Source: Octopus vulgaris
Lineage: Eukaryota
DNA length: 64,000 nucleotides
NCBI GenBank assembly: GCA_951406725.2
Contig: OX597818.1
Location: 136,338,001-136,402,000 of the forward strand
Direction: 5' to 3'
Part shown: positions 1 through 64,000 of the stretch, piece after piece
Position numbering within the stretch: the stretch's first letter is position 1
Layout of the letters: every line of letters starts with the position of its first letter
Notes under the pieces: generated by a model
What the model was told of the DNA's origin: nothing
What the model saw: the letters and a program-made list of their open reading frames with translations, nothing else
Database searches by the model: none
Position numbers and translations under genes: made by a program

Positions 1-129
1 ATCAAAAGGTTTGATAGGCAAAAAATGAACATGTTGAGATACTATGATACAGCCAAATGTCCTTCTTGTTTCTATGTCAGTGGATGGTTTGGTAATAGAG
101 GAAAATTGTGCAAATGAAAGCACAAGCCA

Positions 130-305
130 CACACATATGTATATCAACACATACACAGAAGTTTTCTTTCAGCTTCTATCTACCAAATCCACTCATAAGG
201 TGTTGCTCTTCCCAGGGCTACAGTAGGAGACACTTACTAAAGGTGCTGCCACACTGTGGAACTGGGCCTGAGACCACATGGGTGAGAACTAAACTTCTCA
301 GCCCA
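130..305 (-). mobile_element. degenerate tRNA-derived SINE family A fragment
   Basis: ctttcagcttctatctaccaaatccactcataagg...gtggaactgggcctgagaccacatgg aligns in reverse to the family A copy at 17600-17990. Confidence 0.7.
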
Positions 306-519
306 ACATGTACTTGGATCTAAAATAATTTTGTATTTAAATCTTTCTTCTGTAAATTTGTCCATTTTTAATGTTTCCATCCTTTGTACACTTGCTCCAA
401 ATGCAGTTTCTTGTATTGCTGTTCCATACTCTTGTATGTTTTACTTTGGTTTGGTTGTTGATCTAACACTCAAACCTTCTCTTGAAGAATTGGGTTTGAT
501 TTTGATTTTGATTTTTCCA

Positions 520-770
520 GTTTCAGCTAATGAGCTGTGGCCATGCTGGGGCACCGCCATTTGGTTTGCTACATGATTTTACCTCACGAATGCTTTTTAG
601 CAACTGCCATTTGGTGCATGAGAGTTCGATGCAGCTGCCCTCATCTGCACCTCCTGCCGTGAAGTTGGTTCATCCGGGACACCTGACAGGAAGAGATCCA
701 GTCCTACTTTAAAGACATCCGCATCTACACCATGCAGGTCCCTCACTCTGAAAGGTAGAATTAAAATTTG
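520..770 (-). mobile_element. retroposon 3' fragment sharing the family A tail
   Basis: tttcagctaatgagctgtggccatgctggggcaccgcc is the reverse complement of a ggcggtgccccagcatggccacag...ctgaaac tail like that of family A. Confidence 0.45.
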
Positions 771-1096
771 CAGTGTGAGCTATCTAAATATTAGTCTATT
801 TTGCAAATATTACTATTATAATGAATATGTAGCAGGCCACTTTCCAGATTTGATTTGATGATATTTGTCTGAATTTTAATCAGCATTTCATTAATATTAC
901 CTTATTTGGTAATTTTAATGCAGCGAGGTATAGAACACTCTTACAGTCAACCAACACACCTACCAACATATATTGCAGCCAATCACATTTAGTAGTGGAT
1001 GTGATTGGTGTCAGTAGACATCAGAGGAACTGGTTAGTTTCTGCACCAAGATGCAAGAGAACCTTCAACAAGCCTTCTGTGAAATTATATGAAATT

Positions 1097-1490
1097 AGGT
1101 GCAGGAGTGGCTGTGTGGTAAGAAACTTGCTTCCCAGCCACATGGTTCCGGGTTCATTCCCACTGAAGGCACCTTGGGCAAGTGTCTTTTACTATAGCCT
1201 TGGGACAACAAAAGCCTTGTGAGTGGACTTGGTAGATGGAAACTGAAAAGAAGCCCATCATATCTGTATATATTTATGCGCATGTGTGTGTGTGTTTGTC
1301 CCCTACCATATCTTGGCAACTGAATAAGTACTAGGCTTACAAAGAATAAGTCCTGGGGTTGATTTCTTCAAATTAAAGGTGGTGCTCCAGTATGGCTACA
1401 AATGACTGAAACAAATAAAAAAGAACATGGGCACAGGCAAGCCTTGTGAGTGGATTTGGTAGACAGAAACTGGAAGAAGGCCGTTGTATA

Positions 1491-1531
<41 letters not shown>

Positions 1532-1725
1532 TTATATGTTTGTCTGTGTTTGTCCTCCCAACATCACTTGAGAACCGATGCTTGTGTGTTTACATCCCCG
1601 TAACTTAGCGGTTCAGCAAAAGAGACTGATAGAATAAGTCCTGGGGTCAATTTGCTTGACTAAAGGTGGTGCTCCAGCATGGCCGCAGTCAAATGACTGA
1701 AACAAGTAAAAGAGTAAAAAGAGTA
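1097..1725 (+). mobile_element. SINE family A, one near-full copy plus a second 5'-truncated copy
   Basis: A-box-like tggctgtgtggt and B-box-like ggttcattccc, core ccttgggcaagtgtc, internal (TG)n, tail ggtgctccagcatggccgcagtcaaatgactgaaacaagtaaaagag. Confidence 0.85.
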
Positions 1726-2474
1726 AACCCCTGATTTTAGCCCTGGACAGAGCCTGTCTCATAACTGGTCTTTGTCGTATAAGATGTCTCTTTCCCGCTT
1801 TGTGAAACTCTATTACTTCCTTGTCACATTCGCCAGACTGTGTTACATAAGATATCACACAAACCTCTTTTTTAGTCACAAAGCAATGAATCTATCTTCT
1901 AATCTTCTAGCACTCTGTTGGACTCAACAGACAATATTACAGGGTCCATCAAACTAACCAGTGCTAAAGATCCCATCTTCAACTCTAAGCAACAAAGTTT
2001 TACTGCACTACCATCAACTTCACATTCACCATTATGACTACTGCAATGTAGTCAATCCTGTGTGCCTTTTAGAAAAGAACATACAATCTTTTGTTGTTGT
2101 AAATCTTTTAGGTCAGTGGATTTGATAATTGTCCTTTGTACAATGAATGAAAAAAAAAGAAAATTGTTTCCTACAATGACACCTTTTCTAGGCTTTTAAT
2201 CTCCTACTTCAGAGTGATCATTAATTATTTTTCAGTGTCAAAAAACCACAACATATAGTAACCACTGAGAACTAAGGAGATATAACTATTGAGATTTAGC
2301 TATTTATGCAGTACAGCAAGTCATCAACCACAAGACAGCAGACCTCTTTTGGGCCAAGGATCTTATGATACCAGGCCACATAGAAAGCTTTAATTTTTAA
2401 ATTGTATTTCTATTCTGTTGGTTACCACTGTCTACTGGGTATTTTGCATTATACATTGTACAATTATATTATAT

Positions 2475-2690
2475 TGGTTTTAAATTTTGGCACAAAGCCT
2501 GCAATTTTAGGAGAGGGATTAAGTCAATTACATCAAATCCAGTGTTCAACTGGTACTTATTTTATCAACCCTGAAAGGATGAAAGGCAACGTTAACCTCT
2601 GTGGAATTTGAACTCAGAATGTAAAGATGGCCAAAATGCTACTAAGCATTTTGCCTGGTGTGCTAACAATTTTGCTAGCTCACTGCCTTA
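2475..2690 (-). mobile_element. diverged SINE family B copy
   Basis: ctggtacttattttatcaaccctgaaaggatgaaaggc...gaatttgaactcagaatgt...gctagctcactgcc matches the reverse complement of family B. Confidence 0.75.
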
Positions 2691-2698
2691 CATATTGG

Positions 2699-2760
<62 letters not shown>

Positions 2761-2764
<4 letters not shown>

Positions 2765-2930
2765 AGAGTTTACGAAAAAACAAAGACGAAGACAGGTGGT
2801 GTACAAAACAAACAGATGTATTAGTATAACGCTCAGGAATAGAAAAAGTATTTTACGTTTCAAGCCTATGCTCTTCTACAGAAAGGGACACAGAAAAAAC
2901 AAGGAGAGAAAAAAAATGTGTGTAGTGGTA
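2761..2930 (-). mobile_element. Penelope-like terminal fragment with hammerhead-like motif (2851-2889), abutting (TA)n
   Basis: Reverse complement of 40130-40300; minus strand reads cttt-CTGTAGA-a-GAGC-atag-GCTT-GAAA-cg-TA-aaa. Confidence 0.6.
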
Positions 2931-3053
2931 TGTGAGGAGAGAGAGAGAGAGAGAATGAGAGGGTGAAAGAGTAAGATAGAAAGAGAATAAGAGAGAAGCG
3001 AGAGACGGATGTCTCGGAGGTGTTTCGCGAACCGGTCAGCCAAGCAGCGTCCC

Positions 3054-3093
<40 letters not shown>

Positions 3094-3432
3094 ATTATAT
3101 ATATATATGTGTGTGTGTATTATATATATATATGTGTGTGTGTATTATATATATATATGTGTGTGTGTGTATTATATATGTATGTGTGTGTGTATTATAT
3201 ATATATGTGTGTGTGTGTGTATTATATATATATGTGTGTGTGTGTGTGTGTATTATATATATGTGTGTGTGTGTGTGTGTGTTATATATATGTGTGTGTG
3301 TGTGTGTGTATTATATATGTGTGTGTGTGTGTGTGTATTATATATATATGTGTGTGTGTGTGTGTATTATATATATGTGTGTGTGTATTATATATATATG
3401 TGTGTGTGTATTATATGTGTGTGTGTGTGTAT

Positions 3433-3463
<31 letters not shown>

Positions 3464-3488
3464 ATTATATATGTGTGTGTGTGTGTAT

Positions 3489-3519
<31 letters not shown>

Positions 3520-3521
3520 AT

Positions 3522-3556
<35 letters not shown>

Positions 3557-3575
3557 ATTATATATATAATTATAT
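3054..3575. repeat. compound (TA)n(TG)n minisatellite punctuated by 'att'
   Basis: Directly visible; explains the YI/CV pseudo-ORFs. Confidence 0.95.
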
Positions 3576-4117
3576 ATTCTGCACATTGTGTCTTGTTATG
3601 CATGAAATTGCCTTGGTCTATAGAAAATATTGTCTTGTATGAAATAAGTCTGTAGTACAAAAATGGTTATGGACTTCAGTAATACAGTCCTGGCAATGAG
3701 GTATATAGACCATCACATTTGGTATTCAATCAGCTCTGTCAATTGTGCTCTGTTGTTAGAAAATGGCATTTCAAATCTGCCAAAAGCAAAGATTTAAATT
3801 TGTATCTGAAGTAGACCAAGTTTTCTTCAAAACTACAAACAGAATATTTTAAATTCATTTCTGTATTTCTATATATTTGTTGGTAAATATATCATTTCAT
3901 ATGAAAAATTCCCAGGTTGGGAATATTCTGTATTGAGCTTCAAATAAACAACATTTAAATTCACTTTGATCTCCAACAAATATTTTCTTCGAGATGGGAA
4001 ATATGGAAATACAGAACTTTATAAAGGCAGCGGAGCTGGTCCTGAGCCCAATCTACTTAACAATGTATAAACTGAAGAGAAAATGTTATTTCACATTATA
4101 TTACATAGTATATTATT

Positions 4118-4161
4118 TGTGTATATATATATGTATATATATATGTATATATATATGTATG

Positions 4162-4192
<31 letters not shown>

Positions 4193-4735
4193 GTATGTAT
4201 ATATGTATGTATATGTATGTATGTATATGTATATATGTATGTGTATGTATGTATGTATGTGTATGTATATGTATGTATATGTATGTGTATATGTATGTAT
4301 ATGTATGTATGTGTATATATATGTATATGTATGTATGTATATGTATATATATGTATATGTATATATATATGTATATATATGTATATGTATATATATGTAT
4401 ATGTATATATATGTATATGTATGTATATGTATGTATATGTATGTATATGTATGTATATGCATGTATAAGTGTATATGTATATATGTATATATATATATAT
4501 ATATATATGTATATGTATATATATGTATATGTATATATATGTATATATATGTATATGTATATATATATGTATATGTATATATGTATATGTATATATATAT
4601 GTATATGTATATATGTATATGAATATATATATATGTATATATATATGTATATATATGTATATGTATATGTATATATATATATAAATATATATGTATATGT
4701 ATATATAAATATATATACATATATATATAAATATA
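4118..4735. repeat. (TA)/(TATG) microsatellite tract
   Basis: Directly visible. Confidence 0.95.
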
Positions 4736-4859
4736 ATACTCACATGTGTAGTATGGATTTACGATAGCAAGGAAAAATATATGTTGATAAAATGACAAAA
4801 TGCATAATGAAATCTGAGAATCAAAGGGAGATATATTTTCATCTATCTATTCTTAGTAA

Positions 4860-4902
<43 letters not shown>

Positions 4903-5159
4903 GAGAAAAAGAAACACTTATTTACAATGTCGACACTTGCTGCAAAACGAAAATACACCAACAAAGCAAACAAAAACACAAAATAACAAGTTTGACATCC
5001 ACCATATTACTTTCAGCTTGAGGGGTGGTGGGGTTGGTGGGGGTTGGTGCTGGTGGGGGCAGCAGTAAATAAAGTAAGTTAGCTTTCCATTGTATTGGAG
5101 AGTGTAAAACAATTTGACAATCTCAAAATTACATGTTCTATATGCAATTTGTATTTTAC

Positions 5160-5198
<39 letters not shown>

Positions 5199-6040
5199 CA
5201 CACACACACACATATGTTTGCATGTATATGTATATATGTGTGTATATATGTATATACATGTGCGCGCACTTGTGTGTGTGTGTGAGGCTAGTTTCCAAAG
5301 CAAAGCAGATTGATTTATTCTTTGAATTATGGCAGATAATAAGAGATGGATTCAGGCAAGCTATTCTGGTTTTTCCTATTGATTTCTTGCATTTTCTTAA
5401 ATCAAAGGCTCTATTACATGGCAAAGAAGTTTCCAGCAACATGAGATGATTTTCTTGGAGTTAAAAGAATATTGAAATTAATCTAAATAACATAAAAAAG
5501 GACAGGTGAGAAAACATCTTATTTTGATTTTTGTTTTTTTTCTCTTGTTTTTTTTTAACCTCTTTTCCTTTCTTGTGAAACATGTGGACCTCTGATACAA
5601 TGGAAAATTGTTTGAGCTATTTACATCACAGTCTCAATATTTTGTAGCTTCCTCTGCTCAAAATTGCCAATTTTTATTGTTCCTCTTTGGTGTTTTCTGA
5701 TATAAGGAACTGTATTTATGACATAAAGTGGTTACTACTAAGATAAAAACATGATATGTCTTGAAGCTATATATGAAGAATGTAGAATAGCTAAACTCAA
5801 CAACAAGAGAATAGAAGCAGTTTTAATAAAGAAGATATTAAATTAAAAGAAACCCTCAAGTGTTACAAGAAAAATGTTACATGATTGACAAAACATAACT
5901 GGAAACTAAAATATATTACTTGAGCTAACAAGAAAATCCCAGCATAGTCATAGGCACAGGCATGACTGTGTAGTAAGAAGCTTGCTGCCCAACCACGTGA
6001 TCCTGGGTTCAGTCTTTTGTGAGGTACATTTGGGCAAATT

Positions 6041-6272
6041 AAGGTGGCGAGCTGGCAGAAACGTTTGCACGCTGGGCGAAATGCGTAGCCGTATTTCGTC
6101 TGCCGTTACGTTCTGAGTTCAAATTCTGCCGAGGTCGACTTAACCTTTCATCCTTTCGGGGTCGATTAAATAATTACCAGTTATGCACTGGGGTCGATAT
6201 AATCGACTTAATACGTTTGTCTGTCCCTGTTTGTCCCCTCTGTGTTTAGCCCTTGTGGGTAGTAAAGAAATA
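6041..6272 (+). mobile_element. SINE family B (Meta-domain-like core) nested in a family A SINE (about 5955-6360)
   Basis: 19-bp TSD gaggtacatttgggcaaat at 6021-6039 and 6273-6291; B box gagttcaaattc; core ctttcatcctttcggggtcgat...taccag. Confidence 0.9.
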
Positions 6273-7319
6273 GAGGTACATTTGGGCAAATACCTTCTAC
6301 TTTGGCCTCAGGCTGATGAGTCTTGTGAGTGGATTTCGTCGACAGAAATTGAAAGAAACCTCTTGCACTTATTTATGTCTAGAATAGGAAGGCTTTAGGC
6401 TACCAATGATCTAAACTAATAGGTATGCTGTCTGAGTGCTTCAATTGATAAGCTACTAGGATCCAAGTTCACAATGGGAGCTGAAGTTGGAGACCTGGAG
6501 CTTACTTCTGAGTCAGTGGATACAAATTAAAGGAAGAGGAAAACAAAACCAAAGCAGGACAGGTTTATCAAATCAATTACAATATTTAAATTATTATAGT
6601 GGTGAATCAAAGTAAGCAAGAGTAAATAATAATGTTTTCCAGTTCCCTTTAATCTAAATCTATATTTATGTGTGTGTGTGTGTGTGTGTGTCTTTGACAG
6701 TGTTTGCCTCTCACCATCACTTGACAACTGGTGTTGGTTTATGTACATCTCTATAACTGAGTGGTTCGGCAAAAGAGACCAATAGAATAAGTATCTGGGT
6801 TTAAAACAACAAAAATTTGGGGTCAATTCATTCAGCTAAAAATTCTTCAAGCTGGTTCCCCAGCATGGCAACAGCCTACTGGCTAAAACACGTAAAAAAT
6901 AAAAAATGGATAAAAAGATATAGTAACTCATTTTACTAGAAATACTAACCAAATATCTCTTAAATCACACCCTGCTATATTAATGATGGATGGATACCTT
7001 AGAGAATGTTGTTCTACCTAAACTCTGTCTGAAATTGAGATAAGGTTAATCACAGCTGGAACACCTTTCATCAGCTGTATCAGAAAATGATTGAATGGTG
7101 GGGTTAAGGGTCACAACAACAACAGCAACACGAATATTTCTCTCACCCACCCTTTCTCTCTCTCTCTCTCTCCTCATGTTAATAATGTCTGTGTGTGTGT
7201 GTGTGTGTGTGTATGCATGTGTGTGTGTGTGTTTCTGAATGTTTGTCTTTGCATGTCTAAACAGTGAGAATAAATGCATGTTTATCAGTCAGACATACAC
7301 TTGTAACATCTTTCATAAG

Positions 7320-7482
7320 CACACACACACAAGCACACACACACAAGCACACACACACAAGCACACACACACAAGCACACACACACACACACACACACTC
7401 TTGAGCTCCGTGACATATCTTTATTTGTCTCAATATATTTGTTAGTCTGTATTTCTCATACCTGTACATCCACACACACACA

Positions 7483-7519
<37 letters not shown>

Positions 7520-7675
7520 AGACTCACACACACACACACACACACACACAGACTCACACACACACACACACACACGTTCAAACTATAAATAAGCTTGTGT
7601 ATGTGTGTGTGTGCTTGTGTATGGGTCTTCATGCATGGAAATAAGGAGAAATTTTCAAGTACAGAACTACATATG

Positions 7676-7717
<42 letters not shown>

Positions 7718-8040
7718 CACACATTAATACACACACATTAATACACACACACACAAATTAATACACAAACACACACACATTAACACACACACATTAATAC
7801 ACACACACACACATTAATACACACACACACATTAATACACACACACATTAATACACACACACACACACATTAATACACACACACACATTAATACACACAC
7901 ACACATTAATACACACACACACATTAATACACACACACACACATTAATACACACACACACACACACATTAATACACACACACACACATTAATACACACAC
8001 ACGCACACACACACATTAATACATACACTTATACACACAC
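7320..8040. repeat. (CA)n tracts including a (CA)n-attaat minisatellite
   Basis: Directly visible. Confidence 0.9.
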
Positions 8041-8349
8041 AAAGACAGCAATGTAAATAAATGAGAAATTTGGAAGCAATTATAAAGATAAACATCTTTG
8101 TGTTGAGATAAACTTCCATAATCTGAATTATTTAACATGTGTCTGAGAGGCAATTGGATTGTAGTTATACATTAAAGGGCTGTTTTAATATGTGTGTGGG
8201 TTCTGTGTAAGTGTGTGTATTTGCATGTGTGTCTGTTTGCATTTCGCTGTGTTGTGTGTCTGATGTGTGTGTGTGCATGTATGTATGTATGTGTTTGTGT
8301 GTAGCTGTGTGTATGTGTATTTATAAAGCATCTGTGTGCATTGACAGTC

Positions 8350-9060
8350 ACTGCCACCATCATCGTTATTATCATCACCACCACTACTGCCACCGCCACA
8401 GCCATCACCACCACCAACCACTACTGCCACAGCCACCACCATAACCACTACTGCCACAGCCACCACCACCACCACCAACCACTACTGCCACCGCCGCAGC
8501 CATCACCACCACCAACCACTACTGCCACCGCCGCAGCCATCACCACCACCAACCACTACTGCCACCGCCACAGCCATCACCACCACCAACCACTACTGCC
8601 ACAGCCACCACCACCACCACCAACCACTACTGCCACCGCCGCAGCCATCACCACCACCAACCACTACTGCCACCGCCACAGCCATCACCACCACCAACCA
8701 CTACTGCCACCGCCGCTACCACCACCAACCACTACTGCCACCGCCATAGCCATCACCACCACCAACCACTACTGCCACCCCCACAGCCATCACCACCACC
8801 AACCACTACTGCCACCGCTGCAGCCATCACCACCACCAACCACCCACTACTGCCACAGCCACCACCACCACCACCAACCACTACTGCCACAGCCACCACC
8901 ACCACCACCACCAACCACTACTGCCACAGCCATCACCACCACCAACCACTACTGCCACAGCCACCACCACCACCACCACCACCAACCACTACTGCCACAG
9001 CCATCACCACCACAACCACCACCACCATAACCACCACCACCACCACCACCACCACCATAA
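8350..9060. repeat. (CCA)-rich minisatellite, variable unit of about 37 bp (gccatcaccaccaccaaccactactgccaccgccaca)
   Basis: The unit is not a multiple of 3, so the 229-aa ORF cycles through T/H/P frames. Confidence 0.9.
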
Positions 9061-9444
9061 TTACTAGTGTGATCCGATCAGATTTTCTATGATGTTAAAT
9101 TATTTTCATTTTTGCTCTCGTTTCATTGATTGATTCCAGAGGCTTGTACTTACCCTTCCTCACCATTCCACCTCAATCCACACCCTATATCGTTAAGAGT
9201 AGGTGGTACGTTACTCTCTACACCACCCACTATATTATTCAGTTTGCCTATGTTGATAGAATCTATCACTGTCATTAATATTTCCCTAGTTAAACCATCA
9301 TCAGTGGTAATAATATCCCCCCCCCCTGATTCTCTGGACAACATGAATCATATCAATGTGATAGATAAATATTCTATCTTCTTGGAAAGAAGCAGAGGGA
9401 TAACCAGAGCAGCTAGAGCTTCTGTTTATGTTTTCAGATATGTA

Positions 9445-9856
9445 TACTCTCTTTTACTCTCTCCTTTACTTGTTTCAGTCATTTGACTGCGGCCATGCTG
9501 GAGCACCGCCTTTAGTCGAGCAACTCGACCCCGGGACTTATTCTTTTTGTAAGCCCAGTACTTATTCTATCGGTCTCTTTTTGCCGAACCGCTAAGTGAC
9601 GGGGACGTAAACACACCAGCATCGGTTGCCAAGCAATGCTAGGGGAAAAACACAGACACACAAACACACACACATACACATATATATATATACGACAGGC
9701 TTCTTTCAGTTTCCGTCTACCAAATCCACTCACAAGGCATTGGTCGGCCTGAGGCTATAGTAGAAGACACTTGCCCAAGGTGCCACGCAGTGGGACTGAA
9801 CCCGGAACCATGTGGTTGGTAAACAAGCTACTTACCACACAGCCACTCCTGCGCCT
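9445..9856 (-). mobile_element. full-length SINE family A
   Basis: Complete head to tail, reverse complement of the 17600-17990 type. Confidence 0.9.
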
Positions 9857-10229
9857 ATGTGTGTGTCCTGTATGTTTCTGTGCATATATATCATCATTGA
9901 GTTACGACCTGGTGGCCATAACCCGAATTTACAAAATTAACGAGGATAGGATGAACCCAAAACAACAACACACCACAAAGTCTTTTGTAGAATATTATTA
10001 ACAATTGTTAGCATAAAAAGAAAACAGCCCACATACAAAACAAACATATATGAACAAAAATAAACCAATGCCACACCAGATGTGCAGTCAAAATATTTAC
10101 AAAGGTAACATATGTATATACAGTTCAGAAATTCGGACTTAGAATCCCGGCTTCACCAACTTGATTTCACAAACTTGGATCCATAACTCTGGATTCGCAA
10201 GTTTTGGTTTCACTGAAATTGGCCTCACA

Positions 10230-11146
10230 CAGTATGCTCCAATGGATGTGTAATGTCAGTGTGCATACTTGACAGTGTTAATGCCTTGATAGAAAAGTTG
10301 GACCTAAGAAGCATCAGATGTAGTGTGCAAGAGAAACTACTGCACTGGTATGGCTATGAGGCAAGAATGGATGTGGATAGCTGTGTGAAAAAGTGCCACA
10401 CTCTAGCAGTAGAGGGAACCTGTGGAAGAGGTAGACCCAGGTAGATCTGGGATGAGGTGGTGAAGCATGACCTTTGAACATTGGGCCTCACCGAGGCAAT
10501 GACTAGTGACCAGGACCTTTGGAAATATGCTGTGCTTGAGAAGACTCGGCAAGTGCAAGTGAGACCATAACCTTGTGGCCTATGCCAGGGGTGTAACCAG
10601 CCCACTTATGCGTATCTTTCCTACATTGGACACTAAACTCTGCTTGTGAAGACCTGTTGAGGCAAGTGAAATCGAAATGGAAATCAAATTTGATGACTGG
10701 CATCCATTGCTAGTGGAGCACTAAGAGTACCATATGAACGAGATTGTTGCCAGAGCAACAAGCTGGTCTCCATGCCGATGGCATGTAAAAAGGACCATTC
10801 GAGCGTGATCATTACCTGCATCACCTTACTGGCACTTGTGCTGGTGGCATGTGAACAAAACATTCGAGTGAGGTTGTTGCCAGTGTCGCTGGACTGGCTC
10901 CTGTGCAGGTGGCACATAAAAAGCACCATTTGAGCGTGGCCGTTGCCACTACCACCTGACTGGCCCTCGTGCTGGTGGCACGTAAAAGCACCCACTACAC
11001 TTTTGGAGTGGATGGCGTTAGGAAGGGCATCCAGCTGTAGAAACATTGCCAGATCAGATTGGAGTCTGGTGCAGCCATCTGGTTCGCCAGACCTCAGTCA
11101 CATCGTCCAACCCATGCTAGCATGGAAAGCGTACGTTAAATGATGA
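10230..11146 (+). mobile_element. RTE LINE 3' fragment (ORF2 C-terminus remnant, 3'UTR and (GAT)n tail)
   Basis: LHWYGYEARMDVDSCVKKCHTLAVEGTCGRGRPR is homologous to the C-terminus of the element at 41686-44428. Confidence 0.9.
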
Positions 11147-11342
11147 TACATATATATACATATATATATATAAATATACACATACATACATACATGTGTG
11201 TGTATATATATGTATATATATATGTATGTATGTGTATATATATATGTATGTATGTGTATATGTATGTATGTGTATATATATGTATGTGTATATATATGTA
11301 TGTGTATATATATGTATATATATGTGTATATATATGTATGTG

Positions 11343-11382
<40 letters not shown>

Positions 11383-11442
11383 TATATGTATGTGTATATA
11401 TATATATAAATATATATATATATACACATACATATATGTATG

Positions 11443-11474
<32 letters not shown>

Positions 11475-11682
11475 TACATATACATATGTGTATATATATA
11501 TATATACATATACGTATGTGTATATATATATATATATATATATACATATACGTATGTGTATATATATATATATATACATATACGTATGTATATATATATA
11601 TATACACATACATATATGTATGTATATATGTGTATGTGTATATATATGTGTATGTGTATATATGTATGTGTATATATATATA
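11147..11682. repeat. (TA)/(TATG) microsatellite
   Basis: Directly visible. Confidence 0.95.
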
Positions 11683-11764
11683 AATGTAAACAAATATTTG
11701 TTTGTTTACATTTATACACACATGGTTGTTCTATAAAGCGAAAGTATTTGGCAGTGAATTTGTC

Positions 11765-11850
11765 AGTGAGCAGTTTAGCTTAATGGTAAAGCACTCAGCG
11801 GGAATCTTTGAGAGATATGGGTTCAAGTCCTATGGCTGGTTCTTGACAAA
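11765..11850 (+). mobile_element. tRNA-like head (SINE or tRNA pseudogene) related to 46455-46532
   Basis: gcagtttagcttaatggtaaagcac...gggttcaagtcc provides A and B boxes; no intact cloverleaf. Confidence 0.45.
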
Positions 11851-13284
11851 TTTCTCTGCCTTGGAAGGGTAATTTACCCAGTATTTCTGCCATTCTAATG
11901 GCAATGTTGCATTGGAAAAAAATATCTTCTTCTTACACACACACACACACATACAATGGGATTCTGCACAGTTTCTGTCTACCAAATTTATTTACAAGGC
12001 ATTGGTTAGCCAAGGGCCATAGTAGAAGTAGCTTGCTCAAGGTTGTACACAGTGGGAATGAACCTGAAACCTTGCAGTTACAAAGCAAGTTTCTTAACCA
12101 TTCAGCCATGCCTGCAACAAACAGAAAAGCAAGTTCTTTTTACATCTTCTCTTTTGAAGTCTACAGAAATTCTGTGCTTATAAACCTATTATTATTTAGG
12201 GTTTAAGTAAATTGGATAAACTCATTTGCACATAAAACATATTCGGAAGATAATTTGATCAATAAATTAATAATTTATTAACAGAGTACTATAACAATGT
12301 ACTATACAATTGACATCAGGATTGTTGGTGATACTCCCAATTAATATCTAAATATAAATGCTTCATCTGAATGTATTTTCATGTTGTGGAAAATTTTCTG
12401 TCTGACAAGTTTTCTAATAGGAAATTCCTTACATCTCTTATTATAAAAGGCAGATTTTATCTGCCTCCCTTTGTCAGTTATAGAAATCTACAATATAGGA
12501 TTTCTTCAATTACAATTTACCTAGCATTTTTAAGAGTAGAATGCATCGGGTTTTGCCAGGTCCAGTTTTTAAAATTTAAACTCCAATTAAGCAAAATTTA
12601 CAGAAAACTCACATTCTGGTGTGTATGTCAAATGCTTTTCTTAGTCTGGTTTACAGCACACGCAAACTCACACACACAGTGTGCAACGAATAAAGTGAAA
12701 CTAGATGTAATATTTGTTTCTGTCTATCACGCTGATAGATACATGAGTAAAATGTATGGCAAGCTAACAGATAAGAGTGAGTGAAAATGTTCTTGGAAGA
12801 GAGTAAATAGTGACAGAGTGATTTGAGGAAGACTAAACTGAAAGTATGAAACAGTGTTTATGTATAAACAGACGACACTTATATATAGTTAAACTGAAAG
12901 TGTGAAACAGTGTTTATGTATAAACAGACGACACTTATATATAGTTATAAATGTATGCATCTGTTTAACCCTTTCGTTACCAAACCGCCCGAATTTACCT
13001 ATTCATATTTAAATGAGAATATCAGAGTAAATCTCTTTAGTACATTCGTGAAAACACGTATTATACTTCGTAAACACTTCAAATACAGTTTTGTACAAAA
13101 ATCGAAGTGTAATTTTAATTCCGTGAATTATGGGAGATTTTTTTTCTGAAATGTGTTTTCAAAATTTGTAATTCTGACAAAAAATGGATACGAATTTCAT
13201 TATATCAAGCAGCGTGTCAGAATTCGAAGGATTTTCTACTGAAGACCTTCATAAATCTAACTCTATGACTGAAAAGAAAAAGCA

Positions 13285-13677
13285 TCTTTATATAAGAGTG
13301 AAGTTGTGTGTCTGTCTCCTACGATTTAGATTCGTAACTACTCCCACATTTTGCGGTGCAGTTTAACCAAAAGCGGGTGTCTTATAGTCGTGATTCATAT
13401 CGAGCCCTTCTGGGTATTAGCGCGCGTCTACGATGAGTCTACGATTTAAAAAATTTACCATCATATTTTTCCATTTTAATGCATTTTTTCGCTTTTATAT
13501 AAGGGAAGTAACTCTCTAAAAATATCTACGATGTGTCAACGATTTAAAAAGAAAATTTACCTTAATTTTTTTTCAATTTTTAATGCATTTTTTTGCTATT
13601 TTTTGGCTATAACTCTCTAAAAATGCTTATATAGTTATTTCCCTTACAACCCGAGCAATGCCGGGCGATACTGCTAG
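13285..13677 (+). mobile_element. non-autonomous Helitron
   Basis: A|TCtttatataagagtgaagttgtgtgtctgtc 5' end; 3' hairpin cccgagcaatgccggg followed by CTAG|T; no TSD. Confidence 0.8.
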
Positions 13678-13899
13678 TGTCTATATAACATGTAAATTCT
13701 TATTGGAAAATGTAACGTTGGTAATGGAGAATAAATAATACCAAAAAATTTCAATTTTCCTGCTTGTTTATCCAACAAGTCTGCAATTAATATTTTCATA
13801 ATCCTTAATTTTAATGTTAGTCTTGATTTACATACACCAGTAATAATGGATACATATTGATTGTGATAATGGAATACGCAGATGTGCTTCAAGAAGAAA

Positions 13900-13992
13900 C
13901 CGCTGGGATATCTTCTACTATAGCCCTGGGTCAGCAAGTTCCTTGTGATTGAATTTGGTAGACCGACAGTGTGTGGTGGTCCATCAGATACA

Positions 13993-14031
<39 letters not shown>

Positions 14032-14211
14032 TGTGCACGCGCTTATGTTTGTCTCATCCATCAGTTGACAACTGATGTTGGTTTGTAACTTAGTGGTTCA
14101 CCAAAAGTCACTGATAGAATAAGTACAAGATTCCAAAAAATATGTACTGGGGTCAGTAAGTTCCTTGAGATTGAATTTGGTAGACCGACAGTGTGTGGTG
14201 ATCCATCAGAT

Positions 14212-14242
<31 letters not shown>

Positions 14243-14460
14243 TACAAACATAAATGTGTGTGCTTATGTTTGTCTCATCCATCAGTTGACAACTGGTGCT
14301 GGTTTGTAACTTAGTGGTTCACCAAAAGTCACTGATAGAATAAGTACAAGATTCCAAAAAAATATGTACTGAGGTCAGTTTGTCTGACTACACTTTTTAG
14401 TGCAGTGTGCTGCCATGACTGAAGTCCAATGACTGAAGCAAGCAGAGGAAGATAAAAGAA
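13900..14460 (+). mobile_element. old family A-like SINE with an internal tandem duplication of about 220 bp
   Basis: The segment aagttccttg.gattgaatttggtagaccgacagtgtgtggtg...atgtactg occurs twice in tandem. Confidence 0.8.
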
Positions 14461-14969
14461 GATGCAAATCACACAATCCATTTTACTCCAGTTTTAATAA
14501 TAGAGGGATCAATGTGGACAGCAAGTGAGAGCACACGGTCAATGAAGACATCCCAACAAAGGACTGAAACTAGTTCAAGTTATCCCTTGTTTTTGTTTAC
14601 AAAGATTTTTTTATATAAAGACAATGTATTTATATCTGTCTATAGATACAATGTTGGTTAAAAACCTTTGGATATAATGTGTAGTACATTATAACATTGA
14701 AACAAGACACTGTTAATGCACCAGTGGTTTCCTTATTGTTATTAATGCTTGACATTTCATTGAGACGTACAGTCTACTCTCTACTTTCACTTTCTTTTTC
14801 TATATTGTTCACCTCCCCACCATACACATACATACCTATATATACTGAGACTTGTGTGTGTATGTGTATATATATATAGGAAAATAAGATGACAAAGGAA
14901 TGAATAATTATCATATATTTGTATATATATATATCTAGCTATTTAAATATCTATCTACATCTCTTTTTC

Positions 14970-15011
<42 letters not shown>

Positions 15012-15899
15012 TACTGTTTTGATGTCGTTTTCTAAAATGTTAATACAAACAAATGCACTGGTTATAGTTCACTCGTTTATTGTTAACTAATCCATTGATT
15101 ATTGATTAGTCTGTTTGGTTTGTCAAAAAATATTTTCGTCACACATCTGTGACCTTTCCAACTGACTTCCTTTTCACAACTGATTATATATAAATATGTT
15201 TTATTTGTTACTTGTTTGTTACCGAGAATGTGCATGTATTATGTTAGCATATGTGCGTTTGTATATGTGCACGAATATGTGTGTATATGAAATTGGAAAC
15301 GCATTCATATGTGTGTATGTAATTAATGGTGTGTGTTTGTGTTCTATGTTTTTATTTTTCATGCTGGCTACTCTTCATATAAATTTTGCTTTTATATCCT
15401 AATTCTTCAGCTTGCTGTAATTTAGTTGCAAGTTTCTTATGAAGTGAAGTCGTTTCTTCTTCATACCATTGGTTTTTCAGTTTCTTGTTAGTTTGGTTAT
15501 AGTTTGCAATATTTCATTTCGTATTTGCCTTGCAAAAATATTTTTATGAGAGCGCATAGTATTTTGTCTGGGTATTTCTGCTAAAAATCACTCATGCATT
15601 GTTTATAGTTCACTACTTCCTTGTTATTTAATTCGTGTTGTTTGACTCTTGGATTCTGGGTCACCCTTCATCAAATGTTGACTAGTATATTTATGTTTTT
15701 CTTTTCCTCAGTGCCAAGTACGGCATGTCACCTAGTCTAATACCATGCAACTGGTTCATGATTCATGAGTGCCTTTAGCAAAGTTGAATCTCTTGCAAGC
15801 ATTCAAACCAAGCTTCCAGTTAATGGTTTCCATGAGCACCTTAGCCCTTTATAACTCACCAATATACCAAAAACTAAAACTAGACCCACTAGACAATTC

Positions 15900-16500
15900 T
15901 CCTTCCTTTCTAACATTCAGGGGTTTCAATCCAGTCTAGGGCCTTACAGATCATCCCTTACTAATGCTCAAACACTACATCTATTCCTTTCCAAGTCATA
16001 CATCTCTCACTCCTTATCTATACTCCATCTCTACTGTCTAGGTTACATTCTTTACTCAAATGCTACTATGAAAAGTGATGTTTGTTCTCTCTCTGCCATT
16101 CCCCTCTTTCCCCTATATATCAGCAATAAAAACAGTCTCCCTCCCTCATCTACTTTCACTTTTACACTCCAAACTCCTGACACAAAGAACTCTTTAATCA
16201 TACTTCTTACATGGAAGACATCCATCTCACTTTACTCCTTTCCAAGGCAATCATCCTCTGTAACTTCAATGCACACAACTCTCCTTGACCTGCACTCTCA
16301 TCCTGAACTTATGTAACCAGTGAAAAAAAACTGACTTTATTCTTAATTTCAACTCTTAACATCAACTAGTTTCATCGGTATTATGTTTCCCTGACTGACA
16401 CACTGACAGGCAAAACCCCTCCAAACTCACCCTCTATCAAACTGAAACTTTCTGCACCTAGAGGATTGTCTGATCACTTATATCATGACTACTGAATGCA
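15900..16500 (+). pseudogene. highly decayed LINE APE-endonuclease remnant
   Basis: Motif-like NIQG, (C)NFNAH (GDFNAH-like) and LSDH occur in the expected order, broken by stops and frameshifts. Confidence 0.35.
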
Positions 16501-16744
16501 CAATTATGTATTGCATAACATACATTCACACCTTATTGCACACCTGGTCAGCCACCAAGTCAGTGCTCCACTAGTTCCGCATTTACAACCCATGGCAGCA
16601 TGGAAAGCAGATATTAAATGATGATTATATCATCCCTTATTTTATATTTGCTTCACTCTTCATCTATCAGATCCTACATTAATATGAGTTTTTTTTTTAT
16701 TGAACTTCCTATAGGTTTATATAATTTAATGGTTTAATCTAGAG

Positions 16745-17407
16745 TAGTAGTTCTCAGCCATTTTTTACCCATGGATCCCTTTGATTCTTATTTTATTTGG
16801 GTGAATCCTCATCTGTTTCACAACCACATGGTTCCAGGTTCAGTCCCACTGCGTGGCACCTTGGGCAAGTGTCCTCTACTATAGCCTTGAGCTGACCAAA
16901 GCTTTGTGAGTGGATTTGATAACAGAAACTGAAAGTTTGTCTGTCGCTATATATATGTATATATATTTATGTGTGTGTGTTTTTGTGTCTGTGTTTGTCC
17001 CCACACCATTATTTGGCAACCGATGTTGGTGTGTTTATGTCCCTGTAACTTAGCAGTTCGGTAATAGAGACCGATAAAATAAGTTATTAGGCTTACAAAG
17101 AACAAGTCCTGAAGTCGATTTGTTTGACTAAAATCCCTTTTAGGTGGTGCTCCAGCATGGCTGAAGTCTAATGACTGAAACAAGTAAAAGAAAAAAGAAT
17201 AAAACAATAAATACTTTTATAATTAAATATTATTAGGAATTGTATAAAATAATTAAAAAAAATATTTTGTGTATTGTAGAAATATAACCAATTTATCAAA
17301 CATAAGTTTTTACAATAAAATCTTATATGAACCCCCAAGGGCCATATAGACTCCCAAGGGCCATATGGACTCCCAAGGGTCATATGGCCCCCAGTTGAGA
17401 ACTACTG
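16745..17407. mobile_element. hAT (Charlie-like) MITE interrupted by a family A SINE (about 16815-17205)
   Basis: TIRs tagtagttctcagc / gttgagaactactg; imperfect 8-bp flanks atctagag / atctgggg; three tandem subterminal repeats of about 19 bp (cccaagggccatatggact). Confidence 0.65.
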
Positions 17408-17599
17408 ATCTGGGGTAAGACCTAGGAAGCTAACTGCTGCTAAGTTAATGATTAGTTATTTTAAGGTTGAAAATGCTAAACACATATACTATGTCTGTCC
17501 TTAATTTGTCTAAAGTGTGTCCATTTGTGCTTCTTTTTGCTATACCGAACCCATTGTCTCTATAAAGAGGAAAGTCTATTTTTGTGAATTTATTACACT

Positions 17600-17990
17600 A
17601 GGTGCAGGAGTGGCTGTGTGGTAAGTAGCTTGCTTACCAACCACATGGTTCTGGGTTCAGTCCCACTGCCTGGCACCTTGGGCAAGTGTCTTCTACTATA
17701 GGCTTAGGCTGACCAAAGCCTTGTGAGTGGATTTGGTAGATGGAAACTGAAAGAAGCCTGTTGTATATATGTATATATATGTCTGTGTTTGTCCCCCCCC
17801 CCCAACATCGCTTGACAACCGATGCTGGTGTGTTTACGTCCCCGTAACTTAGCGGTTCGGCAAAAAGAGACCAATAGAATAAGTACTAGGCTTACAAAGA
17901 CTAAGTCCTGGGGTCGATTTGCTCGACTAAAGGCGGTGCTCCAGCATGGCCACAGTCAAATGACTGAAACAAGTAAAAGAGTAAAAGAGT
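17600..17990 (+). mobile_element. full-length SINE family A
   Basis: Pol III boxes, core, internal microsatellite and (gtaaaaga)n tail. Confidence 0.9.
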
Positions 17991-18096
17991 AAGTACATTT
18001 GAATTGAAATTAGCTCTGCTCTCTCATATGCTCCATTACTTAGACCAATATGAAACTTGTTACAGATTTTTTTTTTTTTTGTTTTAGATGTAACCT

Positions 18097-18330
18097 ATTT
18101 CTTTACTACCCACAAGGGGCTAAAAACAGAGGGGACAAACAAGGACAGACATAGGTATTAAGTCGATTATATCGACCCCAGTGCGTATCTGGTACTTAAT
18201 TTATCGACTCCGAAAGGATGAAAGGCAAAGTCGACCTCGGCGGATTTTGAACTCACAATGTAACGCAGACGAAATACCGCTAAACATTTCGCCTGGTATG
18301 CTAACGTTTTTGCCAGCTCGCTGCCTTAAT
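18097..18330 (-). mobile_element. SINE family B
   Basis: 18-bp TSD ttgttttagatgtaacct on both sides. Confidence 0.9.
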
Positions 18331-18677
18331 TTGTTTTAGATGTAACCTTTATCATTTCTGTATTGCATCTGTTTATGTTATTGTAGTTCTCAGCAAATTA
18401 TAATGCTTATGGTGTAGGAGCTTAGATATAAGAGTAATTCAAGTCATATACTATTAGTGATATTATTACGCTAGCTAATAGCAGAGTTACTATAATGATA
18501 TTGTTATATGTGGTGATCTCCAAATATTGCCACCAAAATTATCTAAAAACCTCCTAACTTATTAATCCTATCTCAGATTGTTACAAATACTAAGCATTTA
18601 AATACGACATCCAGTCTGCTACCGAGTTGTTGGTTTTCCCTTACATTTTTCTCTTCACTGTTGTAGTGACATGTATG

Positions 18678-19063
18678 GGGAGGTGCAATGGCCCAGTGGT
18701 TAGGTCAGCGGACTCGCGGTCATAGGATCGCAGTTTTGATTCCCAGACCGGGTGTTGTGAGTGTTTATTGAGCGAAAACACCTAAAAAAGCTCCACGAGG
18801 CTCCGGCAGGGGATGGTGTGATCCCTGCTGTACTCTTTCACCACAACTTTCTCTCACTCTTACTTCCTGTTTCTGTTGTACCTGTATTTCAAAGGGCCGG
18901 CCTTGTCACTCTCTGTGTCACGCTGAATATCCCCGAGAACTACGTTAAGGGTGCACGTGTCTGTGGAGTGCTCAGCCACTTACATGTTAATTTCACGAGC
19001 AGGCTGTTCCGTTGATTCGGATCAACCGGAACCCTCATCGTCGTAACCGACGGAGTGCTTCCA
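18678..19063 (+). mobile_element. tRNA-derived SINE family C
   Basis: A box tggcccagtggt, B-like box tttgattccc; near-identical to 31255-31636. Confidence 0.85.
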
Positions 19064-20129
19064 CCCATACATGTATGGGTTTTTGCTTCCATGTAGTTTT
19101 GCTTAATATTATTGTTAAGTAGTTGTTGGTGCAGTGTCTTATCTATCTTGAATAGGCTTCTCATTTTGTCTGAAAAACAGTAATTCTTAATTAATTTCTT
19201 AATTCATTTAATATTGGATTTCTGTTTAGTTTGGAAGGCATTATTATACTTACAAAACTTTAATGTTTGCTACAAAATCCTAGAGGCCTAATTCAAAGAG
19301 TGCTGGGGACTTAATTCTTGAGGGACATTTCCATATATTAATATAATAATAGCATGCTGGTATATCAGTTGGGTCAGAATCAAAGAAAGCGGCTTTCCAG
19401 CACATGCATTTAACTAGTTCCTCAGTGGTTTTTTCTTTTGGTTTTTTTTTACCAATAATTTCTTGATGTAAAATTCATTTGAAGGAGTTAGAATATTTCT
19501 GCTTGAGTAGTTTAAGTGGTATCAATCCATAATCAATACAGTTACTTATTCAATATGGAGAGTGCTCAACTATATATCAAGTATCAATATATCACAAATC
19601 GTTAAAACATATCTTGATATACAATAACATACAATATGGATGTTGTAACCTTAGATTTCTAATACATATACGTTTGTGTGTGTGTATGATACATATAGGC
19701 ACACATACACTTATCTATCTGTGTATTGCATTGAATCGATGATCGTGTTATAGTTTTATCCTTTTTAACTAAGATTTTCTTTTTTTCTATATTTCCATAT
19801 GTTTTGCTGGAAATTTCTGTAGAACAGTTAGTTTCTAAATTCATTATCAACTTTTCTTGACTTTCACATTATCATCTTCAGGATGAAGTGATGTTAATGT
19901 GAGTTGCTGCTATTTTATTGAAGGAGGACCAATATGATTGATGTAGACGTTATCATTAGAATTTGACATTTGTCTGTTAGATTTAATATCATCAGTCAAA
20001 CTTGTGTGTATGGTCTGTAGTGAAGGTGTGTAGCTTAGTTAGGTTAGGGTGTTAGGCCCACAATTGTTAAGTCATGAGTTTGTATCCCAACAATGCATTG
20101 TGTCCTTGAGCAAGACACTAGTTGGTTTG

Positions 20130-20430
20130 GCTCGAAGAATCCATCTTGCAATTCTTCCCTATAATGTTCTAATTAGTACAAGAGCAGACAAGTAATGGCT
20201 CAATTTGGAGAATCTCCCTGATCTCCAAGCTATGCACCCTGTCAAATAACATTACTCCAGAGATCCTTCTGAGGAACCCCATTTTGGCCACTTGTATCTG
20301 CAATTGTATTTTGGTTAATACCCAACATTCATAACCAAAAGTGAAGATAGGCATGAAAACCAAACTGAAGATAGAAAGTTTGGCTTTTTTACCAACCTCT
20401 CCTCTTCTGAGGATTGAATACAAGAGCCGG
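20130..20430 (-). mobile_element. RTE (Expander-like) LINE ORF2 remnant
   Basis: KAKLSIF...TFGYECWVLT...MGFLRRISG...DRVHSLEIRE resembles the RTE post-RT region. Confidence 0.65.
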
Positions 20431-20857
20431 CTGATTATTGTGCCAGCACAGTTATTTTAGTAGCTTTAATAATTATTTCTAATTATCAATTGAGGTAAGC
20501 AGGTGAGCTGGTAGAATCATTAGCACACCTAATAAAATGCTTAGCAGTGTTATTTCTGGTTTCACATGCTGATTTCAAATACTGAAGAGGTCAAATTTAC
20601 CTTTCATTCTTTCAAGGTCAATAAAATAAGCTCCAGTTGAGCACTGGGGTCAGTGTAATTGACTGGTCCTCTCTCTGCCAAAATTTCAGGCCTTGTGCCC
20701 ATGGCAGAAAAAAATTATTAATTAGGGTAAAGGTTAATTGTTTCTAATTGAAGCACAAGGTCTATTACATAGATCACAGCCTCCATAGCTAGACTAATTA
20801 TGATCATATAATAGATTACATGCAGTGTCATATGACATCTAATTAATCTTGATGAAT

Positions 20858-21245
20858 TACTCTTTTTTTTACTCTTTTACTTGTTTCAGTCATTTGACTG
20901 TGGCTATGCTAGAGCACCACGTTTAGTCAAGCAAATCGACCCCAGGACGTATTCTTTGTAAGCCTAGTACTTATTCTATTGGTCTCTTTTGCTGAACTGC
21001 TAAATTACAGGGATGCAAACACACCAGCATCAGTTGTCAAGCGATGTTGGGGGGACAAATACAGATACACACACACATATACGACGCGCTTCTTTCAGTT
21101 TCCATCTACCAAATCCACTTACAAGGCTTTGGTTGGCCTCAGGTTATAGTAGTAAACACATGCCCAAGGTGCCACGCAGTGGGACCGAACCTGGAACCAT
21201 GTGGTTGGTAAGCAAGCTACTTACCACACAGCCACTGCTATGCCT
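20858..21245 (-). mobile_element. SINE family A
   Basis: Head-to-tail alignment to the other copies. Confidence 0.85.
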
Positions 21246-21674
21246 CAAATCCTAACAGAATGGTTTATAAGAAGTCTATCTTTAATTCAGGAAATAAATA
21301 GCAGATATAGACAGCCAGAAAATGGTTTTAGCCTCATTGATATCAAATGGTTTGAGACAGTTTCTAGTTCTATGATACAAACTTTCTGTCTTAAAGTGAT
21401 TTAAATTAAAACTTTCCAAAAAAATTTCATGTGAATTTAAGTTCCAAATGATAGCTTCATAATGACCAAGTTATATTACTAATTCTTAAATTAACTGAAA
21501 TGAAGGTAACATATTTCAACAAAAATATGCTCGCAAAGCATTAAGATGGTTTGAAAGCTGAAACCTTGGCAGGGCAGCAGCTACTTTCTCTCACATGCTC
21601 TTGTTAATTCGATTGTTTAGCCAAACAATGTCTGTAGTAAGACTAACATGCAGAAAGGGGTCAACATAACAAAT

Positions 21675-21830
21675 TAATTTACATTATTTACATTCAACGG
21701 ATATTTGTCCTCATCTTGTTTGTTGTTAACACAACATTTCAGCTGATATACCCTCCAGCCTTCTTCAGGTGTCTTGGGGAAATTTCGAACCTGGGTTCTC
21801 ATTCCTAAGGTATTTTTTCCATGTTATTAT
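21675..21830 (-). mobile_element. Penelope-like terminus with hammerhead motif (21729-21772)
   Basis: Minus strand acac-CTGAAGA-a-ggctg...cagct-GAAA-tg-TT-gtgt; 15-bp inverted repeat tacattatttacatt / aatgtaaataatgta (about 22387). Confidence 0.55.
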
Positions 21831-21866
21831 TATTATTATTGTTATTATTATCATTATTATCATCAG

Positions 21867-22372
21867 CCAAATGAAACCATAACCTGTGGCCTATGCCAGG
21901 AGCGTAACCAGCTTGCTTGTGCGTACGTTTTCCTTCTTTGGTCACTAAACTCTGCTTGCGAAGACCTGTTGAGGCAAGCAAAATCGAAATCAAAATCAAA
22001 TTCGACGACTGGCATCCGTGCTAGCAAGGTGCAAAGAGCACCATACGAGTGTGATTGTTGACAGAGCGGCTAACCAGCTTCCATGCCAGTGGCACATAAA
22101 AGGGCACCATTCGAGCGTGATCATTACCAACATCGCCTTACTGGCACCTGTGCTGGTGGCATGTGTAAAAAGATTTGAGTGAGGTCATTGCCAGTACCGC
22201 CTGACTGGCCCCCGTGCTGGTGGCATGTAAAAAGCACCCACTACACTCTTGGAGTGGTTGGTGTTAGGAAGGGCATCCAGCTGTAGAAACTCTGCCAGAT
22301 CAAGATTGGGGCCCAGTCAAAATTGTCCAACCCATGCTAGCATGGAAAGCGGACGTTAAATGATGATGATGA
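21867..22372 (+). mobile_element. RTE LINE 3'UTR fragment inserted in (ATT)n
   Basis: Homologous to 10560-11146; (GAT)n tail. Confidence 0.85.
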
Positions 22373-24536
22373 TTATTATTGTTCATAATGTAAATAATGT
22401 ACATAATTCCTCATCTCTTAAATATAGAACTGTATAACAAATTAATGTTATATGATGGGTGGTGTATAAAATAATGATTCCAATCCTGTGCAGAACCATT
22501 TACATATGTAAAATAGTGTTGCTTACAACGATGATGACAGTGGAAGTGGCAGCCGTAGTGGTGGTGGTGGTAGAGTTGGAAGTGGTGGTGATAAGGATGA
22601 TGGGGAGGAGGAATAGGAGATCACCTATGGATTTGATGTTGCCTATGACACAGACTGTCACCAATATCCGGATTTGTCCACAAAGCAAGAATATCCTTTC
22701 AGCCAACTTAAAAAGCATTGTTATACAATATGTTAGCCAAGGGATATATTTTAGAATAACAACAATTCAAAGAGAGCACATCAAAGGAATCATTAAGCAC
22801 ACTGGATTCTTTAAATGCATTTAAAACTGCCAGGCGACTCAGAACTTCTAACTTTAGGAAGCTACACAGGAAATTCAAGATTATATTAATGAGAGCAGTA
22901 AACAGCCACAAATGGATAGTAATATTAAAATTATTTTCATGGAGGCAGGCTAGTTATAAAAGCTGGTTTTCGATGAATTGCAGCCAAAATAGATTTGCCA
23001 AATTAGAATTTCTAAAATGAATCAGCTAAATGGAATTGCCATTATGTGAATGGCATTTCTAAGTGTCTGTAGAATTACATTTACAGTAATTATTGGTGTT
23101 TGTTTGAAATAGTGAGTAGTATTAATGTTTTAGTGAAGAACAAATTTCTTAATTACATAAAATCCATCAAGTATTTCAAAGTTTTCATCTCCATGCAGAT
23201 GTTGAAAGAACAAAAGTCAAACAGGTGTCCTTTTCCACTGTCCACGAGGCAAATTGTGTAAACAATAAGACGGAACTGCTCTGGGTTCTCCCTTATAACC
23301 AACAATGGCTAACTTCAATGTGTTCCATTGCTAACAATTAATATTTCCTGCACCAATAATGTCATACAAGCAAACTTAGCGGGTACATAAGCAATGCATT
23401 CGTGGATAGTCAATGAATTGGATGTGGTACTGATGAGAGAGTAATAACTCTTGAAATTTGTATATACACCCATTTCCTATCTTTTCTATTTTCAATCACA
23501 TTGTTTGCGTAGATGTATTTGTATATGAAATGTTGTAACTTTCAGTACTGGTTCTGAATTCTATAGAAAATCTGTAGAGATAAACTGAAAAATGAGAAGA
23601 TTTTTTTATGTCTATTAATATAATTTCTAGATGAAAAAAATCTGTTTTCCTTCAAACCTCATACTTTCTAATTTATTTACTTTTATTTACCCTGTTTTAG
23701 TTTATTGTATTTATATTTATTTTACCAAAATTTCTAGTAAATACTGGAAAAAAAATAACATTTCCTAGTTGTATTATTAGTGTTGTTGTTGTTGTTGTCT
23801 TATTCAAAGACATATGTTTATAGTTATAATTGGAAAGTTCATACTTAGTAAAACGTGAAATTATGAAAGAAAGTCATAAAAGAAAAAAAGAATATGAAAA
23901 AATGCTAAAAACTAAACCAAAAAAAAAAACTTGAACCAAATTGCATCACAGTCATTCGGAACTATGATGCTACATCAATTAAGACAACGGTTCATACTCC
24001 GCTTGACATTTCACTGCTTTCTTAAACAACAACATTAGCAGTAGCTGCTGGCACAAGAACTGTTGGTTCAATGAGTTTCTGTTGCCGAGATGTAAAAGAA
24101 ATGTATTGCATTTATATCAGAAACGGTTATTAAAATTCCAATATGTCAACAAGAATCAACGCTATTCTGTTTTATGATATTTCACAGTGGCAAAGGTGAA
24201 AGTTGACCAAATAAATCTAACTGGCCATAACAACAACAACAACAACAACAGCAAAAAGAATTAGCTGTGATTTGGCCGAAACTAAATTCTATAGGGATGA
24301 ACTTTTATTTGTTTCGGTCATTGGACTGTGGCCATGCTGGGGCACCACCTCGAAGGGTTTTAGTTGAATGAATCAACTCCAGTACTTACCATTTTTTCTA
24401 GCATTTTTTCATATATTCTTTTTTTTTTTCTATGACTTTCTTTCATAATTTCACGTTTTACTAAGTATGAACTTTCCAATTATAACTATAAACATATGTC
24501 TTTGAATGAGACAACAACAACAACACTAATAATATA

Positions 24537-25252
24537 CAGGAAGACATGGGATGAGGTAGTCAAGCATGACCTCAGAGCGTTGGGCCTCACTGAGGCAATG
24601 GCGAAGGACCATGATCTCTGGAGATATGCTGTGACTGCAAAGACCCAGGCTGCTTCCTGCACCAGTTCCGCATAGCCTCTGCCCATTCAAAGTACCCTGG
24701 ATTCCAGAACGTCCCGCTGTGCTTGAGGAGACCTGTTGAGTCAAGTACATGAACATGAACATCGAAATAAATATCAATGGAAATAGTAGTTGTGCTACCT
24801 GTGCCGGTGGCACATAAAAAGCACCAGCCGAACGTGGCCATTGCCAGCGTTGCCTCGACTGGCTTCTGTGCCGGTAGCACATAAAAAGCACCATCCGAAC
24901 GTGGCCGATGCCAGCGCCGCCCCGACTGGCTTCTGTGCTGGTGGCACATAAAAAGCACCATCTGAACATGGCTGTTGCCAGTGCCGCCTTGGCTGGCTTC
25001 CATGCTGGTGGCACGTTAAAAGCTCCAACCAATCGTGGCTGATGCTGGACCCCCCTGGCACCTGTACAGGTGGCACGTAAAAAGCACCCACTACACTCGC
25101 GGAGTGGTTGGCGTTAGGAAGGGCATCCAGCTGTAGAAACTCTGCCAGATCAGACTGGAGCCTGGTGCAGCCCCTGGCTTCCCAGACCTCGGTCGAACTG
25201 TCCAACCCGTGCTAGCGCGGAAAACGGACGTTAAACGATGATGATGATGATG
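24537..25252 (+). mobile_element. RTE LINE 3' fragment
   Basis: RKTWDEVVKHDLRALGL remnant, repeated ggtggcacrtaaaaagcacc modules, (GAT)n tail. Confidence 0.9.
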
Positions 25253-25889
25253 TATATATATGGCCTCTAGGAGTATAGTTGAAAGAGTGTGGCATGGTTC
25301 CGGGTTCAGTCCCACTCTGTGGCACCTTGGGCAAGTGTCTTTTACGATAGCCTCAGGCTGACCAAAGCCTTGTGAGTAAATTTGATAGATGGAAACTGAA
25401 AGAAGCCCATCGTGTGTGTGTGTGTGTGTGTGTGTGTGTTCCCTTTGATAACCAGTGTTGGTGTGTTTATGTCCCTTTACCAATATATATATATATATAT
25501 ATGTATGTACTAAAGAAAGCAAAAATAAAACAAAAATGCTAGTGTTCAATAGTTGGTTCAGTATGCTGACCACAGGAATTTCTGTCCAAGAAAGTTGTAC
25601 ATCACCTTCCTTTATCTCTCACATACCCACTCTTTCTCTCTCTCTTATTATTACTCACACTGCCACCATCAACACTACTAATTTTAATAAAACATCATAA
25701 GCTCTCTCTAAATTTCTGTCTTTTTTCTCCCTCTCTTTCTCTCTCTTTGTCTGTCTATGCCTCTGCCCTCACCATCTTTATGCCTACTATTACTCTCAAC
25801 CCAGCATGAAGAAGTGTCGTTGAATAGTGAGAGAGGTGGGGGTCAAAGTGTGACACACTGGCATACAGAAATTAGTTTTCCGCATTTAT

Positions 25890-25933
25890 TATATGTGTGT
25901 GTGTGTGTGTATGTATGTATGTGTGTGTGTGTA

Positions 25934-25964
<31 letters not shown>

Positions 25965-26252
25965 GTGTATGTATGTGTATGTGTGTATGTATGTATGTGT
26001 ATGTATGTATATGTATGTATGTATATGTATGTATGTATATGTATGTATGTGTGTATATGTATGTATGTGTATATATAAATATGTATGTGTATATATATAT
26101 ATGTATATGTGTATATATATGTATATATATATATATAAATATATATATTTATATATGTATATGTATGTATATGTTTGTATATGTATGTATGTATGCATAT
26201 ACTCATGTATACATACATACACATACACTCATGTATACGTACATACACATAT
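25890..26252. repeat. (TG)/(TATG)/(TA) microsatellite
   Basis: Directly visible. Confidence 0.95.
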
Positions 26253-26602
26253 GTAGATAATGATATTAAATATTAAAAATCACAATCTGACATGGCATGC
26301 AATAAATAGGTGGATTAAGTGCACTGATGAGACTTAATCCCTCTATTTATTGCTTGCTGAGGAAACTGGATTACTGATTACACAACAAGCCCCCCCCCCC
26401 AGTCCGTCTGACTGTCTGTCTGTTTGTCTGTCTCATATTCTCTCTTAAATCTTGGTATTACATAATGTTTCTTTTTTATTTTTACATATTTAACTGTGAG
26501 GTTTTTTTTCACCACAAAATAATTGGTCAATCATTGCATCTTAGCAGGATAAGTTATAATATATTGTTGGTGCAGTGTTAACACACCAGTGTTGGTAGCA
26601 CG

Positions 26603-28596
26603 TAAAATGCACCCAGTACACTCTGTTGAGAGGTTGGTGTTAGGAAGGGCATCCAGTTGTAGAAACCTTGCCACAACATATAGTTGGAGTCCTGGACAGC
26701 TCCCTGCTAGGCATTGCCATGTCTAACCATCCAACTTATGTCAGCATAAAATGCACCCAGTACACTCTGTTGAGAGGTTGGTGTTAGGAAGGGCGTCCAG
26801 TTGTAGAAACCTTGCCACAACATATAGTTGGAGTCCTGACCAGCTCCCTGCTAGGCATCGCCATGTCTAACCATCCAACTTATGTCAGCATAAAATGCAC
26901 CCAGTACACTCTGTTGAGAGGTTGGTGTTAGGAAGGGCGTCCAGTTGTGGAAACCTTGCCACAACATATAGTTGGAGTCCTGGCCAGCTCCCTGCTAGGC
27001 ATTGCCATGTCTAACCATCCAACTTATGTCAGCATAAAATGCACCCAGTACACTCTGTTGAGAGGTTGGTGTTAGGAAGGGCGTCCAGTTGTGGAAACCT
27101 TGCCACAACATATAGTTGGAGTCCTGGCCAGCTCCCTGCTAGGCATTGCCATGTCTAACCATCCAACTTATGTCAGCATAAAATGCACCCAGTACACTCT
27201 GTTGAGAGGTTGGTGTTAGGAAGGGCATCCAGTTGTGGAAACCTTGCCACAACATATAGTTGGAGTCCTGGCCAGCTCCCTGCTAGGCATTGCCATGTCT
27301 AACCATCCAACTTATGTCAGCATAAAATGCACCCAGTACACTCTGTTGAGAGGTTGGTGTTAGGAAGGGCATCCAGTTGTGGAAACCTTGCCACAACATA
27401 TAGTTGGAGTCCTGGCCAGCTCCCTGCTAGGCATTGCCATGTCTAACCATCCAACTTATGTCAGCATAAAATGCACCCAGTACACTCTGTTGAGAGGTTG
27501 GTGTTAGGAAGGGCATCCAGTTGTGGAAACCTTGCCACAACATATAGTTGGAGTCCTGGCCAGCTCCCTGCTAGGCATTGCCATGTCTAACCATCCAACT
27601 TATGTCAGCATAAAATGCACCCAGTACACTCTGTTGAGAGGTTGGTGTTAGGAAGGGCATCCAGTTGTGGAAACCTTGCCACAACATATAGTTGGAGTCC
27701 TGGCCAGCTCCCTGCTAGGCATTGCCATGTCTAACCATCCAACTTATGTCAGCATAAAATGCACCCAGTACACTCTGTTGAGAGGTTGGTGTTAGGAAGG
27801 GCATCCAGTTGTGGAAACCTTGCCACAACATATAGTTGGAGTCCTGGCCAGCTCCCTGCTAGGCATTGCCATGTCTAACCATCCAACTTATGTCAGCATA
27901 AAATGCACCCAGTACACTCTGTTGAGAGGTTGGTGTTAGGAAGGGCCTCCAGTTGTGGAAACCTTGCCACAACATATAGTTGGAGTCCTGGCCAGCTCCC
28001 TGCTAGGCATTGCCATGTCTAACCATCCAACTTATGTCAGCATAAAATGCACCCAGTACACTCTGTTGAGAGGTTGGTGTTAGGAAGGGCATCCAGTTGT
28101 GGAAACCTTGCCACAACATATAGTTGGAGTCCTGGACAGCTCCCTGCTAGGCATCGCCATGTCTAACCATCCAACTTATGTCAGCATAAAATGCACCCAG
28201 TACACTCTGTTGAGAGGTTGGTGTTAGGAAGGGCATCCAGTTGTAGAAACCTTGCCACAACATATAGTTGGAGTCCTGGCCAGCTCCCTGCTAGGCATCG
28301 CCATGTCTAACCATCCAACTTATGTCAGCATAAAATGCACCCAGTACACTCTGTTGAGAGGTTGGTGTTAGGAAGGGCATCCGGTTGTGGAAACCTTCCC
28401 ACAACATATAGTTGGAGTCCTGGACAGCTCCCTGCTAGGCATCGCCATGTCTAACCATCCAACTTATGTCAGCATAACATGCACCCAGTACACTCTGTTA
28501 GTTGGAGTCCTGGACAGCTCCCTGCTTGGCATCGCCATGTCTAACCATCCAACTTATGTCAGCATGGAAAGTGGATGTTAAATGATGATGATGATG
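26603..28596 (+). repeat. 144-bp tandem array (13 full units plus one internally deleted unit) derived from an RTE 3' tail
   Basis: atgcacccag recurs at 26607, 26751, 26895 ... 28479; the unit contains ggttggtgttaggaagggcatccagttgt; the array ends in gttaaatgatgatgatgatg. Confidence 0.95.
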
Positions 28597-28741
28597 TCCA
28601 TACCAGCATGGAAAACAGACGCTAAATAAGGATGATGATGTGTGTTTGTATAGATGCAAGCATGGTTATATGTTTAAGGAGCTTGCAGGGTTTTATATTC
28701 AGTCCTACTGTGCAATGCTTTGGGCACATGCCTTCTACTTC

Positions 28742-29295
28742 TATTGGGTTGTCCGGAAAGTTCATGCCGATTTATAGTAACTTACCTTTCGACTTATTTA
28801 GAACATGGTTGAGTCCATAAAATAGGATTTGACTGCACCTCCATTTAGAGCAGAGTTTAAGCTATCTTTTCGTGGAAGAAGGTTTATGTTCTTATAACCT
28901 GTGTTAATTCTGTAACCCTTTGAAATGGAAGATAAGAAAGTTCATTTTCGGCACTTGATGCTTTGGGAACCAGGCAAAAATTGCTGCAGCTCGACTGGGA
29001 TGTATTACCCCACCCTCCATATTCACCAGATTTCCACTTATTCAGGTCTCTGTAGAATATTCTTAATGGTAAAAATTTCAATTCTTTGGATGGCATAAAA
29101 AGATACCTTGATGAATTCTTTGCCATGAAACCACCTCAATTCTGGGAAGAGAGTATTTTCAAGTTAAAGGAAAGATGGAGACGCATTGAGCAACAAAATG
29201 GTTCATATTTGGTTGATTAAAAATGTAATGGCAAGTATTTATTGACCTTTTTCTTTCCTTTAAAAATTGGCACGAACTTTCCGGCCAACCCAATA
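28742..29295 (+). mobile_element. internally deleted mariner transposon inserted into an old SINE
   Basis: TA TSD; TIRs of about 30 bp (ttgggttgtccggaaagttcatgccgattt / aaattggcacgaactttccggccaacccaa); transposase N-terminus MEDKKVHFRHLMLW (ATG 28925) joined to C-terminus WDVLPHPPYSPD-FHLFRSL...KLKERW (stop 29220). Confidence 0.9.
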
Positions 29296-30198
29296 CTTCA
29301 TTCCTGGGCTAATCAATGTCTTGTAAGTAGACTTGGTAGATAGAAACTGTGTAGATGTCTATCGTGTGTGTGTGTGTGTGTGCATTTATCTTTATATTTG
29401 TTCCCCACCACCATTTTACAACTAGTGTTGGTTTGTTTGCAGCTCATTAACTTAGGGGTTCAAAAAAAGAGAGAAAGATAGAGCGAGTACCAGACTTAAA
29501 AATAAGCACTTGGGTCAGTTTGTTGGACCCTTCAAGGTGGAGCCCCAACATGGCTGCAGTCCAATGACTGAAACAAGTAAAAGATAATACACACATGTTG
29601 TTGATGCCATTGCAACTGATATTATTATTGTTGTTGTTGTTGTTGTTGTTGTCATTTGAGTCTACATCATTTTGTAGTTATCTCTTCCTTTTCTCTGTTG
29701 TATATGTATGTGTGAACAGTTGTGAATGTGTACAAGTGTGTATCTGTATCTGCCTATATATGCAAGGGGTTTGACCTCCATCACCCTCCTTACAGTTTGA
29801 GCAATCATGTAGAGGATTCCTCAATTCGTTTGATCCCCATAAGTATTCCACTTAGCTGTTGGTGGTCCCTGGTGGATCTGCCAATAAACAGAATAGTCTC
29901 CCGGGATATTAGTCATAGGGCTTGTGCTTTCATATTTGTCATCAGGCCCCAAATGGGCACTTTGCATATGGAAGTGAAATAGGGATCAGTGCTTCAACAC
30001 ATTGTGTTACTCTGACTGAAAACCTGGTTCAAATGCTTGCATCAAAGTGGATACCACTAATGGTAGCATCACCCAGGTATTGAGTGGACATGATAACAGA
30101 CTTAGGATCAACAGGTAAGAATCTGCTAAAGCCACCCAGAGGGCTAAACACAGGTGGTGGTGGTGGTGGCGGCGGCAGTGGTGGTAATGATGATGCTT

Positions 30199-30431
30199 TA
30201 GGCGGCGAGCTGGCAGAAACATTAGCACACCGGGCGAAATGCTGAGCTGTATTTTGTCTGCCCTTATGTTCTAAGTTCAAATTCCGCCGAGGTCGACTTT
30301 GCCTTTCATCCTTTCGGGGTCGATTAAATAAGTACCAGTTATGCACTGGGGTCGATATAATCGACTTAATCCGTTTACCTGTCCTTGTTTGTCCTCTCTG
30401 TGTTTAGTCCCTTGTGGGTAGTAAAGAAATA
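30199..30431 (+). mobile_element. SINE family B
   Basis: 16-bp TSD ggtaatgatgatgctt. Confidence 0.9.
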
Positions 30432-31254
30432 GGTAATGATGATGCTTGAGTGAATGTGTCAGTGGACCTTGGATCAAATAAAGTGGATTCCACTTTAATC
30501 CAGGACAGATTAAAACAACCTCCTTAATTTCAATACCACAAGTACCGAATAACATCTCTTGTTAATAATAATAATCAACCCTATGTTATTCCATTCCTTG
30601 AAATGCACTGTTTATGTCACAGTACAAATAGCATGCACAGAAGAAGCCTCATTGTTGAAATAGACAGCAATAGATGCAGTAGGTTAAAGTAATGCTTATC
30701 TCCAGCCCAATATGGCTGCTAAATATTATTCCTGTTACTTTCATTGCTGTCATAGACTTTCTTTCCTCTTTGCTACTGTCTTTTTTGAGGTGTTGCTATA
30801 GAAACAAACTAGTACATTACTAATGTGTTCCCACAGAGACATAAACCACTTTTCACATTTTGAAGTCATCATTTTTTTCCTTGAAGCATCCTGCTTGCTT
30901 GTTACAATACAGGCAATAGTATTTCTGCATCTATCATTTCATGGAATGTGGGTGGATTCTGTGTACGCTTGAGAAGCAACTTGATGGAGTGTGTAACATA
31001 TATAAAACCAAATTGTCAGTTTGCCATTAATATTTGTACATTTACCATGGTAACAAGAGCATTAAACAGACTGATGGATGGAAACTTGAAATGGTAGAGT
31101 GAAGAATACATAGGACTATCAATTTATGGATTGTGAGTTCAAGCCTGCTGCAGGCATTCCTTCATGTCTCAGACAAAATATTACATTAAAATACATTTCC
31201 TTAGTTCACGTATCTCTTTGGAATAGTACTCATTCCATATATTCTATAGAAGTG

Positions 31255-31636
31255 TGGAGGCGCAATGGCCCAGTGGTTAGGGCAGCGGACTCGCGGTCGG
31301 AGGATTGCGATTTCGATTCCCAGACGGGGCGTTGTGAGTGTTTATTGAGCGAAAACACCTAAAGCTCCACGAGGCTCCGGCAGGGGATGGTGGTGATCCC
31401 TGCTGTACTCTTTCACCACAACTTTCTCTCACTCTTACTTCCTGTTTCTGTTGTACCTGTATTTCAAAGGGCCAGCCTTGTCACTCTCTGTCACGCTGAA
31501 TATCCCCGAGAACTACGTTAAGGGTACACGTGTCTGTGGAGTGCTCAGCCACTTACACGTTAATTTCACGAGCAGGCTGTTCCGTTGATTTGGATCAACC
31601 GGAACCCTCGTCGTCGTAACCGACGGAGTGCTTCCA
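31255..31636 (+). mobile_element. SINE family C
   Basis: Near-identical to 18678-19063; B box ttcgattccc. Confidence 0.85.
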
Positions 31637-32084
31637 TCTACAGAAGTACCTATTCCATATATATATCATACAGACACACCTATTCTGTATACTATATAGA
31701 AATACATATTCTACATACCATAGATGAGTACCTGTTGAATACGTTATATTAATCTATCTATTCTATATATTATAAAGAAGTATCTATTCTATATGTTGTT
31801 TAGAACGACCTGGTCTATATGCTATATAAATGCACCTTTTCTTTATACTGCACATACTATACAGAAATGCCTTTTCTATAGACTACATAGAAGAGTCTAT
31901 GCCATATATTTTACAGAAGACCTATTCTAGATATTCTATAGAAATACCTTATTTACTATGCAAAAGTACCTATTCTACATACAGTATAGAAGCATATATT
32001 CTACATATTGCCTAGAAGTACCTATCTACACACTATATGAAAAAATTCCTTTTCTCTATACTATATTGAAGTACTTATGTTAAG

Positions 32085-32740
32085 TAATACATATATGATG
32101 AAAATGGCCATCTACTTGTGATTGAGGAAGACCATTGCTGACCTTCAGGAACATTGTGCGCTCTAGGACTAACTTATATTTTGCATTTGTGGTTCCATTG
32201 GTAACTAATGAGCCCTGCTCTTGACAAACATACACGACTGCAAACATTGCAGACCAAGCTTTCCCCATTCACTAATCAGTAGTGTGCTTTCGAGCAGCAT
32301 GCTTAAGTTCTTCATGCTGGATACGTGCTCTCTCAAAAGTGTCGATCCCCTCCTTAACCTGCTTCCTCCATCTGTGATGAGGACAGGCATTGCTCTCCCA
32401 GTCAGTCTCCTGTATATCACAGACCTTTAATGAGGACTTGACACAGTTCTTAAATCGCAGCCTGGGGTCTCTTTCCATTCCCAAGTTCCCCATATAGCAT
32501 CTGCTTAGGGATCCTGCTATCCTTCATTCTAATAAGGTGTCCAGTCCAACGTAACCGGTGCTTGTGCCCCATCGCCTCAATACTCAAGATATCAGCTTTC
32601 ATCAGGACCTGTATTTCTGGCGTTTTTAAGGTCCAGTCAACATTCAGAATGTGTTTGAGACATCTCTGATGAAAGTGTTCAAGGACCTTTACATGATGTT
32701 TGTAAAGGGTCTATGTTTCACATGAATAAAGGAGCAATGT
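32085..32740 (-). mobile_element. RTE-clade LINE 3' remnant (second family; related piece at about 41300-41525)
   Basis: Minus strand RLRWTGHLIRMKDSRIPKQMLYG...LRFKNCVKSSLK. Confidence 0.75.
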
Positions 32741-33399
32741 ATAGTAACTATTTTTTATAGGTTTTTGAGCTAATGCTTCCCTATTTAGTTTTCTGGGACT
32801 TTGTGGGGGGGTCATTTTTGGTTACAACAGTGTGGGCAGTGCTAAAAGTACCATCAGCCTTGTGGTGAGGTTTAACTGGGTAACAGGCTTAATCAATTAT
32901 CTAAGAATAAAAATAGTTGCTTTGACTAAATTACACAGTTTCTGTTTACTAAAATTATCTCACAAAACTTCGGTTGACACAAGACTATGGTAAAATAAAA
33001 ATAAAAACACACATCCAAAGTGCCACACTGTGGATTGAACCTGAAACCATATTGTTGTAAAGTGGACCTCTTAACCACACAGCCATATCCACATTCAGTT
33101 TTCACACATGCTATTATTACTTACTGTTAGATCACATTGATATTTCCAATCTAAGAACCTCTATGTGGTCATTTGCTTTGCTTGAAATAGTGACCTAATT
33201 TCTCTTGACTTTTTAAAATATGGAAAAATACATGGGCTAATGCAATCCAAGTCAGAAGAAAAATAAAACAAACAAACAAACTCCCTCACAAAAACAGGTC
33301 GGAATGATCTTAATCATACATAAGCTTGATCGGGGCTGATTTGGGGCTACAAAGCAACAACAACAGTAACAACAAGATGTTGAATAACATAATCACTTA

Positions 33400-33680
33400 A
33401 TCATCATCATCATCATCATCATTTAGCGTCCGTTTTCCATGCTAGCATGGGTTGGACGGTTTAACTGGGGTCTGTGAAGCCGGAAGGCTTCATCAGGCCC
33501 AGTCTGATCTGGCAGTGTTTCTACGGCTGGATGCCCTTCCTAACGCCAACCACTCCGCGAGTGTAGTGGGTGTTTTTTACGTGCCACCTGCACAGGTGCC
33601 AGACAGAGCTGGCACAATGGCCACAAACGGATGGTGCTTTTACGTGTCACCAGCACGGGGCCAGGTGATGCTGGCAACGG
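33400..33680 (-). mobile_element. RTE 3'UTR fragment
   Basis: (CAT)n followed by the reverse-complement tail ...ggatgcccttcctaacgccaacc. Confidence 0.85.
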
Positions 33681-34209
33681 ACAATAAGTGTATTAAAATA
33701 TATTACTGTAAAAAAGAAATTAACTGCTAATGCTAGACCAGTGCTACTTTGCTCAGGTATATTGTTGACTTAATTAAGCAGAATAATATGTACTATGTAA
33801 TTATAGTACGTGCTATGTTGTATAGTATGTACTATGTTGAACACAATGCATTATTTTTTTTATTTGTTTTAGACATTTGGCTGTGGCCATGCTGGAGTAC
33901 CACCTTGAAGGGTTTTAGTTGAACAAATCAATGCCCAGGACATTTTTTTAAAAGCCTAATACTTATTCTATTGACTCTTTTGCTGAACCATTAAGTTTCA
34001 GGGACATAAACACACCAACACTGGTTATCAAAGGGAACACACACACACACACACACACGATGGGTTTCTTTCAGTTTCTGTCTACCAAATCCACTCGCAA
34101 GGCTTTGGTCGGCCTGAGACTATAGTAGAAGGCATTTACCCAAAGTGCTGTACAGTAGGACTGAACCTGGTAAGCAAGCTTCTTACCACACAGCCAAGAG
34201 AATATATAT

Positions 34210-34785
34210 ATAATGAAATTATTGTATACAGTGCTCAGGTGCACCACAACTTGTCAAAAAGTGCATATAAAGTACATGCAGTAATGTAGAAATGTCTGGA
34301 AAGTGAACATGCTTGTGTGTGTATGGAGGGAGAAAATCAGGTGTAGTGTTGGCGAATCTCAGAAAGCATGGAAGTTTTGAAGGATGCAGTGCTCCGACAA
34401 CTAACAACCGATGCCGGCAGTTTGTTCCATGCTTCAGCAACTCTCAGCATGAAAAAATGTTTCCTGAAGTCATGGGAGCTGTGCTGTTTTCTTACTTTGT
34501 AAATATGTCCACGGGTGTTAGATGGGTGGAGTTTGAAGAGGTGCTCAGAGTTATTGTTTGTGCGATGGTTGATAATTTTATGGGTGTCTGCCAAGTCAGC
34601 TGCCAGATGTCGGAGTTTCAATGTGTCCATGCCCAGGGAAGTAAGGCGTTCAGGATATGGCAAATGCCTGATGGAGGGTATTCTTTTGGTTGCACGTTGC
34701 TGAACAGCTTCCAGACGATTGATGTCCTGGGCAAGATAGGGGTTCCAGACCGGTGATGCAAATTCCAGGTGAGGTCTTACCACCT
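34210..34785 (-). mobile_element. CR1-like LINE 3' fragment
   Basis: VRPHLEFASPVWNPY...LEAVQQRATK...YPERL...TRGH...FF.LRV..WNKLP are characteristic CR1-group C-terminal motifs. Confidence 0.85.
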
Positions 34786-34811
34786 GGTAGAATGTAGAAT
34801 AGTATGTAGAA

Positions 34812-35045
34812 AAGGTGGCGAGCTGGCAGAAATGTTAGCATGCCGGGCGAAATGCGTAGCCGTATTTCGTCTGCTGCTACGTTCTGAGTTCAAATTCCGC
34901 CGAGGTCGACTTTGCTTTTCATCCTTTCGGGGTCGATAAATTAAGTACCAGTTACGCACTGGGGTTGATGTAATTGACTTAATCCCTTTGTCTGTCCTTG
35001 TTTGTCCCCTCTGTGTTTAGCCCCTTGTGGGTAGTAAAGAAATAA
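34812..35045 (+). mobile_element. SINE family B
   Basis: Full-length match to 6041-6272. Confidence 0.9.
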
Positions 35046-36397
35046 GTGTGTAGAATGAAGAGTGATGTGTGCAGTGTAGAACACAATGTATTGTTTAGAA
35101 TAGTATGTATGAATAGGTACTTCTATATAATATGTAGAACAGTATGAATAGAATGTACTATGGTGTTTGTTTCCCAACCACATAGTCCCAGGTTCAGTCC
35201 CACTGCGTGGCACCTTGGGCAAGTGTCTTTTACTATAGCCTTGGGCCAACCAAAGCTTTGTGAGTGGATTTGGTGGATGGAAACTGGAAGAAGCCTGTTG
35301 TGTGTGTGTGTGTGTGTGTGCATGCATGCATGTGTCTTTGTGTCTGTGTTTGTCCCACCACCACTACTTGATGTTAGTGTGTTGGTGTGTGCATGTCTCT
35401 GTAACTTAGTGGTTCAGCAAGAAAGACTGATAGAATAAGTACCAGGCTTAACAAAAAATAAGTATTAGTATCAATTAATTCTACCAAACATTCTTAAATG
35501 TGGTGCCCCGGCATGGCCACAGTCTGAAACAAGTAAAAGATGTAGAGTAGTATGCTGTATGCTATACTGTGTATACCTTGTAGAATATTATATACAGTGT
35601 AGAATAGTATTTAGTATGTAGAGCAATGGGCACTATGTAGAATAGTATGTGGAGTATACAATGGTATGTAGGTTATAGAATAATATATAGTATGTAGTAC
35701 TACATAGAATAATAAATAGATACTATATAGAATTGTATGTATTATGTAATATGTAGAATAAGATATAGCATGTAGAATAGTAGTGTGTAGTATTTCAAAG
35801 AGTGAGACTTTATAGAATGGTGCTATTGTTATTCTACATTGAATTGAGAGCAATGCTAAATATTTCGTTTCCTCCTCCTCTCCTCCTCCTCCTCCTCCTC
35901 CTATTTTAACTGAGAAAATAGTCAATGAAGAAACAAACTGAGCTGAGAAAACATTTTAGTCTGATATCATTTATTCTACTTTACTTACTCTCTTTGCCGT
36001 GAGGGTTTGATGGAAAGATCTATGTCATGGTCACTATTGATTATTCGATTTTTATTTTATTTATTTTTTTTAACATCATTTAGCTAGTTCAGACGAGAGG
36101 ATCTGCCAAGCTTAGTGCTTTCCAAATATTTTTGCCATGGAAATCTCCAAGGATATACAAAATTCTGTTTGAAAGTTCGACATGAAAGGTAGGAGAAAGG
36201 ATAAATGTCATGTTTACATCTACAAATAAATGTGCTCTAATGAAGGATTGTCTCTAGTTAGTGACTGACATGTTGAGTTTTAGGATCTTCTTTGATGTTA
36301 TGATAAATGCAATGAATGCTACCTTACATCTCTTCATCAGTAATTTATATATTTATGTGTGTGTGTGTGTGTGTGTATAATATAGTGTAATGTGTGA

Positions 36398-36680
36398 GTA
36401 TGTGTGGTCTAGTGGTTAGAGTAAGTTACCCATGATTACAAGATCGTGGTTTCAATTCCTGGACTGGTTTTGTGTTGTGTTTTTGAGCAATACACTTCAT
36501 TCCACATTGCTCCAGTCAACTCAGCTGTAAATGGATAACCCTGTAATGTACTGGTGTTCCATTCAGGGGAATGGTGGCCTGCTCACCTAACCACTGAGCT
36601 GGCATCATTCAAAAGCTACTACAATGCGAGGAAGCACATTGTAACCAGCAGTGTGTAACATCTGATAGTCTGGTTGATAC
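36398..36680 (+). mobile_element. old tRNA-derived SINE family D (V-domain-like)
   Basis: tggtctagtggtt A box, tttcaattcc B box, ttgagcaatacactt...ttgctccagtcaactcagctgtaaatgg core. Confidence 0.55.
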
Positions 36681-36688
36681 AGTGGAAT

Positions 36689-36728
<40 letters not shown>

Positions 36729-37365
36729 AAAGGATGTTATAATACTATTCCACATATACAAAAACAGCCATACCAACAATCCAACTTATCTCCATCATCA
36801 GCTGCCCCACGGATATCATTATGGTTTTGACACCTGGGCAGTACCATTCAATCTGGTGGTGTCAACAGCACTAAAATAAGTGTTGTTTGGGAACAAACAT
36901 ACTAAAGAAACCACAACTTTCAAACACATTTACCCTATGTACAACAGTATCAGTAAATAAATTCAATAAATAAATTCAATAAATAAATCTATAACCAACT
37001 CTTAAATATGTAACAGTGACTAATCCTTTAAGTCATACAAAAAAATATTCCCTACCATCTTCCATAGTATAATATAAAAGTGAAAACTTGATAACCACAT
37101 TCATTCAATCTAAATATAGCAGGATTAAACACTAACTTTAAAATTAAACTACAATAAATAAATACATAAACCTATGTACATCTGTATCAGTATTAATAGT
37201 AAACCTACAATAACTAAATTATATACTAGATAGCGACCAATCTTTAAGTCCATACAAATAATAATCCCACCAGTCTTCCATAGTTACTACTATAATAAAA
37301 AACTGAGAGCTTTATATAATTCTCTCCAAAACAAAACAAACACGATTGAATTTTATATAACGAAT

Positions 37366-37681
37366 CGTGCCGGTGGCACGTAAAAAGCGCCATCCAATTG
37401 TGGCCGTTTGCCAGCCTCGTCTGGCACCTGTGCCGGTGGCACGTAAAAAGCACCATCCGATTGTGGCCGTTTGCCAGCCTCGTCTGGCACCTGTGCCGGT
37501 GGCACGTAAAAAGCACCCACTACACTTGTGTAGTGGTTGGCGTTAAGGAAGGGCATCCAGCTGTAAAAACATTGCCAGATCAGACTGGGCCTGGTTCAGC
37601 CTTCTGGCTTCCCAGACCCCAGTTGCACCGTCCAACCCATGCCAGCATGGAAAGCGAACGATGATGATGATGATGATGATG
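37366..37681 (+). mobile_element. RTE 3'UTR fragment with two near-identical modules of about 63 bp
   Basis: gtgccggtggcacgtaaaaagc occurs three times; (GAT)n tail. Confidence 0.85.
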
Positions 37682-38016
37682 AATAATATAATAACTATGA
37701 GTGAAATACATTATTTCATAATTCAAAAGTTACTCATTAATATACAATATATACTTAATAATATATATTACCGTTACAAGCTTTGATGTTAAATTACCAG
37801 TAAGTAATAGAAACATTAAATTCTATTAAACAGGAACTAATAAAAGTATACTTGTAATTAATTATTATTATAAAACCTAGCAATGATTAGAGGTAAATTA
37901 AAACTGTTTAAAAATACAATAAAACTACCAAATATTAACTCTTACATGTTTTTTCAGACATGTGATTCCATCACCTAGAACTTAAAAGACTATCTTAACT
38001 ATTGACGATGTAGTGC

Positions 38017-38335
38017 ATCATCATCATCATCATCATCATCACCATTTAGCATCCGTTGTCCATGCTGGCATGGGTTGGACAGTTTGACTGGGCTGGCATG
38101 CTGGAAGGCTGCACCAAATTCCATTTTGATTTGGCATGGTTTTCTACTGCTGGATGCCCTTCTTAATGTCAACTCCTCTGAGAATGTAATGGGTGCTTTT
38201 AGGTGCCATCAGCATGAGTGCCATTCGCGTGACACTGGGGTGCATTTACGTGCCACCGGCATGGGTGCCAATTTGCATGACACTGGTATCTGCCACGACT
38301 GTTATTTTGCTTGGCTTCATGGGTCTTCTCAAGCA
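38017..38335 (-). mobile_element. diverged RTE 3'UTR fragment
   Basis: (CAT)n plus reverse-complement tail. Confidence 0.75.
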
Positions 38336-38356
38336 AACACATATACATACATACAT

Positions 38357-38397
<41 letters not shown>

Positions 38398-38508
38398 CAC
38401 CTATAAGGATAAGAATTTCATATTATATTGATTTCAATATCTCTGAATAAATTGATGTCTATACATCAATTTCTCCATTTTCTTATTTTTCTCATTCCCA
38501 TATATAAG

Positions 38509-38573
<65 letters not shown>

Positions 38574-38582
38574 ATATATATA

Positions 38583-38972
38583 GCAGGAATGGCTGTGTGG
38601 TAAGTAGCTTGCTAACCAACCACATGGTTGCGGGTTCAGTCCCACTGCGTGGCATCTTGGGCAAGTGTCTTCTGCTATAGCCTCGGGCCGACCAATGCCT
38701 TGTGAGTGAATTTGGTAGACGGAAACTGAAAGAAGCCTGTCGTATATATATATGTGTGTATGTGTGTTTGTGTGTCTGTGTTTGTCCCCCTAGCATTGCT
38801 TGACAACCGATGCTGGTGTGTTTACGTCCCCGTCACTTAGCGGTTCGGCAAAAGAGACCGATAGAATAAGTACTGGGCTTACAATAGAATAAGTACTGGG
38901 CTCGACTAAAGGCGGTGCTCCAGCATGGCCGCAGTCAAATGACTGAAACAAGTAAAAGAGAGAGTAAAAGAA

Positions 38973-38975
<3 letters not shown>
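38583..38975 (+). mobile_element. SINE family A
   Basis: Full length. Confidence 0.9.
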
Positions 38976-39008
<33 letters not shown>

Positions 39009-39371
39009 GTATATGTGTGTGTATACATTATTTTCAGTAATTCATTTAATGTCAGGTTTTCCATGCTGAAACAGGTTGGACTTATTTGATGCAGGATTTT
39101 ACAGCTGCACGCTCTTCCTGTCACTAATCCTTATTTGTTTTTCAAGTAACAGACGCCTTTTTTCTTCTTTTGCTGAAAGCCCTGAGCAACTAGTCATAAC
39201 GTTGACAAAGAATTTAAACATATAATTAGCAATGACAAGTTAAGCTTTATGATATCAGTATTCATACACAGATGCACAGATATAAACAAAAACATAAACG
39301 TGTTCAATGAGCTTTTTACAGTCTCTGTTTCCCAAATTTCTTTACAAGGCATTGGTTAACCCATGAGCTAT

Positions 39372-39780
39372 ACTCTTTACTCTCTTTTACTGGTTTCAGT
39401 CATTTGACTGCGGCCATGCTGGAGCACCGCCTTCAGTCGAGCAAATCGACCCCGGGACTTATTCTTTTGTAAGCCCAGTACTTATTCTATCGGTCTCTTT
39501 TGCCGAACCGCTAAGTGACGGGGACGCAAACACACCAGCATCGGTTGTCAAGCAATGCTAGGGGGGCAAACACAGACACACAAACACACACACACACATA
39601 TATATATACATATATACGACAGGCTTCTTTCAGTTTCCGTCTACCAACTCCACTCACAAGGCATTGGTCGGCCCGGGGCTATAGCAGAAGACACTTGCCC
39701 AAGATGCCACGCAGTGGGATTGAACCCGGAACCATGTGGTTGGTTAGCAAGCTACTTACCACACAGCCACTCCTGCACCT
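39372..39780 (-). mobile_element. SINE family A, inverted relative to 38583-38975
   Basis: Full length; shares subfamily variants with the preceding copy. Confidence 0.9.
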
Positions 39781-40104
39781 ATAGTAGAGTAAAGGACAAA
39801 AACACTTTCCCTAGGTGCTACTGTGCTATGGGACTGAATCCTAAACTATGTGGTTGTAAAACAAACTTCTTAGCCACACAGCCATGTATATATACATACA
39901 TATATGCATGCATACATACATACACACATACATAGGCACAAGGGTAGCTGTGTGGTAAGAAAGTTTGCTTCCCAACCACATGGTTCCGAGTTCAGTCCCA
40001 TTGCGTGGCACTTTGGGCAAGTGTCTTGTACTGTAACCTTGGGCCGACCAAAGCCTTGTGAGTGGACTTGGTAGATGGAAATTGAAAGAAGCCTGTCATG
40101 TGTA

Positions 40105-40296
40105 TAGATCATTAGCCATGATAGATCGTTAGCCACTACACACATATTTTTTTCTCTCCTTGTTTTTTCTGTGTCCCTTTCTATAGAAGAGCGTAGGCTC
40201 GAAACGTAAAAGACTTTTCCTATTCCTGAGCGTTATACTAATACATCTGTTTGTTTTGTACACCACCTGTCTTTTGTTGTTTTTTTCATAAACTCT

Positions 40297-40335
<39 letters not shown>

Positions 40336-40475
40336 ATCCAAACATGAAAACACAAAGAGAAAACACAATGTGAGGACGTGGAACAAGTATAGTGTTATTG
40401 GACACTCAGGAAAGGAAAGAAAGGAGGAGGATTTTAACGTTTCAAGCGGAGCTCTTCATCAGAAACATAGAAATA
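40105..40475. mobile_element. two oppositely oriented Penelope-like termini flanking (TA)n, nested in a family A SINE (39935-40710)
   Basis: Hammerhead-like motifs at 40173-40214 (+) and 40432-40465 (-); the SINE head and tail lie on either side. Confidence 0.6.
40432..40465 (-). ncRNA. minimal type I hammerhead ribozyme motif
   Basis: ttt-CTGATGA-a-GAGC-tcc-GCTT-GAAA-cgt-TA-aaa: canonical core and palindromic AACGTT stem III. Confidence 0.6.
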
Positions 40476-40978
40476 CATGTATATATATTATATGTATTTT
40501 TGTGTCTGTGTTTGTCCCCCCTCCCCATCGCTTTACAACTGATGTTGGTGTGTTTACGTCCTCGTAACTTACCGGTTCGGCAAAAGAGACTGGTATACTA
40601 AGTACTAGGCTTACAAAGAATAAGTTCTGGGGTTGATCTGTTTGACTAAAGGTAGTGCTCCAGCATGGCTGCAATCAAATGACTGAAAGAAGTACAAGAA
40701 TAAAAGAATACATGTATATCTATGTCTATGTAGCTGAACTAAGTAAGGGATGTCCCTGATTGACTGTTTAGATTATGCCTGATGATGGTGGATTTGCATA
40801 ATATTATCTAATTATTTATGACTACATTGAATAAAGTTCTACTAAAACTTCATTTGCAAATTTAGAAGCCATTGATATATACATGCATACATACATACAT
40901 ATATATATAAAATAATCTTTTGTGTAATAAGATAAAAAAAACCCAAGGTTGTGTAGATATTACAGCATTTATAGAAAG

Positions 40979-41030
40979 GTCTTACAGCTGTTTCTAGGAT
41001 ATTTATTTATAATATCCCTTCATCGGAGAC
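40979..41030 (-). ncRNA. minimal type I hammerhead ribozyme motif (core variant CCGATGA)
   Basis: gtct-CCGATGA-ag-ggatatt-ataaata-aatatcc-ta-GAA-ACAGCTGT-A-agac: stems I and II pair, stem III is palindromic. Confidence 0.6.
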
Positions 41031-41526
41031 GGTGTGAGAGGATGGTTAAGTCATAGTTAGTTTAGATGTGATACAAAATAGAGAGTGAGGTGGAGGAAAG
41101 AAAATAGATGAAAAATATGTATGAGTATTGAAGTTGTAAATCCATTTTTTAGGCATAATGGTATATATGCAATATTCCAATATCCTATGAGTAAAGTCCA
41201 AAGATCCAACAGAATTTAAAATGGGTCCTTCCAAATATAGAGTTTATAAGCAATCTAAGATTCCCTTATGAGTGAGATCCAGCAGATTTTTAAACTTGGT
41301 TTCACTCCATTCCACACTTTTGTTCGCCATCCAGCCTGATCTGAAGCAAGGGTTTCTATTGCCTTTGAATCCATTCCAAGTGACTTCATGGTAGTCCTTA
41401 TGCTGTCCTTAAACCTTTTTTAGGTTTACACCAATTATGTTTCCCCTCTGCAAGGGCATGATAAAACATGTGTTTGGGTGTGCATTTATCTGCCATTCGA
41501 ACAATATGGTCAGGCCATCTTTGATT

Positions 41527-41575
<49 letters not shown>

Positions 41576-41586
41576 AACATTCATAC

Positions 41587-41678
<92 letters not shown>

Positions 41679-41685
41679 GTATATA

Positions 41686-43761
41686 AGACCCAAAATAACG
41701 TGGTGGTGGAACAATATTGTTGACAGGGCTATTAGACAAAAGAAACAGGCTTGGAAGGCCTGGAAGAACGGTGGTAGCAGGGAAGGGTATCAGACTGCCA
41801 GAAGGGAAGCTAGGAGACAGGTCTATCTAGCCAGAGGGGAAGCAGATAAGAGAAAATTTGCCAATGTCCTGCGCCGTGAGGATGAAAGACTTGAGGTATT
41901 TCGTGTTGCAAGACAGTGTGTGAGAGAGAATCGTGATGTGGTAGGAGAGAAATGAGTTCGCATGGAGGATGGTTCACTTGCGCTAAATGAGGATGCAAAG
42001 AGAGAAGCTTGGAGACGCCACTATGAAAGGTTGCTGAATGAGGAAAATGAATGGGATAAAGAGAGTCTGCCGAATGTTGACCCTACAGAGGGACCAGCTA
42101 TCCGAGTTGATAGTTCCGTGGTAGCTAAGGCAATTAGAAGCATGAAGACAGGGAAAGCCCCAGGCCCATCAGGAATTACTGCAGAGATGCTCAAAATATC
42201 TGGCAGTGTCGGCTATAACCTAGTCACCCGTATAGTCAACCAGGTGATACACGAAGGAGTCATACCCAATGACTGGTGCAGCAGCATACTAGTCAACTGC
42301 TACAAAGGTAAAGGTGATGCCCTAGATACAAATAATTACAGAGGTATCAAGCTGTTGGATCAAGTAATGAAGGTTACGGAGAGGGTCATAGCCCAACTAA
42401 TTAGAGAGAGAGTTAGTTTAGATGAGATGCAGTTTGGGTTCGTGCCAGGGAAAAGTACCACTGATGCTATATTCCTGGTAAGGCAGCTGCAGGAGAAATA
42501 CCTAGCCAAAGATAAGCCCCTGTACCTGGCTTTCGTTGACATGGAGAAAGCTTTTGATAGGGTCCCCCGATCCCTTATCTGGTGGTCAATGAGGAAACTA
42601 GGGATAGATGAATGGCTGGTGAGGACTGTGCAAGCCATGTACAGAGATGCCGTAAGTAAGGTTAGGGTTGGCAACATGTACACAGAAGAATTCAAAGTAG
42701 AGGTTGGGGTCCACCAGGGTTCAGTACTCAGCCCCCTCCTATTTATCATAGTACTCCAGGCAATTACGGAGGAATTCAAGACAGGCTGTCCCTGGGAGCT
42801 CCTCTACGCTGACGACCTTGCTCTTATTGCTGAGTCACTATCAGAACTGGAGGAGAAGTTCCAGGTGTGGAAGGAGGGTTTAGAATCAAGGGGCCTTAGA
42901 GTCAACCTAGCTAAAACCAAAGTACTAATAAGTAGAAAGGTAGACAATCCACAAATATCTTCAGGAAGATGGCCCTGCTCGATCTGTAGAAAAGGTGTAG
43001 GTAGAAACTCTATAAGATGTACCCAGTGTAAGCTATGGACACATAAGAGGTGCAGCAATGTCAAAGGTAGGCTAACTGGGAAGATAGTTTTTGTATGTGG
43101 CAGATGCTCGGGAGCATTAACCTCCGAAAATCTGCAGAAAACAACTTCCGTCACTTTCCAGGGGGAAAAACTAGAAGTAGTTGATAGCTTCCGTTATCTA
43201 GGTGACCAAGTCAGTAGTGGGGGTGGGTGCGCTGAAAGTGTAACTGCTAGAATAAGAATAGCCTGGGCAAAGTTTAGGGAGCTCTTACCTCTGCTGGTGA
43301 CTAAAGGCCTCTCGCTCAGAGTAAAAGGCAGACTGTATGATGCGTGTGTACGAACAGCCATGCTACATGGCAGCAAAACATGGGCCGTGACTGCTGAGGA
43401 CATGCGTAAGCTCGTGAGGAATGAAGCCAGTATGCTCCGATGGATGTGTAATGTCAGTGTACATACTCGACAGAGCGTTAGCACCTTGAGAGAAATGTTG
43501 TACCTAAGAAGCATCAGTTGTGGTGTGCAAGAGAGATGATTGCGCTGGTATGGTCATGTGGCGAGAATGGATGAAGATAGGTGTGTGAGAAAGTGCCAAT
43601 CCCTAGCAGTTGAGGGAACCCGTGGAAGAGGTAGACCCAGGAAAACCTGGGATGAGGTGGTGAAGCACGACCTTCGAACTTTAGGCCTCACTGAGGAAAT
43701 GACCAGCGACCGAGACCTTTGGAAATATTCTGTACGTGAGAAGACCAGGCAGGACAAGTGA
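41686..43761 (+). pseudogene. LINE ORF2 reverse transcriptase, one frame with two in-frame TGA stops (41953-41955, 43537-43539)
   Basis: KAPGPSG, NYRGIKLL, QFGF, FVDMEKAFD, GVHQGSVLSPLLF, YADD (42805-42816), FRYLG, RWYGHVARM, RGRPRKTW. Confidence 0.95.
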
Positions 43762-44428
43762 GCCCAGCCCACTTATGAATGCCTTTCCTCCCTTGGACAC
43801 AAAGACCTGTTGAGGCAAGCGAAGTCGATATAGAACCTCATCCGACGACAGACACCCATGCCAACCCCCCATGCTTGCGAAGACATGTTGGGGCAAGCGA
43901 AATCGAAATCGAAACCGAATTGAACCAGCCAGGATCCCTGGCCTGGTGGTATGTAAAAAGCACTATCCGACTCGTGGCCGTGGCACGTAAAATACTCCAA
44001 TGCGACCGTACGACAGGCACCCATGCCAACCCCCTTTGCTTGTGAAGACATGTTGGGGCAAGCGAAATCGAAATCGAATTGAACCAGCCAGGATCTCTGG
44101 TCTGGTGGTACGTAAAAAGCACTATCCGACTCGTGGCCGATGCCAGCACCGCCTCGACTGGCTTCTGTGCCGGTGGCACATAAAATACACCAATCTGACC
44201 GTGGCCGTTGCCAGCCCCGCCTGGCACCTGTGCAGGTGGCACGTAAAAAGCACCCACTACACTCACGGAGTGGTTGGCGTTAGGAAGGGCATCCAGCTGT
44301 AGAAACATTGCCAGATTAGACTGGAGCCTGGTGCAGCCTTCTGGCTTCCCAGAACCCCGGTCGAACCGTCCAACCCATGCTAGCATGGAGAACGGACGTT
44401 AAACGACGATGATGATGATGATGATGAT
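41686..44428 (+). mobile_element. 5'-truncated RTE-clade LINE
   Basis: RT-encoding frame, long modular 3'UTR with internal duplication, (GAT)n tail; no endonuclease domain present. Confidence 0.95.
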
Positions 44429-44446
44429 ACACACATATACATACAT

Positions 44447-44499
<53 letters not shown>

Positions 44500-44504
44500 T
44501 ACAT

Positions 44505-44569
<65 letters not shown>

Positions 44570-45719
44570 TATACATACATACAGATATATATATATATAT
44601 ATATCTTTATAATTGATGTTATTTACTTAGAAAAATTTCTACACAATGGCCTATTGGGGTGGGGTAAGTTTTCATGTATCACATGGAATTTTGTTTTGAT
44701 ATTTGGAAAAGTGTCACTTGATATCTATCACAAATTGGGCTGGTTCTTTGGGAAATGTCACGTAAAATACAGGCATATCTAAACATAAGTTGGTAATTAG
44801 TTCCAAGACATGTGATTTAACTTGAAAAATGATGTAATATGAAAACACATTAAAAAAAATTATTAGCTTATATCTGTTTTAATAAATGGTTTGCATATAT
44901 TTTCAGATGCATTTTATTTGATTTTACCATTTTAGTATCGCTTTTTTTAGGTGTTTTTAAAAAAAAATTTTATGCTTTTAAATAAATTTATTGAAGGTGA
45001 TGTAAAGTCAGATAAATCAACTGATGGTGAGGTTTATTTTCTCCATTTTTTTTCTTTAGAAAAATGATATAAATTTTTAAATGATGTACAATATATACTC
45101 ATGGATAGGTTGCACTATTTAAAAAAAAAAAAAAAATTTGATAAAAGTCAAAGGTGCATCCTATCCACTTGACATCACAAGGATCTGAAATAATGTGATA
45201 AATCAGTAGTTGAGTTGATTTATTAATTAGACTGCTGTTATAAAGCCACTTTCGCAAAAATATTTTAATATTTGTAAGCAAAATTTTGAAATATTTGATA
45301 ATATATAACAAATATTAGTTATATTTATGTTATAAAAGGGCCATTATAACTCCCCAGATTATTGCGTAATCTATCTGCTAGTCAACTGGAAACCCCAAAC
45401 TAAAGGTCACACCAGTGGATAGATCACACCCTTAGTTTGGCAACCCCAAACTAAGGGTGCGATCTATCCACTGGTGTGACCTGTCCATGAGTGTATACAT
45501 TAACTCAAGACAACGTAAGTTGAAGTATGCCTGTATCTGTTAGAATTTTGGTTGGATCCTCAGAGAAAGGAATTTCATACAGTGTAATCAATGCAAATTA
45601 CAGGTGTACAAGATTGGTGTTGTAAAATCCTTGGCAGGTTGACAGAGAAGGAGGGCATTGTATGTTGCAGAACGAAAAGGAGTTGCTAGCAGTAACAATA
45701 GTAATGGGATAAATTCTTT

Positions 45720-46255
45720 CAGATTCAAACGTTGGGTGATATGCCATGCTCGAGAAGACCCATCAAGCCAATTGAAGCTGTAATCATGGCCAATGCCAAT
45801 GTTGCAGAACTGGCACATAAAAGGCACCTTTCGAACTTTGGGTCTCACAGAGGCAGTGACAAGTGACCAAGATCTTTGGCAATATATCATGCTTGAGAAG
45901 ATCTGTCAAGCCAGGTGAGATCATAGTCATGGCTGATGCTGGTGCTTCATAACTAGCACCTGTGCTGGTGGCACGTAAAAAGCACCTGCTACACTTTTGA
46001 GGTGGTTGGCATTAGGAAAGACATCCAGCTGTAGAAACCATGCCAAATCATATTTGAACCTGGTGCAGCTCCCCAGCTTATCAGTTTTCTATCAAACTGT
46101 CCAACCCATGCCAGCAGAGAAAACAGACATTAAATGATGATGATAACTTCTAATGTTCCTTAGAAGCAGTTGATAGCTTCTCTTACCTAAGTGACCTAAT
46201 TAGCAGTGGGGGAGTTTGTTTGAAAATATAGCAGCCAGAGTAAAAGTGGGATGGA
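45720..46255 (+). mobile_element. diverged RTE fragments (3'UTR/tail plus an LEAVDSFSYL thumb-region piece)
   Basis: Homologous to about 43670-44410 and 43172-43265. Confidence 0.75.
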
Positions 46256-46454
46256 GTTATTAACCCTGCTCTGACAGATATATATCACTTATTAAAATTA
46301 CGATGAAAGTAAACAAACAAACGAAGTTTGCTTTAGGAGTGTCTTAGAAAGTTAAAGAAATGGTTTTTTTAAATTCTCAAATGCAGGATAATGGTAATAA
46401 TATAGCCTGAACAGGATAAACTACTCCTATTTTGCAGAAAAAAGTGTTGACAGC

Positions 46455-46532
46455 CAGCTATGAGACCCGAACTCACACCCCTGTGATTACGTGTCGCGGT
46501 GCTCTGACCTTTAAGCTAAACTGCCCTCACCA
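46455..46532 (-). pseudogene. tRNA-like sequence (Thr-CGT-like) inside a duplicated repeat
   Basis: Minus strand gcagtttagcttaaaggtcagagcaccgcgacaCGTaatcacaggggtgtgagttcgggtctc; stems are imperfect. Confidence 0.4.
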
Positions 46533-46711
46533 CTAATTCTTCCGCAAATTTAAGATATATAGAAATCTCGCTTTGAGATGCTATAGTATGTTAAATTAAA
46601 ATTAAGATGAAAGTAAACAAACAAACAAAATTTGCTTTAGAAGCATTGAGATGTCTTAGAAAGTCAGAGAAGTAATTTTTAAAATTTTTTATTCTCAAAC
46701 ACAGGATAATG

Positions 46712-47020
46712 CTCATAATCATCATTGTTCAACCGTGGTCGAGACAATGGAATTTACTATACCATGCCAGACTTCACGGTCCATCATAGAGGTCCTGTTG
46801 CTGGATGCCTGTATCCCTGGAGATTACATCAGGGTAGGAGAGTGTGCACCCTCTGGTATTGCGAGTAGATTGGCTTCCAGAGGAGAAGAGTAGAAATTGC
46901 TTCATTTTCAGCTCTACAACAATGTCCTGCAAACTGGACTCTCCTACCTTTCACAAGGGATGACACAGGTGGTAGTTTCCCATATATTTGTACTTTGCTT
47001 GGATGACGCTTCCACGAGAT
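46712..47020 (-). mobile_element. LINE 3' fragment (RTE-related) with a gataatgct flanking duplication
   Basis: Minus strand ISWKRHPSKVQIYGKLPPVSSLVKGRRVQFAGHC; splits the second copy of the 46290-46460 repeat. Confidence 0.65.
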
Positions 47021-47634
47021 AATGCTAATAATATAGCCTGAACAGGATAAACTACCCCTATTTTGCAGAAAAAAGTGTTGGCGGCCAATGATTTGACAAA
47101 GTCTAATATTGTATGGAAGAGAAACATGGGTATTGATTATGGATTATGTGGAAAGGCAGGAGAGGAATTTGGTGAATATACTTTACTAGATTAGTAATGT
47201 TAGTGTGGATGGATAAATGGGGCATGAGAAAAAGTGAGTTTAAGGGGAATCGGATACGGCAAAACAGACATGGATGAGATGGCATGGACATGTAATGCGT
47301 ATGGAGGATGACAGTTGGGTAAAGAAGTGCCAAGATAGCCAAGTGGAAGGAACCTTTAGAAGAATAGATACCAACGAAGATATGAGAAGTAGTTAAAGCT
47401 GTTCTAAGAATGCTGAACCTTAGAAAGATGACAAAAGGCTGCAAGAAATTGGCAAGATAATTGGAAGAGTATCAGCCAACTTGTGCCAGAATGGGAAAAT
47501 GGATATAAAAATGGTGATGGTAATAAAATGATGGTCAAGTTGATGATAACAATGATGATGGTGGTGGGGATGATCATCACGATGACAACGATAGTGATAA
47601 CAATGTATACACACAATCAGGTTTAACCCTTTGG

Positions 47635-47866
47635 AAGGCAGCGAGCTGGCAGAAACGTTAGCATGCTGGGCGAAATGCGTAGCCGTATTTCGTCTGTCGT
47701 TACGTTCCGAGTTCAAATTCCGCCGAGGTCAACTTTGCCTTTCATCCTTTCGGGGTTGATAAATTAAGTACCAGTTATGCACTGGGGTCGATGTAAACGA
47801 CTTAATCCGTTTGTCTGTCCTTGTTTGTTCCCTCTGTGTGTAGCCCCTTGTGGGTAGTAAAGAAAT
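47635..47866 (+). mobile_element. SINE family B inserted in the terminus of a piggyBac-like MITE
   Basis: 16-bp TSD aggtttaaccctttgg at 47619-47634 and 47867-47882. Confidence 0.9.
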
Positions 47867-47870
47867 AGGT

Positions 47871-48100
47871 TTAACCCTTTGGCATTTAAACTGGCCATAT
47901 CCGGTCCAAATATCCGACCTATTTTATGTTCAAGCTGGTGAGATCCAGCCTTTCACACCTACCCTACAATGTCATTCTAAAAAATAAATACATCATTGAA
48001 ATGTCACAGCTATGAAATAATTAATGCATGATTAAAATTCAAAATAATGTGAATAAATAAGCATTACATTTGGAAGAATAAACTGAACGCTAAAGGGTTA
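47871..48100 (+). mobile_element. piggyBac-like MITE (second copy on the minus strand at 59803-60020)
   Basis: ttaa|ccctttggcatt ... aacgctaaaggg|tta termini; the interior matches the reverse complement of 59803-60020. Confidence 0.65.
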
Positions 48101-48478
48101 TGCAAAGGAGCTGTAATCATTATTCTAGTAAAGGCCAATTAACCAATACTGTTATCAATTAATCATTATGTAATTAGCTTCATCCACATTTCTTCTTCCT
48201 CCACTCTCACTCAACCATTCTATCATTGATTACCATTCCATCTGGAAGGCAGTAGAATCTATAATTCACTTACCATCCCTATATTCCATAGGTTTAACTT
48301 CTGTCTGTTGTGTAACCATTTGGTTTTATGTGTGCCAATAAAGCAGAAATGAGAGAAAATGGTGGAGGAATGGCTCAAAGATGGTAACATAAGATTGATT
48401 AGTGTTGTTATTTGCGGTGCTGGTGATTGGAATGGTATGGTGGTGGTCATGCGGTGATAGTATTAGTTAGTATTAGTT

Positions 48479-48710
48479 AGGCGGCGAGCTGGCAGAAACG
48501 TTAGCACGCCAAGCGAAATGCTTTGCGGTATTTCGTCTACAGTTACGCTCTGAGTTCAAATTCCGCCGAGGTCAACTTTTCCTTTCATCCTTTCGAGGTC
48601 GATAAATTAAGTACCAGTTACGCACTGGGGTCGATGTAAACGACTTAATCCATTTGTCTGTCCTTGTTTATCCCCTCTGTGTTTAGCCCCTTGTGGGTAG
48701 TAAAGAAATA
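48479..48710 (+). mobile_element. SINE family B
   Basis: TSD agtattagtta. Confidence 0.9.
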
Positions 48711-49754
48711 AGTATTAGTTATGCCTATGATGATAGTGGAAGTGGTGGTGTTGGTGGTGGTAGATTTAGAGGTAGAGATGAGTGTGGTGGTGGTGGTGGT
48801 GGTTGTTTCCTGTGGTTATGGTGATAGTGATGGTGGTGATGATGAATTTGTTTTCAAACGAGTGTGGCTGCCTAATTATTTTGCATGTGAAACAGTGCAG
48901 AGTTACAACCACCACCACTACCACCACCACCAAATAGCAGCCGACTCTCCTTCAACTTTCTTAAAAACAGAAGTACTTGTCAGATAGTGTATTCCTTGAT
49001 GTATTGTGACCAAACTAATGATTTGATGGCCATAGGTGGAATGGCCTTGATTATAAAATTCGTTCCAAGTTGTTGGACCAAACTACTTCTCTGCCAAATG
49101 TCTGCACAATTAAGCTTGTCAAGGATGGTGGTGGTGGTGGTGGGTGTTGCACAACAATAGTAACATTGTATGATGATGATGATGACGATGATGATGATGC
49201 GAATAACACTGCCTTTTACACAAACACACATTCACACAATCTCATGTACACACAAATACACAGAAACAAATACATTAATACACACTCACACACACCTTCA
49301 CACATACTCTTTCTTCCACTCTCTCTCTTTCCCCATACTCTTTCTCTTCTCTCTCTCCCTCCCTCTCTCCTACTCTCTCTTTTACTCTTTCACTAAACAC
49401 ATGTCCTTCCCAAATCAAACCACTTCCTTTCCATAACAAGAAAATGTCTGTTTGACAAACTCACCTTGTTTCTTTTTAATTAAAAGTTGGATGGCTTTCT
49501 TTGAATTTACACTTGCAACTGATAAAGTTGCATCTTATATGGAACGTATCCAATTTTCTTTAACTAAGAAAATATATTATGGAATTCTTGGACATAATCA
49601 CTCCAAAACAATTTTTGTTTACCATTTAAGGGAAACTGGCACTATTTAGAATTCTTGTGCTGGTCACCCTGATCATCAACCACCATCCAATACTTCAATC
49701 GGTAGACATTTCGACCATGAATGCCCACCACTATTTAATATCCAAGGTGTCATG

Positions 49755-49943
49755 TAAAAACCACTGGTGATGGTGGCACATAAAATGCACCCAGTACACT
49801 CTATGGAGTGGTTGGCATTAGGAAAGTCCTCCAGCCAAAGAAACAAAGCCTAACCAAACTATGGAACCTGGTGTGGGCCCCTAGCCTTGCCAGTTCATAT
49901 CAAGCTATTGTACCCACACCAGCATGAAAGACAGATGTTAAAT
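49755..49943 (+). mobile_element. old RTE tail fragment of the variant that seeded the 144-bp array
   Basis: taaaatgcacccagtacactct is identical to the start of the array unit. Confidence 0.7.
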
Positions 49944-49944
49944 G

Positions 49945-50172
49945 TTACTTATTTCTTTACTGCCTACAAGGGGCTAAACATAGAGGGGGGACAAACAAAG
50001 TGATTAAGTCGATTACATTGACCCCAGTGCGTAACTGGTACTTTGCCTTTCATCATTTCAGGGTTGATAAATAAAGTCGACCGGCGAAATTTTAACTCAC
50101 AACGTAAATGCAGACGAAATATCACTAAGCATTTTGACCAGTGTGCTAACATTTCTGCTAGCTCTCTGCCTT
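49945..50172 (-). mobile_element. SINE family B with an internal inversion (about 50041-50073)
   Basis: The core ctttgcctttcatcatttcagggttgataaat is in + orientation between minus-oriented head and tail. Confidence 0.8.
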
Positions 50173-50177
50173 CAGAT

Positions 50178-50271
50178 AATATGGAGCGTTTCATGAATTT
50201 GTGTCATCCTCGTGCAGGGGCCATGCTAATCTTCTCTCTATCATTCCAATTTAGTATATGTACTGCTGAAG
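50178..50271 (-). pseudogene. U6: U6 snRNA pseudogene
   Basis: Minus strand cttcagcagtacatatactaaattggaatgatagagagaagattagcatggcccctgcacgaggatgacacaaattcatgaaacgctccatatt aligns to U6; ACAGAGA box mutated to AGAGAGA, first ~7 nt missing, small deletions. Confidence 0.92.
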
Positions 50272-53200
50272 ATTTCGACCGAATTTCCCAGAAGTTGAGA
50301 AATCCTCGGAACTTTGGTCGAAAAGCTCATGGAAAGTTCCGGGGATTTCCCAGGTCCCGGTAAATTTGGTCGAAAACCTCATGGAAAGTTCCGGGGATTT
50401 CCAAGGTCCAGGTAAATTTGGTCGAAAAGCTCATGGAAAGTTCCGGGGATTTCCCAGGTCCCGGTAAATTTGGTCGAAAAGCTCATGGAAAGTTCCGGGG
50501 ATTTCCCAGGTCCCGGTAAATTTGATCGAAAACCTCATGGAAAGTTCCGGGGATTTCCCAGCTCCCGGTAAATATGGTCGAAAAGCTCATGGAAAGTGCC
50601 GGGGATTTTCCAGCTACCAGGAAGTTTGGTCGAGAAGCTCATGGAAAGTTCCGGGGATTTCCCAGGTCCCGGTAAAAGTGGTCGAAAGGCTCATGGAAAG
50701 TTCCGGGGATTTCCCAGGTCCCGGTAAATTTGATCGACAAGCTCATGGAAAGTTCCGGGGATTTCCCAGGTCCCGGTAAAAGTGGTCGAAAAGCTCATGG
50801 AAAGTTCCGGGGATTTCCCAAATCCCGGTAAATTTCGTCGAAAACCTCATGGAAAGTTCCGGGGATTTCCCAGGTCCCGTTAAATTTTGTCGAAAAGCTC
50901 ATGGAAAGTTCCGGGGATTTCCCAGGTCCCGGTAAATTTCGTCGAAAAGCTCATGGAAAGTTCCGGGGATTTCCCAGATCCCGGTAAATTTGGTCGAAAA
51001 GCTAATGGAAAGTTCCGGGGATTTCCCAGGTCCCGGTAAAAGTGGTCGAAAAGCTCATGGAAAGTTCCGGGGATTTCCCAGCTCCCGGTAAATTTGATCG
51101 AAAAGCTCATGGAAATTTGCGGGGATTTCCCAGGTCCCGGTAAATTTGATCGAAAACCTCATGGAAAGTTCCGAGGATTCCCCAGCTCCCGGTAAATTTG
51201 GTGGAAAAGCTCATGGAAAGTTCCGGGGATTTCCCAGGTCCCGGTAAATTTCGTCGAAAAGCTCATGGAAAGGCCCGGGGATTTCCCAAATCCCGGTAAA
51301 TTTCGTCGAAAACCTCATGGAAAGTTCCGGGGATTTCACAGGTCCCGTTAAATTTTGTCGAAAAGCTCATGGAAAGTTCCGGGGATTTCCCAGGTCCCAG
51401 TAAATTTCGTCGAAAAGCTCATGGAAAGTTCCGGGGATTTCCCAGATCCCGGTAAATTTGGTCGAAAACCTCATGGAAAGTTCCGGGGATTTCCAAGGTC
51501 CCGTTAAATTTTGTCGAAAAACTCATGGAAAGTTCCGGGGATTTCACAGGACCCGGTAAATTTGATAGAAAAGCTCATGGAAAGTTCCGGGGATTTCCCA
51601 GGTCCCGGTAAATTTGATCGAAAACCTCATGGAAAGTCCGGGGATTCCCAGTTCCCGGTAAATTTGATCGAAAACCTCATGGATAGTACCGGGGATTCCC
51701 CAGCTCCCGGTAAATTTTGTCGAAAAGCTCATGGAAAGTACCGGGGATTTCCCAGGTCCCGGTAAGTTTGGTCGAAAAGCTCATGAAAAGTTCCGGGGAT
51801 TTCCCAGCTCCCGGTAAATTTGGTCGAAAAGCCCATGGAAAGTTCAGGGGGATTTCCCAGTTACCGGTAAATTTGGTCGAAAAGCCCATGGAAAGTTCAG
51901 GGGGATTTCCCAGTTACCGGTAAATTTGGTCGAAAAGCTCATGGAAAGTTCCGGGGATTTCCCAGGTCCCGGTAAATTTGGTCGAAAAGCTCATGGAAAG
52001 TTCCGGGGATTTCCCATATCCCGGTAAATTTGGTCGAAAAGCTCATGGAAAGTTCCGGGGATTTCCCAGGTCCCGTTAAATTTGGTCGAAAAGCTCATGG
52101 AAAGTTCCGGGGATTTCCCAGATCCCGGTAAATTTGGTCGAAAACCTCATGGAAAGTTCCAGGGATTTCCCTGGTCCCGGTAAATTTGGTCGAAAAGCTC
52201 ATGGAAAGTTCCGGGGATTTCCCAGGTTCCGGTAGATTTCGTCGAAAAGCTCATGGAAAGTTCCGGGGATTTCCCAGATCCCGGTAAATTTGGTCGAAAA
52301 GCTCATGGAAAGTTCTGGGGATTTCCCAGCTCCCGGTAAATTTGGTCGAAAAGCTCGTGGAAACACCCGGGGATTTTTCAGCTCTCGGGGAGTTTGTTCG
52401 AAAAGCTCATGGAAAGTTCCGAGGATTCCCTAGCTCCCGGTAAATTTGGTCGAAAATTTCGAAGGGGATTTCCAAGGTCCAGGTAAATTTGGTCGAAAAG
52501 CTCATGGAAAGTTCCGGGGATTTCCCAGGTCCCGGTAAATTTGGTCGAAAAGCTCATGGAAATTTGCGAGGATTTCCCAGGTCCCGGTAAATTTGATCGA
52601 AAACCTCATGGAAAGTTCCGGGGATTTCCCAGCTCCCGGTAAATTTGGTCGAAAAGCTCATGGAAAGTTCCGGGGATTTTCCAGCTCCCAGGAAGTTTGG
52701 TCGAAAAGCTCATGGAAAGTTCCGGGGATTTCCCAGCTCCCGGTAAATTTGGTCGAAAAGCTCATGGAAAGTTCCGGGGATTTACCAGCTCCCGGTAAAT
52801 TTGGTCGAAAAGCTCATGGAAAGTTCCGGGGATTTCCCAGGTCCCGGTAAATTTGATAGAAAACCTCATGGAAAGTACCGGGGATTTCCCAGCTCACGGT
52901 AAATATGGTCGAAAAGCTCATGGAAAGTTCCGGGGATTTTCCAGCTCCAGGGAAGTTTGGTCGAAAAGCTCATGGAAAGTTCCGGGGATTTTCCAGCTCC
53001 AGAGAAGTTTGCTCGAAAAGCTCATGGAAAGTTCCGGCGATTTCCCAGGTCCCGGTGAATTTGATCGAAAAGCTCATGGAAAGTTCCAGGGATTACCCAG
53101 CTCCCAGTCAATTTGATCGAAAAGCTCATGGAAAGTTCCGGGGGTTACCCAGCTCCCAGTAAATTTAGTCAAAAAGCTCATGGAAAGTTGCGGGGATTTC

Positions 53201-56200
53201 CCAGGTCCCGGTAAATTTGGTCGAAAAGCTCATGGAAAGTTCCGGGGATTTCTCAGGTCCCGGTAAATTCGATCGAAAAGCTCATGGAAAGTTCCGGGGA
53301 TTTCCCAGGTCCCGGTAAATTTGATCGAAAACCTCATGGAAAGTCCGGGGATTCCCCAGTTCCCGGTAAATTTGATCGAAAACCTCATGGATAGTACCGG
53401 GGATTCCCCAGCTCCCGGTAAATTTTGTCGAAAAGCTCATGGAAAGTACCGGGGATTTCCCAGGTCCCGGTAAGTTTGGTCGAAAAGCTCATGAAAAGTT
53501 CCGGGGATTTCCCAGCTCCCGGTAAATTTGGTCGAAAAGCCCATGGAAAGTTCAGGGGGATTTCCCAGTTACCGGTAAATTTGGTCGAAAAGCCCATGGA
53601 AAGTTCAGGGGGATTTCCCAGTTACCGGGAAGTTTGGTCGAAAAGCTCATGGGAAGTTGCGGGGATTTCCCAGCTCCCGGTCAATTTCGTCGAAAAGCTC
53701 ATGGAAAGTTCCGGGGATTTCCCAGGTCCCGGTAAATTTGGTCGAAAAGCTCATGGAGAGTTCCGGGGATTTCCCAGATCCCGGTAAATTTGGTCGAAAA
53801 CCTCATATAAAAAGTTCCGGGGATTTCCCTGGTCCCGGTAAATTTCGTCGAAAAGCTCATGGAAAGTTCAGGTGATTTCCCAGATCTCGGTAAATTTGGT
53901 CGAAAAGCTCATGGAAAGTTCCGGGGATTTCCCAGGTCCCGTTAAAAGTGGTCGAAAAGCTCATGGAAAGTTCCGGGGATTTCCCAGGTCCCGGGAAGTT
54001 TGGTCGAAAAGCTCATGGAAAGTTCCGGGGATTTCCCTGCTCCCGGGAAGTTTGGTCGAAAAGCTCATGGGATGTTCCGGGGATTTCCCAGGTCCCGTTA
54101 AATTTCGTCGAAAAGCTCATGGAAAGTTGCGGGGATTTCCCAGGTCCCGGTAAATTTCGTCGAAAAGCTCATGGAAAGTTCCGGGGATTTCCCATATCCC
54201 GGTAAATTTGGTCGAAAAGCTCATGGAAAGTCCGGGGATTCCCCAGTTCCCGGTAAATTTGATCGAAAACCTCATGGATAGTACCGGGGATTCCCCAGCT
54301 CCCGGTAAATTTTGTCGAAAAGCTCATGGAAAGTACCGGGGATTTCCCAGGTCCCGGTAAGTTTGGTCGAAAAGCTCATGAAAAGTTCCGGGGATTTCCC
54401 AGCTCCCGGTAAATTTCGTCGAAAAGCTCATGGAGAGTTCCGGGGATTTCCCAGATCCCGGTAAATTTGGTCGAAAACCTCATATAAAAAGTTCCGGGGA
54501 TTTCCCTGGTCCCGGTAAATTTCGTCGAAAAGCTCATGGAAAGTTCAGGTGATTTCCCAGATCTCGGTAAATTTGGTCGAAAAGCTCATGGAAAGTTCCG
54601 GGGATTTCCCAGGTCCCGTTAAAAGTGGTCGAAAAGCTCATGGAAAGTTCCGGGGATTTCCCAGGTCCCGGGAAGTTTGGTCGAAAAGCTCATTGAAAGT
54701 TCCGGGGATTTCCCTGCTCCCGGGAAGTTTGGTCGAAAAGCTCATGGGATGTTCCGGGGATTTCCCTGGTCCCGTTAAATTTCGTCGAAAAGCTCATGGA
54801 AAGTTGCGGGGATTTCCCAGGTCCCGGTAAATTTCGTCGAAAAGCTCATGGAAAGTTCCGGGGATTTCCCATATCCCGGTAAATTTGGACGAAAAGCTCA
54901 TGGAAAGTTCCGGGGATTTCCCAGGACCCGTTAAAAGTGGTCGAAAAGCTCATGGAAAGTTCCGGGGATTTCCCAGCTCCCGGTAAATTTGGTCGAAAAG
55001 CTCATGGAAAGTTCTGGGGATTTCCCTGGTCCCGGTAAATTTCGTCGAAAAGCTCATGGAAAGTTCCGGGGATTTCCTAGGTTCCGGTAGATTTCGTCGA
55101 AAAGCTCATGGAAAGTTCTGGGGATTTCCCTGGTCCCGGTAAATTTCGTCGAAAAGCTCATGGAAAGTTCCGGGGATTTCCCAGGTTCCGGTAGATTTCG
55201 TCGAAAAGCTCATGGAAAGTTCCGGGGTTTCCCAGATCCCGGTAAATTTGGTCGGAAAGCTCATGGAAAGTTCCGGGGATTTCCCAGGTCCCGTTAAAAG
55301 TGGTCGAAAAGCTCATGGAAAGTTCCGGGGATTTCCCAGCCCCCGGTAAATTTAGTCCAAAACCTCATGGAAAGTTCCGGGGATTTTCCAGCTCCCGGGA
55401 AGTTTGGTCGAAAAGCTCATGGGAAATTGCGGGAATTTCCCAGCTCCCGGTCAATTTCGTCGAAAAGCTCATGGAAAGTTCCGGGGATTTCTTAGGTCCC
55501 GGTAAATTCCGTCGAAAAGCTCATGGAAAGTTCCGGGGATTTCCCAGATCCCGGTAAATTTTGTCGAAAAGCTCATGGAAAGTTCCGGGGTTTCCCAGGT
55601 CCCGGTAAAAGTGGTCGAAAAGCTCATGGAAAGCTCCGGGGATTTCCCAGGTCCCGGTAAGTTTGGTCGAAAAGCTCATTGAAAGTTCCGGTGATTTCCC
55701 AGCTCCCGGGAAGTTTGGTCGAAAAGCTCATGGAATGTCCCGGGGATTTCCCAGGTCCCGTTAAATTTAGTCGAAAAGCTCATGGAAAGTTCCGGGGATT
55801 TCCCAGATCCCGGTAAATTTGGTCGAAAACCTCATGGAAAGTTCCAGGGATTTCCCTGGTCCCGGTAAATTTCGTCGAAAAGCTCATGGAAAGTTCAGGG
55901 GATTTCCCAGATCTCGGTAAATTTGGTCGAAAAGCTCATGGAAAGTTCCGGGGATTTCCCAGGTCCCGTTAAAAGTGGTCGAAAAGCTCATGGAAACTTC
56001 CGGGGATTTCCCAGCTACCGGTAAATTTGGTCGAAAAGCTCATGGAAAGTTCCAGGGATTTTCCAGCTCCCGGGAACTTTGGTAGAAAAGCTCATGGAAA
56101 GTTCCGGGGATTTCCCAGTTACCGGTAAGTTTGGTCGAAAAGCTCATGGAAAGTTCCGGGGATTTCCCAGGTCCAGGTGAATTTGGTCGGAAACCTCATG

Positions 56201-58100
56201 GAAAGTTCCGGGGATACCCAGCTCCCGGTAAATATGGTCGAAAAGCTCATGGAAAGTTCCGGGGATTTCCCAGGTCCCGGGAAGTTTGGTCGAAAAGCTC
56301 ATTGAAAGTTCCGGGGATTTCCCTGCTCCCTGGAAGTTTGGTCGAAAATCTCATGGGATGTTCCGGAGATTTCCCAGGTCCCGTTAAATTTCGTCGAAAA
56401 TCTCATGGAAAGTTGCGGGGATTTCCCAGGTCCCGGTAAATTTCGTCGAAAAGCTCATGGAAAGTTCCGGGGATTTCCCATATCCCGGTAAATTTGGACG
56501 AAAAGCTCATGGAAAGTTCCGGGGATTTCCCAGGTCCCGTTAAAAGTGGTCGAAAAGCTCATGGAAAGTTCCGGGGATTTCCCAGCTCCCGGTAAATTTG
56601 GTCGAAAAGCTCATGGAAAGTTCTGGGGATTTCCCTGGTCCCGGTAAATTTCGTCGAAAAGCTCATGGAAAGTTCCGGGGATTTCCCAGGTTCTGGTAGA
56701 TTTCGTCGAAAAGCTCATGGAAAGTTCTGGGGATTTCCTGGTCCCGGTAAATTTCGTCGAAAAGCTCATGGAAAGTTCCGGGGATTTCCCAGGTTCCGGT
56801 AGATTTCGTCGAAAAGCTCATGGAAAGTTCCGGGGTTTCCCAGATCCCGGTAAATTTGGTCGGAAAGCTCATGGAAAGTTCCGGGGATTTCCCAGGTCCC
56901 GTTAAAAGTGGTCGAAAAGCTCATGGAAAGTTCCGGGGATTTCCCAGCTCCCGGTAAATTTAGTCCAAAACCTCATGGAAAGTTCCGGGATTTTCCAGCT
57001 CCCGGGAAGTTTTGTCGAAAAGCTCATGGGAAGTTGCGGGAATTTCCCAGCTCCCGGTCAATTTCGTCGAAAAGCTCATGGAAAGTTCCGGGGATTTCTT
57101 AGGTCCCGGTAAATTCCGTCGAAAAGCTCATGGAAAGTTCCGGGGATTTCCCAGATCCCGGTAAATTTTGTCGAAAAGCTCATGGAAAGTTCCGGGGATT
57201 TCCCAGGTCCCGGTAAAAGTGGTCGAAAAGCTCATGGAATGTTCCGGGGATTTCCTAGGTCCCGGTAAGTTTGGTCGAAAAGCTCATTGAAAGTTCCGGT
57301 GATTTCCCAGCTCCCGGGAAGTTTGGTCGAAAAGCTCAAGGAATGTCCCGGGGATTTCCCAGGTCCCGTTAAATTTAGTCGAAAAGCTCATGGAAAGTTC
57401 CGGGATTTCCCAGATCCCGGTAAATTTGGTCGAAAACCTCATGGAAAGTTCCAGGGATTTCCCATGTCCCGGTAAATTTCGTCGAAAAGCTCATGGAAAG
57501 TTCAGGGGATTTCCCAGATCTCGGTAAATTTGGTCGAAAAGCTCATGGAAAGTTCCGGGGATTTCCCAGGTCCCGTTAAAAGTGGTCGAAAAGCTCATGG
57601 AAACTTCCGGGGATTTCCCAGCTCCCGGTAAATTTGGTCGAAAAGCTCATGGAAAGTTCCAGGGATTTTCCAGCTCCCGGGAACTTTGGTCGAAAAGCTC
57701 ATGGAAAGTTCCGGGGATTTCCCAGTTACCGGTAAGTTTGGTCGAAAAGCTCATGGAAAGTTCCGGGGATTTCCCAGGTCCAGGTGAATTTGGTCGGAAA
57801 CCTCATGGAAAGTTCCGGGGATACCCAGCTCCCAGTAAATATGGTCGAAAAGCTCATGGAAAGTTCCGGGGATTTCCCAGGTCCCGGGAAGTTTGGTCGA
57901 AAAGCTCATTGAAAGTTCCGGGGATTTCCCTGCTCCCTGGAAGTTTGGTCGAAAAGCTCATGGGATGTTCCGGGGATTTCCCAGGTCCCGTTAAATTTCG
58001 TCGAAAATCTCATGGAAAGTTCCGGGGATTTCCCAGGTCCCGGTAAATTTCGTCGAAAAGCTCATGGAAAGTTCCGGGGATTTCCCATATCCGGGGATTT
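50272..58100 (+). repeat. 52-bp satellite, about 150 monomers (ggtcgaaaagctcatggaaagttccggggatttcccaggtcccggtaaattt)
   Basis: Period measured directly (ggtcg at 50316 and 50368); variant runs duplicated at offsets of about 677, 1608 and 1708 bp. Confidence 0.97.
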
Positions 58101-59317
58101 TCTTTATCTTTTAGTTAGATGGGAAGTCAGTACCCATGACAGTTATTAGAGTCATTCAGTTTCTTGTTTTGAGAGTTAATCATAAAACATTGCAGCCACA
58201 TCAAGACAGTTAGGATCAGTCAATGCTCATCTGAATCCTGCTTGTAATGCCATTTGTTGTGAAAATCAGTTTAAGGTCAAATGGCAAAGTCATTACAGTG
58301 ATGGGTAGAATACTTTGTGATATTTACTCTAGCTCTCTGCGCTCTGGGTTCAAATCCTGTTGAAGTCAGCTCTGCTTCTTATCCTTTCAGGGTTGATTGG
58401 CAGAACTGTTAGATCAGATAAGAAATGCCTTGCAGTATATTTCTTGGTTCTATGCATTCTGATAGCAATGCTAGCAATACATTGATGCCAAGCTGTATGG
58501 GACTAAGTTGGTAACCTTTTCTCTTGGATAAAAAATCAGTGAAATAGAAAGATGTAACTTTTTCTGACAACAGTTGCAATGACACTGTTGCCAAGGCTAT
58601 ATCGGCCCAAGTCAATGGCCTTTCCCTTGGACAAACATCAATAGCTTAGAGAGAAGAGACTTCCATACATGGACAAGTGCTAGTTTTCATCAAAAAGTCT
58701 TGCACAGACCTGCACAAATATGCACAAATGCATGGTTAATATTGACTGATGGAAGATCAGCCTAGCTACATCTTCAAGTTTTTATTTAGCTAAAGGTAAT
58801 ATCTTCATCTCTATATCTAACAGCTGTGTAAATATATTCTCATAATCTTAGATCCATTCTATTTCTTTAGTGTAAAATTCTCAAGAGAAAAGTATGTTTT
58901 TCCCTTGTAATTCCATTTTTCCAAAATGTCATTCTTTTAAACATCCCACTCGAACATTTGTTCATGTTTGAAGTATAATTATTGCCAAATTTTTGCCTGT
59001 AGTGACCTTAAAGGAAATATATTCTCAATTTCATGCTAAAATTCTCTAATCTCAATTCTCCTATCAACTGATTATAGACTTCCATTGTATTTGTTCACAT
59101 CAAGGTATGGTGACTATTACTGTTGAGAGAATTGATTCAAAGTGAATCCTTGGACACCCTTTTCAGTATAGGTATTTTCTCATCCTCTCAACCTGTCCAA
59201 CTAGTAATCAATACTGAAGTAAGCTGTTATTAATATATTTATTAGTTCTTGTAAACTAGATATCTTTTTCTCATTGCATAATTGTATTTTAGTTCACTTT
59301 TCACACTACATGCTTTA

Positions 59318-59802
59318 TCTATCTATCTATCTATCTATCCACTCAGTCGAAGTCGACTCTCAGTTACTCCATGGATCAGTGTCCTCCAGTCAGTTCTATC
59401 CTGGGCTGCTTCTTTCAGATTTGCTATGTCCATTCTAGTATCACTCTTGATGGTGTCAAGCCAGCGGGTTCTTGGTCGGCCTCTTCCTCTCTTGCCACTG
59501 ACAATTCCGAGCATGATGTCCTTCTCCAGGGATTTTCTCTGCATAATATGACCGAAATATGCCTATCTATGCTTAGTGATCCTTGCTTCTAGCGACATTT
59601 TCGGCCTGATCTGCTTAAGAACTTCTCCATTGGTGAGTCTTGCTGTCCATGGAATCTGTAAAAGTCTTCTCCAACACCAAAGCTCGAATGCATTAATTCT
59701 CTTCTGGTCAGCTTTCTTTAGTATCCAGGTCTCGCATATCCATACGTTGCTATTGGGAAGACAATTGCATTTGGTAGCGAGTCTGATGTCTCTACTCTTC
59801 CA
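59318..59802 (-). mobile_element. BovB-like RTE LINE 3' fragment with (ATAG)n tail
   Basis: RINAFELWCWRRLLQIPWTAR...LEKDIMLG...RGRPRTRWLD...WRTLIHGVTESRLRL. Confidence 0.85.
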
Positions 59803-60687
59803 TAGCATTCAAATTATTCCGTCAAATGTAATACTTTTTCATTCACATTGTTTTGAATTAGCCATTTGTTATTTTGTATCTTCCAGATTTTGATAACGTG
59901 AGTGTTTAATTTTAGAATGAGATTGTAGGTTGGTGTGAGAGGCTGGACATGGTCAGTTTGAACATAAAACATGTAGAATATTTGGGCCAAATATGGCTGG
60001 TTTAAATATTAAATGGTTAAATATATCAGCAGGAACTAGACTGTTGTGTACATGTGGATAGTGTGTTCATTTTGAACAAACATGTGGCTGAGATAACTCT
60101 TCAGTGTTGTCAAAGACAAGATGACCTCTTTAATGCAGGTGCTATGATAAAAGATACTCAACACAGTTTGTAAAAGAATTAGTGATTGATCATTCAGCTT
60201 AACAGTCTGTCTTCTCACCACAAAAATAATTTTAATTAATTTCTTGTGACAGTGGCTTAATTATATTTGCACCAAAATTACTATTTAACTAGCCCTTTAA
60301 ATTTCCACTTCCTTTATTCTCACATCAAAAACTCATACCTTCTTCCAATCACAACTTACACCTTGTTGAAGCTCTAGCTTAAGTTATGCAATTATTGAAA
60401 TTTTCACTAGAAAAAGATATTGGCAACACGTAGATGTATATTTATTGGAATGTCTTCAATATTTTTTTTTTCTATGAGAATGTCTGCAATATTTTATCAG
60501 ATTTTTTTTGCTTTTAGAACTTTACTACAATGCTGCAAATATTAAACATCAATTTCATAAGCTACTATAGCACTTTTACAGAGTCTCTACTTATCAATAC
60601 AGGATTACCATTGCCTATATTGCATAGTCTACAGTTTAGCTTCAAATGTTGTTCACAAAGTTAAGGTTTTTGAGAGAATCACCAATA

Positions 60688-60996
60688 TCATTATCATCAT
60701 CGTCATCGTTTAACGTCCGTTTTCCATGCTAGCATGGGTTGGACAGTTTGACTGGGGTCTGGGAAGTCAGGAGGCTGCACCAGGCTCCAGTCTGATCTGG
60801 CAGTGTTTCTACAGCTGGATGCCCTTCCTAACGCCAACCACTCCATGAGTGTAGTGGGTGCTTTTTACGTGCCACCGGAACAGGTGCCAGGAGCGGCTGG
60901 CAACGGCCACGATTGGTTGGTGCTTTTTACATGCCACCGGCATGGAAGCCAGGCTGGCATCGGCCACATTCGGATGGTGCTTTTTACGTGCCACCG
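60688..60996 (-). mobile_element. RTE 3'UTR fragment
   Basis: Reverse complement of the 44130-44420 type. Confidence 0.85.
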
Positions 60997-61071
60997 AATA
61001 TTATAGAATTTAAATCATAAATCAGATATTAAAATAAACCACCAGTTTTACACTATATATACAAATGCACT

Positions 61072-61288
61072 GGCGGAATTTGAACTCAGAACGTAACGGT
61101 AGCCGTATTTCGTCTGCTGTTACGTTCTGAGTTCAAATTCCGCCGAGGTCGACTTTGCCTTTCATCCTTTCGGGGTTGATAAATAAAGTACCAGTTATGT
61201 ACTGGGGTCGATGTAATCGACTTAATCCATTTGTCTGTCTTTGTTTGTCCTCTCTGTGTTTAGCCCCTTGTGGGCAATAAAGAAATAT
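61072..61288 (+). mobile_element. SINE family B with a fold-back (inverted) 5' end
   Basis: 61072-61102 is the reverse complement of 61114-61144. Confidence 0.85.
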
Positions 61289-61294
61289 ATATAT

Positions 61295-61364
61295 GGCGAC
61301 GGACTTGGTAAACACCTACAAAGTTATCAACCACCTCACCAACAACAACACTGAACACCTTTTT
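61295..61364 (+). mobile_element. short CR1-like fragment abutting the satellite
   Basis: ATDLVNTYKVINHLTNNNTEHLF is homologous to AADLADTHKIINHRTNNNSEHLF in the 34210-34785 element. Confidence 0.7.
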
Positions 61365-62524
61365 CCCTGGTCCCGGTAAATTTGGTCGAAAAGCTCATGG
61401 AAAGTTCCGGGGATTTTGACGGTAAATTTGGTCGAAAACCTCATGGAAAGTTCCAGGGATTTTCCAGCTCCCAGGAAGTTTGGTCGAAAAGCTCATGGAA
61501 GGTTCCGGGGATACCCAGCTCCTGGTAAATATGGTCGAAAAGCTCATGGAAATTTCCGGGGTTACCTAGTTCCCGGTAAGTTTGGTCGAAAAGCTCACGG
61601 AAAGTTCCGGGGATTACCGAGGTCCCGGTAAATTTGGTCGAAAAGCTCATGGAAAGTTCCGTGGAATTTCTATCTCCCGGGAAGTTTGGTCGGAAACCTC
61701 ATGGAAAGTTCCGGGGATTTCCCAGGTCCCGTTAAATTTCGTCGAAAAGCTCATGGAAAGTTCCGGGGATTTCCCAGATCCCGGTAAATTTTGTCGAAAA
61801 GCTAATGGAAAGTTCCGGGGATTTCCCAGGTCCCGGTAAAAGTGGGCGAAAAGCTCATGGAAAGTTCCGGGATTTCCCAGATCCCGGTAAATTTGATCGA
61901 AAAGCTCATGGGAAGTTCCGGGGATTTCCCAGGTCCCGGTAAAAGTGGTCGAAAAGCTCATGGAAAGTTCCGGGGATTTCCCAGGTCCCGTTAAATTTCG
62001 TCGAAAAGCTCATGGAAAGTTCCGGGGATTTCCCATGTCCCGTTAAATTTTGTCGAAAAGCTCATGGAAAGTTCCGGGGATTTCCCAGGTCCCGGCAAAT
62101 TTCGTCGAAAAGCTCATGGATAGTTCCGGGGATTTCCCAGATCCCGGTAAATTTGGTCGAAAAGCTAATGGAAAGTTCCGGGGATTTCCCAGGTCCCGGT
62201 AAAAGTGGTCGAAAAGCTCATGGAAAGTTCCGGGGATTTCCCAGCTCCCGTTAAATTTGATCGAAAAGCTCATGGAAATTTGCGGGGATTTCCCAGGTCC
62301 CGGTAAATTTGATCGAAAACCTCATGGGAAGTTCCGAGGATTCCCCAGCTCCCGGTAAATTTGGTGGAAAAGCTCATGGAAATTTCCGGGGATTTCCAGC
62401 TCCCGGTAAATTTAGTCCAAACCTCATGGAAAGTTCCGGGGATTTTCCAGCTCCCGGGAAGTTTGGTCGAAAAGCTCATGGGAAGTTCCGGGGATTTCCC
62501 AGGTCCCGTTAAATTTTGTCGAAA
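61362..62524 (+). repeat. 52-bp satellite, second block, forward (about 22 monomers)
   Basis: Same monomer; the segment near 62043-62273 closely matches 50880-51110. Confidence 0.95.
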
Positions 62525-64000
62525 ATCACCGGAACTTTCAATGAGCTTTTCGACCAAACTTACCGGGACCTGGGAAATCCCGGAACTTTCCATGAGCTTT
62601 TCGACCACTTTTACCGGGAGCTGGGAAATGCCCGGAACTTTCCATGAGCTTTTCGACAAAATTTACCGGGATCTGGGAAATCCCCGGAACTTTCCATGAG
62701 CTTTTCGACGGAATTTACCGGGACCTAAGAAATCCCCGGAACTTTCCATGAGCTTTTCGACGAAATTGACCGGGAGCTGGGAAATTCCCGCAACTTCCCA
62801 TGAGCTTTTCGACCAAACTTCCCGGGAGCTGGAAAATCCCCGGAACTTTCCATGAGGTTTTGGACTAAATTTACCGGGAGCTGGGAAATCCCCGGAACTT
62901 TCCATGAGCTTTTCGACCACTTTTAACGGGACCTGGGAAATCCCCGGAACTTTCCATGAGCTTTCCGACCAAATTTACCGGGATCTGGAAACCCCCGGAA
63001 CTTTCCATGAGCTTTTCGACGAAATCTACCGGAACCTGGGAAATCCCCGGAACTTTCCATGAGCTTTTCGACGAAATTTACCGGGACCAGGAAATCCCCA
63101 GAACTTTCCATGAGCTTTTCGACGAAATCTACCGGAACCTGGGAAATCCCCGGAACTTTCCATGAGCTTTTCGACGAAATTTACCGGGACCAGGAAATCC
63201 CAGAACTTTCCATGAGCTTTTCGACCAAATTTACCGGGAGCTGGGAAATCCCCGGAACTTTCCATGAGCTTTTCGACCACTTTTAACGGGACCTGGGAAA
63301 TCCCCGGAACTTTCCATGAGCTTTTTTCCAAATTTACCGGGATATGGGAAATCCCCGGAACTTTCCATGAGCTTTTCGAAGAAATTTACCGGGACCTGGG
63401 AAATCCCCGCAACTTTCCATGAGCTTTTCGACGAAATTTAACGGGACCTGGGAAATCCCCGGAACATCCCATGAGCTTTTCGACCAAACTTCCCGGGAGC
63501 AGGCAAATCCCCGGAACTTTCAATGAGCTTTTCGACCAAACTTCCCGGGACCTGGGAAATCCCCGGAAGTTTCCATGAGCTTTTCGACCACTTTTAACGG
63601 GACCTGGGAAATCCCCGGAACTTTCCATGAGCTTTTCGACCAAATTTACCGAGATCTGGGAAATCACCTGAACTTTCCATGAGCTTTTCGACGAAATTTA
63701 CCGGGACCAGGGAAATCCCCGGAACTTTTTATATGAGGTTTTCGACCAAATTTACCGGGATCTGGGAAATCCCCGGAACTCTCCATGAGCTTTTCGACCA
63801 AATTTACCGGGAGCTGGGAAATCCCCGGAACTTTTCATGAGCTTTTCGACCAAACTTACCGGGACCTGGGAAATCCCCGGTACTTTCCATGAGCTTTTCG
63901 ACAAAATTTACCGGGAGCTGGGGAATCCCCGGTACTATCCATGAGGTTTTCGATCAAATTTACCGGGAACTGGGGAATCCCCGGACTTTCCATGAGGTTT
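62525..64000 (-). repeat. 52-bp satellite, inverted block (about 28 monomers, runs off the window)
   Basis: Monomers read gagcttttcgaccaaatttaccgggacctgggaaatccccggaactttccat; colinear in reverse with about 54220-55697. Confidence 0.95.

What the first reader, a model, noticed from the sequence alone, without database searches (positions are those of the whole stretch)
50316..64000. 52-bp satellite that is effectively an array of about 200 NF-kB/Rel consensus sites
Seen: the consensus monomer contains GGGGATTTCCC, preceded closely by the quasi-palindrome GGAAAGTTCC, and some variants read GGGGATTCCCC (e.g. 51691). Established: GGGGATTTCC and GGGATTTCCC both fit the kB consensus GGGRNWYYCC; GGAACTTTCC is one base from the Ig-kappa site GGGACTTTCC; GGGGATTCCCC is the MHC-I H2 kB site. 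By eye, variation concentrates in the caggt and taaattt parts while the kB-like part is mostly retained, and CpGs (two CCGG, one TCGA) persist in an AT-rich background. Inference: the array could act as a Rel-protein sink or an immune-inducible satellite transcription unit, or the match may be incidental.
Basis: partly seen in the sequence, partly recalled or inferred. Interest (0 to 1): 0.75.

Follow-up and report, generated by a model that had tools for sequence, protein, structure and literature searches.

The report
Transposon-borne satellite carrying NF-kB sites
This repeat is one overgrown copy of a short 52-base repeat scattered over many chromosomes, often inside a jumping DNA element; its unit does spell an NF-kB binding site, but the site is rare in the other copies and no better preserved than the bases beside it, so it is likely a by-product, and binding is untested.

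Summary
The array is real: about 201 copies in the window, 461 in the whole 28-kb locus, broken by a 3.3-kb insert and five inversions. 166 of 196 full monomers carry a strict kB match. But the kB positions are no better conserved than the rest (rank 15-25 of 52 windows, p 0.15-0.40). The variant is private to this locus (180 of 181 genome matches), and only 117 of 1,432 monomers in 60 other arrays carry the match. The unit belongs to a dispersed family in this octopus-type genome. 27 of 54 sampled stretches sit in a non-coding hAT-type element (short inverted ends, 8-bp target duplications, captured LINE pieces). This locus keeps that element's right arm, and its edge monomers grade from family type to kB type. 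So a kB-bearing founder monomer likely expanded in place; about 8% of family monomers would be such a founder. Rel binding is plausible (two Rel-domain genes; CpGs not decayed), but the array holds only about 1% of genomic matches. Earlier scan notes describe sibling 'transcription-factor-site' satellites on other DNA; the 52-mer abuts such units, and the unit itself was not found noted.

The parts
50175..50276 (-). U6 snRNA pseudogene abutting the array; its 5' end is replaced by satellite
   Evidence: Rfam RF00026, 78 bits, E 4.4e-18
50267..50315 (-). Inverted relic monomer of family type (6 of 8 diagnostic letters; no kB site)
50308..58095 (+). Main 52-bp array, kB variant, about 150 copies, with multi-monomer duplications
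50435..50444 (+). Example of monomer positions 1-10: broad-consensus Rel-like site, shared with the family
50445..50455 (+). Example of monomer positions 11-21: strict kB site; differs from the family unit at positions 12, 19, 21
51691..51701 (+). GGGGATTCCCC variant (7 of 196 window monomers)
58096..61361 (.). Non-satellite insert. 58098-59317 is a 96% copy, and about 60066-61066 a 92% match, of DNA lying beyond the transposon's right end; also holds common interspersed repeats
61362..62525 (+). Second array block, about 23 copies
62521..64000 (-). Inverted array block. It continues past the window to 68427; further blocks run to 78238 and are followed by the right arm of the hAT-type element, which ends at G000:C5:136418339

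Best explanation
This is one copy of a dispersed 52-bp tandem repeat that likely arrived inside a non-coding hAT-type cut-and-paste element and then likely grew in place, from a founder monomer that happened to carry a kB site, to 23.5 kb of satellite. Steps: (1) the unit occurs in short arrays on many chromosomes, often abutting other short satellites (shown); (2) a 3-9 kb element with short inverted ends and 8-bp target duplications holds one such array between LINE fragments (shown), moved by a hAT transposase in trans (inferred); (3) this locus keeps the element's right arm and has lost the left (shown within the 174 kb searched); (4) unequal exchange and template switching amplified one variant monomer inward from the edge, adding inversions and a copy of flanking DNA (structure shown, mechanism inferred); (5) the kB sites rode along; Rel dimers would probably bind them in vitro, but nothing here shows selection for it (inferred).
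For: Family: matches on many contigs at about 76-81% identity; 192 exact family 21-mers, the first 100 spread over C1-C11. Carrier: 8-bp duplication exact in 7, one mismatch in 3, absent in 1 of 11 two-ended copies chosen by satellite; exact in 7, 7/8 in 4, 6/8 in 1 of 12 two-ended copies chosen by left end. hAT-transposase elements of this genome have the same kind of ends, CAGTGGC/CAGGGGC with 8-bp duplications (9 of 20 loci resolved). The interior has RVT_1 pieces and no transposase in 33 frames. This locus: right arm 90-92% identical to other copies over 2 kb, directly after the array; family-type letters per monomer rise 0,0,1,1,2,3,5,7 and stand at 8 of 8 in the last full monomer. Privacy: 180 of 181 and 38 of 38 exact variant matches lie here. 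No site-specific conservation: 13 of 18 site-keeping and 13 of 15 site-breaking alleles are seen. In other arrays the kB-making change at position 6 is not enriched on the permissive background (odds ratio 1.07), and kB share does not track array length (rho 0.12, 44 arrays, 37 of 65 decoy alleles as high). 8% of family monomers hold a strict site, and two of the three site-making letters are among the family's ten commonest variants.
Against: The longest array found (23.5 kb; next 5.8 kb of 60) is the kB one, a chance of about 0.08. Among carrier copies with this locus included, kB share rises with length (rho 0.41, p 0.04, 25 arrays; 7 of 58 decoys as high; without it rho 0.33, p 0.11). C19 is enriched on G12 in other arrays (odds ratio 2.25, z 3.0), which may be shared descent. 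Gaining a kB site while losing both STAT-type palindromes has probability 0.016 under 9 random changes (post hoc). A 70-73 bp relative holds 3 strict sites at the matching place, so the site may be old. The left arm and left target copy are missing, so the insertion at this locus cannot be proved by a duplication. No autonomous partner was identified. Array samples were picked by likeness to this locus or by a pattern over positions 4-24 and cover only part of the family.
Confidence: 0.72

Rival explanations
1. Factor-driven satellite: the 52-mer is the Rel/STAT member of a set of octopus satellites made of transcription-factor sites, and Rel binding favoured the growth of the variant with two abutting kB sites, giving a signal-responsive platform.
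For: 13 of 27 non-carrier stretches abut other short satellites, several of them like the units in earlier notes. The family unit has two TTCCNGGAA palindromes (STAT-type, recalled motif; 25 of 100,000 shuffles give two, though the unit's two halves are related). Two broad kB sites in 317 of 435 monomers here against 93 of 1,432 elsewhere. No CpG decay. Two Rel-domain genes. Precedent: HSat3 binds TEAD (PMC11526998, abstract and passages).
Against: No excess conservation of kB positions here or of STAT cores across 46 arrays (0.84 against 0.88 for motif-free positions 34-47). About 1,000 matches here against a rough 93,000 genome-wide (17 in 511 kb); HSat3 holds 24-58% of TEAD motifs. One event only. 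No Pfam host-gene domain in 95 low-copy frames of 75 aa or more around the locus (short exons missed).
Confidence: 0.13
2. The kB site is an old feature of a longer 70-73 bp ancestor, brought into this array by exchange with such a repeat rather than built up in place.
For: The 70-73 bp relative at G000:C2:215.46 Mb has 3 strict sites after the same GGAAAGTTCC-type block; the site-making letters are common standing variants.
Against: The change at the array edge is spread over four to five monomers, letter by letter, not one switch; no second array of this variant was found in the assembly.
Confidence: 0.08
3. Centromeric or nucleosome-phasing satellite (52 bp = five helical turns; three units = 156 bp).
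For: Length arithmetic only; largest array of the family found.
Against: 10.4-bp A/T phasing not above shuffles (p 0.19) and folding not above shuffles (z 0.6); only 23.5 kb, interstitial at 136.4 of 147.5 Mb; no large homogeneous family array in the assembly (8 matches at 8 places).
Confidence: 0.04
4. The size and inversions are assembly artefacts.
For: One 873-bp piece of the right arm is duplicated at 100% identity; no laid contig spanned the 5' junction.
Against: The variant is abundant in an independent run of the same organism label and in a run of a second label; inverted blocks differ from their forward partners at several letters; other arrays also hold inversions.
Confidence: 0.03

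Closest known systems
Tetris / TIR-220 of Drosophila virilis (PMC4079207; abstract and section list seen)
   Same: Non-autonomous DNA transposon carrying internal tandem repeats, from which kb-size satellite arrays grew.
   Different: Tetris is a foldback element with the repeats in its long inverted ends; here the ends are about 11 bp, the array is central, and the duplication is 8 bp.
Cg_HINE Helentrons and Helitron-borne satellites of the Pacific oyster (PMC7492417 abstract; PMC8268682 passages)
   Same: Mollusc; short satellite arrays scattered genome-wide as the central part of non-autonomous elements, in element-bound, one-armed and standalone forms.
   Different: The carrier here has inverted ends and 8-bp duplications (cut-and-paste type), and is a patchwork of LINE pieces; half of the arrays lie outside it.
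hAT superfamily, e.g. Tol2/Tel2 (10.64898/2026.01.12.699174; passages)
   Same: Short terminal inverted repeats and 8-bp target duplications.
   Different: No transposase in the carrier; no partner with matching subterminal sequence found.
Human Satellite 3 as a transcription-factor platform (PMC11526998; abstract and passages)
   Same: A satellite whose unit spells a signalling-factor motif.
   Different: HSat3 is megabase-scale, holds 24-58% of TEAD motifs and binding is shown; this array is 23.5 kb, about 1% of matches, binding untested. REL, NF-kappaB and STAT do not occur as whole words in that text.

Membership tests
Non-autonomous hAT-type element (the carrier family) | 8-bp target site duplication | tested here: met
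   At least 7 of 8 letters in 21 of 23 two-ended copies, exact in 14; a few are TA-rich
Non-autonomous hAT-type element (the carrier family) | Short terminal inverted repeats of hAT kind | tested here: met
   Left CAAGGGCCCGG against reversed right CAGTGGCCCAG, 8 of 11 alike; same kind as the ends of hAT-transposase elements here
Non-autonomous hAT-type element (the carrier family) | Autonomous partner with matching ends | tested here: inconclusive
   150 scored PF05699 matches; 20 fetched, none shares subterminal sequence
Non-autonomous hAT-type element (this locus as a copy) | Both ends and a duplication at this locus | tested here: not met
   Right arm and right end present; left arm not found in 174 kb. 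Filed as a one-armed remnant.
LINE-borne (retrotransposed) array | Element ends at the LINE 3' tail | tested here: not met
   Shared sequence runs on past the LINE piece to a sharp inverted end
Helitron/Helentron-borne satellite | No 8-bp duplication (recalled) | tested here: not met
   8-bp duplications present; carriers of the non-hAT arrays were not analysed
kB element | Match to GGGRNWYYCC / GGR(3-5)YCC | tested here: met
   355 of 435 strict; 419 of 435 broad (consensus)
Functional Rel-binding platform | Site conserved above the rest of the unit | tested here: not met
Functional Rel-binding platform | Rel binding or occupancy; induction of transcripts | not testable with these tools
   No binding data were available
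Centromeric satellite | CENP-A occupancy | not testable with these tools
   Indirect signs negative

The most novel reading that the evidence does not exclude
Octopus genomes hold a set of satellites built from signalling-factor sites; the 52-mer is its immune (STAT plus Rel) member, a hAT element spread it, and at this locus a switch from STAT sites to a tandem pair of kB sites let Rel binding drive the largest expansion of the family, creating an immune-responsive platform shared by two related species.
Probability: 0.12. Interest if true: 0.72.

Novelty: new member of a known kind. Interest (0 to 1): 0.3.

Why it matters
As it stands, this is a clear case of a satellite being born: carrier, ancestral edge and derived interior are all readable at one locus, and about 60 sister arrays give built-in controls. 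It is also a negative control for the idea in earlier scan notes that protein binding shapes octopus satellites, since for this unit the tests found no such signal. If Rel occupancy were shown to be specific to this array, it would be a natural test of whether a transcription factor can drive satellite growth.

Tried and rejected
LINE-retrotransposed array or U6-LINE chimera: suggested by the YADD-coding flank, rejected when the shared sequence ran on to an inverted end with 8-bp duplications. Hairpin or cruciform unit: folding z 0.62 and -0.07. Nucleosome phasing: p 0.19. Inversions at one palindromic point: 13 joints fall at varied positions, 0-7 bp ambiguous at this locus. GC-biased conversion making the G/C runs: 6 of 7 changes go AT to GC, p 0.10-0.22; spread variants elsewhere are not GC-biased; inconclusive. 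STAT sites fall with array length (rho -0.61), but so does likeness to the family unit in general (STAT windows rank 2 and 10 of 52); not used. Expression: no RNA holder listed; no evidence either way. Nearby genes: 1 of 95 frames hit Pfam, a DDE_3 piece. A 24-residue flank peptide hit nothing in Pfam; longer frames gave RVT_1. One search translated the wrong strand; one search corrected it. The per-array motif counts count one site up to three times; per-monomer counts replace them. No weight-matrix scan was run (no library at hand), and the motif identity of neighbouring satellites was not tested against shuffles. Paper searches for an octopus 52-bp satellite, a hAT carrier or a kB satellite (listings only) showed none; subscription papers and repeat databases were not searched, and no supplements were read.

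Full report
Setting. The window is G000:C5:136338001-136402000 of a 2.8-Gb, 227-contig animal genome. I take it for an octopus from its repeats and from earlier notes on this genome; this is an inference.

Observation. Tandem Repeats Finder gives period 52 at 50313-58087, 61362-62525 and, on the other strand, 62523-64000: about 201 copies. The locus continues to 78238 in window numbering, with 461 monomers in 8 blocks, 23,543 bp of satellite and five strand switches. 166 of 196 full window monomers and 355 of 435 in the locus hold a strict GGGRNWYYCC match (consensus as in PMC12883533, passages and one section read). Monomers with more than 3 gaps or insertions were dropped before these counts (435 of 446 full ones kept).

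Conservation. But positions 11-21 are not special: 0.956, 0.950 and 0.929 (window, locus, 238 distinct monomers) against 0.966, 0.961 and 0.949 for positions 39-52; rank 15, 20 and 25 of 52 windows; permutation p 0.15-0.40. Of the possible single changes in the site, 13 of 18 that keep it and 13 of 15 that break it are seen. The 200 copies are one origin: a dinucleotide shuffle of the unit has a strict site 10% of the time. CpGs show no extra C-to-T decay (0.018 against 0.033 here; 0.069 against 0.068 in the family), which suggests the repeat is unmethylated in the germ line (inference).

Family. Relatives at about 76-81% identity lie on many contigs. The family unit differs from this one at 9 positions, three of them in the kB site (GAGGATTTTCT). 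In 60 other arrays of 83-5,763 bp, 117 of 1,432 monomers have a strict site, 100 of them at positions 1-10, and 2 of 53 arrays have one in their majority unit. The variant is private: 180 of 181 exact 20-mers and 38 of 38 exact 39-mers lie in this locus. The sample is partial (92 of 192 matches and 263 of 413 were not listed) and biased towards likeness at positions 4-24.

Carrier. Array flanks are shared between chromosomes. They end sharply at ...GGGCCACTG and begin at CAAGGGCCC.... The flanking 8 bases match exactly in 7 and with one mismatch in 3 of 11 two-ended copies. Of 30 more copies picked by the left end alone, 12 had both ends (7 exact, 4 at 7/8, 1 at 6/8) and 7 carried the 52-mer; with the 6 known before, 13 of 36. 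The exact right end occurs 91 times. The interior is LINE reverse-transcriptase pieces, a SINE-like piece and the array, with no transposase in 33 frames. hAT-transposase elements here end in CAGTGGC/CAGGGGC with 8-bp duplications (9 of 20 resolved), as Tol2 has short inverted ends and 8-bp duplications. No partner with matching subterminal DNA was found. 26 of 54 array stretches have carrier sequence within 150 bp, and L061, a two-ended copy, makes 27.

This locus. The array is followed by the carrier's right arm (90-92% over 2 kb), part of it twice. The left arm is absent from 174 kb searched. The last monomers before the arm carry 0, 0, 1, 1, 2, 3, 5, 7 and 8 of 8 family letters, and the inverted relic at 50267-50315 carries 6. 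So the edges are ancestral and the interior derived. The monomers that first turn to the local type already hold a strict site, so the expansion likely began from a kB-bearing founder; 8% of family monomers would qualify. The insert at 58096-61361 is partly a 96% copy of DNA beyond the right end, and joints show 0-7 ambiguous bases, which fits template switching (inference). A U6 pseudogene abuts the left edge.

Other samples. Four contig sets were laid on 50262-50435 (4 of 24 runs listed). The local letter at position 47 makes up 28% of summed depth in a second study of organism A, 56% in organism B, 3% in C and 2% in D; contigs at least 99% alike number 16 of 261, 62 of 365, 3 of 159 and 0 of 143. 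Depth is not copy number, but the family is in all four labels and the variant is amplified in A and B. It is therefore not peculiar to one assembly.

Could Rel matter? For: two Rel-domain genes with an RFRYxCE loop; two broad sites in 317 of 435 monomers against 93 of 1,432 elsewhere; the longest array found is the kB one; kB share rises with length among carrier copies when this locus is included (rho 0.41, p 0.04; 7 of 58 decoys as high); C19 goes with G12 elsewhere (odds ratio 2.25); a 70-73 bp relative has 3 strict sites. Also, 13 of 27 non-carrier stretches abut other short satellites, of the sort that earlier notes call transcription-factor-site mosaics, and the family unit holds two STAT-type palindromes (recalled motif) that this variant has lost (7 of 435 against 539 of 1,432 monomers). 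Against: no excess conservation of kB positions here or of STAT cores in 46 arrays (0.84 against 0.88); no enrichment of the site-making change at position 6 (odds ratio 1.07) or of C21 on G12 (0.95); no length effect over all 44 other arrays (rho 0.12); and about 1,000 matches here against a rough 93,000 genome-wide, where HSat3 holds 24-58% of TEAD motifs (PMC11526998). The claim in earlier notes that spreading variants avoid the sites was not borne out for this unit.

Comparison. It works like Tetris/TIR-220 (PMC4079207, abstract) and oyster Cg_HINE elements (PMC7492417, abstract; PMC8268682, passages): a non-autonomous element scatters short arrays and one grows. PMC6947457 (passages) reviews cut-and-paste dispersal of tandem repeats, and PMC5139131 (abstract) reports mollusc satellites next to transposon pieces and other satellites. 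The carrier passes the hAT-type tests on ends and duplication; this locus is a one-armed remnant. I found no paper on this repeat in six searches (listings only), and no earlier scan note on it by sequence, words or place.

Verdict. Real array, real motif, origin explained, function unsupported. New member of a known kind; interest 0.3. The factor-driven reading remains open at about 0.12.

Noticed in passing
window 50175-50276 (-): U6 pseudogene fused at its 5' end to an inverted family-type monomer; origin of the fusion unexplained.
   Followed up: partly
L021, L025, L031, L033, L037, L038, L044-L046, L056, L058, L067, L014: The 52-mer abuts 34/35-, 22/23-, 13-, 59-, 10/20- and 63-bp satellites in mosaic blocks; by eye several spell factor sites (recalled, untested).
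   Followed up: partly
L021:1620-2500 (G000:C2:215.46 Mb, near the contig end): Diverged 70-73 bp relative with a doubled 21-bp block and 3 strict kB sites; possible ancestor of the 52-mer.
   Followed up: partly
L064, L076: Independent rise of strict kB sites at monomer positions 1-10 to 20-24% of monomers in two long carrier-borne arrays.
   Followed up: partly
L091-L093 (G000:C4:124.54-124.57 Mb): A carrier copy spanning 26.7 kb between its ends with a 7/8 duplication and no 52-mer; content not examined.
   Followed up: no
L125-L127, L132, L134; L128, L129: Two young-looking hAT families (about 3.8 kb with frames up to 720 aa; about 2.8 kb with 632 aa) with intact ends and 8-bp duplications.
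   Followed up: partly
window 26603-28499: Unrelated 144-bp tandem repeat, 13.2 copies at 98% identity.
   Followed up: no
window 41956-43539 (+): 527-aa LINE frame with RVT_1 and a PHD-like stretch.
   Followed up: partly
window 11769-11841 (+): tRNA-like match, 36 bits, probably a SINE head.
   Followed up: no
L014:6600-6950: Telomere-like CCCTAA units embedded in a 52-bp array at an interstitial site.
   Followed up: no
L012:967-1839 and 4362-5234: 873 bp of the right arm duplicated at 100% identity: a very recent duplication or an assembly repeat.
   Followed up: no
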